Below are positions 1 to 31,686 of a stretch of DNA of 31,686 nt, piece by piece. Positions within the stretch are counted from its first letter, which is position 1, and each line of letters starts with the position of its first letter. The notes below the pieces were generated by a model. That model was not told where the DNA came from and made no database searches. It saw only the letters and a list, made by a program, of their open reading frames with translations. The translations under genes were made by a program, and so were the position numbers. Source of the stretch: Candidatus Falkowbacteria bacterium CG10_big_fil_rev_8_21_14_0_10_43_10 (GTDB lineage: Bacteria > Patescibacteriota > Patescibacteriia > Patescibacteriales > XYC2-FULL-47-12). The stretch lies in NCBI GenBank assembly GCA_002773655.1, contig PFAR01000024.1, forward strand, positions 25,986 to 57,671, read 5' to 3'.

Positions 1-180
1 CTATTTTATTTTATTTTTCGCCTGCGCATCCGGCTGGCTAAAATGGAAAACGACATCACAAAAATTGTTAGGGAGATTGCAGTAGGGAAAAAAGATAAAA
101 TATAATCCAAATCCACAAATTTCATCCAAATATTACAAATGTAATAAATAATTTGTGGATTTGGATTATATAAAGAGGCT

Positions 181-1236
181 ATGAAAAAAATTGGAATCAT
201 CATCGTCAATTATAAAGATTACGCCCAAAAATTTTTAGAAGACTGCGTTAAGAGTTTAAGAGCGCAGAGATGCTCTGATTTTTTATTCAAAATTTACATA
301 ATTGATAATTGTTTCACCGACGAATCCATCGCTTATTTGAAGGAAAAAGCGCCGGAAGCCGAAGTAATATTAAGAAGCGACGGCAATTACAGCGCCGCTA
401 ACCGGGCGGGGGTAAAGCAGGCGCTTGAGGACGGTTGCAGCCATGTCGTAATCGCGAATATGGATGTGGTTTTTGCCAACCATTGGCTGCGGGAATTACT
501 TGAAACAGCGGATTCTTCTCTGGAGATAGGCATCGCCCAGTCAAAAATTATGCTGTGGTCGGAGAGAGAAAAGATAAACAGCGCAGGGAATGTTTTACAC
601 TTCTTAGGTTTTGGATTTACGCGCGGCTATCAAGAAATAGACGAAGGACAATATAATAGTATAGGCGAGATTTCCGGCTATGCTTCCGGCAGTTCATTTA
701 TTATTAAGAGGGAAGTGTTGGAAAAAATTGGCAACTATGACGCTGAATATTACATGTACCATGATGATTTGGAAATGGGCTGGCGCGCCAGACTGGCGGG
801 CTACAAAATAACGCTGTCGCCAAATTCCGTAGTTTACCACAAATATGAATTCAGCCGCAGCATTAAAATGCTCTATTATATGGAACGCAACCGTTATATC
901 GCTGTTTTTTCCTTTTATAAATTGCCGACGTTATTATTAGTTTTGCCGCCGCTGTTAGCGATGGATATTGGCATGCTGGGCTATTCCATCGCGAATAAAT
1001 GGTTTTTAATCAAGTTGAAAGTATATTTATATTTTCTTAATCCTTTTTCCTGGGCGCATATTTATCGGGCGCGCCGAAGCGTAAAAAAATACCGGAAAAT
1101 TTCCGATCGGGAAATAGCAAAGAATATCAGCGGCAAGGTGGAATTTCAGGAAATAATGAACCCAGTTTTAAAGCGTGTTGTTAATCCGGCGTTTGATTTA
1201 TATTGGAATATTGTCAGGAAGTTTATTTGGTGGTGA
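181..1236 (+). CDS. Glycosyltransferase family 2 (rhamnosyltransferase/WbbL-like)
   Basis: N-terminal IIIVNY...IIDN motif, GNYSAANRAG, DxD-like NMD, GSSFII, YMYHDDLEMGWRA and VVYH motifs typical of GT2. Confidence 0.9.
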   Translation: MKKIGIIIVNYKDYAQKFLEDCVKSLRAQRCSDFLFKIYIIDNCFTDESIAYLKEKAPEAEVILRSDGNYSAANRAGVKQALEDGCSHVVIANMDVVFANHWLRELLETADSSLEIGIAQSKIMLWSEREKINSAGNVLHFLGFGFTRGYQEIDEGQYNSIGEISGYASGSSFIIKREVLEKIGNYDAEYYMYHDDLEMGWRARLAGYKITLSPNSVVYHKYEFSRSIKMLYYMERNRYIAVFSFYKLPTLLLVLPPLLAMDIGMLGYSIANKWFLIKLKVYLYFLNPFSWAHIYRARRSVKKYRKISDREIAKNISGKVEFQEIMNPVLKRVVNPAFDLYWNIVRKFIWW

Positions 1237-1250
1237 GTATTTTTTAATAT

Positions 1251-1313
1251 TGTCATTTCTACTATTTGTGTCATTCCCGCGCCAGCGGGAATGACAGTAT
1301 TACGGGAATGACA
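1251..1313. repeat. GTCAT-type REP-like palindrome, partly duplicated
   Basis: Perfect 12-bp stem TGTCATTCCCGC-GCCA-GCGGGAATGACA at 1269-1296; extra right arm CGGGAATGACA at 1303-1313; degenerate left arm TGTCATT at 1251. Confidence 0.8.
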
Positions 1314-1315
1314 GA

Positions 1316-1744
1316 ATGAATATGATAAAGTTTATAAAACTATTGCTAATCCTGTCATGGTTGCTGCTTATATTCCTCACTTCTCATATTACTTTTCCGC
1401 CCGAGGATCCAAATAGAATCAAGCTGTGGTATGAGTACACCTATGATAAAAGCATGCATTTGATACTGTATGGTTTTTTAGCGTATTTAATCGCTAGTTT
1501 TTTAATTGAAAATAAAAAGCTAAAGTGGCAATGGATTTTTTGGGTGGCGGTTTTGTTCTGCTATTTCTACGGCATAACCGATGAGTGGCACCAGGGGTTT
1601 GTGGCCGGCCGGGGAGTAAGCTATTATGATTTATGCTTTAACGTCATCGGCGGCATAGGAGGCGCTTCATTATACAAAATATGGCGTACGGACGGCAGTA
1701 ATCGCGGTTGGTATGCGAGGGAAATGCACGGCAAAACAGTATGA
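1316..1744 (+). CDS. VanZ-family membrane protein
   Basis: DKSMHLILYG and YGITDEWHQGFVAGRGVSYYDLCFN match the VanZ DK..H...Y / E..Q.F..GR..S..D...N pattern; several TM segments. Confidence 0.85.
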   Translation: MNMIKFIKLLLILSWLLLIFLTSHITFPPEDPNRIKLWYEYTYDKSMHLILYGFLAYLIASFLIENKKLKWQWIFWVAVLFCYFYGITDEWHQGFVAGRGVSYYDLCFNVIGGIGGASLYKIWRTDGSNRGWYAREMHGKTV

Positions 1745-1783
1745 TATGCTGATTTTGTCAATATTTTATTAAAATAAGGCTTA

Positions 1784-1792
1784 TGTTATAAT
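1784..1792 (+). promoter_or_regulatory. Extended -10 promoter (TGtTATAAT) of pilT
   Basis: TG at 1784-85 plus a perfect TATAAT at 1787-92, 6 nt before the ATG at 1799. Confidence 0.6.
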
Positions 1793-1798
1793 AAAAAT

Positions 1799-2842
1799 AT
1801 GAATATTCAAAATTACTTTAAAACAGCCATAGAAAAAGGAGCGGCTGACCTTCATTTGGTTGGCGGTTCAAAATCAACCCTGCGCATCGGCGAGCAGTTA
1901 ATTCCGGTTAGCGAAACTCTTTTAGATAATAAAGAACTGCGGGAAGCGGTTTTTACCTTGCTGGACGAGAAGCAAAAAGAGCATTTTTTAAAGAATAAAG
2001 AGTTGGATTTCGGCAAAGAAATTTTAGGGCAGAGATTCAGAATAAATTTGCATTTTCAGGAGGGAAAAGTTGGCTTGACCGCCCGGGTTATAGCCAAGGA
2101 AGTGCCATCGCCCGATAAATTGGGATTCACGGAAAATTTATACGGCCTGACACATTTGCGCGACGGCCTTATTTTAGTTGTGGGGACGTCGGGCAGCGGC
2201 AAGTCTTCTACTTTGGCCGCCATGATAGATATTATTAACGCGGAGCGCAAAGCGCATATTATCACCATTGAAGATCCGATTGAGTTTTTATTCAAGGAAA
2301 AGCAAAGCATAATTGAGCAAAGGGAGCTAGGCAACGATACGCGATCTTTTGCCGCCGCCTTAAAATCAGCTTTGCGCCAGGACCCGAACGTGATTATGGT
2401 CGGCGAAATGCGGGATAAAGAAACCATATCCGGCGCTTTAACTGCCGCGGAAACCGGGCATCTGGTTTTATCAACGCTGCATACCTCAAACGCCCCGGAG
2501 ACGATTCAGCGCGTTATTGATTCTTATCCGTCGGACAAAAAAAACCAAATTTTAAACCAGCTGGCCTCTAATTTGCGGGCCGTAATCGCCCAGGAATTAT
2601 TGCCGGCCAAAGAGGGAGGCCGAGTGGCGGTCAGGGAGATTATGATTAATAATTCCGCCATTTCCAATTTAATAAAGAATAATGATATCGCGCAAATAAT
2701 ATCCACTATCCAGACCAGCGGCGCCGAAGGAATGGTTACCATGAACCAGTCAATCGATAAATTGTTGGTCGCCGGCATCATTGATCAAAAAGTGGCGGAA
2801 AACAGAAAGAGGAATTTGGAAACAAAGTCTGTATATTACTAG
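1799..2842 (+). CDS. pilT: Type IV pilus retraction ATPase PilT/PilU family
   Basis: AADLHL, Walker A GTSGSGKSST, Asp box ITIEDPIE, ALRQDPNVIMVGEMRD, His box AAETGHLVLSTLHT. Confidence 0.93.
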   Translation: MNIQNYFKTAIEKGAADLHLVGGSKSTLRIGEQLIPVSETLLDNKELREAVFTLLDEKQKEHFLKNKELDFGKEILGQRFRINLHFQEGKVGLTARVIAKEVPSPDKLGFTENLYGLTHLRDGLILVVGTSGSGKSSTLAAMIDIINAERKAHIITIEDPIEFLFKEKQSIIEQRELGNDTRSFAAALKSALRQDPNVIMVGEMRDKETISGALTAAETGHLVLSTLHTSNAPETIQRVIDSYPSDKKNQILNQLASNLRAVIAQELLPAKEGGRVAVREIMINNSAISNLIKNNDIAQIISTIQTSGAEGMVTMNQSIDKLLVAGIIDQKVAENRKRNLETKSVYY

Positions 2843-2849
2843 TGCAAAA

Positions 2850-2893
2850 TAGCGAATTTTAATGCGAACCTACGAGCTATCGAATTACTAAAT
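2850..2893 (+). repeat. Degenerate TAC(G/T)AAT/GCGAAT tandem arm upstream of the GxxExxY remnant
   Basis: gcgaattttaatgcgaacctacgagctatcgaattactaaat resembles the TACAAAT arm at 24449-24483. Confidence 0.55.
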
Positions 2894-2896
2894 TGT

Positions 2897-3055
2897 ATGG
2901 GGGAGGATAAGATAATTTATGAGAGACTATCGTACGAAATAGTAGGCGCTTGTTTTAAAGTACATAAATTGCTTGGCAGATTCTGCAGGGAAAAACAGTA
3001 TTATGAATATAGAAAAATGGCAAAACATAGTCGGTATGATAAAGGACCAGTTTAA
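2897..3055 (+). pseudogene. Truncated GxxExxY protein (N-terminal ~35 aa only), absent from the ORF track
   Basis: Translates MGEDKIIYERLSYEIVGACFKVHKLLGRFCREKQY, aligning with IYPRLSYKIVGILFDVFNELGYGYQEKFY of the 24492 protein; it then runs out of frame into the next gene and stops at 3053-55. Confidence 0.8.
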
Positions 3056-3341
3056 GGTTGAAGATGAGGGGAAGGAAGAGCTGGATGACGTTCCAAATGG
3101 TACGATAGAATTTATTATTTTTCAGGGACCGTTAGGAAAAATGAGGCTGGAATATACGGTTAAACCGGTGGTATTGGATAAAAAGACAATCGGCTCGCGT
3201 CGAATCGGTTCCGAAACTACCGTGGAATATATTTATAGCGAAGATGAAATGTCTCAGACCTTTAAAGCCTATAAATGGGATGACGACCGGGATGATTGGG
3301 TGGAGATTGAACAAGAAAGGCTGGGGGCGTTTACGGCGTAA
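3003..3341 (+). CDS. Hypothetical protein (acidic, 112 aa; likely start MNIEKW at 3003)
   Basis: Open frame with protein-like composition; the upstream in-frame TTG lies inside the GxxExxY remnant. Confidence 0.7.
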   Translation: MNIEKWQNIVGMIKDQFKVEDEGKEELDDVPNGTIEFIIFQGPLGKMRLEYTVKPVVLDKKTIGSRRIGSETTVEYIYSEDEMSQTFKAYKWDDDRDDWVEIEQERLGAFTA

Positions 3342-3349
3342 AAATCTGA

Positions 3350-3458
3350 AATTTTCAATGATCAATTTTCATTTAATTTACAATTTTCAATTTCCAAAAT
3401 GTTTGGACATTGAAAATTAAAATATTGAAAATTGATTGAAAATTGGAAATTGAAAATT
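3350..3458. repeat. Empty inverted heptamer-array element (TTTTCAA arms / TTGAAAA arms)
   Basis: Perfect 16-bp IR AATTTTCAATTTCCAA (3382-97) / TTGGAAATTGAAAATT (3443-58) and 11-bp IR at 3350-60 / 3408-18. Confidence 0.8.
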
Positions 3459-3914
3459 ATGAGAACAATTATCCAGCGAGTTAAAAAGGCATCTGTAAAA
3501 GTGGAGGGTGAAATAATAGGTGAAATAAGGCAGGGATTGTTAGTTTTATTGGCGGTGCATGAAGATGACACGGAAAAAGATATAGAGTGGATGGCAGGCA
3601 AGGTCATGAATTTGCGCATCTTTGGAGATGACCAGCAAAAGATAAATAAATCTGTGCAAGATGTAGGCGGTGAAATTCTCGTAGTTTCGCAGTTTACGCT
3701 GTACGGGGACTGTAAAAAAGGGAATCGCCCGTCTTTTATTAAGAGCGCCCGGCCGGAAAAAGCGAAAGAGTGTTATGAAAAATTTGTGGCAAAAATAAAA
3801 GAGACAGGGGTAAAGACTGAGACTGGAAAATTTCAAGAGCATATGGAGGTGGAATTAGTTAACGACGGGCCGACAACGATTATTATTGAAAGTCAGAAAG
3901 TTGAAAGTTTATAA
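3459..3914 (+). CDS. dtd: D-aminoacyl-tRNA deacylase
   Basis: MRTIIQRVKKASVKV, LRIF, VSQFTLYGD, KGNRPSF, NDGP motifs; start set at ATG 3459 after the repeat. Confidence 0.95.
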   Translation: MRTIIQRVKKASVKVEGEIIGEIRQGLLVLLAVHEDDTEKDIEWMAGKVMNLRIFGDDQQKINKSVQDVGGEILVVSQFTLYGDCKKGNRPSFIKSARPEKAKECYEKFVAKIKETGVKTETGKFQEHMEVELVNDGPTTIIIESQKVESL

Positions 3915-3925
3915 AGTTAAAAGTT
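3888..3925 (+). repeat. Solo AAAGTT tandem arm overlapping the dtd 3' end
   Basis: Five AAAGT units spaced 7-9 nt apart. Confidence 0.55.
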
Positions 3926-4006
3926 ATGAAAATTATAGTTGGTTCAACCAATCCGGTTAAAATTGATGCGGTTAGGGAAATTATTAAAGATTTGTATAAA
4001 TTATAA
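3926..4006 (+). pseudogene. 26-codon remnant of an inosine/xanthosine triphosphatase (YjjX / NTPase I-T family)
   Basis: Translates MKIIVGSTNPVKIDAVREII, the characteristic GSTNPVK...AV N-terminal motif, then stops at 4004-06. Confidence 0.7.
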
Positions 4007-4011
4007 AAACT

Positions 4012-4449
4012 ATGTTTATTGTTGGAGCTTTTGTGACAATATTTGACGAACAAAAAAGAGTTTTGCTTTGCCACCGGTGCGATTATGATTTATGGAATTT
4101 GCCTGGCGGCAGAGTAGAAAGCAGAGAAACGCCGTGGGATGCGGCTAAACGAGAAGTAAAAGAAGAAACAGGTTTGGAAGTTTCTATTGAACGTCTAAGT
4201 GGAGTTTATAGCAAGCCGGAAGAAGATGATGTGGTTTTTAATTTTGTCAGTAGAATTATTGGAGGGAAAATTACATTATCTGACGAAGCGGATGAAATTA
4301 AATATTTTGACATTAATAATTTGCCGAAAAATACAGTTCCCAAACAAGTGGAACGAATACGGGATGCTTTAGATTGTAAAAGCGAAGTAAGATTAAAAAC
4401 GCAAACAGGATTGGGCGCTATTGAATTAGTTAAACAAGGAAAATTATAA
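4012..4449 (+). CDS. Nudix hydrolase
   Basis: Nudix box GGRVESRETPWDAAKREVKEETGL fits GX5EX7REUXEEXGU. Confidence 0.92.
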   Translation: MFIVGAFVTIFDEQKRVLLCHRCDYDLWNLPGGRVESRETPWDAAKREVKEETGLEVSIERLSGVYSKPEEDDVVFNFVSRIIGGKITLSDEADEIKYFDINNLPKNTVPKQVERIRDALDCKSEVRLKTQTGLGAIELVKQGKL

Positions 4450-4468
4450 TATTTATTCACTAAGGAGG

Positions 4469-4530
4469 AATAAATACTGTAAGTTACAAGTCTTAAAACT
4501 TAAAGCTTAAAACTTACAACTAAATAAATA
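4469..4530. mobile_element. 46-bp heptamer-array insertion (4477-4522) flanked by the 8-bp direct repeat AATAAATA
   Basis: CTTAAAA-CTTAAAG-CTTAAAA-CTTACAA at 4492-4519; IR TGTAAGTT/AACTTACA; AATAAATA at 4469-76 and 4523-30. Confidence 0.6.
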
Positions 4531-4531
4531 T

Positions 4532-5287
4532 ATGAACATCATTCCAATCATTGTCGGTGTAGTAGTATTAGCCATCGCCATTCTGCGCCAGATTAACCAG
4601 TACGAGCGCGGTGTTTTATTTACTATGGGAAAATTCTCCAACGTGGCCGATCCGGGATGGCGTATTGTCATTCCCGTTTTTCAGTTTATGAAAAAAGTGG
4701 ATTTGCGTATTAAAGCGGTGGATGTGCCAGACCAGAAAGCGATTACCAAAGATAATATTTCCGTTACTGTGAATGCCGTAATTTATTATAAAGTGGCTGA
4801 CGCCGAGAAAGCGGTAATTGCAGTAGAGGATTTTCGCTACGCCATGAGCCAGCTGGCCCAGACCACCATGCGAAATATCGTCGGCGAGATCAGTCTCGAC
4901 GAACTTTTAGCGGAGAGGGAGAAAACATCGGAGAGGATTCGCGATATTGTGGATAAAATTTCCGACGCCTGGGGCATAAAAGTGGAAAACGTAGAATTAA
5001 AAGACGTTAGTTTGCCGGCGGATATGGAACGCACGATTGCCAAGCAGGCCGAGGCGGAGCGGGAAAAAAGGGCGGTAATTATTAAGGCCGAAGGCGAGGT
5101 CGCGTCCGCCGAAAACATGGCCAAAGCCGCGCGCATACTGGCCGCTTCCGACGGCGCCCTGCATTTGCGCACTTTACAGTCAATTAATGACATCAGTTCC
5201 GACCAATCCAATACGGTCGTTTTTGCCGTTCCGCTCGAAGTATTGCGGGCGTTTGAATCTTTTAATAAGCGTAATTCAGAAAAATAA
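4532..5287 (+). CDS. SPFH/band 7 (stomatin/QmcA-like) membrane protein
   Basis: N-terminal TM helix, QYERGVLF.MGK, VDLR, ITKDNISVTVNAV, AQTTMRNIVG, AEAEREKRA, ALHLRTLQ. Confidence 0.92.
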   Translation: MNIIPIIVGVVVLAIAILRQINQYERGVLFTMGKFSNVADPGWRIVIPVFQFMKKVDLRIKAVDVPDQKAITKDNISVTVNAVIYYKVADAEKAVIAVEDFRYAMSQLAQTTMRNIVGEISLDELLAEREKTSERIRDIVDKISDAWGIKVENVELKDVSLPADMERTIAKQAEAEREKRAVIIKAEGEVASAENMAKAARILAASDGALHLRTLQSINDISSDQSNTVVFAVPLEVLRAFESFNKRNSEK

Positions 5288-5291
5288 ATTT

Positions 5292-5693
5292 ATGAAAAGT
5301 AAAAAAGGAGGAATAATTTTTTTCATTATTATCTCAGTTGTTTTTATTTTGCTGGTTTTTATTTATCAAAACAAAGGTGTTATTCAGGATAGGATAGAAG
5401 AAAAACCAGCGGTTGATTTGCAAAAAATGGCTGGAGAATATAAAGAAAGCATAAAGTTGATCAAGCCGTTATATGAAGATTTAATCAGCCGGGCAAATGA
5501 AAATTTGCAAGATAAGAAGGCAATAAATAATCTAAGATCCAAGCTTTTAGAGCTTAAAATGCCCGCTGAATTCAGGGAAGCGCATGTGGAGTTAGTTTTA
5601 CTGCTGGACAAGATAGAACAAGGAATTTCAGGCGAAGAGGCGAAAGAAAAATTTAAAGAGATTATCGAGCGGTATGAATGGCTCAATTTTTAA
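5292..5693 (+). CDS. Hypothetical membrane-anchored helical protein (start MKSKKGG at 5292)
   Basis: Basic N-terminus, single TM helix, helical soluble part; starts 4 nt after the SPFH stop. Confidence 0.7.
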   Translation: MKSKKGGIIFFIIISVVFILLVFIYQNKGVIQDRIEEKPAVDLQKMAGEYKESIKLIKPLYEDLISRANENLQDKKAINNLRSKLLELKMPAEFREAHVELVLLLDKIEQGISGEEAKEKFKEIIERYEWLNF

Positions 5694-5735
5694 TTATTAT
5701 TTTTCATTTTTACTTTCTCCTTTTTCATTTTTATT

Positions 5736-6494
5736 ATGCTTAATCGTTTTATTCCAATATTTTTATCCCTAATATTTTTTACCGGCTGGGAAACTATTGT
5801 TTTTAATCCCCGCTATTTTTTCGCGGCGTTAGCCATAATTGTCGCGGCATTGCTGTTTTTGGCCGTTAAAATAAATAAATTGCGCGTTAAAGACAGGGAT
5901 TTTTGGCTGCTCTTGACGCCCTGCCTTTTTTTAGTTAGCTTAACAACAGTATTTTTGCTGTTTTTAAACTACAACTGGACTAAGCATCTACTAATAATTT
6001 TAACGGCGGCGGCCTGCTATTACTTTTTAAATTATCTTTATAATTTAATCAATCGCATTACCAACTACCGGCCGCTCAGCCTGGAGAGCGCCTCCTCATT
6101 TTTTAATGTTGTCAGCTATTTATTTTTAGGCGTCAGCGTCTATGGATTGATTAATCTGCTGAATTTAAGCCTGTGGATATTGGCTTTAGCGGTAATAGCC
6201 GTAACCTTTATTTTAACCTATCAATTTTTTTGGATTAACAAAATAGATGAAAACAGCATCTTGTCCGCTTCCATTTTAGTAAGTATTATTATGATTGAAT
6301 TTTTTTGGGCTCTTTCAATTTTTCCCGTGTCGCATTTTATCAGCGGACTGTCGCTGGCCATTATTTATTATGTTATTATTAATTTATCCTTGCTGCATTT
6401 TATTGAAAAATTAAACCGGAAAGCCGTTAGACTCTATCTCGCCGTCGGATTAATCTGCATATTTATAATTTTATTATCGGCCCAATGGCTGTAG
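5736..6494 (+). CDS. Polytopic membrane protein (possibly DUF5656-like)
   Basis: About eight hydrophobic segments; the family guess comes from recall of CPR gene order only. Confidence 0.7.
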   Translation: MLNRFIPIFLSLIFFTGWETIVFNPRYFFAALAIIVAALLFLAVKINKLRVKDRDFWLLLTPCLFLVSLTTVFLLFLNYNWTKHLLIILTAAACYYFLNYLYNLINRITNYRPLSLESASSFFNVVSYLFLGVSVYGLINLLNLSLWILALAVIAVTFILTYQFFWINKIDENSILSASILVSIIMIEFFWALSIFPVSHFISGLSLAIIYYVIINLSLLHFIEKLNRKAVRLYLAVGLICIFIILLSAQWL

Positions 6495-6625
6495 TTCAAA
6501 TAAAATTTTAATAGTTAAAAAGGCCAGAGAACCTTTAATTCGAATCCGTTGTACGGACTTAAATGTACTTGCTAGAATGCGAATGCCGCGAAAAAATTTG
6601 ATGAATATTTTTAAAATTTCTACCT

Positions 6626-7735
6626 ATGTCTAAAAGGTACAAAATAACAATTTTAATTATATCAATATTATTAAGCCTGCTTGGCGGCATTATCGGCGGC
6701 GTTTTAGTCAGGTCTTATTTTGTTAATTCCCCGGTCGGCATTCCCCTGTTCGGAGACATTAACTTGGGCCGGGAGTACCAGCCAGGAAGCGTTATTATCA
6801 GCCAGCCGAAAAAAGTTGTCGTTGAACAGGATGACCGCCTTAGAAACGTTATTGATGAAGTTCAAAGGAAGATTGTGGATTTGTATGTAAAAAAGGATAC
6901 CAGCCAGGCAGAAATTAAATTTAATATAAATAATTATTATTTGCCGAAAGACCGGGCCGGCGAGGGATTAATTTTAACCAATGACGGCTGGATCGTTACG
7001 CCGGTTAAAGTCGGCCAGCCGGGAGGCTTTATTGCTGTGGATCATGAAGGAAAAATTATAGACATAGAAGAATCATTTTTTGACAAAGAAAGCGGCTACT
7101 ATTTCATAAAAGCAGGATCGCGGAATCTGGCGGCCGCGCAATTCGCCGAAGATTCTGATATCTCAGCCGGTCAGATGCTGGTGGCGATCGGGACTGAAGA
7201 GGCGCAACTGGCCCATATTGAAAACGCCAGCTATTATAACGGTCCGTTAGTTAAATCAAGCGAGCGTTTTTATCGGTTTATAAAAATAGACAACAGCCTT
7301 TTGGAAAAAGGAGATATAATATTTAATTTAAACAGTTCAGTCGTCGGGTTATATTCCGAAAAGGGCCTGATTACTCCGATTAGCCAATTTACGAATCTTT
7401 TGCCCGGCCTGTTAAGCGGAAAAAAAATCAGCCGGCCTTTGCTGGGGGCAAGATATATAAATCTTAGCGACTTAATCGGCGAAGAAGAACTCAAAGGGGC
7501 GTTAATTTCCAGAGACGTAAATGGCATAGCAACAGTTAAATCCAGCCCGGCCGCCGAGGCTGGGCTGAAGGAAGGTGATATTATTTTAGAGGTTGACGGC
7601 TTAAAAATAGAAAAAGACAACACCCTAAGCAAATTTATCCAAGGCTATCAGGCGGGCCAGGAAATAGAATTAAAGGTTATGAGGGGTGGTGAAGAGCAGA
7701 TAAACATAAAAGTGAAGCTGGGCAGCCAAAGTTAA
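6626..7735 (+). CDS. HtrA/S1C-like trypsin fold plus PDZ, catalytic motifs degenerate
   Basis: N-terminal TM; GEGLILTNDGWIVT; C-terminal PDZ RPLLGARY...SPAAEAGLKEGDIIL; TNxH and GNSGG motifs absent. Confidence 0.82.
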   Translation: MSKRYKITILIISILLSLLGGIIGGVLVRSYFVNSPVGIPLFGDINLGREYQPGSVIISQPKKVVVEQDDRLRNVIDEVQRKIVDLYVKKDTSQAEIKFNINNYYLPKDRAGEGLILTNDGWIVTPVKVGQPGGFIAVDHEGKIIDIEESFFDKESGYYFIKAGSRNLAAAQFAEDSDISAGQMLVAIGTEEAQLAHIENASYYNGPLVKSSERFYRFIKIDNSLLEKGDIIFNLNSSVVGLYSEKGLITPISQFTNLLPGLLSGKKISRPLLGARYINLSDLIGEEELKGALISRDVNGIATVKSSPAAEAGLKEGDIILEVDGLKIEKDNTLSKFIQGYQAGQEIELKVMRGGEEQINIKVKLGSQS

Positions 7736-7748
7736 ATTCGGGCATTTT

Positions 7749-7789
7749 TAATAAAATAAACAGGGCATTGATTCCTGTTTATTTTATTA
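7749..7789. terminator. Bidirectional-type intrinsic terminator hairpin
   Basis: 16-bp perfect stem TAATAAAATAAACAGG / CCTGTTTATTTTATTA with a 9-nt loop after the HtrA-like stop. Confidence 0.7.
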
Positions 7790-7798
7790 GCTGGTTTA

Positions 7799-7807
7799 TG
7801 GTATAAT
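7799..7807 (+). promoter_or_regulatory. Extended -10 promoter (TGgTATAAT) of the pgk cluster
   Basis: TG-n-TATAAT 13 nt upstream of the pgk ATG. Confidence 0.6.
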
Positions 7808-7820
7808 ACAAACAGAGCCT

Positions 7821-8990
7821 ATGAAGATAAAATCCGTTAAAAGTTTATCCGATTTGCGCGGCAAAAAAGTTCTGGTGCGGTGCGATTTTAACGTGGCCAT
7901 AAAAGGAAAAAAGATTGGGGATGATTTTAAAATTGTGCAAAGCTTGCCAACAATTAGATATTTAACGGCAAAGGGCGCGAAAGTGATAATAATAACGCAC
8001 TTAGGCAGGCCGCAAGGCAAAAAGGTTGCAAGTTGCAAGTTATCAGTTATCAGTTCTAAGTTAACAAAGTTATTAGGCAAAAGAGTAACTTATGTGGAAG
8101 ATTGCGCGGGGAAAAGAGCGCGGGACGCCGCGGAAAAAATGAAAGACGGACAGATAGTTTTATTGGAGAATCTGCGGTTTTATAAAGACGAAGAGGAAAA
8201 TAACAGGGAATTCGCGAAGGGTCTGGCTGAATTGGCCGATATTTATGTTAATGACGCTTTAGCCGCCTCCCATCGGAAGCACGCTTCGGTCTGCGCCGTT
8301 CAAGAATTTTTGCCATCTTATGCCGGCTTGCTTTTAGAGAAAGAAGTTTTAAATTTACAGAAAGTGTTACATCCGGTCCGGCCGTTCGTTATAATTATCG
8401 GCGGGGCGAAGCTGGAGACCAAGGTGCCGGTAATGAAAAACCTGCGCAAAAAAACCGACGCGGTTTTAATCGGCGGCATGATCACTTATGATTTTTTAGC
8501 GGCAAAGAAATGGAGTACGGGTAAGTATAAGGTGGAAAAATCGCAAAAGAGATTAGCAAAAAGATTACTATATCGCAATGTAATTTTACCCCTTGATTTT
8601 GTTGTTTCTAATAAAACTAACGGCAGGGGCGTTGTCAGGGTTGTTAACGCCCAAGAATTGCCGAAAAATTTTTGGCAATTTGATATTGGACCGCAAACTA
8701 TCCGCGAATACGCGCGCCATATTAAGTCAGCTAAAACAATAATTTGGAACGGACCGATGGGAATGTTTGAGTCGGAGCATTTTAAGCACGGAACGCTCGC
8801 GGTTGCCCGTTTAGTCGCCGCCGTATCGTCAGGCAGAGCGTTCGGCATCGTCGGCGGCGGCGAAACCGCCACGGCGCTGAAACAGACGAAAATGATTGAA
8901 TATGTTGATTTCGTTTCAACCAGCGGGGGAGCGATGCTGGAATATTTGGCAGGCAATAAACTTCCCGGATTAAAAAATATTATTAAATAA
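7821..8990 (+). CDS. pgk: Phosphoglycerate kinase
   Basis: VLVRCDFNV, THLGRP, LLENLRF, YVNDA, SHRKHAS, GGAK, IIWNGPMG.FE, GGGET, STSGGA. Confidence 0.97.
   Translation: MKIKSVKSLSDLRGKKVLVRCDFNVAIKGKKIGDDFKIVQSLPTIRYLTAKGAKVIIITHLGRPQGKKVASCKLSVISSKLTKLLGKRVTYVEDCAGKRARDAAEKMKDGQIVLLENLRFYKDEEENNREFAKGLAELADIYVNDALAASHRKHASVCAVQEFLPSYAGLLLEKEVLNLQKVLHPVRPFVIIIGGAKLETKVPVMKNLRKKTDAVLIGGMITYDFLAAKKWSTGKYKVEKSQKRLAKRLLYRNVILPLDFVVSNKTNGRGVVRVVNAQELPKNFWQFDIGPQTIREYARHIKSAKTIIWNGPMGMFESEHFKHGTLAVARLVAAVSSGRAFGIVGGGETATALKQTKMIEYVDFVSTSGGAMLEYLAGNKLPGLKNIIK
8025..8066 (+). repeat. Six 7-nt units inside the pgk CDS
   Basis: GTTGCAA GTTGCAA GTTATCA GTTATCA GTTCTAA GTTAACA (42 nt = 14 codons). Confidence 0.7.
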
Positions 8991-8994
8991 AATA

Positions 8995-9023
8995 GCAGAG
9001 GCATGGCATTGCCGCGTCTCTGC
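8995..9023. repeat. Degenerate GTAG-type REP hairpin
   Basis: GCAGAGGCATGGC-ATT-GCCGCGTCTCTGC resembles GTAGAGACG...CGTCTCTAC REPs. Confidence 0.55.
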
Positions 9024-9036
9024 AGAATACAAATCT

Positions 9037-9792
9037 ATGATTCCAAACAAATACATCACAATTTTTGTGAGCATTTTACTGGTCGTCGCTACCATCTGGG
9101 TCGCGGTTTTAACCCGCAACAGCGTCAAGCAATACCGCTATATCGGCCAGTCAGCCGAACAGAAGCATTCAATTAATATTAGCGGCGAGGGCAAAATAGT
9201 AGCGGTGCCCGATATTGCTAAAATTCAGCTGGGCATGCAGACGGAAAAAAAGACCGTTGCTTTGGCGCAGAAAGAGAATACGGAAAAAATTAACGCGGTT
9301 ATAAAAAAATTAAAAGAGGATTTCAAAATTGACGCCAAAGATATTCAAACCATTAATTATAATATTTATCCGCAATATGACTGGTATAGCAATAAGCAGA
9401 CCCTGCGCGGTTATCAGGTCAATCAGAATATTGACGTTAAAGTGCGCAATTTAGATGATGTCAGCGCCATATTGGAGCTGGCGGGCGCTGAAGGTTTAAA
9501 TCAGGTCGGCGGGCTGACTTTTGAAGTTGACAATCCGCAGGAATTAAAACAGCAAGCGCGGGAACTGGCGATTGAGCACGCCAAGCAAAAGGCTGAAAGC
9601 CTGGCAAAAATCGCCGGAGTAAAACTGGGAAGCATTATTAGTTTTTCCGAATATTCCAATGACGGGTATGGCGGCAGCAATTATTTAATGAAAGAAGCTT
9701 ACGGCATCGGCGGCGGGGGCGAAACGCCGGCGGTTGAAGCCGGCAGTACGGAAATTATCGTGACAGCGAATGTGGAATATGAGATTTATTAG
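9037..9792 (+). CDS. SIMPL domain (DUF541) protein
   Basis: N-terminal TM; INISGEGKIVAVPDIA, GYQVNQ.I.VKVR, F..DNP, A..HAKQKAE.LA, G..EI..TANVEY. Confidence 0.9.
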   Translation: MIPNKYITIFVSILLVVATIWVAVLTRNSVKQYRYIGQSAEQKHSINISGEGKIVAVPDIAKIQLGMQTEKKTVALAQKENTEKINAVIKKLKEDFKIDAKDIQTINYNIYPQYDWYSNKQTLRGYQVNQNIDVKVRNLDDVSAILELAGAEGLNQVGGLTFEVDNPQELKQQARELAIEHAKQKAESLAKIAGVKLGSIISFSEYSNDGYGGSNYLMKEAYGIGGGGETPAVEAGSTEIIVTANVEYEIY

Positions 9793-9814
9793 TTTAAAGT
9801 TTAAAAGTTAAAAG
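9791..9814 (+). repeat. Solo AGTTTAA/AAGTTAA tandem arm just upstream of the eno RBS (AAGGAGGAGG at 9812-21)
   Basis: G positions 9792, 9799, 9807, 9814 (spacing 7, 8, 7). Confidence 0.45.
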
Positions 9815-9825
9815 GAGGAGGATAT

Positions 9826-11133
9826 ATGAGCGAAATTAAAAATATCACCGCTCGCGAAATATTGGATTCGCGCGGTAATCCTACGGTTGAATGCCAAGTG
9901 GAGTTGGAAAATGGAATAAAAGCTAAGGCGTCAGTCCCATCCGGCGCGTCCACCGGCGAACATGAGGCGCATGAATTGCGCGATGGCGATGAAAAACGTT
10001 ACGGCGGACTGGGCGTGCTGAAAGCCGTAAAAAATGTGGAAGAAAAAATTGCGCCGGAACTTGAGGGAACTGATTGTACCAAGCAGGAAGAAATAGACGC
10101 GAAGATGATAAAATTGGACGGAACGAAGAACAAAAAAAAGCTGGGAGCGAATGCGATTTTAGCCGTGTCGCTTGCTTGCGCCCGTGCCGCTAGCATTGCC
10201 GAAGGTAAAGAGTTATATGAATACATAAATGAGAATTATGAATTAGGAATTAAGAATTACGAATTGCCAATCCCGAGTTTTAACATTTTTAATGGCGGAA
10301 GACACGCGGATACCAATTTGGACTTTCAGGAATTTATGATAATGCCGGCACCCCCGCTTAATCTCCCCCTTAGTAAGGGGGAGAAAAAAGAAGGGGTGAG
10401 GTCTTTTGCCGAGCAAGTGCGGATGGGCGCGGAAATATTTCATGAATTGGGCCGAGTATTAAAAGAAGCTGGATTTGATACCGATACCGGCAGCGAGGGC
10501 GGATACGCGCCGGATATTTATTCGTCCGTGCAGGCAATGGAGTTTATTTTAGCCGCAACGGTGCGCGCCGGTTACCAAGTTGGTCGGGATATCGGGCTGG
10601 GAATTGATGTCGGCTCAAGCGAGTTATATGATATTCGCACGCGCAAATATATTTTTAAATTAGACCAGGCAAATTTCGCCAACAGCACTTTAGTTGATTT
10701 ATATCACGAATGGCTTAAAAAATTTAATGTAATATCAATTGAAGACGGTTTGGCGCAGGACGACTGGGAGGGCTGGGAGGAACTGACGCAGATGCTGGGC
10801 AAGGAGATTATGATAGTCGGCGATGATTTGTTTGCCACTAATGTTGAACGCCTGAAAAAAGGAATAAAGAAAAAAGTGGCCAATACGATTTTAATTAAAC
10901 CGAATCAAGCCGGCACTTTGACGGAAACAATTGAGTGTGTTAAATTAGCAAAAAAGAACGGATATGGCGTCTTCGTTTCCCACCGTAGCGGGGAAACGGC
11001 CGATGATTTTATTGCCGACCTGTCGGTGGCCGTGCAGGCTGATTATGTTAAATTTGGTTCGCTTTCGCGCGGCGAGAGAGTATGCAAATATAACAGGATG
11101 ATGGAAATTGAGAAATTAGTTAATCAGTCTTAA
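9826..11133 (+). CDS. eno: Enolase, with a ~14-aa insertion
   Basis: AREILDSRGNPTVE, VPSGASTG, LGANAILAVS, NGGRHA, QEF, EGG, SIEDG, VGDDL, LIKPNQ.G, SHRSGET. Confidence 0.97.
   Translation: MSEIKNITAREILDSRGNPTVECQVELENGIKAKASVPSGASTGEHEAHELRDGDEKRYGGLGVLKAVKNVEEKIAPELEGTDCTKQEEIDAKMIKLDGTKNKKKLGANAILAVSLACARAASIAEGKELYEYINENYELGIKNYELPIPSFNIFNGGRHADTNLDFQEFMIMPAPPLNLPLSKGEKKEGVRSFAEQVRMGAEIFHELGRVLKEAGFDTDTGSEGGYAPDIYSSVQAMEFILAATVRAGYQVGRDIGLGIDVGSSELYDIRTRKYIFKLDQANFANSTLVDLYHEWLKKFNVISIEDGLAQDDWEGWEELTQMLGKEIMIVGDDLFATNVERLKKGIKKKVANTILIKPNQAGTLTETIECVKLAKKNGYGVFVSHRSGETADDFIADLSVAVQADYVKFGSLSRGERVCKYNRMMEIEKLVNQS
10350..10397. repeat. Palindromic CCCCCTT/AAGGGGG element inserted in frame in eno
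   Basis: Perfect 10-bp stem TCTCCCCCTT-AGT-AAGGGGGAGA (10362-84) plus outer ACCCC/GGGGT; encodes PPLNLPLSKGEKKE. Confidence 0.75.
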
Positions 11134-11149
11134 TGTACAAAAACTAAAT

Positions 11150-12736
11150 ATGGAAAATAAAAAAACAACAAAAGAAATTAAACCATTAATTCTGATAATT
11201 TTAGACGGTTGGGGGATTGCTCCGCCCAGTCAGGGCAATGCTGTTACCTTAGCCAAAACTCCGGTAGTCAATAAACTAATTAAAGATTACCCCTATACCG
11301 AACTATGCGCGCACGGCAGCTGCGTCGGGCTGCCGGAATACCAGGACGGCAACAGCGAGGCCGGCCATATGAATATAGGGGCGGGCAGAGTCGTTGGCCA
11401 GGATGTTATTAGAATTACTAAAGCGGTAAAAGACGGCACTTTTTATAAAAATTCGGCTTTTTTGCAGGCTATTAAACATGCCAAAGAAAACAGATCGCAT
11501 CTTCATTTAATGGGGTTGTTGTCGAACGGCATGAGCGCCCATAGCGATCCGGAGCATATTATGGCCTTATTGAGATTGGCTAGAAAACATGGAATAAAAA
11601 ATACTTATCTTCATTTATTTACCGACGGGAGGGATTCGCCTCAATATGCCGCCTTAAAGCTGATACAGAATCTGGAAAAAAAATTATTAAAAAATGAATA
11701 TATCGCTACCGTTATGGGGCGCTATTACGGCATGGACAGAAAAAAGAATTGGCCGGTCACCGAACAAGCTTATGATGTTTTGACTTGTGAAAAATGCCGC
11801 TGGCGAAGCGCGGCGAGCGCTATAGATGCCGTTACCGAAAGCTACAACAGGAAAAATACCGACGAATTTATGGAGCCTTATGTAATATTAAGGAAGGGAA
11901 AATCTTTGCCTAGAATTGACAGCAACGACGCGATAATATTTTTTAATCTGCGGTCGGACCGGGCGAGGCAGATTGCCAAGGCTTTTATCCAAAAGAATTT
12001 TGAGAAGATGAACCGGGGTTCGTTTAAGCGGAAAAAGCTTTTAGAAAATTTTTCTTTTACGGCGATGACCGATTTCGGCCCTGATTTAGAGAATATCTTA
12101 ACCGCTTACCCCAGCGTTGATTTATGGAATACCCTTCCCATATTATTGGCTGACAAGCGGCAATTTTACATAGCGGAAACGGAAAAATACGCCCATGTAA
12201 CTTATTTTTTTAATGGCGGCTATGCGGATCCGGTCGCCGGAGAGCTAAGGTTCCAGGTGGCCTCTCCGGATGTTAAATCATATGACCAAACTCCGGAAAT
12301 GAGCTCCGGGGAGCTGACAGAGATGTTATTAAGGCATATCAAAGAAGAAACGTTTGATTTTATTACCATTAACTACGCCTGTCCGGACATGATCGGCCAT
12401 ACCGGAAACTTAGCGGCCGGGATAAAAGCGGTGGAGGGGGTCGACAAATATTTAGGGAAAGTTATTAAAGAGGCGGACAAGAAAGGAGTAAATTTAATTA
12501 TAACGGCGGACCACGGCAATATTGAAGAGATGATTAATTTAAAAACCGGCGAAGTGGATACTGAACACTCCACTAATCCCGTTCCTTTCATACTGTTTGA
12601 CGGCCGGTTGAGAAAAAAAAAGAAAATATTAAGGGAGAAAGGCATTTTAGGAGATGTGGCGCCGACCGTACTGCGTTTATTAGGCAAGGAACATCCGAAG
12701 GAGATGGCCGGGAAGTCGCTCCTAAATTATAAATGA
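11150..12736 (+). CDS. gpmI: 2,3-BPG-independent phosphoglycerate mutase, copy 1
   Basis: LIILDGWG, GNSEAGH (phospho-Ser), HLFTDGRD, GRYYGMDR, FNLRSDRARQ, AETEKYAHVTYFFNGG, PDMIGHTG, TADHGN. Confidence 0.95.
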   Translation: MENKKTTKEIKPLILIILDGWGIAPPSQGNAVTLAKTPVVNKLIKDYPYTELCAHGSCVGLPEYQDGNSEAGHMNIGAGRVVGQDVIRITKAVKDGTFYKNSAFLQAIKHAKENRSHLHLMGLLSNGMSAHSDPEHIMALLRLARKHGIKNTYLHLFTDGRDSPQYAALKLIQNLEKKLLKNEYIATVMGRYYGMDRKKNWPVTEQAYDVLTCEKCRWRSAASAIDAVTESYNRKNTDEFMEPYVILRKGKSLPRIDSNDAIIFFNLRSDRARQIAKAFIQKNFEKMNRGSFKRKKLLENFSFTAMTDFGPDLENILTAYPSVDLWNTLPILLADKRQFYIAETEKYAHVTYFFNGGYADPVAGELRFQVASPDVKSYDQTPEMSSGELTEMLLRHIKEETFDFITINYACPDMIGHTGNLAAGIKAVEGVDKYLGKVIKEADKKGVNLIITADHGNIEEMINLKTGEVDTEHSTNPVPFILFDGRLRKKKKILREKGILGDVAPTVLRLLGKEHPKEMAGKSLLNYK

Positions 12737-14343
12737 AAATAATTAATATGGATAACAAAAATTTTAAAAGGCCTAAACCGGTCGTTCTTTGCGTATTAGA
12801 CGGTATCGGAATAGCCCAGTCTTATTCCGGCAACGCCTTTTCCCAGGCTAAACTGCCTAATTTAAATAATTTTATTTCTAAATATCCGATTACGGCCTTA
12901 AGCGCGTCGGGAGAGGCGGTTGGTTTGCCATGGGGAGAAATGGGGAACAGCGAGGTGGGACATTTGAATTTAGGCGCCGGACGCATCGTTTATCAGGATT
13001 TGCCGCGCATAAACAAGGCAATTAGCGACAACAGCTTTTTTAAAAATAAAGCTTTGCTCGGTGCGGTGCAACATGCGCAAAAAAATAAATCGAGCCTTAA
13101 TTTTATGGGGCTTTTATCTAACGGCGGGGTCCACGCGGCCATTGAACATATAATCGCCCTGCTGGCTTTGGCCGAGCAGAACAAACTGGAAAAAGTTTAT
13201 CTGCACTTATTTTTAGACGGGCGGGATATGCCGTATAACAGCGGCCGGCAGATAATTAAAGATATAAAGAACAGAATCGCCGAATATAAAACTGGAGAAA
13301 TAGCCACTCTTTCCGGGCGATTTTACGCTATGGACCGCGATAATAATTGGGACCGGGTTGAAAAATCCTATTTAGCCATGACCGCGGGAGTCTGCCGGGA
13401 TAGTTTTGCCAGCGCGGAGGAAGCGATTGATTTTTATTATAATAAAAAAATTTATGACGAGGAATTTTATCCCACGGTTCTGACTAAAGGCGGCAAACCG
13501 GTATCCCTGATAAAAGATAAGGATGCCGTGATATTTTTTAATTTTCGCTCCGACCGGGCGCGGCAGATGACCAAAGCTTTTATTTTGCCCGGTTTTAATA
13601 AATTTAAGCGTGAAGTTGAATACCGAAATTTGTATTTTGTCACTATGACAGAATACGAAAAAAATTTGCCGGTGGAGGTTGCCTTCCCTCCGGAAGAAAT
13701 AAAAAATGCCTTAGGGCAGGTAATCGCCGACCAGGGCTTGCGGCAGCTGCGCATCGCGGAAACGGAGAAATACGCCCACGTAACCTATTTTTTTAACGGC
13801 GGCCGGGAGGAAGTTTATCGAAAAGAAGACAGGGAAGTCGTTCCTTCTCCCCGTATAGAATCATACGCCGATGAACCGAAAATGTCGGCCCCCGAGGTTA
13901 CCTCCCGCTTAATCAAGGAGATTAACAAAGACGCTTATGATTTTATTTTAGTAAATTATGCCAACGGCGATATGGTGGGGCATACCGGCAATATTGACGC
14001 CACCATAGCCGCTTTAGAATATTTAGATAAAGCGGTAGGCGAGCTGGTTCAGTTAATATTGGCGAAGAACGGGGTAATGCTAATTACGTCCGATCATGGC
14101 AACTGCGAGGAGATGTTTAATATGCAAACCGGCTCCATTGATAAAGAGCATACGACCAACCCGGTTCCTCTTGTAATAATCAGCAATGAGCTTGAAGGAA
14201 AAAGCCTGAGCGAAGGGGATATTGCCGGTAATGATTTAAGCGTGTTGAATGCTCGCGGCATTCTCGCTGATGTGGCGCCGACCATTCTAAAAATCATGGG
14301 TATAGAGAAACCGAGAGAAATGACGGGGAGAACCCTAATATAA
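12733..14343 (+). CDS. gpmI: 2,3-BPG-independent phosphoglycerate mutase, copy 2 (ATGA overlap with copy 1)
   Basis: VLDGIG, GEMGNSEVGH, GRFYAMDRD, FNFRSDRARQ, AETEKYAHVTYFFNGG, DMVGHTG, TSDHGN. Confidence 0.95.
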   Translation: MKIINMDNKNFKRPKPVVLCVLDGIGIAQSYSGNAFSQAKLPNLNNFISKYPITALSASGEAVGLPWGEMGNSEVGHLNLGAGRIVYQDLPRINKAISDNSFFKNKALLGAVQHAQKNKSSLNFMGLLSNGGVHAAIEHIIALLALAEQNKLEKVYLHLFLDGRDMPYNSGRQIIKDIKNRIAEYKTGEIATLSGRFYAMDRDNNWDRVEKSYLAMTAGVCRDSFASAEEAIDFYYNKKIYDEEFYPTVLTKGGKPVSLIKDKDAVIFFNFRSDRARQMTKAFILPGFNKFKREVEYRNLYFVTMTEYEKNLPVEVAFPPEEIKNALGQVIADQGLRQLRIAETEKYAHVTYFFNGGREEVYRKEDREVVPSPRIESYADEPKMSAPEVTSRLIKEINKDAYDFILVNYANGDMVGHTGNIDATIAALEYLDKAVGELVQLILAKNGVMLITSDHGNCEEMFNMQTGSIDKEHTTNPVPLVIISNELEGKSLSEGDIAGNDLSVLNARGILADVAPTILKIMGIEKPREMTGRTLI

Positions 14344-14352
14344 AAATACCCG

Positions 14353-14425
14353 CTGCCGGCAGAAGTTCAAATATCAAATTTTTTAAACCGAGTTGTTTTA
14401 TGTTTAAATTTTGTTATTTGATATT
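14353..14425. repeat. CTGCCGGCAG palindrome core followed by a 10-bp IR pair (AATATCAAAT / ATTTGATATT)
   Basis: Palindrome at 14353-62; IR at 14370-79 / 14416-25, the right arm overlapping the 3' end of the DUF212 gene. Confidence 0.5.
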
Positions 14426-14847
14426 AAATATCCAATTATACTAATAATCAGTCCAATACTACCGCCCATTGCTACTTGCAAAGGAGTGTGCCCTATTTTT
14501 TCTAACAAATGCGGATAGTTTTCATCCAGCAATTCATCTTCTTTCAGATCTTTTACCAAGACATTTAATATTTTTCCGTGCTGGCCGAGATAGCGGCGCA
14601 GGCCGATAGCATCGCGGATAACAATAATAGCGAAAATAAGAGCAAAGCCAAACAGCGGGGAAGTCCATCCGATTTGCAGTCCAATGATGGTTGCCAAAGA
14701 AATAACGGCGGCTGAATGAGAAGAAGGCATGCCGGAGTAAGCCAGCAGATTTTTAGCATTAAGTTTCAGCTTATTGGCGGAAATCAAAAATTTTATAATT
14801 TGGGCGATAACGCCGGCAGTGATGGGCAAAATAATAATGTTTAGCAT
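14404..14847 (-). CDS. Divergent PAP2 family protein (DUF212)
   Basis: AQIIKF, SGMPSSHSA, RDAIGLR...G.H, GHTPLQV..G motifs. Confidence 0.9.
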   Translation of the reverse strand: MLNIIILPITAGVIAQIIKFLISANKLKLNAKNLLAYSGMPSSHSAAVISLATIIGLQIGWTSPLFGFALIFAIIVIRDAIGLRRYLGQHGKILNVLVKDLKEDELLDENYPHLLEKIGHTPLQVAMGGSIGLIISIIGYLISNNKI

Positions 14848-14871
14848 AAGGTTTAATCTTAATTTTTAAGT

Positions 14872-15690
14872 ATGGATAATTATTTTATAATAGCCATATT
14901 TAGCGTCATTCAAGGAATCACTGAATTTTTGCCAATCTCCTCTTCGGGGCACTTAGTGTTACTGCATAATATATTTACGAGCTCAATTACCAATGAGCTC
15001 ACTTTTGATGTTGTTCTTCATCTTGCCTCCGCCTTTGCCGTAATTTTATTTTTTTGGTCTGATTTAATAAAAATTGCGAAAAATTGGTTTAAAAGTCTGA
15101 TTAGAGCGAATTTTGAAGCTTCCGAGGCGAAGCTGGGATGGTTTATAATTTTAGCGACGATTCCGGCGGCATTAGCCGGATATTTTTTTGAAGATTTTAT
15201 CAAAAATTACCTGCGCTCCAATTTAGTGGTGGCGTTAATGCTAATTGTTATCGGCGTGCTTTTTTTGCTGACGGAGAAATATTCCAAACATAAAATTGAG
15301 TTAGCCGATTTAACCTGGAGAAGGTCATTACTGATTGGAGCCGCTCAGGCTCTCGCCTTAGTTCCCGGCGCCTCCCGTTCCGGCATTACTATTATAGCAG
15401 GCATGGCCGCTGATTTAAAGAGGAAGGCGGCGGTAAAATTTTCTTTCTTGCTGTCAATACCGGTTATTTTGGGGGCGAATATAAAAGAAATCCTCAGCTC
15501 GGGGCTGACGATTCCCAATGAAGATATTTTTAGTTTTAGTTTTGGTTTTATTATCGCATGGGTTGTTTCTTATTTTGTAATTAAATATTTTATTGTTTTT
15601 GTGAAAAAGTATTCTTTAAATATTTTTGCCTACTACCGGTTTGCCCTTGCGGCAATAATTTTATTTTTATGGCTTGCACAGCAGCTGTAA
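14872..15690 (+). CDS. uppP: Undecaprenyl-diphosphatase BacA/UppP
   Basis: QGITEFLPISSSGHL, FDVVLHL, ATIPA, IGAAQALALVPGASRSGITI, A.KFSFLLSIP, FAYYR. Confidence 0.96.
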   Translation: MDNYFIIAIFSVIQGITEFLPISSSGHLVLLHNIFTSSITNELTFDVVLHLASAFAVILFFWSDLIKIAKNWFKSLIRANFEASEAKLGWFIILATIPAALAGYFFEDFIKNYLRSNLVVALMLIVIGVLFLLTEKYSKHKIELADLTWRRSLLIGAAQALALVPGASRSGITIIAGMAADLKRKAAVKFSFLLSIPVILGANIKEILSSGLTIPNEDIFSFSFGFIIAWVVSYFVIKYFIVFVKKYSLNIFAYYRFALAAIILFLWLAQQL

Positions 15691-16638
15691 TTTTTTATTG
15701 AAACCCGTAAGGTATCCGGCGTAAAAATAAATCAATACCATTGCCAGCATCAGCGACATATATAAAATCATTATTTTGACTGCTGTTAAAAAGTAATAAA
15801 GGACAGCAGTTTTATTTTTTATAATATTATTTACTTTGATTTTTTCCGCCGGAGAAAAAACAGGAAGGTATTTTTCGGCGGTTGTGTTATTTAAATAATA
15901 TTCAGATAGGTTTGAGGCGTTAAAATAGGCCGGGGCGGAGTAGGTATTCGCTTCAATCGCGCCACTGATAGGGGCGGGAACTGATTGTTCCGATGACGCG
16001 GTCGGCGACATAAGAATGGCAGGCGCGCCGAACAGTTCCACTGCGATAATTGTTTCTTCGCCAAACCAACTGCCCTTAACGGCCGCTGCGCCGATTTCAT
16101 TATAATCTTTGTGCAATATATTTTTTTTATGGGTCGGGGAGGCCAGCCAGGCGTTGAAGAGCGGTTCGCTGTCAGTAAAGTTAACCGCTAAATTTTCTCC
16201 GACAATTGAATATTGATAGCCGGCGTCTTTTATCCATTGAGAGAATTTTTTGTCGGAAAAATTATGAGAAAATTTCTGCTGCTGTAAAATGTCTTTCGCT
16301 TTTGCCAGAGCCGCCTTGGTTAGCAATTCATCCTCCTCCAGTTTAACCAGACCGTATTTGTCGCGCTCTTGGTTGGTGCGTTCAATCAGGTTAGTCGGGG
16401 TAATTGCCGAAGCTGAAGCCGCGTCCGGAAAAGGCAAAATAAGCAACAAAAAAATTCCTATTATCCACAGTGATAAGGAATTTTTAAAAATAGAAAAATT
16501 TAATTTTTTTGCCGCCATAGCGGCGGCAAACTCTCCTTCTTTGTTAAACATTTGGACTTTTTTTGTTTTTATTTTTGGTGAAAGCATTTTTTTATCTCTC
16601 ACTGTCTTTAGTATATCATATTTTAAGGCAAAAATCAA
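15667..16638 (-). CDS. CAP/SCP-domain secreted or membrane protein (start may be ATG 16587 or later)
   Basis: TNQER...GL..L...LTKAALAKAKD, FSHN, GENLA, WLASPTHKKNIL..DY.EIG; signal/TM upstream and a C-terminal TM. Confidence 0.88.
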   Translation of the reverse strand: MIFALKYDILKTVRDKKMLSPKIKTKKVQMFNKEGEFAAAMAAKKLNFSIFKNSLSLWIIGIFLLLILPFPDAASASAITPTNLIERTNQERDKYGLVKLEEDELLTKAALAKAKDILQQQKFSHNFSDKKFSQWIKDAGYQYSIVGENLAVNFTDSEPLFNAWLASPTHKKNILHKDYNEIGAAAVKGSWFGEETIIAVELFGAPAILMSPTASSEQSVPAPISGAIEANTYSAPAYFNASNLSEYYLNNTTAEKYLPVFSPAEKIKVNNIIKNKTAVLYYFLTAVKIMILYMSLMLAMVLIYFYAGYLTGFNKKLQLLCKP

Positions 16639-16702
16639 GAGGAAAATTTAGTATTATTATGTGCTGAAAAATTTATATATAAGATTAATATCAAAATGAC
16701 AA

Positions 16703-16775
16703 TTGACTTAGTTATGAAAAATAGTAATATACCTATAGCAAAAAAATAAAATAGATATGGACGGAAAGGAGGTGA
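16703..16775 (+). promoter_or_regulatory. Putative promoter (TTGACT-16-TAATAT) and perfect Shine-Dalgarno AAGGAGGTGA
   Basis: TTGACT 16703-08, TAATAT 16725-30, SD 16766-75. Confidence 0.55.
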
Positions 16776-16782
16776 ATGAATC

Positions 16783-17022
16783 ATGACAGCGTTTTTTCCA
16801 TTTGGATTGATACTATGGCTAATTGTCTTTGGTTTTGTTTATTTTCATTCTCAGTCGCCCTTTTATCTATTGAAAGGGAGATGGAGTTATCGGATTGTTC
16901 GTTTTTTTATCGCTCCTCCAGTTGTCATTATCTCCTTTGTTTTAATTTGGGTTTGCGGTATGATGATGTTTTCAATATTAGCAGAACCATTCGACCCAAA
17001 CTGGATTAATAACCTTTATTGA
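16783..17022 (+). CDS. Small two-TM membrane protein (79 aa), function unknown
   Basis: Properly spaced SD, two hydrophobic helices, downstream terminator. Confidence 0.65.
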   Translation: MTAFFPFGLILWLIVFGFVYFHSQSPFYLLKGRWSYRIVRFFIAPPVVIISFVLIWVCGMMMFSILAEPFDPNWINNLY

Positions 17023-17042
17023 TATTTTTTTTCTCAGTAAAT

Positions 17043-17072
17043 AAGGATGTGCCTAGACATCCTTTTTCTTTT
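17043..17072 (+). terminator. Intrinsic terminator
   Basis: AAGGATGT-GCCTAG-ACATCCTT followed by TTTCTTTT. Confidence 0.7.
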
Positions 17073-17101
17073 TGGAACTGATTGGACCAAGGTGGTTATC
17101 C

Positions 17102-17130
17102 TTGAAATAAAATTACTACAATGATACACT
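17102..17130 (+). promoter_or_regulatory. Promoter TTGAAA-17-(TG)TACACT of the manC-like gene
   Basis: 17-nt spacer and an extended -10 TG at 17122-23. Confidence 0.55.
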
Positions 17131-17139
17131 GACTTTGCA

Positions 17140-17190
17140 ACTTATGGCTTACGATTTATAATCTGCCTGCCGACAGGCAGGCTTACAACT
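17140..17190. repeat. CTGCCTG-CCGA-CAGGCAG REP-like hairpin embedded in a 7-nt array
   Basis: ACTTATG GCTTACG ATTTATA [hairpin 17163-80] GCTTACA. Confidence 0.65.
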
Positions 17191-17195
17191 GAAAT

Positions 17196-18236
17196 ATGAA
17201 GTTAGTAATTTTTGCCGGCGGCATCGGAACCAGGCTCTGGCCGCTGTCGCGGGAAAATTCGCCGAAACAATTTGATAAAATTTTTTCCGGTCGCTCGACT
17301 TTGGAACTGGCGGTTGATCGCGTGAAGAATACTTTCGGTATAGATAATATTTTTATCCAGACCATTTCTAATTTTAAAAAGATTGTCCGGGAACAAATTC
17401 CTGATCTGCCGGAAGAGAATATTATTATTGAATCGTCCCGGCGTAATTTAGGTCCGGCCGTCTGCCTGGCCAGTTTGGAACTGCAAAAAAGAGGTTACGG
17501 CGGGCCAATGGCGATTCTCTGGGCCGACCAATTAATGGATGATACAGTGGAATTCGTGCGCGCTTTAAAAGCCGGAGAGGAGCTAATCAATCAGGAGCCA
17601 AAACGTTTTGTGTTTCTGGGAGAGCGCCCCCGCTTCGCCAACAATAATCTTGGCTGGATTACTGTCGGAGAAAGAACCGGTTTGATCAACGACATGGATT
17701 ATTTTGCTTTCCAAGGTTGGAAATACAAACCAACAGCCGAAGAGTGTGAACGTTTATTTAGGTCGGGGGCCTCCTGTTGGAACCCGGGATATTTTATCAC
17801 ATCAATCAGCTGGTTGCTTGAACAATATAAAAAGCTTGCTCCGGAAATTTATCGGCATGTATCCGCCGGAGAATACGGGCAGGCGGAAGCGATTCACTTT
17901 GACAGCGCCGTTATTGAAAAAGTAGACCTGTTAAATGCGGTAGTGATAAAGACAAATATGGGCTGGAGCGATCCCGGCACGCTCTACGCTTTAAAAGAGG
18001 CGCTGGAAGAAAGCAGAGAGGCGAATGTTATTCAAGGCAACGTTTCCGCCCTTAACACCAGCGACAGTTTGATTTATAATTTAGAAAAAGAAAAACTGGT
18101 GGCTGTTCTCGGGCTGAAAGAGATGGTAGTGGTCAATACCCCTGACGCCTTGATTGTCGTGCCAAAAGACGAGGTGGTGCATATTACCGAGCTGGTAAAT
18201 AAAATGAAAGAAGAAAGAAAAGATAAATATTTATAA
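17196..18236 (+). CDS. Mannose-1-phosphate guanylyltransferase-like nucleotidyltransferase
   Basis: FAGGIGTRLWPLSRENSPKQF, RRNLGPA, WADQ, WNPGYF, GWSD.G, C-terminal beta-helix with VVVNTPDALIV. Confidence 0.88.
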   Translation: MKLVIFAGGIGTRLWPLSRENSPKQFDKIFSGRSTLELAVDRVKNTFGIDNIFIQTISNFKKIVREQIPDLPEENIIIESSRRNLGPAVCLASLELQKRGYGGPMAILWADQLMDDTVEFVRALKAGEELINQEPKRFVFLGERPRFANNNLGWITVGERTGLINDMDYFAFQGWKYKPTAEECERLFRSGASCWNPGYFITSISWLLEQYKKLAPEIYRHVSAGEYGQAEAIHFDSAVIEKVDLLNAVVIKTNMGWSDPGTLYALKEALEESREANVIQGNVSALNTSDSLIYNLEKEKLVAVLGLKEMVVVNTPDALIVVPKDEVVHITELVNKMKEERKDKYL

Positions 18237-18238
18237 TA

Positions 18239-18282
18239 TCATTGCTTCGCCTGACTCGCCGGCAGGCGGACTCGCAATGACA
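18239..18282. repeat. GTCAT-type REP (TCATTGC...GCAATGACA) with a nested CCTG...CAGG hairpin
   Basis: Outer stem TCATTGC/GCAATGA, inner TTCGCCTG/CAGGCGGA. Confidence 0.65.
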
Positions 18283-18289
18283 TAAAAAT

Positions 18290-19333
18290 ATGTTGCAAAA
18301 ATTAACGACTTCAATGGGAATAATTTTATCTCTCATAATATTAATCGGCGCGACCGTCTATATTTCTTTTTGGCGCGGCATCAACCAGCCGGCGCGGGCA
18401 GAGGGCGGGGAGGTTAATTTTATAGTAAAAGAAGGCGAGAGCGTTGCTCTGATAAGCGATCGGTTGGCAATGGAAGGCTTAATATCAAAATCTTTTTATT
18501 TTGACTGGTACGCGACATTTAAAAGAATTGACAAGAAGATCCAGGCCGGCAAATATATTTTAAACAAAAACATGAATATAAAGGAGATAGCCAGAAAACT
18601 CTCCGCCGGCGATGTTACCAATCAGGAGAAGACAATAAAAATTATTGAGGGCTGGGATATTAATGATATCGCCGAATATTTGGAACAGAAGCATGGGTTC
18701 AGCGCCAAGGATTTCATTAAACTCACCCAGCCGGGCGCGGGGACTTGTTTCGCCAAAGATATTTGCCGTTTTTCCCAGACGGATTCGCTGCCGGCGGACG
18801 CGGATTTGGAAGGCTACCTCTTTCCAGATACTTACCGCGTTTATAATGACGCGAGCGTTGAGGATGTTATTGCCAAGATGCTTAGTAATTTTGACGAAAA
18901 AATTACTCCGGAGATGCGGGAGGATATTGCCATCCAGGGAAAAACCTTGCATAAAATTATTATTATGGCCTCGCTAATTGAAAAAGAAGTGCGGAAGGTT
19001 GAAGATATGAAAGTAGTATCCGGAATATTTTGGAACAGGATAGAAAGGGGCCAGCCTCTGGAATCCTGCGCGACACTGGCATATGTGCTGGGCGAAAATA
19101 AGCCGCAATACAGCATCGAGGACACAAAAATTGATTCACCGTATAATACTTATCAGAACTATGGCTTGCCGCCCGGTCCGATTTCCAATCCGGGTTTAAA
19201 TGCCATTCAAGCCGCTATTTATCCGGCAAAAACCGATTATTTATATTTTCTTAATGAACTGGAAAGCGGCGAAACTCACTTCGCGAAAACATTTGAGGAG
19301 CATAGTGAAAATAAAAGACTTTATTTGAAATAG
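18290..19333 (+). CDS. mltG: Endolytic transglycosylase MltG (YceG family)
   Basis: N-terminal TM, IQAGKY, LEGYLFPDTY, ASLIEKE (catalytic Glu), SPYNTY..YGLPPGPISNPG, YLYF. Confidence 0.95.
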   Translation: MLQKLTTSMGIILSLIILIGATVYISFWRGINQPARAEGGEVNFIVKEGESVALISDRLAMEGLISKSFYFDWYATFKRIDKKIQAGKYILNKNMNIKEIARKLSAGDVTNQEKTIKIIEGWDINDIAEYLEQKHGFSAKDFIKLTQPGAGTCFAKDICRFSQTDSLPADADLEGYLFPDTYRVYNDASVEDVIAKMLSNFDEKITPEMREDIAIQGKTLHKIIIMASLIEKEVRKVEDMKVVSGIFWNRIERGQPLESCATLAYVLGENKPQYSIEDTKIDSPYNTYQNYGLPPGPISNPGLNAIQAAIYPAKTDYLYFLNELESGETHFAKTFEEHSENKRLYLK

Positions 19334-19364
19334 TCATAAGACACAAGCCGCAGGTGTAAAATTA

Positions 19365-19412
19365 ATTTCAAATTCCAAAGCATTTTAATTTTGAATTTAA
19401 ATATTTGAATTT
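19365..19412. repeat. Short TTCAAAT/ATTTGAA inverted arms upstream of pyrH
   Basis: TTCAAAT 19367-73; TTTGAAT at 19390-96 and 19404-10. Confidence 0.4.
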
Positions 19413-19426
19413 ATTTATAATAATTT

Positions 19427-20104
19427 ATGACTTACATAATCTCGCTCGGCGGATCTTTAATCGCGCCATCAGCTGGAATTGACTGGAAATATTTAAAAAA
19501 ATTCCGCGGTTTGATAATGGAGCAGATCCAAAAAGGCAATAAGTTTATTTTAGTCGCTGGCGGCGGCGCTATCTGCCGCGAATATCAGCGGGCGGCGGAG
19601 AAAGTCGTTATTTTAAGCGACGAAGACAAAGACTGGCTGGGCATCCACTCCACCCGGCTTAACGCCCATCTGTTGCGGACTATTTTTTTTGATGTGGCGC
19701 GTCCGGAGATAATTACCAATCCGGCAAAAAAAATAAGGGCGCAGGAGGCGATTATAGTAGCGGCCGGATGGAAACCGGGGCGGTCGACGGATTATGATGC
19801 GGTGATACTCGCTAAGCGGTATAAAGCCAAGGCAGTAATAAATTTGTCTAATATAAACTGCGTTTATGATAAGGACCCGAAAGAATATAAAAATGCGAGA
19901 AAAATTGAAAAAATAAACTGGGCGGATTTTAGGAAAATAGTGGGGAATAAGTGGATTCCGGGGCTGAACAGGCCCTTTGACCCCATTGCCTCGCAACTGG
20001 CGGAAAAATTAAAGCTGCAGGTTGTCATTATGAACGGCAAAAAATTAGGCAATTTTGAAAAGTGTTTAGATAGTAAAAAATTTCAAGGAACAGTTATAAA
20101 ATAA
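19427..20104 (+). CDS. pyrH: UMP kinase (archaeal-type signature)
   Basis: IISLGGS, VAGGG, DWLGI..TRLNA, GWKPGRSTD..A, NLSNINCVYDKDP, FDP.A. Confidence 0.9.
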   Translation: MTYIISLGGSLIAPSAGIDWKYLKKFRGLIMEQIQKGNKFILVAGGGAICREYQRAAEKVVILSDEDKDWLGIHSTRLNAHLLRTIFFDVARPEIITNPAKKIRAQEAIIVAAGWKPGRSTDYDAVILAKRYKAKAVINLSNINCVYDKDPKEYKNARKIEKINWADFRKIVGNKWIPGLNRPFDPIASQLAEKLKLQVVIMNGKKLGNFEKCLDSKKFQGTVIK

Positions 20105-20142
20105 TATAAAATTGCTAAAATTAAAAGGGAACCGCCATGAAT

Positions 20143-20170
20143 TTGACATATTTTATAATTATGTTAATAT
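20143..20170 (+). promoter_or_regulatory. Promoter of rplJL
   Basis: TTGACA 20143-48, 16-nt spacer, TG-t-TAATAT 20162-70. Confidence 0.65.
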
Positions 20171-20178
20171 ATACGTAA

Positions 20179-20318
20179 TTCCACAGACAGCGGGCGGCTT
20201 AACCGGCGTGAGACCTGCAGAGGAAGAAATATTATAAATTATAGGTTATAGTTAAAAAATGACTAATAACCCATAATTTATGGCAAAAGCGGTCTGTGGA
20301 AATACCACGGCTTTTTTT
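20179..20318 (+). ncRNA. L10 leader (rplJL autoregulatory RNA) with an overlapping terminator
   Basis: CCACAGAC-AGCGGG...CTTAA...CCTGC-AGAGG core; TTCCACAGAC pairs with GTCTGTGGAA (20292-301); alternative hairpin TGTGG-AAATA-CCACG followed by GCTTTTTTT; directly upstream of rplJ. Confidence 0.85.
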
Positions 20319-20350
20319 ATTTCATATTTAATATTTCAAGATATTTACTA

Positions 20351-20378
20351 ATTGTTAGTTGTCGATTGTCAACTGCCA
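20351..20378 (+). repeat. Four 7-nt units upstream of rplJ
   Basis: ATTGTTA GTTGTCG ATTGTCA ACTGCCA. Confidence 0.5.
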
Positions 20379-20391
20379 ATTTTTTAAAAGT

Positions 20392-20913
20392 ATGGCGATT
20401 AATAAGCAAAAAAAACAAGAAATTATTAAAAATTTGCAAGATAAAATCAGCCGGGCAAAATCCGTAGTTTTTGCCAAATATTTCGGCATCGGCGCCAATG
20501 AGATTAATAACCTGCGCAATAAAGTCAGGGAGTCTGGCGGCGAATATGTGGTGGCAAAAAAGACATTGCTGGATGTCGCTTTCAGCAAGAGTAAAATTGA
20601 TGGTATAAAAATAAGGGAGATAGAGGGGGAAATAGCGACTGTATTCGGGTATGAAGATGAAGTGGCGCCGGCTAAAATTTTAGATGAATTTAAAAAAAGC
20701 CATGAAAGCGTAGAGCTGATGGGCGGCGTTCTGGAAGACAGGTTTATCGACGCTGAGAAAGTAAAAGCGCTGGCTAAATTGCCTTCCAAGCCGGAATTAT
20801 ACGCCAAAATAGTTGGTTCGCTTAACGCCCCGATTTCCGGTTTTGTTAATGTGCTGGCCGGAAATCTGCGCGGATTAGTAACCGTGCTGAAGGCTATCGG
20901 AGACAAAAAATAG
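20392..20913 (+). CDS. rplJ: 50S ribosomal protein L10 (start MAINKQKK at 20392)
   Basis: VVAKKTLL, LMGGVLE, LAKLPSKPELYAKIVGSLNAPISGFVNVL. Confidence 0.96.
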   Translation: MAINKQKKQEIIKNLQDKISRAKSVVFAKYFGIGANEINNLRNKVRESGGEYVVAKKTLLDVAFSKSKIDGIKIREIEGEIATVFGYEDEVAPAKILDEFKKSHESVELMGGVLEDRFIDAEKVKALAKLPSKPELYAKIVGSLNAPISGFVNVLAGNLRGLVTVLKAIGDKK

Positions 20914-20959
20914 TTTTTGTATAAATTTTAGTAAATTAATAAAATAATAAATTAAATTT

Positions 20960-21391
20960 ATGACAGAAGAAAAGAAAGAAGAAACTGCAACTGAGGAAAA
21001 AAGCGCAGTAGTTCCAGAAAAATTTAAATCTCTGGTTGAAGAGATTGAAAAAATGTCCGTTTTGGATTTAGCTGAATTAGTTAAAATCCTGGAAGACAAA
21101 TTCGGCGTATCAGCCGCGGCTCCAGCCATGATGATGAGCGCTATGCCTGGCGCGGTCGGACAGGTCGCCGCCGAAGAGAAAACTGAGTTTAATGTTGAAT
21201 TAACCGCCGTCGGCGGCAACAAAATCGCGGTCATTAAAGTGGTAAAAGAAATTACCGGTTTGGGCTTAAAAGAAGCCAAGGATTTAGTTGACGGCGCCCC
21301 CAAAATAATAAAAGAAAGCGTAAAGAAAGAAGAAGCGGAAGCGATGAAGAAAAAAATTGAAGATGCCGGAGGACAAGTGACTTTGAAGTAA
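20960..21391 (+). CDS. rplL: 50S ribosomal protein L7/L12
   Basis: [55 protein letters not shown]. Confidence 0.98.
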
Positions 21392-21403
21392 GAAACACAA
21401 AAT

Positions 21404-21450
21404 AAATAAAATATAGGGGCAGCGCAATGCGCTGCCCCTATATTTTATTT
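21404..21450. terminator. Bidirectional terminator, 22-bp perfect stem, GTAG-REP-like core
   Basis: AAATAAAATATAGGGGCAGCGC-AAT-GCGCTGCCCCTATATTTTATTT between convergent genes. Confidence 0.85.
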
Positions 21451-23706
21451 CAAATGTTTTATTTCTATTTCATAAATAGAGGCGCCGCTTAATATTATAA
21501 TTTTCTTTTCCTCTTCTATTACGGCGAAGTCGCGCCAGTCGCTTAATCCCTCAATTCGGTACTGCATAATAAATTTTCCATTTTTGTCAAATACCAATAA
21601 ACGCTTTCCCGCCGGCTCTAATATGTAAATATACCCATTTTCATTTTCGCCGGTCATTTTAAACTTAGCAGGAGCGGTTAAAGGCGGATTAACCGGAGCG
21701 AATTCAAATTCGTTGGAATAGCCGGAAAGCATCTTTAATATCCGGCCGTCATTCAACAGGGCGTATATATATCCGTCAATGGTAAAACTGACGGCATTTT
21801 TTATGTCCAGATCTTCTTTAATCCAGGCGTCCCGCGATTGGTAGTCGCGCGCGTAGCGGAAAATATTATTTCTGGCCGCTGACATTACATACAGCCGTCC
21901 GTTGTAAAAGGCAATGTCGGTTATTTCACCAGGGTTTTCGGTTATCGCGCTATTGATCTCGGAAATATTTAGGTCTTTGTCAACAATCAGCCCGCCCGAG
22001 GCGGAGATGAAAACAGCTTTACCGTCGCTTGATTTCGCGCCGTAGCTTATGTTTTTAGCATCCTTGTTTAATAGTCCGGCTGTATTATCGGCCAAGTTAA
22101 ATTGGTAAAGGGATTTATTGTCAGCGTCGGAGGCGATAATATCCCGGCCTAAGGGAATAATCAACCGGGGGTTGGCCGCCGAGTTAAGCTGGGAAAAATT
22201 AGCCAGTTCCTTGGGATTTTTTATATCAACCACATGGCTTATTTTATCCGTTTGCTCTCTGTTAACGGCGGTGAAATTATCAATTAAATTCTGGTCAATT
22301 TTTTTAAAGTTTTTAAGCTGATCAATAATCCCGCTGGTTTCAACGATAAGCTCCTGAGCCTTGACTTCATTATTATAAAGCAGGCTGGCTTCAATTTGAT
22401 TCTGTTTTTGCTTAACAAGCTGAATCAGCTCTTCATAGCTTTGCTGTTCGGCCTGCTGGGTTTTATTGCGGGTAACCTGGATAATGCCGTAAGCAAACAG
22501 GCCGGAGCAGACAACAAAAGTCATTAGCCAGACTTTGCTGATGGCGGAAAGATTAATAAACCAATGGAAACTTTTCAGCGCTGATGTTTTTACCGCCAGC
22601 CAGATATTTTTTACTGCCCGGAAAGATTTAAGAGATAACTCTTTCGGATGCGACAAAAGGCGGGTAAAGTAAATAATGATATTAAAGGCATAGGTAAAAA
22701 AATTTTTTCCATGGTAGCGCAAGCGTGTTAGGAAATTAAGGCGGTGTTTTTTAACCAGAAAGATTTTATCCCTGATGGCGGTAGTAATTTTTTTCTCCCG
22801 CGAGCCGGTTATTTTAGCGCCGATTTTTTTAAGGGCCGCCAGGTAGCGATTAGCGCTGATAATTCCCACCGGCGACAGGTATTTTTCCGTTTCATTTTCC
22901 GTTTCATTCATTAATTCCAGCGAGTTGCTGGCAGTTACATTTACCTGCATCCTGGGGATTGAACGTTTAACATGGGGAGTGGTGGAGTTTTTTATAATAA
23001 TGGCCAAAAAAGTCACATAGCTGTTGATTTTATGCAGCTGGCCTTTTAAATATTCAATAGCGCTTGTCGGCGGAAGGGTAGTGATAATTTTTGTTAAATG
23101 CCGGTTGTTGATATACTCCGGCAGTATTTCATTCGCGAACACGAGATATCCTTCGGACGGAATTTTCCCTTCGGTAATGTTGGAAAATATTTTATTAAGC
23201 TGGATTTTCGCCGGCCCTTCCTGGTCGTTAATAGCTGTGATTTTATATATTTTTTTGTCTTCCTCTTCTTCTGTTTTGTCATGATAAATCAGCATCGCCT
23301 TTATTTTTCCGGCCGAACTGAAGACCAGGTCGTTTTTATACACCACCCCCACTATAATGTTAAGCAGTTTAGGGTCTATTTTTACCTTTTCTTTTTTTAA
23401 AAAAGCTTCAAACTCCGCGTTGGTTTTGGCCAGCGCGGTTTCAAATATTTCTCCGATTCTGATTGTTCCCATTTTTTCCCGCAAGCTTATTTTTTCATTA
23501 TGGTAATAGTGAGCCGGCAGGGCGGAGATGAAAAAATTTATTATTTTCAAGGCGATCGGTTTTTTGTTTTCTATTTCGGCGATAAAAAACAATTTGCCCA
23601 GGAGAGCCTCTTGGTCGATTTGGGGATTGCTGATGAATATGTCGGCCGTGCTGGACGACTTCCCGGAAGCGGGAGACAGGATTAAACGCGATATTTTGTA
23701 ATACAT
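21445..23706 (-). CDS. Membrane protein: degenerate PP2C-like N-domain, TM, coiled segment, beta-propeller
   Basis: FSSAGKIKAML and YLVFANEIL echo the PP2C VGDSRAYL / LLLCSDGL motifs; TM near residue 390; propeller-like repeats (DIAFYNGRLYVM, FTIDGYIYAL, YIYILEP..KRLLVFDK). Confidence 0.7.
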   Translation of the reverse strand: MYYKISRLILSPASGKSSSTADIFISNPQIDQEALLGKLFFIAEIENKKPIALKIINFFISALPAHYYHNEKISLREKMGTIRIGEIFETALAKTNAEFEAFLKKEKVKIDPKLLNIIVGVVYKNDLVFSSAGKIKAMLIYHDKTEEEEDKKIYKITAINDQEGPAKIQLNKIFSNITEGKIPSEGYLVFANEILPEYINNRHLTKIITTLPPTSAIEYLKGQLHKINSYVTFLAIIIKNSTTPHVKRSIPRMQVNVTASNSLELMNETENETEKYLSPVGIISANRYLAALKKIGAKITGSREKKITTAIRDKIFLVKKHRLNFLTRLRYHGKNFFTYAFNIIIYFTRLLSHPKELSLKSFRAVKNIWLAVKTSALKSFHWFINLSAISKVWLMTFVVCSGLFAYGIIQVTRNKTQQAEQQSYEELIQLVKQKQNQIEASLLYNNEVKAQELIVETSGIIDQLKNFKKIDQNLIDNFTAVNREQTDKISHVVDIKNPKELANFSQLNSAANPRLIIPLGRDIIASDADNKSLYQFNLADNTAGLLNKDAKNISYGAKSSDGKAVFISASGGLIVDKDLNISEINSAITENPGEITDIAFYNGRLYVMSAARNNIFRYARDYQSRDAWIKEDLDIKNAVSFTIDGYIYALLNDGRILKMLSGYSNEFEFAPVNPPLTAPAKFKMTGENENGYIYILEPAGKRLLVFDKNGKFIMQYRIEGLSDWRDFAVIEEEKKIIILSGASIYEIEIKHLK

Positions 23707-23864
23707 GGGGATAGGTTATATTTGCGCTAAACTATATAAATATATTATAATATAAAAGCAGTGGTTAGTACAATCAGTTCTGTGTTGATATGTGGCTGAT
23801 AAGGAGAGTGGAACTGTTGATTCCATAGTTTATATTACAATATTACGATAAATAAATATAAAAT

Positions 23865-24446
23865 ATGCTGACAAAACTTTTTTCATCTCAAGTGAGGGTT
23901 AAAATATTAAAATTTTTAATAATGCACAGCGAACAGAGCTTTAGCGCCGGAGAAATTGCCGGCGGAACCGGCTCCGCTATCCGCAGCGTAAATAAGGAAA
24001 TCGACAAGCTCCTAGAGGCGGGAGCGGTGATTGAAGAGCTGCAGACCATCCAAGTCAATAAAAAAGCCGTCAAGGTAAAACATTACCGCGTCAATAATAA
24101 CTTTGTAATTTTTGACGAAGTAAAAAATCTTTTCATTAAAATGCAGACGCTGGATTCAGAAGATTTCCGCGAAAAGATGAAAAAGAGCGGCAAGATTAAT
24201 TATGTTGTTTTAACGGGCAACTTCGTCGGCAGCAAGGAATCCGCGATAGACTTGCTTATTGTCGGCGGCATCAGCCATAAAAATTGTGAAGGAATAGTCA
24301 AGAGTTTTGAAAAAAAGATCGGCTGGGAAATAAACTGGACGCTGATGGACCTGCCGGAATACGACTACCGGCAAAAGATTGGCGACATGTTTCTCTATGA
24401 ATTAATGAAAAGCCGGAAGATAGAGTTAATCAGTAAATTCGTTTGA
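23865..24446 (+). CDS. Winged-HTH regulator fused to a degenerate nucleotidyltransferase-like domain
   Basis: LFSSQVRVKIL..F, EIA...G..IRSVNKEIDKL (wHTH); VVLTGNF...SAIDLLIVG (MNT-like). Confidence 0.78.
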   Translation: MLTKLFSSQVRVKILKFLIMHSEQSFSAGEIAGGTGSAIRSVNKEIDKLLEAGAVIEELQTIQVNKKAVKVKHYRVNNNFVIFDEVKNLFIKMQTLDSEDFREKMKKSGKINYVVLTGNFVGSKESAIDLLIVGGISHKNCEGIVKSFEKKIGWEINWTLMDLPEYDYRQKIGDMFLYELMKSRKIELISKFV

Positions 24447-24448
24447 TT

Positions 24449-24940
24449 ACTACAAATTACAAATTAAGTACAAATATACAAATAATTTTTTATGTTGCTT
24501 TATCAAAAGGAGGGTGTTGAGGTTATTTACCCAAGACTAAGCTATAAAATTGTTGGAATATTATTTGATGTATTTAATGAGTTGGGCTACGGTTATCAGG
24601 AAAAATTTTATGAGCGGGCGACAGAAAAATATTTAATAAAAAGAAATATAAATTATCAAAAACAAAAGGGGCATAAAGTTTATATAAATAGGGAATTTAT
24701 CGGTATATATTATTTAGACTTTTTGATAGATGATAAGATTATTTTAGAGCTGAAGAAAGGCAATTATTTTCCTAAGCAAAATATAGATCAAGTTAATGCT
24801 TATTTGCATGCCACCGGTTTAAAATTAGGGATACTGGCAAATTTTACCTCTACCGGAGTTAAATATAAACGTTTATTAAATATTAAATAGATTATAAAAT
24901 TGCAGATTTGTATATTTGTATACAATTTGTAATTTGTAGT
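24449..24940 (+). mobile_element. Putative mobile element: GxxExxY gene bounded by 35-bp inverted TACAAAT-array repeats
   Basis: Left arm 24449-83 and right arm 24906-40 are reverse complements at 32 of 35 positions. Confidence 0.7.
24492..24890 (+). CDS. GxxExxY protein (PD-(D/E)XK nuclease superfamily, PDDEXK_3-like)
   Basis: LSYKIVG, ELGYGYQEKFY (GxxExxY), LDFLIDDKIILELK (D...ExK), QVNAYL, GILANF. Confidence 0.92.
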   Translation: MLLYQKEGVEVIYPRLSYKIVGILFDVFNELGYGYQEKFYERATEKYLIKRNINYQKQKGHKVYINREFIGIYYLDFLIDDKIILELKKGNYFPKQNIDQVNAYLHATGLKLGILANFTSTGVKYKRLLNIK

Positions 24941-24949
24941 GATAATTAT

Positions 24950-25279
24950 ATGAAAAATCAACAAGAAGTTATCCAGCAAATCGCCGATCAAATAATCGCC
25001 GCCGCGGGAGCCGATAAGATGCCGGAGGGGGCGAAAGCGGCTTTCCGGGAAAATCTGGAGGCGCAGATTATGCGGCGACTGGGCTTGATTATTATCAAAA
25101 ATTTAGACGAGGAAGGCTTAAAAGCTTATGAAAAACTAACTGAAGCCGCTCCGGTTCCCTCCGTCGGCGAGATGCAGAGCTTTCTTGAGCAGTATCTTCC
25201 GGATTATGAGGAAAAAGTAAAAGCGGGTATGGATGAATTTATGGCGGAAATCGCCGGGCATCTTAATAAAAAGAGTTAA
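24950..25279 (+). CDS. Small acidic helical protein, DUF5663-like (start MKNQQ at 24950)
   Basis: G.DKMP..AK..F.E.LE.QI..RL..II..NL.EE...AYEKL...FLEQYLPDYEE pattern recalled for CPR DUF5663 proteins. Confidence 0.7.
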   Translation: MKNQQEVIQQIADQIIAAAGADKMPEGAKAAFRENLEAQIMRRLGLIIIKNLDEEGLKAYEKLTEAAPVPSVGEMQSFLEQYLPDYEEKVKAGMDEFMAEIAGHLNKKS

Positions 25280-25287
25280 GTTATTTT

Positions 25288-28200
25288 ATGTTAGAGCCAA
25301 AAATGCCACAATCACCTAGCCATGACGACGATGAAGGCAAACAGAAAGAAATAAAAGAGGCTGAAGAAGCTTTGGATCAAAATGAAATAGACCAAATTTT
25401 AAACCAGCAGCCTTTTGTGGAGCAAGACCAATGGCGGCCGTCGGCGGGAGATGTAAAAGATGCCGCTGCTGGCAATGAATCCAGCGAAAATTCGGTAGAG
25501 GGCGAGGAAGTCCCTGCTCCGGAAGATAAAGACGCTCCAGAGGAAGAAAAAAATGGAGGAAGCGAGACGGAATTTTCAAGGGAAGAAGATGAAGAAGCTA
25601 AGCAAATATTAAATAAAATAGCCTTGGAAGCGGGGATTTTTTATGTTAATAAAACCCCTATTACGCAAAAATGGATAGATGAAAAAATAGAAGAATTAGC
25701 AGAGTTGCCGGTTGATATAGATTTTTTTATAGAAGATTTAATAAATAATGAAATGAGCATTAATTATGATAAATATATTATAAAAGAAGGAGCGAAAGAA
25801 ACAGTTGATGAACACGCAGACGCTAAAAATTTAGAAGAAAAAATTTCCAGCGGAGAAACAGATGAAGAAACAGCGAAGGAAACCCCAACTGATGACGAAA
25901 ATAAAGATGAAGAGGAGACAGAGGAAAATAGAGAGAATGAAGATAAGGGAAAGGGAAAGAAAATGCGGCAAGACATTAACGACCTGCGCGCTATTTTAAA
26001 TACTGCGATTCTTGAGAGTAATAAAGACAAACTGGCGGAAAGTATTAAAGAAAGGACGGGAGAGATTGCTAAATTAGTGGAAGCGGAGAATATTGAAAAT
26101 AACGGAGAGTTAAAAAATTTGATTGAGGAATTATTAAAAGTTTTATCGGGAGAAGACGAAAAAAAGACAGATAATATAAATAAGAAAATTTCAGAGATAA
26201 CCGGATTATCGGCAGATGAGATTACGGAAATTTACCAAATTCAGGAAGAGGTAATCGCGAGAGAAGCGGAGGGCAAAGTAAATAAAGGGAAATTTTGGAA
26301 AGGGCTGGCGAGCACCGCCGGCTATATTGGCGCGGCCGGTTTAATCGGGTTTGCCAGCGGAGGCATGGGATTAATCGCGGCCGGAACGGCGAAAATAGGC
26401 TTTGCCGGCTTAGCCGGATTTAGGATTGCCGAGCGTTCATACCGGGGAAAAAAGCACGCCCAGAAGGTAGAGCAGGAGATTAATAATATAAAAAAATCAA
26501 TTCAAGAAAATGAAGCAAGAAAAAAAAGCCTGTTGGCGAATTTTTCCGGAGAAATGGCTACGAGAATCCAGGGAATGATAAATAAATTAGGCGAGAAAGA
26601 GGCGCCGGATGATACTGGTGATGAAAAAGAAACAAATGGCGCAAGATTTACCAGCGCTTACGAATATATTAATAGCAACTCAAACTTTGAGAAGTATAAC
26701 GAAGAAGAAAAAACATCTTTGTTGAGGGCGATAGACGCGTTAATTGCGGTTGATTATAGCAATAACAAAGTAGAAAAGGAAGTAGTGGAGAAAAATTCAA
26801 GCTGGTTTGGCCGGGCGCTGAAAAAGGTTGACGATTTTCTTACTAGCGACAAGACGTTCTTCAATCGGATGTTAAAGGGCGGAAATACCGCCGGGCAGGA
26901 GTTTAAAACCGCCTCTATTTTCGCGGCCGCTGGCATCGCGGCCCGGGAAGTCCCGGTAATCGGCGAGATTCTGCGCGGTTATGGCGGAATGAAGCTGGGC
27001 GAGATGGGAGCTTCTTTTTATAGCCGGAGAAAGGATGAAATTGTATCTGCCGAAGATATAAAAAAAATGCGGGAAGATCTTGCGGTACCAAAAGAAGAAG
27101 AAGACGACGAATTAACGGAATTAACAAAAGATTTTGACGCGGTAGAGAGCGCGGAACTTAATAGTTTAGTAAATAAAGCCAGGGCGCAGCTGCTTGACGC
27201 TAATTTTAGAAAGAATTTTCCTGATGAATATAATAAATTAAGGGTTGTTATTGATAAAATTGAGCAGGAAAAAATTATAGAGGCAGTTAATGAAACGAAA
27301 GCAAAAGAAGAATTTATAGAAGAGGACTGGACAGAAGAGAGTGAAATTTTTAAAGATATAAACAGTTATTTGCAAGAAAGAGACAGAGATGTACAAGCAG
27401 AGCTGGATAAGCGTTTAAGAAAAGAAAGAAATAAAACAGCCGCCGCGCATTTAGGGCGCGTTGCCGGTATGGCCGCGGGCGTTCTATCAGATGATTTGGT
27501 CCGGGGTTTGGCGGATATGCTGGAACATAAAGAAACAGCTGGCATCGGCGCAGCGGGACATGAATCTGTTTCAAATGGACAAGGATCTAACGCAGGAGAA
27601 CAATCGCTGGACGTTTCGCCTGACACTCCAGAATCGCCGCAGCCACCGGTTGAACCGCCTGCCCCGGATATTTTGCCTGAAAATAAAGGCGGTTTGGAAC
27701 ATCCGGAACACGAAGTCAGTAAAATCCACCGCGCGCTTTGGTATGACAATGATGATCCGAGCAAGCCGGTGGGAAATGAAAAGCGGTTTTTGCCCGGCGG
27801 AGTGCAACGGACTGGTTTTGATAAAGAAGGGGACATTATTTTTGATATAAGTAAAATGACTCCTGACGGTTCGGCGCACGGCGGGAATAATATTAATGTC
27901 CCTTATTTATTAAAACAAGACGGAAACGGGGACAGATTATGCGATAAATTGCGCCTGCTTATTACCGTGGATGGAGACAGGGACAGCGAGGTAATAGAGG
28001 TTCCGGTTGATACTGACGGAAAAATTACTATTCCCGCAGGTAGCGATCTGGCGGAAAAGCTTTTTGCCAAAGGGCCTAACGGGCAGGCGGTTTTTAAGGG
28101 CGCGTTTTTAGAGATTGCGAAAGTAAATGAGGGAAAAGACGGAGCGCGGAATGTTGAAATTATTGCCACGCATGTAGGAAATAAAACCATTAATGAAGAA

Positions 28201-30039
28201 ACTATAAAGAGCTTATTGCAGCCGAAAGTTGAAGAAGAAAGTACGCCCTCCTCCGCTGAAGCTACGGAGGGTGAAAAGTCTGCCCGTCCCGCTTCACAGA
28301 GCGAGGCCGGGGAAGTACGAATTAACGAAGATAGCGGTCAACAGGAGAAGGTTGCAAAGGGAGGCGGCGCGGCAGAAAGCAAGGTTGAAATCAGCGGAAA
28401 AAACGCGAGAGTTAACGGCGTGGAGTTTGAACCTAAAGATTTAGGCTTATTAAGGATTAATGAAAGCGTGCATATCAATAATGTATCCAGCCAGATTGCC
28501 GGCCAGTTTAAAAACGGAGAACAATTATTCCAAGTAGAAAATAACGGGCAGGTCAGCTACGCCCTGGGAACAGTTGATGATGGTGAATTTAAAGTAATTC
28601 AGCCCGATTTTATCGGCACGGGAAATGCGGAAGCTGTGCTGGACGCGGACAACAAAATTAATGTCGAATCGGGAACATGGGGCGCGAAAGTGGAGTCATA
28701 TGAAGCCGAATTGGATCAGATGAAGAGCTATTTGTCTGGCGCGGATGTAAAAGACCCGTTTCAATTTATGAAACAGGCGGGCTTTGATAATTATGATTTT
28801 GGCCGTTTGGAAACATTAATAAGAAACGGGATAACTAACCCGGCAGACGCGCATACTGCCTTGGAAATTGCCCAAAGCAGCGGAGCGAAGTTAAACCAGA
28901 TAGCGGAGCATTATTATATCGCCTCGCCGGTGGCGAAAAAATTGGGCGAAGATAATTCCGGCCTGATAAAAAATTTCATTGATTTTTTGCCCAAAGAAAA
29001 GAAGCATGAGATTGTAATAAATGAATTCTTTGCTAAAAATAATATAGATTACGCGGATAAAGTCGCCTGCAACGCGAGCAGCTCGGGAACAAAAATGGAA
29101 GTAGTTACCTATAATTTTCTGGATGACAGCGGAAAAACAAATGCTTTTGTGCGGATAATGCCGGATAAAATTGAGATATCAGGAGACGGAGACGTGGTGG
29201 ACGGCAATGACCATCCAATTGGTGATTTGGGGAAAATTTTAGCAGATCCGAGAGGATATTTGGAAAAGCATGAGGCTGGAATTTCTTTGGCTGAAAGCGC
29301 GGCGGCTCCGGAAACAAACTCTATCGGATTAAATTCGGGCGATATTTTAAGATACCCCGCCGCCGGGGGCCCGGTCATAAAAATAGGAGAGGCAGGCCCG
29401 GATGGAAAAATAAACTGTGTTTTTCAATTTGGCAGGAAGGAAATAAACACGGAATTAGTCCCCAAGGGAGAAAATATATATGAATATAAAGGCGAGGATG
29501 GCAGTATAGAGGCGTTAAAATTGGAGCCAGGCAAAAAATTCAGTTTTATTAACGATTATAAAGGGGCTGGCGGGCAGACAAACGAGTCTAAACAATTAGT
29601 GGATAATACGATAGCGGATATTAACAGCAATAATTTTAATAACCAGCTTACCGAAGCGCAGAAAAATCAGCTTGCCGCGGAATTGCCGGAAATGGGAAAA
29701 GAGATGTTCGGCGGCGTGATAGATAATAGTAGTTCGCGGCAGTCCGCTTTAATGCGTTTAATGATTAATCCGAATAATACCGACGCGCGCGAGGATTTAT
29801 TATATGAGCAAAGCGGCGATACCGTATTATCCCGCCTAGATGCTGTTAAGGATGTCGCGGTAAATAAAGAAAGCGGTCGGCGTCTGGTTGATATTGTTTA
29901 CCAGTTAAAGGGCGGGAAAGAAGAGCATCTTTATATCGGCGCGGGAAAAATCGGCAACAGCCTTAACAGCTTAGAAAATTACTCTATGGAAAATTTAGAT
30001 AAGTATTTAAAAGACATTCCGGCACGAATTAAACAATAA
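25288..30039 (+). CDS. Giant orphan protein (1583 aa): acidic N-terminus, Gly/Ala-rich hydrophobic hairpins, beta-rich C-terminal domains
   Basis: 4.75-kb uninterrupted ORF; no signal peptide or named domain recognised. Confidence 0.88.
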   Translation: MLEPKMPQSPSHDDDEGKQKEIKEAEEALDQNEIDQILNQQPFVEQDQWRPSAGDVKDAAAGNESSENSVEGEEVPAPEDKDAPEEEKNGGSETEFSREEDEEAKQILNKIALEAGIFYVNKTPITQKWIDEKIEELAELPVDIDFFIEDLINNEMSINYDKYIIKEGAKETVDEHADAKNLEEKISSGETDEETAKETPTDDENKDEEETEENRENEDKGKGKKMRQDINDLRAILNTAILESNKDKLAESIKERTGEIAKLVEAENIENNGELKNLIEELLKVLSGEDEKKTDNINKKISEITGLSADEITEIYQIQEEVIAREAEGKVNKGKFWKGLASTAGYIGAAGLIGFASGGMGLIAAGTAKIGFAGLAGFRIAERSYRGKKHAQKVEQEINNIKKSIQENEARKKSLLANFSGEMATRIQGMINKLGEKEAPDDTGDEKETNGARFTSAYEYINSNSNFEKYNEEEKTSLLRAIDALIAVDYSNNKVEKEVVEKNSSWFGRALKKVDDFLTSDKTFFNRMLKGGNTAGQEFKTASIFAAAGIAAREVPVIGEILRGYGGMKLGEMGASFYSRRKDEIVSAEDIKKMREDLAVPKEEEDDELTELTKDFDAVESAELNSLVNKARAQLLDANFRKNFPDEYNKLRVVIDKIEQEKIIEAVNETKAKEEFIEEDWTEESEIFKDINSYLQERDRDVQAELDKRLRKERNKTAAAHLGRVAGMAAGVLSDDLVRGLADMLEHKETAGIGAAGHESVSNGQGSNAGEQSLDVSPDTPESPQPPVEPPAPDILPENKGGLEHPEHEVSKIHRALWYDNDDPSKPVGNEKRFLPGGVQRTGFDKEGDIIFDISKMTPDGSAHGGNNINVPYLLKQDGNGDRLCDKLRLLITVDGDRDSEVIEVPVDTDGKITIPAGSDLAEKLFAKGPNGQAVFKGAFLEIAKVNEGKDGARNVEIIATHVGNKTINEETIKSLLQPKVEEESTPSSAEATEGEKSARPASQSEAGEVRINEDSGQQEKVAKGGGAAESKVEISGKNARVNGVEFEPKDLGLLRINESVHINNVSSQIAGQFKNGEQLFQVENNGQVSYALGTVDDGEFKVIQPDFIGTGNAEAVLDADNKINVESGTWGAKVESYEAELDQMKSYLSGADVKDPFQFMKQAGFDNYDFGRLETLIRNGITNPADAHTALEIAQSSGAKLNQIAEHYYIASPVAKKLGEDNSGLIKNFIDFLPKEKKHEIVINEFFAKNNIDYADKVACNASSSGTKMEVVTYNFLDDSGKTNAFVRIMPDKIEISGDGDVVDGNDHPIGDLGKILADPRGYLEKHEAGISLAESAAAPETNSIGLNSGDILRYPAAGGPVIKIGEAGPDGKINCVFQFGRKEINTELVPKGENIYEYKGEDGSIEALKLEPGKKFSFINDYKGAGGQTNESKQLVDNTIADINSNNFNNQLTEAQKNQLAAELPEMGKEMFGGVIDNSSSRQSALMRLMINPNNTDAREDLLYEQSGDTVLSRLDAVKDVAVNKESGRRLVDIVYQLKGGKEEHLYIGAGKIGNSLNSLENYSMENLDKYLKDIPARIKQ

Positions 30040-30125
30040 TGTTATTTCCACCATCGTTTGTTACTTTTCTAAAACCTTGTCTATTATAAGGTGTAGTACA
30101 GAGATGACAAAAAAGCAGAGGCGAA

Positions 30126-30163
30126 ATAAGTTAAGCTGGGTTTTAAAACCCAGCTTAACTTAT
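30126..30163. repeat. Perfect 38-bp spacerless palindrome
   Basis: ATAAGTTAAGCTGGGTTTT|AAAACCCAGCTTAACTTAT. Confidence 0.9.
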
Positions 30164-30184
30164 AGAAACTTAACTTGCAGAAAT

Positions 30185-30232
30185 AAAAAAAGACCCCTTA
30201 CCGCCAGCGCATTGCTTTTGGTAAGGGGTTTT
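30185..30232. terminator. Bidirectional terminator between the convergent giant and OmpA-like genes
   Basis: A-run, stem ACCCCTTACC (30193-202) / GGTAAGGGGT (30220-29), then TTT. Confidence 0.7.
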
Positions 30233-30244
30233 ATGTTCGTGTTT

Positions 30245-30277
30245 TGTCATCTTGAGGAGCGAAGCGACGAAAGATCT
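30245..30277. repeat. Half GTCAT-type REP
   Basis: TGTCATCTTGAGGAGCGAAGCGACGAAAGATCT resembles the GTCAT...GAGGAGCGAAGCGACGAAG left arm; the right arm is decayed. Confidence 0.6.
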
Positions 30278-30313
30278 ATAATAGATTTTTATCTTTTGCG
30301 CTCCTTTTGGACC

Positions 30314-31390
30314 TTAAATCTTCGCGAGCTTTAACATCAGCTCGCTCGGCTTCAGAAACCGGATGAACACGTATCCGGCTCTCTGGTCCTCGGGGGAAAC
30401 TTCATCATACTTTAATCCCCCGATTCCGATTTGCGAGGCTTTTTGCCTCGCAGAGTCGCCGAGTTTCAAAACCCTGCCAATCGCCCAGGAGCGTTCATTG
30501 CTTAGTTCCTGGTTTCGGGAAGAAATCCCTGTATCGGCATCGGCGCCTGCCCAAATGGCGACGACTTCAACTTCGCCAGCCGCTCGCGCTTCGTTAATCA
30601 GCGCGATTTTTTTGGCCATTCCGATTTTTACAACCGACTGGCCAATGGCGAAATTTCCGACGTGGACTGTGTCCATGTTGTCGGCGCCGAAGCGGGCGAG
30701 CACCCGGGTTTCAACCAACATACGTGATAGCTTGTTGGTTGTTTCCCGGACTGCCGTTGTTTCACCGCGGATTCCGGCCAAAGTTTTTTCGAAGTCGTCC
30801 TGACGTTTTTTCACGTCAGCGACTGAATCCGAAAGAACCTTTTGGCCGTCGGTGAGATCGGTTACGCGGTCTTTCACATCCTCAACCGCGAGAAGTCGCT
30901 CGCCGACTTTGTCAATCCTGCCGTTCTGCGCCTCTATCGCCTCGGTCGCGGAGGCGATGTTGTCGGCGATTTTATCCAATTGTTTTTGAATCGCCGGCGG
31001 GATGGCGGTTTCCCGTTTTTGCAAAAAAATCCAACTGCCTATGAGAATCAGCGCACAAGCAGTTACAATTATTGCGTGATACCACCACGGGAAATGTTTT
31101 CGTGGAGTGGGGTTAGTTTCCTCTTCCTCTTCTTCGTCGTCGAGGTCGAGGTGGTCTAGTTCGTCTCCGGTTTCGGATTTTCCCTCATCGTCTAGGTCGA
31201 GGTTGGTTTCGGCGGATTCGTTTTCGCTGGGTTCGTCGCCGAGACCGTCGATATCCAGATCGTCGAGGTCGAGATCTTCGTCGACAGGTTCCGGTTCGGG
31301 GGTGGTATCGTCGACGACTTCCGGTTCGGATCGGTCAATATCCGGACCGTCGATATCCTGATCTTCTTGGTTGATCATCGTGTCTGCCAT
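30314..31390 (-). CDS. Bitopic membrane protein: acidic N-terminus, TM, coiled coil, divergent OmpA-like peptidoglycan-binding domain
   Basis: SD AAGGAG before ATG 31390; TM WWYHAIIVTACALILIGSWIFL; AGADADTGISSRNQELSNERS matches G..D..G....N..LS..R. Confidence 0.75.
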   Translation of the reverse strand: MADTMINQEDQDIDGPDIDRSEPEVVDDTTPEPEPVDEDLDLDDLDIDGLGDEPSENESAETNLDLDDEGKSETGDELDHLDLDDEEEEEETNPTPRKHFPWWYHAIIVTACALILIGSWIFLQKRETAIPPAIQKQLDKIADNIASATEAIEAQNGRIDKVGERLLAVEDVKDRVTDLTDGQKVLSDSVADVKKRQDDFEKTLAGIRGETTAVRETTNKLSRMLVETRVLARFGADNMDTVHVGNFAIGQSVVKIGMAKKIALINEARAAGEVEVVAIWAGADADTGISSRNQELSNERSWAIGRVLKLGDSARQKASQIGIGGLKYDEVSPEDQRAGYVFIRFLKPSELMLKLAKI

Positions 31391-31442
31391 AACAAATCTC
31401 CTTTTTTCCCGCATCTGTTTTCAGTGCGGGGAATTGGCCTTT

Positions 31443-31555
31443 AAAAAAAATTCTAAACCTTTACTTTAGAGTTCATCTTCTGCTATTGCAGGTAATCCTA
31501 CCACCTAGGCCAGCTCCAGGCTTTATCCCGGGCCCCGGCCGCGCTGATTCTAAAG
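31443..31555 (-). ncRNA. Candidate riboswitch-like structured leader with a competing terminator
   Basis: Closing helix CUUUAGA-AUCA / UGA-AC-UCUAAAG, GC-rich internal hairpins, terminator UCUAAA...UUUAGA-A-U8 sharing the 3' strand. Confidence 0.55.
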
Positions 31556-31686
31556 TTAGGTTAATCTTTTATATATATACACACAGAGCGTAAAAGGTTT
31601 GAACTTTTAGCTCTGAATTATTGTAAAGATCGCAGTCAACCATTTTTATGATTGATACATTAGTATAGCATACTTTTTATATTATT

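Follow-up and report, generated by a model that had tools for sequence, protein, structure and literature searches.

A GxxExxY gene between inverted heptamer-array arms in a Falkowbacteria genome, and a family of related junction cassettes and gene-less hairpins

The cassette and its GxxExxY protein

The window analysed here is the whole stretch of 31,686 nucleotides (G000:C54:25986-57671) from the source genome, G000 (901 kb), and coordinates are window positions unless a contig is named. It contains a cassette of ~0.5 kb (24446-24943), in which a 132-aa GxxExxY gene lies between two 38-nt inverted arms. The features of the locus are the following.

23865-24446, plus strand: upstream host gene, 193 aa, winged-helix regulator-like (ORF; weak HTH_20 match, E 5e-4)
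24446-24483, plus strand: left arm, YAC terminus and four TACAAAT units arranged 2+2 (starts 0, 7, 18 and 26), inner spacer TAAG
24492-24890, plus strand: GxxExxY/PDDEXK_3 gene, 132 aa (PF13366 and TIGR04256 profile matches)
24906-24943, minus strand: right arm, four TACAAAT units inverted, inner spacer TGTA (minus-strand reading)
24950-25279, plus strand: downstream host gene, DUF5663, 109 aa (profile match, E 1.1e-6)

According to the repeat search, the two arms are 89% complementary over 38 nt each and are separated by 422 nt. Over the 35 nt considered in the initial annotation, the match is 32/35, as given there, and all three differences are in the inner spacer (TAAG versus TGTA). The repeat search and the ORF list likewise agree with the annotation that the arms are built from TACAAAT and enclose a single ORF, that of GxxExxY (24492-24890), and the ORF ends place the unit, as described, between the stop of the regulator-like gene at 24446 and the start of the DUF5663-like gene at 24950. 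The left arm begins on the last base of the regulator-like stop codon (24446), and 6 nt separate the end of the right arm from the DUF5663 start codon, such that the cassette fills the gap between the two genes. GC content is 25% inside the cassette versus 41-44% on either side of it in the operon. TACAAAT occurs exactly 13 times in the 31.7-kb window, eight times in the arms (four per arm) and five times as singletons; shuffling the whole window gives an expectation of 6.5 ± 2.8. As a chance control, inverted repeats were scored in the flanks of 770 ORFs of 90-220 aa from the whole genome. The scores have a mean of 8.7, a standard deviation of 2.0 and a 99th percentile of 14.8, and the GxxExxY gene of the window, with a score of 28, ranks first of the 770. 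The observation of a gene together with its arms is thereby confirmed. A consensus scan detects no terminator-like sites in the cassette, and promoter-like sites are no more frequent than in shuffles. Target-site duplications, of which no unambiguous example had been reported at this locus, are indeed absent from the window cassette, as well as from three gene-less copies, five copies of G006 and G009 and two filled/empty pairs of sites.

The window protein matches PF13366 (E 4.8e-26, 91.9 bits against a cut-off of 22) and TIGR04256 (E 3.1e-26, 92 bits against a cut-off of 35). GxxExxY/PDDEXK_3 is a very common family listed as of unknown function (Steczkiewicz et al. 2012). Full-text literature on GxxExxY, PDDEXK_3, PF13366 and TIGR04256 contains incidental mentions in addition to this 2012 survey, and no paper in it ties the family to repeats. 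Residues G32, G34, E37, Y40, D76, E86, K88, Q100 and Y104 are invariant across phyla in alignments of 12 and 69 sequences. G34, E37 and Y40 form the GxxExxY motif, and E37, D76, E86 and K88 are among the PD-(D/E)XK catalytic residues. The AlphaFold2 model (pLDDT 90.4) displays a restriction-endonuclease-like alpha/beta fold, with Cas4 SSO0001 as the best Foldseek match in the PDB (E 7e-5, TM 0.55). Further matches include lambda-exonuclease-like proteins, tRNA splicing endonucleases, the homing endonuclease I-Bth0305I and Hjc; a sequence search of the PDB yields no relative. Because the catalytic residues are invariant and the confidently modelled fold is Cas4/RecB-like, the protein is very probably an active nuclease. 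Comparison of the window gene with the 88%-identical copy on the metagenome contig L238 gives a dN/dS of 0.07, which points to strong purifying selection on a protein with an intact catalytic motif. Assignment to a defence system or to a phage family was dropped: PADLOC models produce only a weak Cas4b match (E 0.009), PHROG gives no match, and no close relative is found in viral contigs.

Arms and gene-less hairpins in the source genome and beyond

All three PF13366 genes of G000 are bracketed by arms, each with different units. The copy on C34 has arm units of the CACGGAT type, and two gene-less palindromes of this type flank the LemA-like gene next to it. In the copy on C6, the arms alternate TGCAAAT and CTACAAA units. 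The TACAAAT element of the window has three gene-less counterparts in the same genome:

C42:19179-19242: gene-less TACAAAT copy, outside the window
C44:8305-8374: gene-less TACAAAT copy, outside the window
C54:5785-5868: gene-less TACAAAT copy, outside the window

These copies are intergenic, have YAC...GTR termini and contain eight units spaced as in the cassette, with different spacers. Their loops measure 0, 4 and 18 nt, and they fold as DNA hairpins with z of about -9 to -10. The inner spacers are unpaired in two of the three, as they are in the window cassette. Gene-less and gene-bearing copies of the TACAAAT element thus stand at 3:1 in G000, with eight arms in total, and this ratio, together with the differing spacers, indicates that there was no recent burst. 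The initial annotation had viewed the empty arrays of the window as derivatives of the element. This does not hold, since the window has no other TACAAAT array and the true gene-less copies lie outside it. Units of the other period-7 arrays in the window differ from TACAAAT and resemble the arms around four-helix-bundle genes in relatives. Genome-wide, G000 has 141 period-7 arrays in 0.9 Mb, with many unit types.

It had been proposed that the flanks of GxxExxY genes in this and related genomes be searched for arrays, and the association turns out to be general. In addition to the 3/3 genes of G000, arms (score of at least 16) are present at 41 of the 46 GxxExxY loci with enough flank in the relatives, which comprise 41 genomes from the same family or order, 22 of them with PF13366. 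Among metagenomic relatives of the window protein, 52 of 72 loci score at least 15. In other phyla the figure is 39 of 74; many of the loci below this score have the same AC[AG]CNGAT unit as those above it, often behind a shared terminus, ATAGAAC. In Bacteroides and Bernardetia, GxxExxY genes carried on plasmids are bordered by CACAGAG-unit arms. In an acidobacterial genome with three GxxExxY genes, a conserved terminal 19-mer is present in 19 copies, versus 0 for the reversed control.

The build of the arms can be written as [u1 u2]-spacer-[u3 u4]. Usually seven or eight of the eight units within one element are identical, and the units differ between elements: TACAAAT, TACGAAT, TTCAAAT, GCTAAT, or TGCAAAT alternating with CTACAAAT. 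Pairing of one arm with the other requires only that each unit on the left equals its counterpart on the right, not that all four units of an arm be identical. Identical units with free spacers are what repeated recognition by a sequence-specific binder would produce. When mapped on the protein tree, unit type requires 25 changes versus 32.2 in shuffles, and none of 200 shuffles is as low; linkage of gene and arms alone would also yield such clustering. Of the 41 genomes, 15 contain the exact TACAAAT arm with free spacers, for a total of 52 occurrences, and the reversed pattern has none. TACAAAT arms are present in 12 of 22 genomes with PF13366 versus 3 of 19 without it (p = 0.02, with related genomes not being independent). 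G005 has 16 TACAAAT arms, yet no gene with strict TACAAAT arms.

In G006 and G009, there are ~30 hairpins per genome that match the arms of the gene-bearing copies of the same genome at 90-100%, spacers included. Their loops are either 3-4 nt long or consist of a recurrent 21-nt sequence. Variants in spacers and units are changed on both arms (CAGC/GCTG, CCAC/GTGG, CATC/GATG and CAAGT/ACTTG), and therefore the arms pair, or template each other, at some stage.

Similar arms also surround genes of another family. Genes for four-helix-bundle proteins (PF05635, IVS-type) are more numerous than GxxExxY genes in these genomes, reaching 15 per genome, and 25 of 30 such loci have inverted tandem-heptamer arms with other units. 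Since these proteins are not nucleases, a nuclease cargo is not needed for this build, and the arms may be served by an agent other than the cargo.

Gain, loss and replacement at gene junctions

Where copies can be compared, the shared sequence is confined to the gene and its arms. Two copies in G009 are homologous over 484 nt (85%), ending at the outer arm ends, and their flanks are unrelated. The C6 copy of G000 sits between Translin-like and type II/IV secretion ATPase genes. Only ~520 nt of it recur in its counterparts from G003, G001 and G010, and these three are mutually syntenic at another locus. After L238, the nearest relatives of the window protein (77% identical) also have TACAAAT arms, which touch the stop and start codons at a junction of RNase T-like and thioredoxin genes.

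Two pairs of sites within one genus are filled in G040 and empty in G017: 450 nt in G040:C9 versus 21 nt in G017:C2, and 594 nt in G040:C12 versus 47 nt in G017:C5. At the empty site of G017:C5 the stop and start codons of the host genes overlap as ATGA, and in G040 the upstream ORF runs into the arm and stops there. The ATGA overlap suggests that the compact state is the older one; G000, tried as an outgroup to tell insertion from precise loss in the two pairs, shares no synteny with them. At other orthologous sites, one element stands in place of another. The cassette of G009:C39 corresponds to other array elements in G006:C19, between flanks that are 93% identical. The cassette of G003:C20 corresponds to unrelated GC-rich palindromes in G008:C17 (flanks 96% and 85%) and in G010:C61. 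The GxxExxY cassette of G017:C6 has as its counterpart in G040:C44 a four-helix-bundle cassette followed by a solo right arm of the TGCAAAT type. For the L021 locus, the G013 assembly breaks into contigs exactly at the element, and for L018 no match to the orthologous site was found in G002.

The history of the window's own junction is more complex. A 753-aa gene, the regulator-like gene and DUF5663 stay syntenic across the family; orthologues of the regulator-like gene are found in 9 of 10 family genomes with conserved synteny, and DUF5663 is syntenic in G010, G005, G003, G008 and on L238. In G010, G003, G008 and G002, the junction holds a ~65-aa ORF, with neither arms nor GxxExxY. In G005, TACAAAT arms are present at the same two junctions, where they surround seven tandem CACGCAA units and a small ORF; this ORF has the same position as the ~65-aa ORF of the relatives and shares with it a short P.DQAE.LR motif. 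The right arm of G005 is split by a GC-rich hairpin. In G000 and L238, the gene between the arms is GxxExxY, without the small ORF; the ~65-aa ORF is not found elsewhere in G000. The comparison of regulator-DUF5663 junctions suggested in the initial annotation has thus recovered forms without the cassette and the G005 variant, but no clean empty allele among the relatives compared. A degenerate pattern for the 3' end of the regulator gene retrieved no near-identical strain from metagenome contigs.

GxxExxY of L238 is 88% identical to the window copy at the protein level, versus 56-65% for the neighbouring genes. At synonymous sites, the cassette gene is less diverged between G000 and L238 than its flanks (0.71 vs 0.55, p = 0.003; near saturation), and four-fold sites alone, also near saturation, give a non-significant 0.45 vs 0.30 (p = 0.14). 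This comparison, made to detect a recent transfer of the cassette between G000 and L238, is compatible with vertical descent as well as with re-insertion. In the tree of the 753-aa protein, which has no assigned root, L238 is separated from a group formed by G000, G005, G002, G010 and G003 (support 95/94). In the simplest reading of these comparisons, the junction would have been occupied repeatedly, and in G000 the content between pre-existing arms would have been replaced. A single old gain followed by several losses is also compatible with the distribution.

The cassette appears, disappears and is replaced at gene junctions as one DNA unit without target-site duplication. Rather than lying at fixed positions between unenriched flanks, GxxExxY genes vary in position and their flanks are strongly enriched in arrays. 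With high confidence, we regard the copies as a discrete family of gained and lost cassettes with cognate arms and gene-less copies. The initial annotation had gone further and described gene and arms as an autonomous selfish element whose nuclease binds the heptamers. A discrete unit of gain and loss is borne out by the restriction of homology to arms and gene, the relatives at other junctions, the filled and empty sites of congeners and the gene-less copies; autonomy, and binding or nicking of the heptamers by the nuclease, are inferred.

Candidate mechanism and competing explanations

The explanation that fits best, which we prefer tentatively and rate slightly short of even, is that an arm-reading nuclease copies, keeps or exchanges a widespread junction cassette. 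The window cassette belongs to a widespread family of such elements, ~0.45-0.6 kb in size and with arms of repeated 7-9 nt units, and gene-less hairpins carrying the units of the cassette are its derivatives, or partners. The nuclease, probably oligomeric, would recognise the repeated units both in the arms of its cassette and in the gene-less copies. Once it had cut at the arms or between them, repair or recombination by the host would copy, keep or exchange the cassette. Such a partnership would be similar to that of Ssn with NTS or of RAYT with REP and would differ from classical transposition. We know of no case of strand transfer by a 132-aa PD-(D/E)XK nuclease, so host functions would be needed. 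We give moderate to low credence to the nuclease itself reading and cutting the units and thereby driving the spread; as a counterpoint, G005 has TACAAAT arms around a different small ORF at the window's own junction.

The constant association with arms, the gain and loss at junctions and the gene-less hairpins give the GxxExxY family a testable role, namely that of a sequence-specific nuclease partnered with its own repeats. If true, this would account for a noticeable part of the intergenic DNA of streamlined CPR genomes, such as the 141 period-7 arrays in 0.9 Mb. It would also bring a third nuclease fold into the group of nuclease-plus-repeat partnerships, beside RAYT and Ssn. Short, programmable-looking specificities, as with Ssn, could make useful tools. 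A wider scheme, somewhat unlikely in our view, would unite GxxExxY and four-helix-bundle cassettes as cargo variants of a single, so far undescribed class of mobile elements that reside at junctions. Their unit-array arms would be read by an oligomeric partner, they would replace each other at the same junctions by break and repair without target duplication, and gene-less hairpins of this class would underlie a large part of the unexplained heptamer-array DNA, in small CPR genomes and elsewhere. Under this scheme, the GxxExxY nuclease would be the first PD-(D/E)XK enzyme demonstrated to maintain a repeat family of its own.

In outline, the cassette resembles Ssn/NTS, REP/RAYT and ORF-bearing IVS, and it is a member of none of these systems, because its fold differs, it has no HUH enzyme and it does not lie in rRNA. 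Ssn is a GIY-YIG nuclease flanked by NTS/SRM repeats, which it cuts as ssDNA (Chenal et al. 2025, PMC11893778). As in Ssn/NTS, a small single-domain nuclease gene has its own hairpin-forming repeat on both sides, the repeat is also dispersed, repeat variants go with nuclease variants, and gene and repeat co-occur in genomes. This invites the reading, which we consider unlikely, of a host-serving partnership of the Ssn type. The protein would be a site-specific, perhaps single-strand, endonuclease, and the arrays would be useful genomic tags, for example in DNA uptake or recombination, with the arms around the gene being merely the nearest tags. The binding and cutting step would be the same as in the preferred explanation, and the two differ on selfishness and spread. 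In 42% of homologues, Ssn genes have the repeats on either side, and the enzyme cuts ssDNA adjacent to them (PMC11893778); the low dN/dS of the window gene, the high identity of the L238 copy at the same junction relative to its neighbours, and the co-occurrence of arms and gene also agree with a host function. By contrast, the eight arms of G000 are far below the hundreds of NTS, the gene lies exactly between arms at whose ends the homology between copies stops, and cassettes come and go between congeners, which suits a dispensable element better than a function that the host maintains. The cassette differs from Ssn/NTS in further respects. Its protein is PD-(D/E)XK and not GIY-YIG (cd10448), its arms consist of four short units and not of one hairpin motif, copies number tens here versus hundreds, and gain and loss affect gene and arms jointly.

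An RNA-level cassette comparable to the IVS of 23S rRNA, which we hold to be improbable, would have RNase III excise the insert from the operon transcript at the stem formed by the arms, with the nuclease as cargo. Work on Coxiella burnetii (PMC4990558) describes such an IVS as a selfish element with an ORF. ORF-bearing 23S rRNA IVSs resemble the cassette as ~0.4-0.7 kb inserts with a small ORF between inverted ends, which in the cassette are predicted to form a stem. When 24440-24950 is folded as RNA, the arms pair in the minimum-energy structure as well as in the centroid (20 + 16 pairs, z = -3.5), and this predicted stem closes the ORF. A stem in RNA or in a single strand is physically plausible on this model. 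Three further observations are in line with such a cassette: the arms abut the stop and start codons of genes that run in the same direction; in gene-less copies of G006 and G009, the spacers of the two arms vary in concert; and the IVS ORF family, PF05635, whose heptamer-array arms are built alike in these genomes, can take the place of the GxxExxY cassette at the same junction. However, IVSs are located at helix 25 or 45 of 23S rRNA and removed by RNase III, while the cassette lies between protein-coding genes and its ORF encodes a predicted nuclease. The predicted fold pairs the arms, but the search for an RNA-stem signature in wobble bias was negative: mismatches between the arms of gene-bearing cassettes have no such bias on either strand (39 vs 34 in relatives; 47 vs 46 in other phyla) and are dominated by transversions. 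In addition, pairing does not need the units within one arm to be identical, the inner spacers of the window cassette and of two of the three gene-less G000 copies are unpaired, and RNA processing leaves the arrival of the DNA unexplained.

No more probable is a model in which the hairpins are moved or made by another enzyme or by a replication or repair process, and the GxxExxY and four-helix-bundle genes are passengers in their loops. Two unrelated cargo families share the arm build, most copies are gene-less, the 0.9-Mb genome has 141 period-7 arrays of many unit types, and different inserts are found at the same junction in congeners, all of which would suit passengers. Against this, unit type tracks the nuclease clade and no other candidate enzyme was found beside the arrays. 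RAYT was tried as a mobiliser of the heptamer arrays and rejected. G000 does have true RAYT-like (Y1_Tnp) genes, but these lie elsewhere, have GC-rich palindromes of their own on their flanks and are thus unlikely to move the heptamer arrays. The cassette resembles REP/RAYT (Di Nocera et al. 2013, PMC3733652) in several respects: a single gene lies between inverted cognate repeats without target duplication, and gene-less inverted doublets fold as hairpins and are mostly intergenic. Unlike RAYT, the window protein matches only PF13366 and not the HUH/Y1 transposase family (PF01797), and unlike REPs, which are single palindromes, the cassette arms are unit arrays.

Chance low-complexity repeats in AT-rich intergenic DNA, or promoter and terminator signals, can be practically dismissed: although the cassette is AT-rich and TACAAAT resembles a -10 box, the flank repeat ranks first of 770 ORFs, the reversed pattern gives 0 arms versus 52, terminator-like sites are absent with promoter-like sites at shuffle level, and the build recurs around the GxxExxY family across phyla.

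Two other kinds of mobile DNA share traits with the cassette. The TIR transposons Tn7 and Mu have several binding sites per end. Like TIR transposons and MITEs, the cassette has inverted ends composed of repeated binding-like units, as well as short gene-less derivatives; unlike IS elements and MITEs, it contains no known transposase (DDE, serine, tyrosine or HUH), its sole ORF being PF13366, and it lacks a target-site duplication. PD-(D/E)XK nucleases also include a homing endonuclease, I-Ssp6803I. The cassette differs from homing endonucleases in that it lies outside any intron or intein and carries its own repeat arms. It resembles PD-(D/E)XK homing endonucleases in that a small nuclease gene is present or absent at the same site without target duplication: the window's junction is filled in G000 and L238 and without the cassette in G010, G003, G008 and G002, and elsewhere G040 is filled where G017 is empty, twice.

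Heptamer arms around other contents

Genes of the four-helix-bundle family (PF05635) can also be enclosed by inverted heptamer arrays. The source genome, G000, contains the following example:

G000:C16:29458-29811, outside the window, minus strand: four-helix-bundle (23S rRNA IVS-type) gene, flank score 25.5

Inverted AAATCTA arrays lie on both sides of this gene, and the inverted-repeat score of its flanks ranks second among the 770 ORFs of 90-220 aa in G000. In the relatives, where the family numbers at most 15 genes per ~1-Mb genome, inverted heptamer-array arms are found at 25 of the 30 PF05635 loci. One orthologous junction carries a four-helix-bundle cassette in G040 (locus L328, G040:C44:17876-18351) versus a GxxExxY cassette in its congener G017 (locus L179, G017:C6). 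The G040 cassette is followed by a solo right arm of the TGCAAAT/TGCGAAT type, an arrangement that partial overwriting of an earlier GxxExxY cassette might have left. The regulator/DUF5663 junction of the window recurs in G005 (L040 2083-2460, G005:C1) with the window's TACAAAT arms. Between them, CACGCAA is repeated perfectly seven times in tandem and accompanied by a 67-aa ORF, with no GxxExxY gene. The right arm of this locus is interrupted by a 36-nt GC-rich hairpin.

Decayed and gene-less copies

A remnant of these elements lies within the window, and gene-less forms lie outside it:

Window 2897-3016, plus strand: truncated N-terminal remnant (~40 aa) of a second GxxExxY gene, detected by tblastn
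L001 1861-1989 and 2583-2689 (G000:C34): a pair of CACGGAT-type palindromes without a gene, on either side of a LemA-like gene

The remnant, which is 67% identical to the protein of locus L170 (E 2e-9), is preceded by GCGAAT/ACGAAT-type units and continues into the gene that follows. It represents a cassette of the hetero-unit clade that has decayed. The LemA-like gene adjoins a CACGGAT-armed GxxExxY gene, and the palindromes around it suggest that arms have spread locally to nearby junctions. Many gene-less hairpins of G006 and G009 (L218-L237) have in common a conserved 21-nt loop, TCTAATAWTAATATTTATAGC, the final five bases of which match those that, in the copy with the gene, lie immediately inside the right arm. 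These hairpins are compatible with internal-deletion derivatives, although this is not proof of such an origin.

GC-rich palindromes and RAYT-like genes

Palindromes of other kinds were found at the following sites:

G000:C18:16358-16525, outside the window, minus strand: RAYT-like gene fragment flanked by palindrome copies
G000:C49:14237-14590, outside the window, plus strand: Y1_Tnp (RAYT/IS200-like) domain within a 1084-aa open frame
L318 2336-2441 (G008:C17), and downstream of G000:C54:4544: GC-rich palindromic element with ends TGTCATTCCCGC...GCGGGAATGACA

Elements with the latter ends occupy junctions where congeners have heptamer cassettes, and represent a family distinct from the heptamer-array elements. 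The RAYT-like fragment is flanked by copies of the 27-nt palindrome GAGACGCATTGCAATGCGTCTCTACGT, with another core copy ~240 nt downstream; together they form an ordinary REP/RAYT pair coexisting with the heptamer-array elements. GC-rich palindromes of 32 nt lie on both sides of the Y1_Tnp domain, which may have been inserted in frame into a large housekeeping gene.

Follow-up and report, generated by a model that had tools for sequence, protein, structure and literature searches.

A GxxExxY nuclease gene between inverted heptamer arrays: a candidate mobile palindromic cassette in a Falkowbacteria genome

Introduction

In the genome of Candidatus Falkowbacteria bacterium CG10_big_fil_rev_8_21_14_0_10_43_10, a gene for a small GxxExxY nuclease stands between an HTH regulator gene and a DUF5663 gene, and is framed by two arms made of TACAAAT heptamers that are inverted with respect to each other. 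These arms are real and lie far above chance expectation. The stretch of DNA analysed here, hereafter the window, is 31,686 nucleotides long and corresponds to positions 25986-57671 of contig C54 in the assembly of this genome (G000; 901 kb in 54 contigs, 84% complete). Comparison with the rest of the assembly and with related genomes indicates that positions 24446-24943 of the window are very probably one gene-bearing copy of a group of small, mobile palindromic cassettes with exchangeable cargo. That the encoded protein is itself the enzyme acting on the heptamers is a more tentative proposal, possible and short of what we would call probable. The explanation taken as a whole, a mobile cassette combined with nuclease-driven homing, is one that we judge on balance to be probable.

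Two orphan families, GxxExxY/PDDEXK_3 and 23S_rRNA_IVP, supply some of the most abundant small proteins in genomes of CPR, Bacteroidota and others, and in the genomes of about 1 Mb studied here they number up to 5 and 15 copies, respectively. The first of these was entered as 'Unknown' (PF13366) in a survey of the PD-(D/E)XK superfamily (PMC3424549). A single DNA package for both families gives them a testable role as selfish cassettes. Furthermore, the cassettes explain a substantial part of the repeats found between genes in genomes held to be streamlined, metagenome assemblies break at their arms, with contig ends at 24484 of the window, and the same arms can mark horizontal exchange among CPR, DPANN and Bacteroidota.

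The cassette and its arms

The features of the window locus are the following.

23865-24446, plus strand: HTH regulator gene, 193 aa, the upstream host gene and left boundary of the insertion site
24446-24483, plus strand: left arm, with TACAAAT units at 24451-57, 24458-64, 24469-75 and 24477-83 and the outer end ACTAC
24492-24890, plus strand: GxxExxY/PDDEXK_3 nuclease gene, 132 aa, with Pfam and NCBIfam matches
24906-24943, minus strand: right arm, mirroring the left, with four ATTTGTA units and a difference in the 4-nt spacer alone
24950-25279, plus strand: DUF5663 host gene, downstream, the right boundary of the insertion site

An earlier note on this DNA had described 24449-24483 and 24906-24940 as reverse complements at 32 of 35 nucleotides, built from TACAAAT units, and this description stands. 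The three mismatches are three of the four spacer bases (TAAG on the left, TGTA in the reverse complement of the right arm), and each arm carries four exact TACAAAT units in the order unit-unit-N4-unit-N1-unit. A repeat search lengthens the pair to 38 nt at 89% identity (24446-24483 and 24906-24943) and ranks it as the top inverted repeat of the whole window, in which TACAAAT is matched 13 times, eight of them inside the two arms at four per arm. The placement of the element between the regulator stop at 24446 and the DUF5663 start at 24950 is also borne out by the coordinates: the first base of the extended left repeat (24446) is the last base of the regulator stop codon, and 6 nt separate the end of the right arm from the DUF5663 start codon. 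The sole ORF between the arms is the one at 24492-24890, in agreement with the claim that they enclose the GxxExxY gene only (PF13366, 91.9 bits against a cut-off of 22).

An arrangement of this kind might arise by chance in AT-rich, low-complexity intergenic DNA, and the region is indeed AT-rich (GC 0.33), with short arrays of 7-nt period frequent across the window. Against such an origin, the flank inverted-repeat score at the locus is 56, whereas 2000 shuffles gave a mean of 16.1, a standard deviation of 2.2 and a maximum of 29. Short-unit arrays number 105 in this genome versus 11 after block shuffling, a reversed control of the arm pattern finds close to zero matches, and identical arms recur at other loci, making a chance origin vanishingly improbable.

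The arms can be delimited from a second direction. In metagenome contigs the limits of the arm module fall at 24450/51 and 24483/84 on the left and at 24906 and 24938/39 on the right, with unrelated sequence starting exactly there, and in groundwater metagenomes, to which the runs that contain the window belong, the two arm bins stand at 10-30x the summed depth of the unique flanks. Sharp borders and excess depth thus identify the arm as a discrete module present in many contexts. Joints that connect 24481-24485 to 24906-24907 also occur, with only about 30 nt on each side; excision at the window locus was considered as their source and rejected, because the joints stem from copies without a gene that lie at different loci or belong to different organisms. 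At the RNA level the arms are predicted to pair as a terminal stem of 36-38 bp (z -3.5), and an Rfam E-value scan of 23800-25400 returned no match. No RNA run was listed among those that contain this stretch.

The encoded protein

Besides PF13366, the 132-aa protein matches TIGR04256 (92 bits, cut-off 35), and carries the motif G34-x-x-E37-x-x-Y40 along with catalytic D76, E86 and K88. In an alignment of 29 homologues G32, E37, D76, E86, K88, Q100 and Y104 are invariant, and an AlphaFold (AF2) model with a pLDDT of 90 has a PD-(D/E)XK restriction-endonuclease-like core. Because the catalytic residues are invariant and the modelled core is of this type, the protein is probably an active, minimal, metal-dependent nuclease. 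Foldseek searches with the model retrieve Cas4, lambda exonuclease, Hjc and RecU at a TM of about 0.5, and no close solved relative; the best hit of a sequence search against solved structures is T7 endonuclease I at an E-value of 0.12, too weak for use. Pfam and NCBIfam searches of the ORF return PDDEXK_3 and GxxExxY only, with no Y1/HuH protein and no recognised transposase family among the matches, and a scan of viral contigs with the homologue alignment found no relatives.

Packaging of GxxExxY genes

This genome holds three PF13366 genes, all of which lie between inverted short-unit arrays, each with a word of its own.

C54, the window gene: TACAAAT
C34: ACGGAT
C6: ATGCAAAT

Among relatives of the same order, 18 of 30 genomes have a GxxExxY gene, and carriers have 1-5 copies. 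With a flank inverted-repeat score of 35 taken as the threshold for an arm-flanked gene, 22 of the 30 GxxExxY loci of the relatives reach it, and heptamer arms are visible at another four; the background is 12 of 662 putative genes of this genome (1.8%). Inverted arrays are therefore enriched at the flanks of these genes in relatives, the first of the checks that the earlier note had proposed. The layout of the arms is constant among the relatives, with about four units per arm, splits by short spacers, and a distance of 0-50 nt from the start and stop codons.

Public genomes, sampled more widely, yielded 80 loci, of which 74 could be scored; 36 of these 74 genes reach the threshold, including 9 of 11 from Bacteroidota and one of three from DPANN, and the units are nearly always TAC[G/A/T]AA[T/A]. 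Furthermore, arm similarity tracks protein identity (rho 0.46, with none of 500 permutations as high), and gene and arms therefore travel together. As far as these sequences indicate, arm-gene-arm packaging is the rule for the GxxExxY family in the relatives and recurs in other phyla, and it appears to be common to CPR bacteria, Bacteroidota and one DPANN archaeon.

Gene-less copies and sister families

The exact arm pair of the window is found three more times in this genome without a gene, with 0-18 nt between the arms.

C42, 19178-19243: cognate gene-less doublet
C44, 8304-8375: cognate gene-less doublet
C54, 5784-5869: cognate gene-less doublet, upstream of the window

None of the eight cognate arms deviates in any of its four heptamers, whereas six different sequences are found in the 4-nt spacer, which is non-complementary between the arms in three of the four copies. 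Exact words around a free spacer therefore argue that selection or homogenisation targets the words, beyond any simple requirement for stem pairing. Folded as single-stranded DNA, the gene-less copies are predicted to form hairpins of about -23 kcal/mol (z -8.5 to -9).

Similar copies are more numerous in a relative, G006, where the arm of the genome's own GxxExxY gene occurs at 18 loci or more, as 13 doublets and 5 solo arms. Variants in these copies are often matched in both arms, and the gene-less doublets have a consistent asymmetry between an a-type and a b-type arm that is absent from the gene-bearing copy. No target-site duplication was found at the four copies of this genome or at about 13 copies in G006, which extends to some 15 further copies an observation first made at the window locus.

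Arrays of this general kind favour the spaces between genes, with 60 of the 105 short-unit arrays of this genome lying in the intergenic 14% of its length. Two of those in the window are gene-less doublets.

96-173, no strand assigned: gene-less doublet of a sister family, with TCCAAAT / CCACAAAT units and a right arm cut down to two units
3345-3459, no strand assigned: gene-less doublet of another family, with AATTTTC / GAAAATT units and a loop of about 33 nt, ending at the next start codon

The first has a stop codon on one side and the following RBS and start on the other, and its units are similar to the arms of the second GxxExxY gene of this genome (C6). The suggestion that the empty arrays of the window are derivatives of the gene-bearing element fails for these two and for others in the window, which have different units and belong to sister families; the cognate gene-less copies lie on C42, on C44 and, upstream of the window, on C54. 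Several array families have no cognate gene in this assembly, which is 84% complete.

Movement and turnover between relatives

One indication of movement comes from paralogous loci in the relative G009. Loci L015 and L029 share 85% identity over exactly the stretch from one arm to the other and have unrelated flanks, and homology that is bounded by the arm ends implies that arms and gene duplicate as one block. At L015 and L027 the arms are 100% identical and the genes 85%. Orthologous sites differ in content as well: at the L015 site, where the flanks of G009 and its congener G006 are 92-93% identical, G009 has a 500-nt GxxExxY cassette and G006 has 288 nt with two unrelated gene-less palindromes. 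Likewise, a gene-less doublet on contig C46 of G009 is absent from the orthologous site on contig C59 of G006.

In 24 relatives the junction of a PilB-like ATPase gene with its neighbouring gene was readable, and it has three states. It is an array-free spacer of 14-25 nt in G016, G017, G020 and G025; in G006, G010, G014, G019 and G024 it is occupied by gene-less doublets, which between them represent at least five unit families; and in G000, G004 and G005 it is occupied by GxxExxY cassettes. The cassette protein of G000 at this junction is 37-38% identical to those of G004 and G005, and the neighbouring gene is 87-94% identical, which argues that the junction has been colonised or refilled repeatedly. 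All copies sit in transcription units, at stop-to-start junctions. The abutment of the arms on stop and start codons was considered as a special coupling device and this idea was dropped, because the basal spacers are only 14-25 nt long and any insertion must abut both codons.

Taken together, these comparisons show that the cassettes are gained, lost and replaced between close relatives, within very short stop-to-start spacers. The earlier proposal that gene and arms form a selfish mobile unit is thus supported, since paralogue homology stops at the arm ends and junctions are found empty, refilled or with other cargo; fixed synteny, with no empty sites and no enrichment of flanking arrays, is clearly not what the relatives display.

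These observations bear on a different reading, in which the arms serve the RNA or the host, as a long stem for RNase III, termination, insulation or regulation, and the GxxExxY gene is a resident host gene that does not move. The predicted terminal stem of 36-38 bp fits this reading, as do the arm variants that are often matched on both sides and the position of every copy within a transcription unit at a stop-to-start junction; moreover, the intervening sequences (IVS) of 23S rRNA share the design of an ORF within a stem and are cut by RNase III (PMC4990558). A stem, however, needs no internal 7-nt repeats, and here it is the words that are invariant and the spacers that fail to complement each other in three of four copies. 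A fixed host function is difficult to square with cassettes that come, go and replace one another rapidly at orthologous sites and that number dozens per genome, and the spread across phyla is unlike that of a resident gene. The stem may well matter as a means of tolerance, which is already part of the mobile-cassette explanation, and we regard the RNA-level reading as improbable.

The insertion site of the window

The HTH regulator gene upstream of the cassette is conserved in 27 of 31 relatives. In four relatives of the same family (G010, G003, G008 and G002) the regulator is followed by an ORF of 57-65 aa and then by the DUF5663 gene, without arms or nuclease gene. In G005, which has the closest regulator, both arms are found at the corresponding junctions, one immediately downstream of the regulator stop and the other immediately upstream of the DUF5663 start, and bracket a perfect (AACACGC)x7 array together with the host small ORF; the spacer of its right arm contains a nested GC-rich hairpin of 36 nt. 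A tblastn search found no counterpart of the small ORF in the G000 assembly.

The different contents of G005 and G000 mean that arms and cargo are separable. The simplest reading is that arms were already in place and that a GxxExxY cassette with arms to match displaced the DNA between them; homing or gene conversion would produce such a replacement. The inspection of orthologous regulator-DUF5663 junctions, which had been proposed as a way to find empty sites, thus gave a divided answer: four relatives are free of the element, but none of the relatives supplies a clean filled-versus-empty pair with identical junctions, since the site holds the small ORF instead.

A second cargo and the question of the enzyme

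The GxxExxY gene is not the only cargo of heptamer palindromes. Positions 29458-29811 of contig C16 in this genome hold a 23S_rRNA_IVP gene (PF05635), which encodes a four-helix-bundle protein and no nuclease domain, between inverted GATTTTA arrays. PF05635 genes are present in 26 of 31 relatives, at up to 15 per genome, and 16 of 29 sampled genes have a flank score of at least 35, with other words such as TAGCTTG, GTAAGAC and TAAAGTC. The three-unit arm pattern is matched 0-66 times per genome, and its counts correlate with the copy number of PF13366 (rho 0.68) and of PF05635 (rho 0.61), correlations whose independence, like that of the other statistics on these relatives, is overstated because the genomes are kin. 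Five genomes that lack both families have zero matches to the pattern. G024 and G030 have 27 and 24 matches, respectively, and neither has a PF13366 match; in G030 a 23S_rRNA_IVP gene lies between arms with TACAAAT/TACGAAT units. Furthermore, some housekeeping genes, such as those for HisRS, DprA and LexA, are likewise bracketed by arrays of one and the same family.

The packaging of PF05635 genes, the arm-rich genomes G024 and G030 and the bracketed housekeeping genes weaken the idea that the GxxExxY protein is the reader of the heptamers, and keep alive an alternative in which the palindromes owe their mobility to something else, be it an enzyme of the host, replication errors caused by hairpins or the four-helix-bundle protein, and the GxxExxY gene does not act on the heptamers but either rides along as a passenger or has invaded their centres separately. 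This alternative draws further on the TACNAAT arms of a genome without PF13366, the host ORF that lies between the window's arms in G005, the many array families of this genome without a cognate gene, and the a/b arm asymmetry of the G006 doublets that is missing from the gene-bearing copy. It is harder to reconcile with arms that co-diverge with the protein and are present at 22 of 30 genes, and with paralogue homology that covers gene and arms as a single block. No other candidate enzyme was found, and the arm pattern is missing from genomes without either small-protein family. On these grounds we consider the passenger alternative unlikely, though it is the most serious of the rival readings.

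A possible mechanism

The explanation that we favour, a mobile cassette that spreads by homing, can be laid out in steps. The cis-acting module is the pair of inverted arms of about 35 nt, each consisting of two units, a free 4-nt spacer and two further units. The cargo between them is swappable, in most cases the GxxExxY gene, in others a four-helix-bundle gene, nothing at all or, in one relative, a host ORF. The nuclease might recognise and cut the heptamer arrays that belong to its family, whether these are in duplex, hairpin or cruciform form; a nuclease about as small as Hjc could plausibly act on a hairpin or cruciform, given that the gene-less copies are predicted to fold as single-stranded DNA hairpins. 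Repair from a gene-bearing copy, with the arms serving as homology, would then copy the gene between cognate arms, which amounts to homing or gene conversion, and the gene-less doublets could spread or persist in the manner of REPINs or MITEs. The predicted RNA stem of the arms, at 36-38 bp of a kind with that in the IVS of 23S rRNA, may render the insertion harmless to the host operon. If the nuclease does read arrayed 7-nt words, it would constitute a compact and modular system of sequence recognition.

A broader extension of this scheme is conceivable, and we put it forward with considerable doubt. Heptamer palindromes with GxxExxY or 23S_rRNA_IVP cargo could be a single unrecognised mobile class in two domains, in which a minimal nuclease reads 7-nt words and homes into cognate palindromes, and this class could account for the origin of the IVS of 23S rRNA and of the intergenic heptamers of Bacteroidota, possibly also those of Cyanobacteria and Beggiatoaceae. 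The appeal of such an extension is that it would offer a concrete origin for both rRNA intervening sequences and intergenic heptamer arrays.

Comparison with known systems

The cassette is closest in logic to the REPIN/RAYT system and closest in anatomy to the IVS of 23S rRNA. As in REPIN/RAYT, a small gene lies between inverted short repeats and the same repeat is dispersed between genes as gene-less doublets (PMC3116915, PMC3337134); each gene lineage has a repeat family of its own, and target-site duplications are lacking. The two differ in the protein, a PD-(D/E)XK nuclease here and a Y1/HuH transposase there, and in the repeat, which is an AT-rich array of four heptamers and not a GC-rich REP hairpin. 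Furthermore, the genes described here are multi-copy, replaced at orthologous sites and spread across phyla, in contrast to RAYTs, which occur once per genome and are inherited vertically, and a second, unrelated cargo family is present here.

The IVS of 23S rRNA are also elements of some 430-500 nt with one small ORF inside stem-forming terminal inverted repeats, as in the Coxiella IVS of 428 nt with its S23p ORF (PMC4990558), whose stem is 28 bp compared with the 36-38 bp predicted here. Both have a sporadic distribution with suspected transfer, and S23p/PF05635 genes are packaged in like manner in the genomes studied here. The cassette, in contrast, sits between protein-coding genes and not in helix 25 or 45 of 23S rRNA, has an ORF for a nuclease (PF13366, not PF05635), has heptamer-array arms, and is accompanied by abundant gene-less copies.

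With its terminal inverted repeats, its single gene and the shorter derivatives that share its ends but lack the gene, the cassette is reminiscent of insertion sequences and their MITEs. The cassette has no recognised transposase family and no target-site duplications and is for these reasons not a conventional IS/MITE pair; its arms of internal repeats and its swappable cargo set it further apart. Integron cassettes with attC sites, IS200/IS605 ends and CRISPR were considered and dropped, since none fits four direct heptamers per arm together with a PD-(D/E)XK gene.

Homing endonuclease genes offer another point of reference, and I-Ssp6803I is a homing endonuclease of the PD-(D/E)XK type. Here too a small nuclease gene seems to replace the content of a cognate site, differing cassettes are found at one junction and target-site duplications are absent. 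The cassette is not a classical homing endonuclease gene because it lies outside an intron or intein, and its putative target is a palindromic array at many loci and not one conserved gene sequence.

Cyanobacterial STRR repeats are intergenic arrays of 7-nt units. These and the TAACTGA repeats resemble the arms in being abundant intergenic 7-nt arrays, often ending beside start codons and patchy across phyla; they differ in being mostly perfect direct tandem repeats unlinked to a gene, whereas the arrays here are interrupted, inverted and bracket a nuclease gene. The intergenic heptamer direct repeats (TAACTGA) of Beggiatoaceae, Cyanobacteria and Bacteroidetes were described with 'no mechanism evident' (PMC4679880), and a connection of the heptamer cassettes to either set of arrays is a lead only.

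Searches of the full-text literature found nothing that links GxxExxY or PDDEXK_3 to repeats, no instance of the arm dimer sequences, and no description of MITE or REP elements in CPR. An inverted-repeat element with gene-bearing and gene-less forms is a known kind of element, and the heptamer-palindrome nuclease cassette is apparently undescribed; should nuclease-driven homing into heptamer palindromes be confirmed, it would be a new kind.

Genes enclosed by heptamer arrays

Inverted heptamer arrays also flank genes for 23S_rRNA_IVP, a four-helix-bundle protein (PF05635), both in the window's own genome (G000:C16:29458-29811, outside the window) and at loci L155-L184 of related genomes, where up to 15 such genes occur per genome of about 1 Mb. 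The unit words at the PF05635 genes are distinct, and include GATTTTA, TAGCTTG and GTAAGAC, among others. At L008, a locus of the related genome G011 (G011:C134:8101-8841), the arms enclose a 259-aa ORF with two PDDEXK_3 domains in tandem, that is, a fused double GxxExxY protein.

Several housekeeping genes of the window's genome have arrays on both sides, and at each of them the two flanking arrays belong to one unit family.

G000:C30:13049-14389, HisRS gene
G000:C30:7144-8256, DprA-like gene
G000:C49:7640-8218, LexA-like gene
G000:C34:10619-11173, LemA-like gene

Such same-family bracketing of housekeeping genes in this genome seems commoner than would be expected from random placement of about ten families.

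Several TPA metagenome bins assigned in public databases to Gammaproteobacteria or Bdellovibrionales (those with L063, L076, L078, L085, L088 and similar loci) are apparently CPR genomes, and the public labels seem to be wrong.

Gene-less arrays and the orthologous site

Two gene-less heptamer palindromes of unit families other than TACAAAT each fill a stop-to-start spacer in the window. From the right arm of the first, the two inner units have been lost.

Window 96-173, gene-less heptamer palindrome
Window 3345-3459, gene-less heptamer palindrome

In G006, a genome of the same family as the window's, the gene-less doublets of the L075 type (L185-L200) have constant polarity, with an inner end unit of AATACAAAT-type in one arm and of ATCACGAAT-type in the other, and their loops fall into two classes, of 3-4 nt or of a conserved sequence of about 22 nt. 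Unlike these doublets, the gene-bearing copy in G006 has two identical arms.

At the site in G005 orthologous to that of the window cassette (L034, about 2083-2560), the same TACAAAT arms enclose a small host ORF together with a tandem array, (AACACGC)x7, whose repeats are perfect. The right arm has a GC-rich hairpin of 36 nt exactly within its 4-nt spacer, suggesting that a second small element inserted there in nested fashion.

Other repeats and features

Window 21404-21450, inverted repeat of 23 nt without mismatches, with a GC-rich core and a loop of 1 nt
Window 25288-30039, 1583-aa ORF directly 3' of the DUF5663 gene

The inverted repeat adjoins a 753-aa minus-strand ORF at its 3' end, with a few bases of overlap, and looks like a candidate terminator. 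The N-terminal part of the 1583-aa ORF is long, acidic and of low complexity.

Distinct from the heptamer arrays is a REPIN-like family of about 25 copies across the window's genome (for example, G000:C4:4288-4350 and G000:C16:18242-18305), represented in the window by a single diverged half-site (1271-1292). Each copy pairs two 25-nt GC-rich hairpins, which begin with TGTCATTCCCGCG, as an inverted doublet; the spacers are 11-18 nt long.

Follow-up and report, generated by a model that had tools for sequence, protein, structure and literature searches.

Why should a small nuclease gene sit between two inverted arrays of a seven-nucleotide unit, in the gap between two host genes, and do gene and arrays travel as one? 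The question arises from a stretch of 31,686 nt (the window) on contig PFAR01000024.1 of a Candidatus Falkowbacteria genome (labeled G000), in which a GxxExxY gene is enclosed by two arms made of TACAAAT units (Table 1). The original prediction for this DNA held that gene and arms form a mobile element.

Table 1. Positions of the arms, the enclosed gene, and the adjoining host genes in the window
Feature	Position	Strand	Description
Left arm	24449-24483	.	Four TACAAAT units, 2+2; inverted repeat reaches 24446
Right arm	24906-24940	.	Reverse complement of left arm; center TACA; repeat reaches 24943
Cargo gene GxxExxY, 132 aa	24492-24890	+	PF13366 and TIGR04256 profile matches
Upstream host gene, 193 aa, weak HTH/ArsR-like	23865-24446	+	Context only
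Downstream host gene DUF5663, 109 aa from ATG 24950	24950-25279	+	Context only

The arrangement of arm, gene, and arm is real and far beyond chance. The arms have the sequence quoted in the prediction, and their match as reverse complements was reproduced (32 of 35 nt), with all three mismatches in the 4-nt center (TAAG versus TGTA). The left arm reads AC-TACAAAT-TACAAAT-N4(TAAG)-TACAAAT-A-TACAAAT, and the units start at offsets 0, 7, 18, and 26 within each arm. Each arm has four units, and, as claimed, a single ORF, the GxxExxY gene, lies between them. The placement of this unit between the stop codon of the regulator and the start of the DUF5663-like gene also agreed: the left arm follows 2 nt after the stop codon of the 193-aa gene (24444-24446), and the right arm has its outer end 9 nt ahead of the DUF5663 start codon. 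When extended to 24446-24483 and 24906-24943 (38 nt; 89%), the arm pair is the highest-ranked inverted repeat in the whole window. The window contains TACAAAT 13 times, 8 of them in the two arms, and a search of the 31.7 kb found no second TACAAAT array. The idea that empty arrays elsewhere in the window are derivatives of this element did not survive, because the other arrays (e.g., 100-171 and 3350-3458) have different units. The downstream gene matched the DUF5663 profile at 1.1e-6. An alternative start for this gene, TTG at 24908, falls inside the right arm, and metagenome gene callers are split between products of 123 and 109 aa; the TTG start is probably an ORF-calling artifact.

The region is AT rich, and short repeats abound in the genome, so a chance inverted repeat in low-complexity intergenic DNA had to be weighed. 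We regard this as extremely improbable. The flank inverted-repeat score was 28, whereas 2,000 composition shuffles gave a mean of 7.8 (standard deviation, 1.1) and a maximum of 15, and 1,916 positions of the same geometry elsewhere in the window reached at most 12.5. More than 80 independent loci also share this arm architecture, some of them in genomes with 59 to 64% GC.

The enclosed protein matched TIGR04256 (GxxExxY; 3.1e-26, 92 bits against a cutoff of 35) and PF13366 (PDDEXK_3; 4.8e-26, 91.9 bits against a cutoff of 22). In an alignment of 21 relatives, E37, D76, and K88 were invariant and E86 was at least 90% conserved. The AlphaFold2 model (pLDDT 91.7) matched Cas4 SSO0001 (E = 3.5e-5), lambda exonuclease, Hjc, and RecU in a fold search. 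These neighbors are generic PD-(D/E)XK proteins that do not discriminate between substrates, and the list also includes the catalytic domain of I-Bth0305I. Profile and model agree on an E...D...(D/E)xK signature carried by an alpha-beta-beta-beta-alpha-beta core, in keeping with the predicted superfamily; judged by both, the protein is a minimal PD-(D/E)XK nuclease fold with catalytic-type residues E37, D76, E86, and K88. In about 19 of the 150 best family representatives, two copies of the domain are fused in tandem, which hints at a dimer. The ratio dN/dS was 0.13 to 0.15 in orthologous and paralogous GxxExxY pairs of a sister genus (the pair formed by the window gene and G003:C8 was excluded for an unaligned indel), values at which the gene is under purifying selection. 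The protein matches 4,074 clusters at 50% identity. Several other leads were dropped. A defense system was not supported, as PADLOC gave just Cas4b at E = 0.009; a phage vector was set aside after a search of 2.9 million viral contigs gave a single weak relative (28% identity) and PHROGs gave none; and T7 endonuclease I, the only PDB sequence match (E = 0.48), was too weak for use.

The G000 genome holds three GxxExxY genes and one gene for a four-helix-bundle protein ("23S IVS protein"). When 740 ORFs of 90 to 200 aa were ranked by the inverted repeats in their flanks, the top three were the window gene, the four-helix-bundle gene (C16), and the second GxxExxY gene (C34); the third GxxExxY gene (C6) has inverted arms too, with gaps. 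TACAAAT hairpins without a gene occur outside the window at three places (C42, C44, and C54:5785), with arms that are identical except for the N4 center, and at C42 the two arms adjoin directly. All eight TACAAAT arms of the genome are identical at 31 of 35 positions and vary only in the 4-nt center. ACNAAT-type arms number 24 in this genome. The three cassettes of G000 are built on TACAAAT, TGCAAAT, and ACGGAT units, respectively one per cassette. Same-family inverted arrays also flank hisS, rplD-rplW-rplB, and a receiver-domain gene.

The same packaging was found well beyond this genome. Of some 107 GxxExxY homologues, about 80% lay between inverted arms, with four (T/C)ACNAAT units per arm. 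The proposed check of GxxExxY flanks in G000 and related genomes revealed the expected enrichment of inverted 7-mer arrays: 24 of 31 loci in 22 related genomes exceeded the 95th percentile of a cross-locus null. Among 76 loci from named MAGs, 59 exceeded the 95th percentile and 39 the 99th. The surveyed loci belong to CPR bacteria, Bacteroidota, Planctomycetota/anammox bacteria, Chloroflexota, Omnitrophota, and one archaeon (a Methanosarcinales MAG). The survey was seeded with the closer 8-sequence alignment, not the broad 21-sequence one, and its roughly 80 loci are thus biased toward the GxxExxY subfamily of the window. Exactly four units per arm were present in 73 of 111 cases, with the same modal spacing as in the window (7/11/8), and unit spacing across the family was about 7 to 8, 10 to 12, and 8 to 9 nt. 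In one pair of paralogous cassettes, the arms were identical at 38 of 38 positions and the genes stood at a dS of 0.78.

Genes for the four-helix-bundle protein (TIGR02436, the IVS protein family) have the same kind of heptamer packaging and reach 15 copies in a single 1-Mb CPR genome. Since these cassettes have no nuclease, mobility cannot depend on nuclease cargo in general. The unit type differed with the cargo: arms of the ACNAAT 2+2 type were present at 58 of 74 GxxExxY loci and, judged by eye, at about 2 of 30 four-helix-bundle loci, most of which have simple tandem repeats of a heptamer, TAGCTTG and TGAATNA among them. Relatives of G000 have up to 72 ACNAAT arms, and the archaeal MAG, with three genes, also has 72; reversed-pattern controls gave approximately none. 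Hairpins with the same arms and no gene outnumber the genes 5- to 35-fold. Such arms were present in 21 of 22 genomes with GxxExxY and in 8 of 19 without it, in counts that ignore phylogeny; genomes with arms in which no GxxExxY gene was found include G024 (99% complete; 24 arms), G030 (100%; 15 arms), G033 (100%; 9 arms), and G035 (16 arms). The conserved units beside a free center, the cargo-specific arms, and the co-occurrence of gene and arms are indirect signs that the nuclease may recognize the units.

Evidence for a mobile unit also came from orthologous sites. In four within-genus comparisons, the cassette and its arms were present in one genome and absent from another, and in two of the four, the site was truly empty. 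One cassette (G040:C12) corresponds to a site in G017 at which ligA and gatC abut. Another (G040:C9) is missing from three congeners, which have 21 to 79 nt at that site. A third (G009:C39) faces two other, gene-less hairpins in G006, with flanks 92 to 93% identical, and the fourth (G003:C20) faces other hairpins in G008 and G010. None of the cassette-lacking sites in these comparisons had a palindrome of the same units, as they were either empty or occupied by unrelated hairpins, which implies that the arms arrive with the gene. The alignments show that the whole cassette, arms included, has been gained and lost between related genomes. GxxExxY homologues adjoin unrelated genes (gyrB, an ftsI-like gene, ligA/gatC, and a pheT-like gene), and proteins from Anaerolineae and Methanosarcinales are 82% identical, with near-identical arms. 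The cross-phylum similarity, together with presence and absence among congeners, indicates transfer. The prediction that gene and arms form one mobile unit was thus borne out, both by four-unit inverted arms shared at unrelated positions and by the four presence/absence comparisons. On all three counts that could have spoken against it, the data went the other way: synteny is not fixed, empty sites exist, and the arrays are enriched above an AT-rich background.

These comparisons also bear on how the gene came to lie between the arms. PD-(D/E)XK homing endonucleases exist, I-Ssp6803I being one. A free-standing gene of this type could have cut a preexisting palindromic array and been copied by repair into the center of its dyad, the gene-less palindromes being targets still unoccupied. 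The position of the gene exactly at the dyad fits such a history, as do the identical arms of the gene-less palindromes (abutting in C42), the I-Bth0305I domain in the fold search, and the finding of the same arms with different cargo in G005 and G000. We nevertheless consider this account quite unlikely, because the cassette-lacking site was without a same-unit palindrome in all four comparisons and an arm family usually comes with a single gene although potential targets number in the tens. Moreover, three intact TACAAAT palindromes persist without a gene beside the gene-bearing copy in G000, a coexistence that speaks against efficient homing into such sites.

Alternatively, the arms could be the terminal inverted repeats of a classical insertion sequence with GxxExxY as its transposase, and the gene-less hairpins could be internally deleted MITEs. 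The abundance of short copies with these ends and no gene, together with the presence/absence polymorphism, is what such elements would produce, and a PD-(D/E)XK fold takes part in transposition in TnsA of Tn7. We judge this possibility to be very unlikely. No target-site duplication was seen at the filled-versus-empty junctions or at the flanks of the window cassette, which on rereading were GATT and GATA, as in the original prediction; the three gene-less copies in G000 had no flanking direct repeat. The only ORF between the arms in the window encodes the 132-aa PD-(D/E)XK protein, and neither Pfam nor NCBIfam gave any further match for it or a recognized transposase (DDE, HUH, serine, or tyrosine). 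Nor was a transposase or a DDE, HUH, serine, or tyrosine recombinase found inside or beside cassettes in the window and in the neighborhoods of homologous loci. A minimal nuclease of 130 aa has no strand-transfer domain, the loops of the gene-less copies in G000 showed no gene remnant, and the four-helix-bundle cassettes have no nuclease at all.

The junction in the window itself gave a less simple picture. Orthologous junctions were identified through the upstream gene in G002, G004, G005, and G010. In G005, from a sister genus, TACAAAT arms surround an ordinary small host ORF; this ORF also occupies the junction in G002 and G010, and tblastn found no homologue of it in G000. Empty alleles were not seen in the population: the junction was occupied on all 12 metagenome contigs that encode the identical protein and on 3 that encode the identical regulator. 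These observations leave some room for a view in which heptamer arrays are host intergenic punctuation, serving RNA processing or stability, translation control, or the replacement of terminators, and in which the GxxExxY gene lies between two of them by happenstance, without forming a functional unit. Periodic arrays were found in 70 of 551 intergenic spacers in G000 (4.4 in shuffles), they occupy spacers between co-directional genes, they surround host genes such as hisS, rplDWB, and the receiver-domain gene, they occur in genomes without GxxExxY, and the sampled population is fixed for the element. Even so, we think this view unlikely. Arms and gene come and go together at orthologous sites, including truly empty ones; the arms directly abut the ORF in the bracketed loci of many phyla; arm architecture is specific to the cargo; and GxxExxY and four-helix-bundle genes alone make up the top three flank scores among the 740 small ORFs. 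In addition, orthologous spacers of congeners hold different hairpin families despite flanks that are 88 to 96% identical, which speaks for turnover rather than conserved regulation.

We then considered the cassette as part of a transcript. Neighboring genes were on the same strand in 99 of 106 cases upstream and 102 of 102 downstream, compared with 138 of 177 background pairs. Promoter and terminator motifs in the window showed no excess over shuffles, and no site was found in the stretch from the left arm to the start codon. Because of this co-orientation and the lack of such motifs in the window, we infer read-through transcription. The predicted closing stem between the arms is about 36 bp long, with an internal loop at the N4 centers, and appears in both the minimum free energy and the centroid fold (z = -3.97). 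The genome encodes RNase III (rnc; C3:2669-3328; TIGR02191, 227 bits). Positions 23700 to 25400 had no Rfam match at E ≤ 1. A model based on the RNA stem alone was rejected, as arm mismatches had no G-U wobble bias (72 compatible versus 57 incompatible transitions; P = 0.22) and 60% were transversions, which does not support selection on pairing alone. How the gene is oriented with respect to the arms (58:1) was also discarded as a signal. It merely reflects a fixed polarity of the units toward the dyad and is uninformative because a palindromic arm pair reads alike on both strands.

Taken as a whole, we find it somewhat more likely than not that the locus is a mobile hairpin cassette transcribed by read-through, with a nuclease that probably acts on the heptamer arrays of the cassette itself. 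Such a cassette would lie in sense orientation in a short spacer between co-directional host genes and be transcribed along with them, and in the RNA its arms would pair to form a stem of about 36 bp. RNase III may cut this stem, as it cuts that of the intervening sequences (IVS) of 23S rRNA, so that the insertion would be tolerated and the cargo mRNA released. The translated nuclease, probably a dimer, would recognize the heptamer units symmetrically on both arms and promote DNA breakage or recombination at heptamer arrays. These events could spread the arms with or without the gene (the latter as gene-less, REPIN-like copies) and exchange cargo between identical arms.

The cassette resembles the intervening sequences of rRNA genes. 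In Coxiella, the 23S rRNA IVS closes with a terminal stem of 28 bp; GACAGAT heptamers stand in tandem where RNase III cuts, and the loop holds an ORF for the four-helix-bundle protein S23p (PMC4990558). Like the IVS of Coxiella and Leptospira, the cassette is an element of 400 to 750 nt with terminal inverted repeats, a long stem, and a small ORF in the loop (PMC4990558). Heptamers lie in the stem in both, and one GxxExxY cassette (L115) uses the Coxiella unit GACAGAT; the IVS protein family itself, TIGR02436, is the cargo of sister cassettes in these genomes. Both are part of a host transcript (by presumed read-through in the cassette) and share a sporadic distribution and horizontal transfer. 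Excision by RNase III has been shown experimentally for IVS (PMC4990558) and is proposed here for the window cassette. Unlike IVS, the window element lies between protein-coding genes, outside 16S and 23S rRNA helices, and it has PD-(D/E)XK cargo, fixed four-unit 2+2 arms, and many gene-less copies.

A second parallel is the REPIN-RAYT system (Bertels and Rainey 2011, PMC3116915), in which a single-copy gene also lies between inverted copies of a short repeat, the repeat is dispersed intergenically as hairpin doublets (tens per genome), its sequence is specific to the gene lineage, and repeats are found mostly in gene-bearing genomes. In contrast, RAYT is an HUH/Y1 (IS200/IS605-type) transposase (PMC3116915), whereas the cassette protein belongs to PF13366 and not to Y1_Tnp. 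REPs are GC-rich palindromes rather than arrays of four heptamer units, and RAYTs are mainly vertically inherited, whereas the cassettes show signs of transfer. The PD-(D/E)XK homing endonucleases I-Ssp6803I and I-Bth0305I share with the cassette a small restriction-fold gene at the center of a symmetric site and the logic of a selfish element, but the cassette has no intron or intein and its vacant sites have no palindrome. Integron cassettes are promoterless, co-oriented small ORFs, each associated with a hairpin-forming, imperfect inverted repeat. The present cassettes are similar in their promoterless, co-oriented small ORF, hairpin repeat, and proposed cargo exchange at a fixed site and differ in having no integrase, no attI, repeats on both sides of the ORF, and single, dispersed copies.

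Intergenic heptamer repeats are also known from other bacteria, among them the cyanobacterial STRR. TAACTGA repeats occur in Beggiatoaceae, Cyanobacteria, and Bacteroidetes (PMC4679880), and GGGAATC forms inverted pairs in Xanthomonas (PMC4692102). The cassette arms share with STRR, TAACTGA (PMC4679880), and GGGAATC (PMC4692102) a period of 7 in intergenic arrays, often convergent pairs, and a patchy distribution suggestive of horizontal transfer; GxxExxY cassettes L018 and L019 have arms of ACTGAA-type units. The cassette arrays differ in bracketing a specific gene family, and a link to a nuclease or a four-helix-bundle protein was not found in term searches of PMC4679880 and PMC4692102.

By the genomes compared here, the cassette family is widespread, from tiny CPR bacteria to an archaeon, and has moved during evolution. 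More tentatively, GxxExxY and S23p-type four-helix-bundle proteins could be the cognate trans-acting factors of heptamer-array hairpin elements, a class of mobile DNA in prokaryotes that has gone unrecognized and that would comprise gene cassettes and far commoner gene-less hairpins across phyla and into the archaea. We regard this broader proposal as possible rather than probable. If it is true, such elements would be the source of 23S rRNA IVS and of the intergenic repeats STRR, TAACTGA, and GGGAATC, and two very large families of "hypothetical proteins" would gain a function. For the annotation of CPR genomes, arrays matter because they are present in about 13% of intergenic spacers in G000, break metagenome assemblies, and mislead start calls, as at TTG 24908. 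The cassette also yields a directly testable pair, a 132-aa protein and a 35-nt array. Few unexplained small proteins are as common as those of the GxxExxY and four-helix-bundle ("23S IVS") families. One anatomy, in which an inverted heptamer-array hairpin carries a small gene in its loop, ties these families to the origin and mobility of rRNA IVS, a question since 1990, and to intergenic heptamer repeats; through it, the nuclease-gene cassette may be linked to the heptamer repeats of many bacteria, including cyanobacteria, sulfur bacteria, and xanthomonads.

The GxxExxY gene of the window is enclosed by a structure that is real and highly non-random. A repeat search over the whole 31.7-kb window ranked the two arms of this gene as its top inverted repeat, and the original prediction of two 35-nt arms that are reverse complements at 32 of 35 positions was confirmed in both placement and match; on extension, the repeat lengthened further (see table). 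Both arms read AC-TACAAAT-TACAAAT-N4-TACAAAT-A-TACAAAT, with all three mismatches in the N4 centre, and together they hold 8 of the 13 TACAAAT occurrences in the window. The ungapped flank inverted-repeat score of the cassette (gene plus arms) was 28, compared with a mean of 7.8 and a maximum of 15 in 2,000 composition shuffles and with at most 12.5 at 1,916 positions of the same geometry elsewhere in the window. The stop of the HTH-like gene upstream lies 2 nt ahead of the left arm, and the DUF5663 gene starts 9 nt past the right arm. The cassette is fixed in the sampled population (12 of 12 metagenome contigs, from at least eight samples), and the 753-aa and 1583-aa ORFs are both kept beside it. 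Annotation and assembly both suffer from the repeats: gene callers split on the DUF5663 start, and in several of the metagenome contigs the assembly breaks at an arm.

Location of the window cassette and of related or neighbouring features (positions without a contig are those of the window; G000, source genome; G005 and G006, relatives; C, contig; L, locus)
Feature	Location	Details
Arm-arm inverted repeat, extended	24446-24483 / 24906-24943	38 nt at 89%
GxxExxY ORF	24492-24890	132 aa; PF13366 and TIGR04256 at about 1e-26
DUF5663 gene, longer call	24908-25279	123 aa, from TTG within right arm
DUF5663 gene, shorter call	24950-25279	109 aa, from ATG
ORF	25288-30039 (+)	1583 aa; very acidic; no Pfam family in table for identical metagenome contig
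ORF	21445-23706 (-)	753 aa; no significant Pfam match
GC-cored palindrome	21404-21450	perfect, 23 nt, 1-nt spacer; at 3' ends of ORFs ending 21391 (+) and 21445 (-)
Inverted repeat, CCAAAT/ACAAAT-type units	100-171	perfect, 22 nt, 28-nt spacer; immediately upstream of ORF 181-1236
Longer copy of same family	G000 C14:2236-2346
Longer copy of same family	G000 C27:10562-10668
AATTTTC/GAAAATT hairpin	3350-3458	38-nt arms, 33-nt loop; co-directional ORFs either side
Gene-less TACAAAT hairpin	G000 C42:19179-19242	arms abut
Gene-less TACAAAT hairpin	G000 C44:8305-8374	4-nt loop
Gene-less TACAAAT hairpin	G000 C54:5785-5868	18-nt loop
GC-rich hairpin in TACAAAT arm	L007 (G005:C1) 2205-2590
GC-rich hairpin in TACAAAT arm	G000 C27:9093-9170
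GC-rich palindromic repeat, example	G000 C54:4550-4631
GC-rich palindromic repeat, example	G000 C4:4288-4350
GC-rich palindromic repeat, example	G000 C16:18242-18305
Arrays around receiver-domain gene	G000 C40:13112-13735	131 aa
Arrays around hisS	G000 C30:13016-14414
Arrays around rplD-rplW-rplB	G000 C37:509-2568	within S10 ribosomal-protein cluster
Two gene-less hairpins	L126 (G006:C19) 2153-2440	arm units ATCCGT and ATTCGN

The window cassette is a member of a large cross-phylum family with fixed arm anatomy. The source genome (0.9 Mb in 54 contigs, 42.6% GC), in which the window spans C54:25986-57671, encodes three GxxExxY genes and one four-helix-bundle gene (TIGR02436, "23S IVS protein"), and inverted arrays bracket all four, with one unit each (TACAAAT, TGCAAAT, ACGGAT, and CTAAAAT). 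When its 740 ORFs of 90 to 200 aa were ranked by flanking inverted repeats, the top three places fell to the window gene together with the four-helix-bundle gene and the GxxExxY gene on C34. GxxExxY genes were found in 22 of 40 relatives from the same family or order (one to four each), and searching a single genome for each GTDB species added 80 loci with organism names. For each locus, the 200 nt upstream was compared with the reverse complement of the 200 nt downstream, with cross-locus permutation as the null. The enrichment of inverted arrays on which the original prediction depended was evident: 24 of 31 loci in the relatives exceeded the 95th percentile and 16 the 99th, as did 59 and 39, respectively, of the 76 testable named loci. 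The named loci include Bacteroidota, Planctomycetota (Scalindua and Brocadiaceae), Anaerolineae of 59 to 64% GC, Omnitrophota, WOR-1, and one Methanosarcinales archaeon. The unit consensus is nearly everywhere (T/C)AC(G/A/T)AAT, with exactly four units per arm in 73 of 111 cases, a modal spacing (7/11/8) equal to that of the window, and the same unit direction relative to the dyad in 58 of 59 classifiable cassettes. The arms of the cassette in G004, a member of the same family as the source genome, are identical to those of a Candidatus Falkowbacteria MAG locus, which suggests that this family lies within the CPR/Patescibacteria. Four-helix-bundle genes occurred in 34 of 41 relatives, with up to 15 per genome (in a relative genome of about 1 Mb, more than 1% of all genes). 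This non-nuclease cargo was likewise bracketed in 23 of 30 tested cases, but its arms are simple heptamer tandems built from different units (such as TAGCTTG, TGAATNA, and GTAAGAC), so that arm type tracks cargo family.

Neighbour genes of homologous cassettes are unrelated from genome to genome, and whole cassettes have been gained and lost between congeners. The cassette-absent sites that the original prediction called for were found in four within-genus comparisons. Opposite the G009:C39 cassette stand two other gene-less hairpins (inverted arms with no ORF between them) in G006:C19, within flanks that are 92 to 93% identical; opposite G003:C20, the sites in G008 and G010 are each taken by a different hairpin, GC-rich and about 120 nt long; opposite G040:C9, three congeners have 21, 32, and 79 nt without such arms; and opposite G040:C12, the G017 site is truly empty, with the ligA stop abutting the gatC start. 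Where the gene is missing the arms are missing too, and the unit of gain and loss is therefore arms plus gene. No target-site duplication or recombinase was seen. At the regulator-DUF5663 junctions orthologous to that of the window, G002 and G010 have no arms and a small ORF (about 57 to 60 aa) separates the two genes; in G005 this ORF lies within the same TACAAAT arms as those of G000. No homologue of the small ORF was found anywhere in G000, whose arms hold GxxExxY instead. The difference looks like cargo replacement between arms. One Anaerolineae and one Methanosarcinales GxxExxY protein are 82% identical, and their arms are nearly identical; barring a mis-binned contig, this likeness points to a recent transfer between domains. 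Breaks or insertions may favour the arm centre. In two independent cases, the variable 4-nt centre of a TACAAAT arm is the exact insertion point of a GC-rich hairpin, and nine tandem AACACGC heptamers adjoin the left arm in G005.

Gene-less copies are abundant. The three gene-less TACAAAT hairpins of G000 folded as single-stranded DNA with z of -9 to -12, and the genome also has degenerate and solo arms; across eight aligned TACAAAT arms, 31 columns are invariant and the 4-nt centre varies freely. A strict three-unit ACNAAT pattern matched 0 to 72 times per relative (reversed-pattern controls, near 0), mostly as +/- pairs 35 to 110 nt apart, i.e., gene-less hairpins. Such arms were present in 21 of the 22 genomes that have a GxxExxY gene versus 8 of the 19 that lack one, as raw counts in which kin are not independent; G024, G030, G033, and G035 are real exceptions with arms and no gene. 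Six relatives have neither TIGR02436 nor GxxExxY, and none has an ACNAAT-type arm. The Methanosarcinales MAG carries 72 arms and three GxxExxY genes, one of them flanked by such arms, and a Bacteroidota MAG carries 25 arms and eight genes. The two L126 hairpins share a similar loop (GCTATTTT...TATGGCAC); with a unit polarity opposite to that of GxxExxY arms, they suggest another type of element.

Heptamer-type arrays are a major feature of the G000 genome: of its 551 intergenic spacers, 70 contain a periodic array of at least three units, compared with 4.4 in shuffled sequence and 4 in coding controls, and the arrays occupy spacers of co-directional genes. The AATTTTC/GAAAATT family has at least seven hairpin copies (C5, C10, C27, C31, and C47), and no gene that goes with it turned up in the assembly, which is 84% complete. 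Inverted same-family arrays also surround a receiver-domain gene (the fourth-highest flank score of G000), hisS, and rplD-rplW-rplB; the bracketed genes may be additional kinds of cargo, or the arrays may be independent hairpin pairs in neighbouring spacers. The GC-cored palindrome at 21404-21450, which is no heptamer array, looks like a bidirectional terminator. A GC-rich palindromic repeat unrelated to heptamer arms (core, TGTCATTCCCGCGAAAGCGGGAATC) has about 25 copies in G000 outside the window, mostly as close, REPIN-like inverted pairs. It contains GGGAATC, a heptamer that in Xanthomonas has been reported in the form of inverted pairs, and in G008 a copy stands in place of a GxxExxY cassette at the orthologous site.

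The cargo has a nuclease fold and is under purifying selection, with dN/dS of 0.13 between orthologues and 0.15 between paralogues at a dS of 0.78. The arms of those paralogues are nonetheless 100% identical over 38 nt and thus far more constrained than silent sites. Residues E37, D76, K88, Q100, Y104, F118, and R127 are invariant in an alignment of relatives, and E86 nearly so. The confident AF2 model (pLDDT, 91.7) is a minimal PD-(D/E)XK fold whose nearest structures (Cas4 SSO0001, lambda exonuclease, Hjc, RecU, and a splicing endonuclease) do not single out a substrate. The family comprises 4,074 clusters at 50% identity (E ≤ 1e-3); tandem double domains in about 19 of its top 150 representatives are consistent with a functional dimer.

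Cassettes insert in the sense direction within host operons: upstream neighbours share their strand in 99 of 106 cases and downstream neighbours in 102 of 102 (background pairs, 78%). The window shows no conspicuous promoter or terminator motif. In the predicted fold of transcript 24430-24960 (MFE, -109.8 kcal/mol; z = -3.97), the whole gene is closed off by an arm-arm stem whose N4 centres form an internal loop. Mismatches between arms are mostly transversions without wobble bias, and the unit sequence is conserved across phyla, which a stem alone would not require. In Coxiella, the 23S rRNA intervening sequence (IVS) is 428 nt long and has a terminal stem of 28 bp; RNase III cuts where the first of its three to four tandem GACAGAT heptamers begins, and its loop carries an S23p four-helix-bundle ORF (PMC4990558). 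It has been called a selfish element whose origin is unknown, and the ORF had earlier been proposed to be a mobility factor (PMC4990558). The window cassette is alike in anatomy and differs in location. By analogy with the IVS, RNase III, which G000 encodes, would process the arm stem.

The function of PF13366 is given as "Unknown" (PMC3424549), and none of the papers found to name GxxExxY concerns repeats. Term searches of studies that describe the TAACTGA and GGGAATC heptamers gave no link between those repeats and such genes. We found no prior description of the association between GxxExxY and heptamer arms, which is weak evidence because subscription journals and curated family notes lay mostly outside the search. 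The cassettes share their population structure with REPIN-RAYT, the known system of dispersed hairpin repeats and RAYT gene, but differ in enzyme and repeat. We infer that the nuclease recognises or cleaves the heptamer arrays, helping them to spread. The cassette is both IVS-like and REPIN-like, with a substantial chance of belonging to a new class of mobile element.

Follow-up and report, generated by a model that had tools for sequence, protein, structure and literature searches.

Results

The window, i.e., the whole stretch of 31,686 nucleotides that we analysed from a Candidatus Falkowbacteria genome, contains a single ORF of 1583 aa (P0001; 25288-30039, + strand), here called the giant protein. 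The ORF is real, and a public collection contains the same protein as P0002, with 1578 aa and Met6 as the start. A small gene on the same strand (24908-25279) ends 8 nt upstream of this ORF. Its product, a small acidic helical protein, matches the DUF5663 family (Pfam PF18908) with 29.1 bits against a cut-off of 23.7, and a genome-wide search found no other DUF5663 copy. The likely start of this gene is the ATG at 24950, giving a protein of 109 aa with a pI of 4.8. The two genes follow rplJ-rplL in this genome as well as in the distant genome G232, and the giant gene is present in one copy per genome among housekeeping genes. In a survey of the loci by eye, the downstream genes varied, none recurred, and no immunity-like neighbor was noticed.

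The N-terminal region of the giant protein (aa 1-224; 25288-25959, + strand) is acidic and of low complexity by composition, and it lacks a signal peptide, in line with the earlier description. D and E together make up 27 to 31 of every 100 aa across the first 300 aa. The acidity of the supposed 330-aa N-terminus stands while its low complexity does not extend beyond approximately aa 224: residues 225-334 (25960-26289, + strand) form a conserved helical domain with the motifs LLNxAKL and ETGL, supported by the alignment and by AF2 (pLDDT 83-95). Conservation of residues 1-224 is poor, and different modules take their place in orthologues; in the orthologue P0005, an FtsK_gamma domain (aa 724-775) lies N-terminal to the hairpin of that protein. 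A helical stalk with the motif ATRIQxMID (aa 385-514; 26440-26829, + strand) is conserved in the alignment and modeled at pLDDT ~87-94. Further along are a Pro-rich linker (aa ~760-805; 27565-27702, + strand; pLDDT <50), which had been recognized earlier, and a C-terminal region that mixes beta and helical segments (aa 1030-1583; 28375-30036, + strand). The latter has no Pfam, NCBIfam, PHROG or PDB match and no recognized enzyme domain. Its last ~120 aa are common to some relatives: the match in G006 spans aa 1461-1577, and the C-termini of P0007 and P0016 are similar.

The initial annotation described three hydrophobic Gly/Ala-rich hairpins, and the first of these is indeed present at aa 338-381 (26299-26430, + strand). 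Hairpin 1 is the strongest hydrophobic stretch in the giant protein (Kyte-Doolittle 1.66) and forms the tip of a long helical hairpin with the turn SGGMGL; a stretch of 40 residues contains a single charged residue (Lys), which is unusual for a soluble protein. In the AF2 model, confident helical domains (pLDDT ~90) lie on either side of hairpin 1, while the hairpin itself is helical and not packed against them (pLDDT 29-39). Its position is kept across relatives while its length in the alignment varies from ~30 to 44 aa, and in Uhrbacteria-like relatives the arms are ~10 residues long, which does not suffice to cross a bilayer. On a crude hydrophobicity scale, applied without position weighting, on which a lower score means more hydrophobic, the best 19-mer of hairpin 1 scores +2.5 and each arm alone +4.4, and membrane anchors encoded by neighboring genes score -0.6 and -1.5. 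Hairpin 1 thus has a marginal hydrophobicity, too low for an ordinary membrane anchor. On the same scale, helix 1 of the ATP synthase c subunit, a true Gly/Ala-rich membrane helix, scores +2.0, and hairpin 1 could, therefore, be a real transmembrane hairpin.

The two further hairpins are conserved segments that hold conserved Arg, Glu, Pro and Lys residues and score from +8 to +13 on this scale, far from membrane-spanning segments. Hairpin 2 (aa 535-582; 26890-27033, + strand; pLDDT 40-57), with the pattern AGxxAREVP...YxGMKxGE and an invariant Gly549, is the most conserved motif of the helical hairpin module; it includes a second hydrophobicity peak at aa 540-563 and scores +8.3 and +12.6. 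The A/G-rich third segment (aa 722-745; 27451-27522, + strand) is a weak stretch that scores +9.8 and is modeled as the end of a single long helix (aa 688-747), where pLDDT drops below 50. Both of these segments are too polar to cross a membrane. This weak hydrophobicity is a family trait: none of 150 proteins of the WYDN family defined below has any 19-mer scoring below +1.0, compared to 193 of the 658 ORFs of at least 150 aa in this genome, and 112 of the 150 have none below +3.

The beta-rich part that had been noted after the Pro-rich linker includes a domain of ~155 aa (aa 808-966; 27709-28185, + strand), which AF2 models as a beta-sandwich with a pLDDT of 89 and a pTM of 0.84. We refer to it as WYDN. 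It is a new domain and the widely shared hallmark of a wider family, defined here by the pattern W-Y/M-D-N...N-E...G-G...M...G-S...E...A-T inside a protein of at least 1000 aa; the giant protein has both features. Close and distant groups of this family were linked by hhalign at 99.8%, for the WYDN domain only. A profile search detected WYDN in 15 of 401 genomes, with one match in each positive genome (15/15), and every match lay in an ORF of 880 to 1625 aa. The best fold matches of the domain, all weak, are to Ig/FN3-like domains of adhesins and receptors.

Contrary to the initial annotation, the giant protein is not an orphan. Syntenic orthologues of 1720 to 2141 aa, which also contain Pro/Thr-rich linkers, are encoded in three related genomes of the same bacterial family, and an exhaustive homologue search, a survey that the initial annotation had proposed, returned 375 cluster representatives at E≤1e-3. 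As far as seen, this family without previous description is restricted to the CPR/Patescibacteria. The helical hairpin module (aa 225-750) defines a second, narrower family than WYDN. Distant relatives carry C-terminal GT2, GT9, Pkinase, Peptidase_C2 (calpain), YkuD (an L,D-transpeptidase domain, in one relative) or DUF362 domains, some of them two enzymes in tandem (GT2 plus kinase or GT2 plus calpain). At the family level, lineage-variable enzyme domains are, thus, placed on a conserved N-terminal part, while the giant protein itself has none. The giant protein evolves much faster than its neighbors, with 33-35% identity compared to 57-68% in the same genome pairs.

A homologous small gene adjoins the giant gene at three orthologous loci and at eight distant loci encoding WYDN proteins, and a small DUF5663-type gene does so at 6 of 6 testable loci encoding the hairpin module. 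Altogether, a DUF5663-like gene is adjacent at about 18 of the 20 loci examined, including loci for hairpin-module giants without WYDN, and the partner proteins are acidic (pI 4.1-4.9). Because both kinds of giant gene are almost always beside a DUF5663 gene, the two form a conserved two-gene module, which occurs in genomes of Paceibacteria, Saccharibacteria, Microgenomates, Gracilibacteria and ABY1 type.

The initial annotation had likened the giant protein to pore-forming toxins and translocators, and the fold comparison that it suggested gave no known pore-former or translocator among the matches listed. For a model of aa 225-800 (mean pLDDT 68), the best Foldseek hit had an E-value of 0.9 and the best VIA hits, with a Z-score of up to 7.5, were to generic three-helix bundles; ClyA/HlyE, Hbl/Nhe and colicins were not among the matches listed by either program. 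At E≤0.1, neither Pfam nor NCBIfam placed the whole protein in a family, ClyA/HlyE and Hbl/Nhe included, and Pfam gave no colicin hit; a PDB sequence search gave no match at E≤1.

Discussion

Here, we identify a family of giant CPR proteins with weakly hydrophobic hairpins, a shared domain layout and a paired DUF5663 gene. From these observations we infer contact with a membrane, the choice of that membrane and a role for DUF5663. With a probability of roughly 0.4, we favor a model whereby the giant protein is made in the cytoplasm and attached to the inner face of the producer's own membrane by its hairpin tip. The absence of a signal peptide and of any segment hydrophobic enough for Sec/SRP insertion suggests that it would be synthesised as a soluble cytoplasmic protein, and it would probably meet the membrane only post-translationally. 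The Gly/Ala-rich tip of aa 338-381 may then enter the bilayer from one face, wedge-like and without spanning it, and this face is most likely the inner one of the producer's own membrane. The protein would, in this way, act as a scaffold that keeps the WYDN beta-sandwich and lineage-specific C-terminal modules at the membrane; in relatives, these modules are enzymes that depend on nucleotides (e.g., GT2, GT9 and kinases). DUF5663 would bind the helical hairpin part as its partner or hold it.

Several lines of evidence support this membrane scaffold. First, hairpin 1 is the sole near-hydrophobic stretch, its arms are variable and in places short, and its tip is unpacked in the AF2 model; the survey of 150 family members likewise found no strongly hydrophobic segment. 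Second, the gene is single copy, in housekeeping surroundings and almost always paired with DUF5663. Third, the GT2, GT9, kinase and calpain domains of relatives need cytoplasmic co-substrates, and the FtsK_gamma winged helix in the syntenic orthologue P0005 is of a cytoplasmic type. Counted against the scaffold is the closeness of the hairpin 1 score to that of ATP synthase c helix 1. Moreover, Pro/Thr-rich linkers and beta-sandwich domains are commoner in exported proteins, YkuD acts outside the cytoplasm, and fast evolution is typical of surface or host-contact proteins. In reticulon-, caveolin- and flotillin-type wedges and in the paddle of bacterial dynamin-like proteins, the short hairpin arms need not cross the bilayer, and everything else in the protein stays on a single side of it, as suggested for the giant protein; however, the giant protein has no homology to these monotopic wedges and no GTPase or SPFH domain, and the likeness is one of arm length and hydrophobicity alone.

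The same observations are accounted for by insertion into the producer's membrane from the cytoplasm and by an updated form of the idea in the initial annotation, which we consider less likely, namely that the giant protein is exported and inserts into a host membrane. In this view, DUF5663 would serve as a chaperone shielding the hairpin, and the giant protein would be passed to a secretion machine, e.g., the relaxase-less type IV secretion system (T4SS) of CPR bacteria; once inserted in the host membrane, the hairpin would anchor the C-terminal modules or deliver them. Type III and IV substrates typically have transmembrane segments whose hydrophobicity lies just under that which targets proteins to the inner membrane, and these segments are bound by chaperones (Krampen et al. 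2018, PMC6110835). The uniformly moderate hydrophobicity across the family matches this pattern, hairpin 1 has marginal hydrophobicity and lies at the tip of a long helical hairpin with flanking helices, and the small acidic partner is conserved. The swapping of C-terminal enzyme domains among lineages and the fast evolution of the gene also fit export, as does a VirB4/TraG-like ATPase encoded in this genome; in a cultured Saccharibacterium, the T4SS is essential, and none of its substrates is known (PMC10633639; 10.1101/2025.01.22.634366). However, 386 of the 401 sampled genomes encode a VirB4-like ATPase, compared to 15 with WYDN, and because this ATPase is near-universal in the phylum, its co-occurrence with WYDN is uninformative. 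The missing secretion signal, the single housekeeping-context copy without a noticed immunity-like neighbor, the absence of pore-formers and translocators from the sequence hits and the listed fold matches, the C-terminus devoid of an enzyme domain and the cytoplasmic role suggested by FtsK_gamma in an orthologue all argue against export. It is rather unlikely that DUF5663 and the giant proteins are chaperone-substrate pairs of the relaxase-less CPR T4SS, with the hairpin entering the membrane of a host bacterium and the C-terminal enzymes acting on or in the host. If true, they would be the first effector family of episymbiotic bacteria.

Type III and IV substrates and translocators with transmembrane domains (IpaB/YopB-type proteins, chlamydial Inc proteins and Legionella TMD-effectors) resemble the giant protein in having a hairpin flanked by long helices, a hydrophobicity under that of ordinary inner-membrane anchors, no Sec signal and an adjacent gene for a small acidic partner; on our crude scale, the giant protein has the moderate hydrophobicity of secreted TMD effectors. 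By contrast, no sequence or fold similarity to them was found, the giant protein is three to four times larger, and its gene occurs once, among housekeeping genes, and is paired with DUF5663, which is no known chaperone class. Alpha pore-forming toxins (ClyA/HlyE and Hbl/Nhe) and colicin pore domains are likewise helical, carry a hydrophobic hairpin and are soluble before meeting a membrane. However, the hairpin of the giant protein, which is modeled at low confidence, does not look buried in a bundle, and WYDN and the C-terminus have no counterpart in these toxins.

Two further readings are improbable. The Gly/Ala-rich helices might have no relation to membranes and instead form glycine-zipper-type contacts in or between subunits of a soluble cytoplasmic assembly. 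The moderate hydrophobicity, with 112 of 150 members lacking a 19-mer below +3, and the conserved charged residues of hairpin 2, which fit a protein-protein motif, point in this direction, while the unpacked hairpin 1 and its 40 residues with a single Lys at the tip of a helical hairpin do not. About as improbable is a bitopic surface protein with a cytoplasmic N-terminus, in which the third A/G-rich segment would be a signal-anchor and WYDN and the C-terminus would be displayed as an adhesin. A positive cluster before this segment and acidic residues after it, with a similar layout in distant relatives, are consistent with such a topology, as are the beta-sandwich behind a Pro-rich linker, an arrangement of stalk and domain typical of surface proteins, the weak fold matches to adhesin and receptor domains and the YkuD domain of one relative. 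However, the putative anchor holds Lys, His and Arg and scores +9.8, no family member has a strongly hydrophobic segment, and the GT2, GT9 and kinase domains would be outside without their co-substrates. MARTX and Rhs/CDI type toxins share with the family a conserved N-terminal part and swappable C-terminal enzymes; however, polymorphic toxin systems are marked by several copies or cassettes and a downstream immunity gene, while all 15 positive genomes have a single match and the giant protein has no repeats, no autoprocessing domain and, in the survey by eye, no evident immunity gene.

To our knowledge, how CPR/Patescibacteria attach to and exploit their hosts is largely unknown. What had been taken for an orphan is, by our findings, part of a defined two-gene module that can be tested and that is composed of a new beta-sandwich domain, a moderately hydrophobic hairpin module and a dedicated small partner. 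Should the module turn out to be a membrane scaffold of the cytoplasm, it would still represent a component of cell biology that is specific to the lineage and bears glycosyltransferases and kinases. The locus is a good experimental lead: the Saccharibacteria are, as far as we know, the only CPR group with cultured, genetically tractable strains, and because some members of the family are found in them, location and function are directly testable.

Results

The window contains one long ORF (25288-30039, + strand), which encodes a protein of 1583 aa, here referred to as the giant; P0002 in the public collection is the same protein with a start five codons later. Composition bears out the outline given in the initial annotation, i.e., an acidic N-terminus (within the first 300 aa, 27 to 31 of every 100 residues are acidic), no signal peptide, a Gly/Ala-rich stretch, and a Pro-rich linker. 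The Gly/Ala-rich hydrophobic hairpin 1 (aa 338-381; nt 26299-26430, + strand) has the top Kyte-Doolittle peak (1.66); the second peak in this profile (aa 540-563) lies in hairpin 2 (aa 535-582), and the weak A/G-rich third segment (aa 722-745) precedes the Pro-rich linker, after which the sequence is non-helical. The giant has no match in Pfam, NCBIfam, or PHROGs, neither the giant itself nor the A3 and A4 profiles had a significant match among PDB sequences, and ESM Atlas queries with the full sequence and with aa 225-760 gave no usable match. Likewise, no enzyme domain is recognizable in the giant, including its C-terminal 550 aa, by Pfam, NCBIfam, PHROGs, or PDB searches. As judged from its sequence, the giant belongs to no described family, and we found nothing relevant in the literature on giant Patescibacteria proteins. 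A phage tape-measure or ejection protein was ruled out by the lack of a PHROG match, the chromosomal housekeeping context, and the conserved synteny.

The giant had been described as an orphan. This description does not hold: The same bacterial family contains syntenic full-length relatives, and when 1.84 billion representatives were searched exhaustively with HMMER and aa 330-1529 as the query, 375 proteins matched at E ≤ 1e-3 (218 at E ≤ 1e-10), nearly all of 1000 to 2100 aa. The same-family relatives, identified by searching 60 related genomes in all six frames, share 54% (G008, over aa 191-1074), 33% (G005), and 29 to 35% (G010) identity with the giant. Their ORFs of 1720 to 2141 aa have the gene order of the window, i.e., a gene on the opposite strand for a protein of 753 to 759 aa, then a 193-aa HTH gene, the small DUF5663 gene, and the giant. 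Neighboring genes are 57 to 68% identical between these genomes versus 33 to 35% for the giant, which, therefore, evolves much faster than its neighbors. A PD-(D/E)XK (PDDEXK_3) nuclease cassette (24492-24890), located in the window between the HTH and DUF5663 genes, is absent from the orthologous loci, which fits an inserted mobile cassette. Two of the orthologous loci, L010 and L011, instead have a short basic ORF of 65 to 94 aa at this position.

The segment common to almost all family matches is aa ∼808-966, hereafter called the WYDN domain for the first of its motifs. AlphaFold2 confidently predicts a beta-sandwich (pLDDT 89, pTM 0.84; alignment of 48 sequences). This model has no specific structural relative in Foldseek (best E 0.03, generic Ig/FN3-like sandwiches) or VIA (best Z 4.8, cytokine-receptor-type FN3 domains), both at noise level. 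The WYDN profile matched 15 of 401 genomes across the phylum, once per genome and always in ORFs of 880 to 1625 aa; the genome surveys are samples, and absence from a sample does not equal true absence. Named metagenome-assembled genomes with the domain include Paceibacterota, Saccharibacteria, and Doudna-, Kaiser-, Microgenomates-, and Gracilibacteria-type genomes, and some of the NCBI labels look unreliable. Several contigs with WYDN genes (L068, L075, L086, L100, and L101) are labeled "uncultured Gammaproteobacteria" or "Bdellovibrionota"; the genome tool assigns L068, the G355 contig, to the class of the window, and at least this label is, therefore, wrong.

Pfam scans of 65 family members identified enzyme domains that are always C-terminal to the WYDN domain. 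These are a GT2-type glycosyltransferase (at least 5 members and the consensus of most of the distant members), GT9 (6 members), a protein kinase (5 members), and, in one member each, a calpain-type protease, a YkuD L,D-transpeptidase, and DUF362. Some members combine two enzymes (e.g., GT2 with kinase or GT2 with calpain), and DHH and metallophosphoesterase motifs were recognized by eye in some. In the syntenic orthologue P0005, Pfam detected an FtsK_gamma winged helix (aa 724-775) on the N-terminal side of the hairpin. In distant relatives (e.g., P0003, P0013, and P0020), a short conserved Pro-rich motif, roughly PPxIPxxxRxPLE, directly follows the WYDN domain and separates it from the variable C-terminal enzymes. 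This motif, which could be a processing or docking site, is absent from the window's giant.

The hairpin module (aa ∼225-750) has a narrower distribution than the WYDN domain. It is present in the syntenic orthologues, P0006 to P0011, P0016, and Uhrbacteria-like proteins such as P0059, P0112, and P0155 to P0157, and 10 of the 301 genomes surveyed in the class encode it. The six further hairpin-module proteins examined lack the WYDN domain. In profile-profile comparisons of the close and distant WYDN groups, hhalign supported the WYDN domain alone as homologous (99.8%), and a single homologous N-terminal module in both groups was rejected. Thus, the helical N-terminal part of the distant group, which has its own A/G-rich hairpin, differs while being similarly built. 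By sequence comparison, then, the giant is a meeting point of two families.

The gene directly upstream (24908-25279, + strand) encodes a DUF5663 protein (PF18908, Pfam), is the sole copy in the genome, and has its stop codon 8 nt before the ATG of the giant. Small acidic DUF5663-like genes (pI 4.1 to 4.9 for the giant-linked ones) adjoin the giant in all three orthologous loci, in eight of nine distant WYDN loci, mostly directly upstream, and in all six testable loci in which the giant has the hairpin module but lacks a WYDN domain; further DUF5663-centered loci likewise have a giant adjacent. The pair follows rplJ-rplL in the window and in the distant genome G232. Because the Pfam family is broader (79 of 401 genomes) and its top-scoring members are another subfamily located between infB and fmt/def, the giant-linked subfamily is one branch of DUF5663. 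In 12 loci from other CPR genomes (L038 to L049), proteins of the top-scoring subfamily start with MFKLDD, and most of their genes adjoin infB and fmt/def rather than a giant; in G070 and G169, copies of the MFKLDD type lie a few genes from a giant. We found no paper mentioning DUF5663. The WYDN domain, the hairpin module, and the pairing with this DUF5663 branch are new relative to the libraries and papers searched. Together, the giant and its DUF5663 partner form a well-defined, phylum-specific module that is testable in cultured Saccharibacteria.

Hydrophobicity was calculated as 19-residue window sums on the biological scale of Hessa and colleagues, on which lower values are more hydrophobic; the scale was applied in a crude form with no weighting by position. 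True anchors in the neighboring OmpA-like and MltG-like genes scored −0.6 and −1.5, respectively. The best window of the giant, straddling the turn of hairpin 1, scored +2.5, the single arms of hairpin 1 +4.4 each, those of hairpin 2 +8.3 and +12.6, and the third segment +9.8. All of 150 WYDN-family proteins lack a window below +1.0, and in 112 of them no window scores below +3; by this measure, 193 of the 658 ORFs of ≥150 aa in the window's genome have a window below +1.0. Because helix 1 of the ATP synthase c subunit, a real Gly/Ala-rich membrane helix, scores +2.0, hairpin 1 could still be membrane embedded. In alignments, hairpin 1 is conserved in position, with a length of about 30 to 44 aa and arms of only ∼10 residues in the Uhrbacteria-like group. 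Hairpin 2, the most conserved motif of the module, retains Arg, Glu, Pro, and Lys and looks like a functional motif rather than a membrane span.

When aa 225-800 were modeled with AlphaFold2 (18 sequences, mean pLDDT 68), aa 225-334 and 385-514 formed confident helical domains (pLDDT about 90). Hairpin 1 lies at the tip of a long helical hairpin that turns at SGGMGL (pLDDT 29 to 39), and hairpin 2 and the third segment are modeled at low confidence. Fold searches returned generic helical bundles only (Foldseek best E 0.9, VIA best Z 7.5). The initial annotation had proposed pore-former-like hairpins; no known pore-former matched the giant in sequence in any test, and the fold matches listed for this model did not include ClyA/Hbl, colicins, or translocators.

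Discussion

Within the limits of the crude hydrophobicity scale, an ordinary Sec-inserted anchor is ruled out. Our data fit a model in which the giant would be synthesized in the cytoplasm without ordinary Sec insertion, and in which the tip of the hairpin would mediate contact with a membrane after translation. By analogy, the giant would work most like Sec-avoiding, hairpin-bearing proteins targeted to membranes, such as type III/IV membrane substrates and translocators, or like monotopic hairpin scaffolds.

We favor, with a probability of roughly 40%, a scaffold on the cytoplasmic face of the cell's own membrane. The cytoplasmic-type enzymes in relatives and the FtsK_gamma domain in an orthologue, the single copy per genome, the housekeeping neighborhood with the pair after rplJ-rplL, and the lack of an export signal all argue for this location. 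An exported, host-directed protein, in line with the effector function suggested initially, is a less probable though serious competitor. The uniformly moderate hydrophobicity resembles that of type III/IV membrane substrates, the segments of which are bound by chaperones (Krampen et al., PMC6110835). Export would also be consistent with the conserved acidic partner gene, the swappable C-terminal enzymes and fast evolution of the gene, the Pro/Thr-rich linkers in orthologues, and the YkuD domain in one member. Moreover, no substrate is known for the T4SS, which is essential for a cultured Saccharibacterium, and contig C46 of the window's genome encodes a 641-aa VirB4/TraG-like ATPase (P-loop_TraG, AAA_10, and DUF87; L034, 685-2610), which by its domains shows that at least the T4SS motor is present. 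However, this ATPase family occurs in 386 of 401 sampled genomes of the phylum, a tally that includes the unpublished genome G214, on which no other claim rests; co-occurrence with the T4SS ATPase is, therefore, uninformative.

Compared to the cytoplasmic-face scaffold, a soluble assembly with no role at the membrane is improbable. A bitopic surface protein is marginally more so. It would have a polar segment as its signal-anchor and would leave nucleotide-dependent enzymes stranded outside the cell, both of which make it unlikely. The small remainder falls to something else.

Two further genes accompany the giant. The 753-aa protein of the window (21445-23706, − strand) has counterparts with 57 to 59% identity at the same position in G005 and G010, and only weak Pfam and PHROG matches. 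Convergent to the giant lies a gene (30314-31414, − strand) for a protein with an acidic tail, a transmembrane segment, a coiled coil, and an OmpA-like domain; a 31% identical homologue (L013, 8628-9719) is likewise convergent to the 2336-aa giant of G006.

Follow-up and report, generated by a model that had tools for sequence, protein, structure and literature searches.

The RNA encoded on the minus strand near the end of the window (the whole 31,686-nt stretch of DNA that was analysed, itself the end of contig C54) is, as judged by comparing homologous leaders, a vertically inherited, clade-restricted structured domain in the 5' leader of the mRNA for an OmpA-like protein, with a fold that by the same comparison is under selection and cis-linked to one gene family. 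No described family includes the element, which represents a new leader-RNA motif of a known general kind, confined to a very narrow clade. The role that I predict for it, at a probability of about 0.45, is that of a cis-acting double-stranded RNA module serving in processing, stability or protein binding. The initial annotation had regarded it as a new ligand-sensing RNA with ON-switch architecture upstream of a cell-envelope gene; the conserved structured leader and the cell-envelope-type gene have held, the terminator switch has found no support.

Control of genes at the RNA level is almost unexplored in CPR/Patescibacteria, which are uncultured and in which most Rfam families are missing. 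The element, presently an orphan motif of four lineages, represents a clean case of a lineage-specific leader RNA under selection, far more conserved than the fast-evolving envelope protein, and its natural "deletion" and "apex-swap" variants define which part of it matters. Should ligand or protein binding prove true, it would offer a handle on the regulation of a cell-wall-anchoring protein in reduced cells.

Homologues, synteny and taxonomic distribution

The leaders are of five types, and the fold is conserved in a small number of groundwater Falkowbacteria-like bacteria. The source genome carries a three-way junction of about 107 nt (type O); the lineage of G008, a Candidatus Falkowbacteria MAG of the same family, carries a three-way junction of 98 nt (type F); two Logan contigs carry a 75-nt rod without P3 (type H); genome G006 has the same basal helix topped by an unrelated interior with two hairpins (type G6); and genome G010, which belongs to the same genus as G008, has an element-free leader.

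A BLAST search of 41 relatives returned low-complexity and promoter-box matches, one of which led to the homology in G008, on the opposite strand of that locus; a 19-nt match elsewhere in G008 (contig C13) lies in a DnaB-like coding region and was discarded. The G008 contig (start of C36) and locus L033 both end inside the element. Pattern scans yielded four F-type loci in full form plus two chance matches among metagenome contigs, G008 plus one chance Flavobacteriaceae match among genome contigs, and no element among viral contigs, and a pattern for the basal motif gave chance-level matches only in 401 genomes of the class. Covariance model R1, which does not reach the H or G6 forms, matched only the source genome and G008 among 151 genomes of the order, the other 149 being negative. 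Taking pattern and model searches together, the element was found in 2 of the 11 genomes of the family; in the source genome it is single copy, its arms and core occurring nowhere else.

Between strains of the F lineage (loci L032, L035, L037, L046 and L052), upstream DNA and element are identical, and the strains differ by indels and substitutions in the spacer and in the acidic N-terminus of the OmpA-like protein. From these sequences the acidic tail looks hypervariable within populations, and such differences may explain the break of the G008 contig.

The genes downstream of the element at the F loci are homologues of P0001, the gene product in the source genome, and the synteny is conserved, with a divergent tsaB-like gene, the leader, the P0001 homologue and a giant convergent gene. 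Searched exhaustively by profile, 1.84 billion representative proteins yielded no more than six clusters of the P0001 family at E < 1e-10; a word-index protein search returned P0001 alone when queried with P0001, and F-type clusters only when queried with the alignment. Identity between the O and F proteins is about 23%. By protein, O falls loosely together with G6 and H, and F with G010; since the three-way junction lies on both sides of this deepest protein split, it is probably the ancestral form. At the G010 locus (L040, contig C3, about 950-1050 on the reverse complement), an N gap flanked by a duplication of about 55 nt lies upstream of the promoter of the P0001 homologue, and this duplication is probably an assembly artefact.

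Architecture of the element

The element spans about 107 nt (31562-31456, minus strand), with the parts listed in Table 1. All strings quoted in the initial annotation are present on the minus strand, including CUUUAGA at 31555-31549, UCUAAAG at 31470-31464 and the AUCA/UGA segments, and the GC-rich island described there is borne out (G+C 0.51 at 31450-31549, vs 0.29 upstream and about 0.4 downstream).

Table 1. Features of the leader and of the downstream gene in the source genome (window coordinates)
Feature	Position	Strand	Basis or remark
Extended -10 box TGcTATACT, likely promoter	31662-31670	minus	Read directly; -35 box lost to the contig end at 31686
Leader hairpin CAGAGC...GCUCUG, then A/U-rich tract (31583-31563)	31584-31615	minus	Sequence reading
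P1 5' strand AACCUAACUUUAGA	31549-31562	minus	Pairs with 31470-31456, probability at least 0.9; covaries in F, H and G6
P1b 5' strand UCAG	31544-31547	minus	Pairs with CUGG in F and H
P2	CGC 31543-31541 with GUG 31504-31502, plus long bulged hairpin 31540-31508	minus	Loop 31526-31521
P3 GUAGG-AUUA-CCUGC	31488-31501 (31501-31497 with 31492-31488)	minus	Replaces GGUA/UACC
J3/1 joining strand, lineage-specific insertion, including GCAG and UGA	31471-31487	minus	Not conserved
P1 3' strand UCUAAAGUAAAGGUU	31456-31470	minus	Folding and comparison
UUUAGA arm, then A and U8 (31450-31443)	31457-31452	minus	Arm overlaps the P1 extension
Hairpin CCCGCA...UGCGGG, just before A-run and SD	31408-31430	minus	Sequence reading, full-leader fold
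SD AAGGAG; start codon ATG	31403-31398; 31390-31388	minus	
Downstream gene P0001, 358 aa	30314-31390	minus	Acidic N-terminus, one TM helix, coiled coil, divergent OmpA-like C-terminal domain

The closing helix that had been proposed is real and carries compensatory changes, but it was drawn short: an outward extension, AACCU/AGGUU, brings P1 to about 13 bp in all four element-bearing forms. The basal architecture consists of this helix, a small bulge and a further 3-4 bp, which in O and F are capped by the three-way junction. In the source genome the upper base pairs (P1b) join UCAG with CAGA, with one A-A mismatch, or alternatively UCA with UGA (31475-31473).

The long hairpin recognised earlier, now P2, likewise withstands comparison, with compensatory changes between O and F, and the sequence of its loop varies (AUAAAG in the source genome, GUUAG in F). 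Less fortunate were the two small hairpins drawn beside it, GGUA-GGAU-UACC (31502-31491) and CUGC-AAUA-GCAG (31491-31480), both of which use C31491; the former drops to 83% paired on the O/F alignment and the latter has no counterpart in F. The energy model nonetheless prefers, in the source genome, the competing CUGC/GCAG over P3 (probability 0.8 vs 0.13). J3/1 is 17 nt long in the source genome, and F has GGUAA plus CUGG. The G-U pairs in P1, P2 and P3 fit the strand of the gene only, and an antisense RNA was rejected on this ground. A 7-codon frame (AUG AAC UCU AAA GUA AAG GUU UAG) can be read at 31453-31476 on the minus strand; F, H and G6 do not share it, and a leader peptide was discarded as a candidate.

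Conservation and covariation

The O and F elements are 74% identical, and 81% identical in the 68 nt at the 5' end; shuffles gave means of 55-57% and maxima of 61-65%. Outside the element the two lineages are no more alike than shuffles, and this holds for the 90 nt upstream, for the spacer and for the gene over its first 300 nt. On the O/F alignment, the initial structure has 94.6% of its cells paired and the revised one (P1, CGC/GUG, P2 and P3) 97.5%, with five pairs changed on both sides. In P2, three pairs changed on both sides and one on one side, with 94% of cells paired, and P3 (GUAGG/CCUGC) is 100% paired in both sequences, with a double change from A-U to G-C and a single one from U-G to U-A. 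Along the seven inner pairs of P1, compared across O, F, H and G6, one position reads A-U, G-U or G-C and another A-U or G-C. The UG bulge and the UCAG/CUGG helix above P1 are common to F and H.

As there are four independent basal helices, one per lineage, and only two independent three-way-junction sequences, the covariation statistics are weak. P1 is conserved in sequence beyond what pairing demands, and the internal-loop bases of P2 (GGGG, AGCU and CUA-GU) are identical in O and F. This exceeds the needs of a pure double-stranded RNA role, and it could therefore mean specific recognition by a ligand or a protein. O and F show invariant junction and loop bases among covarying stems, in a sample of two three-way-junction sequences. 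Across all homologues a conserved ligand pocket finds no support, for the apex is reduced in H and replaced in G6, and the element is missing in G010.

Folding energies and the proposed terminator

The 125-nt span originally delimited has a fold z of -1.32, with 16 of 200 shuffles equally good, and is thus not significant by energy alone. Bounded by the extended P1, the O element reaches -2.74, and the homologues give -3.64 (F), -5.62 (H) and -3.71 (G6).

The terminator alternative of the initial annotation does exist as sequence, with UCUAAA/GUAAAGG/UUUAGA at 31470-31452 followed by A and U8, and the mutual exclusivity of the two is real on paper; the extension of P1 also uses bases that the terminator needs. 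Its stem had been called AU-rich and weak, and rightly so: the UCUAAA/UUUAGA hairpin alone amounts to -3.2 kcal/mol for 6 bp, one of them G-C, which differs from the G+C-rich stem of at least 5 bp followed by a U-tract that marks an intrinsic terminator. In the 120-nt RNA its ensemble probability is 0.000, and the pairs of P1 stand at 0.9 or above without ligand; opening P1 to form the terminator gives a state of -28.8 kcal/mol vs -39.0 for the MFE. The terminator scan made no call at the UUUAGA/U8 hairpin, and in the F, H and G6 leaders P1 is followed by neither a comparable hairpin nor a U8 tract. By folding model and comparison alike, the terminator switch is neither energetically poised nor conserved, and the ON-switch is left without support: its terminator is far too weak for a 13-bp P1 and its platform is not shared.

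Known RNA families

No match was obtained with Rfam 15 (4227 models) over the whole window at the gathering threshold, nor on the homologous loci; at E <= 10 over 31300-31686 there was noise only, and the minus strand over the element was empty. The check by cmscan thus places the RNA in no known family at any threshold tried. The models covered included ykkC/guanidine-I, SAM-I, c-di-GMP-I/II, ydaO and the ppGpp/PRPP subtypes, and the resemblances to ykkC, SAM-I and c-di-GMP-I that had been pointed out have no match behind them on this strand even at the loosest threshold. GGGAUAAAGCCUGGAG bears what I take to be a short local likeness to the 3' hairpin of ykkC; unlike guanidine-I, however, the element has no ykkC P1 and P2 domains, and its stem and loop are free to change (CAGAG-GUUAG-CUCUG in F), so that the ykkC-like loop is not conserved.

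With purine-type riboswitches the element shares its place in a 5' leader, a three-way junction closed by P1, covarying stems and some invariant unpaired bases. Unlike them, it has no conserved loop-loop or junction signature across all its homologues, no conserved platform and no Rfam match, and its P1 greatly exceeds a typical switch helix in length and stability.

Bacterial SRP (4.5S) RNA is found in every genome and is marked by the symmetric and asymmetric loops of helix 8 and a GNRA tetraloop. The element shares with it a hairpin-like form of about 100 nt with paired ends, but has neither helix-8 loops nor GNRA, lies in an mRNA leader without a terminator, and was not found in most genomes of the family. 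Searches with RF00169 and RF01854 at E <= 1 gave no match in the 11 genomes of the family, the source included, whereas in control genomes the same search matched 13 of 14 with RF00169 and 11 of 14 with RF01854; it may be that this family has an SRP RNA too diverged to be picked up by the Rfam models, or that it has none.

Some further candidates were rejected: hammerhead and twister cores were not found in the sequence, no RT gene lies nearby that would point to a retron ncRNA, and an inverton is contradicted by the lack of an inverted form in contigs of the DNA runs and by the G-U pairs, which argue for RNA-level selection.

Proposed role and alternative explanations

Leaders that act through RNase III or mRNA stability include those of E. 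coli pnp and rnc, the stem-loops of the ompA 5' UTR and the Bacillus 5' stabilisers. The element resembles them in its long imperfect helix of at least 20 stacked bp upstream of an exposed SD, in the conservation of that helix with an apex free to vary, and in the RNase III gene encoded in the source genome (C3:2903-3289); it differs in having no sequence relation to them, a basal helix conserved in sequence, and a three-way junction kept in two lineages. A near-continuous double strand of about two turns is found in all four element-bearing forms (P1 of 13 bp and the 3-4 bp above it, on which P2 or the apical hairpins can stack coaxially). Since the basal helix is shared and the apex plastic, a helix-centred role fits better than a fixed ligand pocket.

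Under the favoured reading, the element would be transcribed from the upstream promoter and the leader RNA would fold constitutively, with P1 formed without ligand. The rod-like double-stranded RNA would then act in cis on the P0001 mRNA, by admitting a double-strand nuclease, by hindering exonucleolytic decay or by binding a protein, and the processing or stability so set would determine the output of the gene. It is the shape of the modelled fold that suggests a part for RNase III or for stability; ligand-gated switching of a terminator would not belong to the mechanism.

A new riboswitch class, in which the O/F junction would bind a small molecule to control the gene, with H and G6 as degenerate or re-specified variants, is unlikely, and about as unlikely is its more specific version, namely that this junction is the aptamer of an undescribed class confined to a Falkowbacteria-like CPR family and tunes the OmpA-like wall tether, the signal sensed then being, for instance, an alarmone or an envelope precursor. 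What keeps the riboswitch reading alive is the identity of the P2 internal loops in O and F, that is, of loop and junction bases within covarying helices across two genera whose proteins have diverged so far; the position in a 5' leader and the lack of a match to any known family point the same way, and the source genome encodes RelA/SpoT, which makes an alarmone possible as ligand. Against it stand the unconserved expression platform, with a terminator of zero probability absent from F, H and G6; the high stability of P1 without ligand; the variation of J3/1 and of both terminal loops; the form H, without P3 and most of P2, and the unrelated interior of G6; and the element-free leader of G010, although this genome is congeneric with one that bears the element. 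Moreover, the gene product is a structural envelope protein, neither a transporter nor an enzyme, and c-di-GMP and c-di-AMP, which had been put forward as ligands, lose ground as GGDEF and DAC cyclase domains were not found in the 84%-complete assembly. Distinctly unlikely is a transcription attenuator, with the P1-closed element and the U-run behind it acting as an intrinsic terminator or pause that limits read-through, perhaps modulated by a protein: runs of U4 to U8 do occur 0-5 nt after P1 in O, G6, H and three of the four F variants, yet the base of P1 is A/U-rich, the U8 of the source genome is 5 nt away from P1, one F variant has no U-run, such runs are frequent by chance in A/T-rich spacers, and the terminator scan was negative.

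Two further explanations compete with the double-stranded RNA reading. The remnant of a small, MITE-like palindromic insert that entered a short ancestral leader and persisted, exapted but with no specific function, would account for the 8-nt direct repeat TTTAGAAT that flanks the interior (31554-31547 and 31457-31450), and for the resemblance of the leader, once one repeat and the interior are removed, to the element-free leader of G010. This is very unlikely, given that the element is single copy, that its motif turned up at no other site in the 151 order-level or 401 class-level genomes or in viral contigs, that it occupies the same site in four lineages, that the flanking repeat occurs only in the source genome and not in F, and that the interior helices covary and contain G-U pairs, arguing for selection on RNA. 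Least likely is that the element is a separate small RNA gene, driven by a promoter of its own and with ends that pair as P1, or that it is a housekeeping RNA, for instance SRP RNA, in diverged form, even if a TATA(A/T)A box does lie 4-7 nt before AACC, at a similar distance in all four types, and SRP RNA escapes the Rfam models in 11 of 11 genomes of the family. The box has no -35 partner, and AUAUA also stands directly before the SD in the element-free leader of G010, which makes it more likely leader sequence than a promoter; F, H and G6 have no terminator; the bulges of P2 are of 1-2 nt, not the loops of helix 8, and its apical loop (AUAAAG or GUUAG) is not GNRA; the element is missing in G010, and of the 10 other genomes of the family 8 gave no match to it; and ARAGORN found no tRNA or tmRNA.

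Promoter, leader and downstream gene

The source contig ends at 31686, that is, 124 nt upstream of the first base of the element (31562), in an assembly (G000) of 0.9 Mb. In the G6 and H loci, the ATGCTATACTAAT box with TTGACA 17 nt upstream scores 11/12 as a promoter (TTGACA-17-TATACT, of the extended -10 type), and from the end of the -10 box to the element there are 67 nt in G6 and 82 nt in H; the promoter of the F lineage reads TTGACT-17-TATTAT. The ATGCTATACTAAT box (31658-31670, minus strand, in the window) recurs in many genomes of the order, where by its sequence it looks like the strong-promoter consensus of the clade.

In each of the four leader types with an element, a GC hairpin and (U)AUAUA directly precede it, and the element-free leader of G010 has the same hairpin and AUAUA tract directly before the SD. 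This placement indicates that the element is internal to the leader, and makes the TATA-like box next to it more likely leader sequence than a second promoter. At two of the loci (L039:1017-1035 and L052:1334-1349) the GC hairpin received a terminator call on the strand opposite the gene, with a stem followed by GTTTTTG; it may be a bidirectional terminator, or an insulator of the divergent tsaB-like gene. Behind the element comes an A-rich spacer, and the F, H and G6 leaders have an exposed SD; the source genome has the hairpin at 31430-31408 and an A-run before its SD, G010 showing an analogous order of hairpin, A6 and SD. In the full-leader fold of the source genome, the U8 tract can pair with A6GG at the SD.

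The OmpA-like assignment of P0001 comes from a weak OmpA match in Pfam and from a profile of five homologues, which weakly matches OmpA/Pal-type chains (6u83, E 0.0026); a GxADxxG..N..L..R motif is visible in the alignment of the family.

In four groundwater DNA runs the sequence of the element is identical and free of variants, joints and inversions. In relatives the leader is flanked by the tsaB-like gene; in the source genome this gene lies on contig C15 (C15:3646-5141), about 1 kb from the contig end, with two ORFs in between, one of them small and lipoprotein-like. C15 and C54 end in similar but not equal sequences, and on this likeness the two contigs may adjoin.
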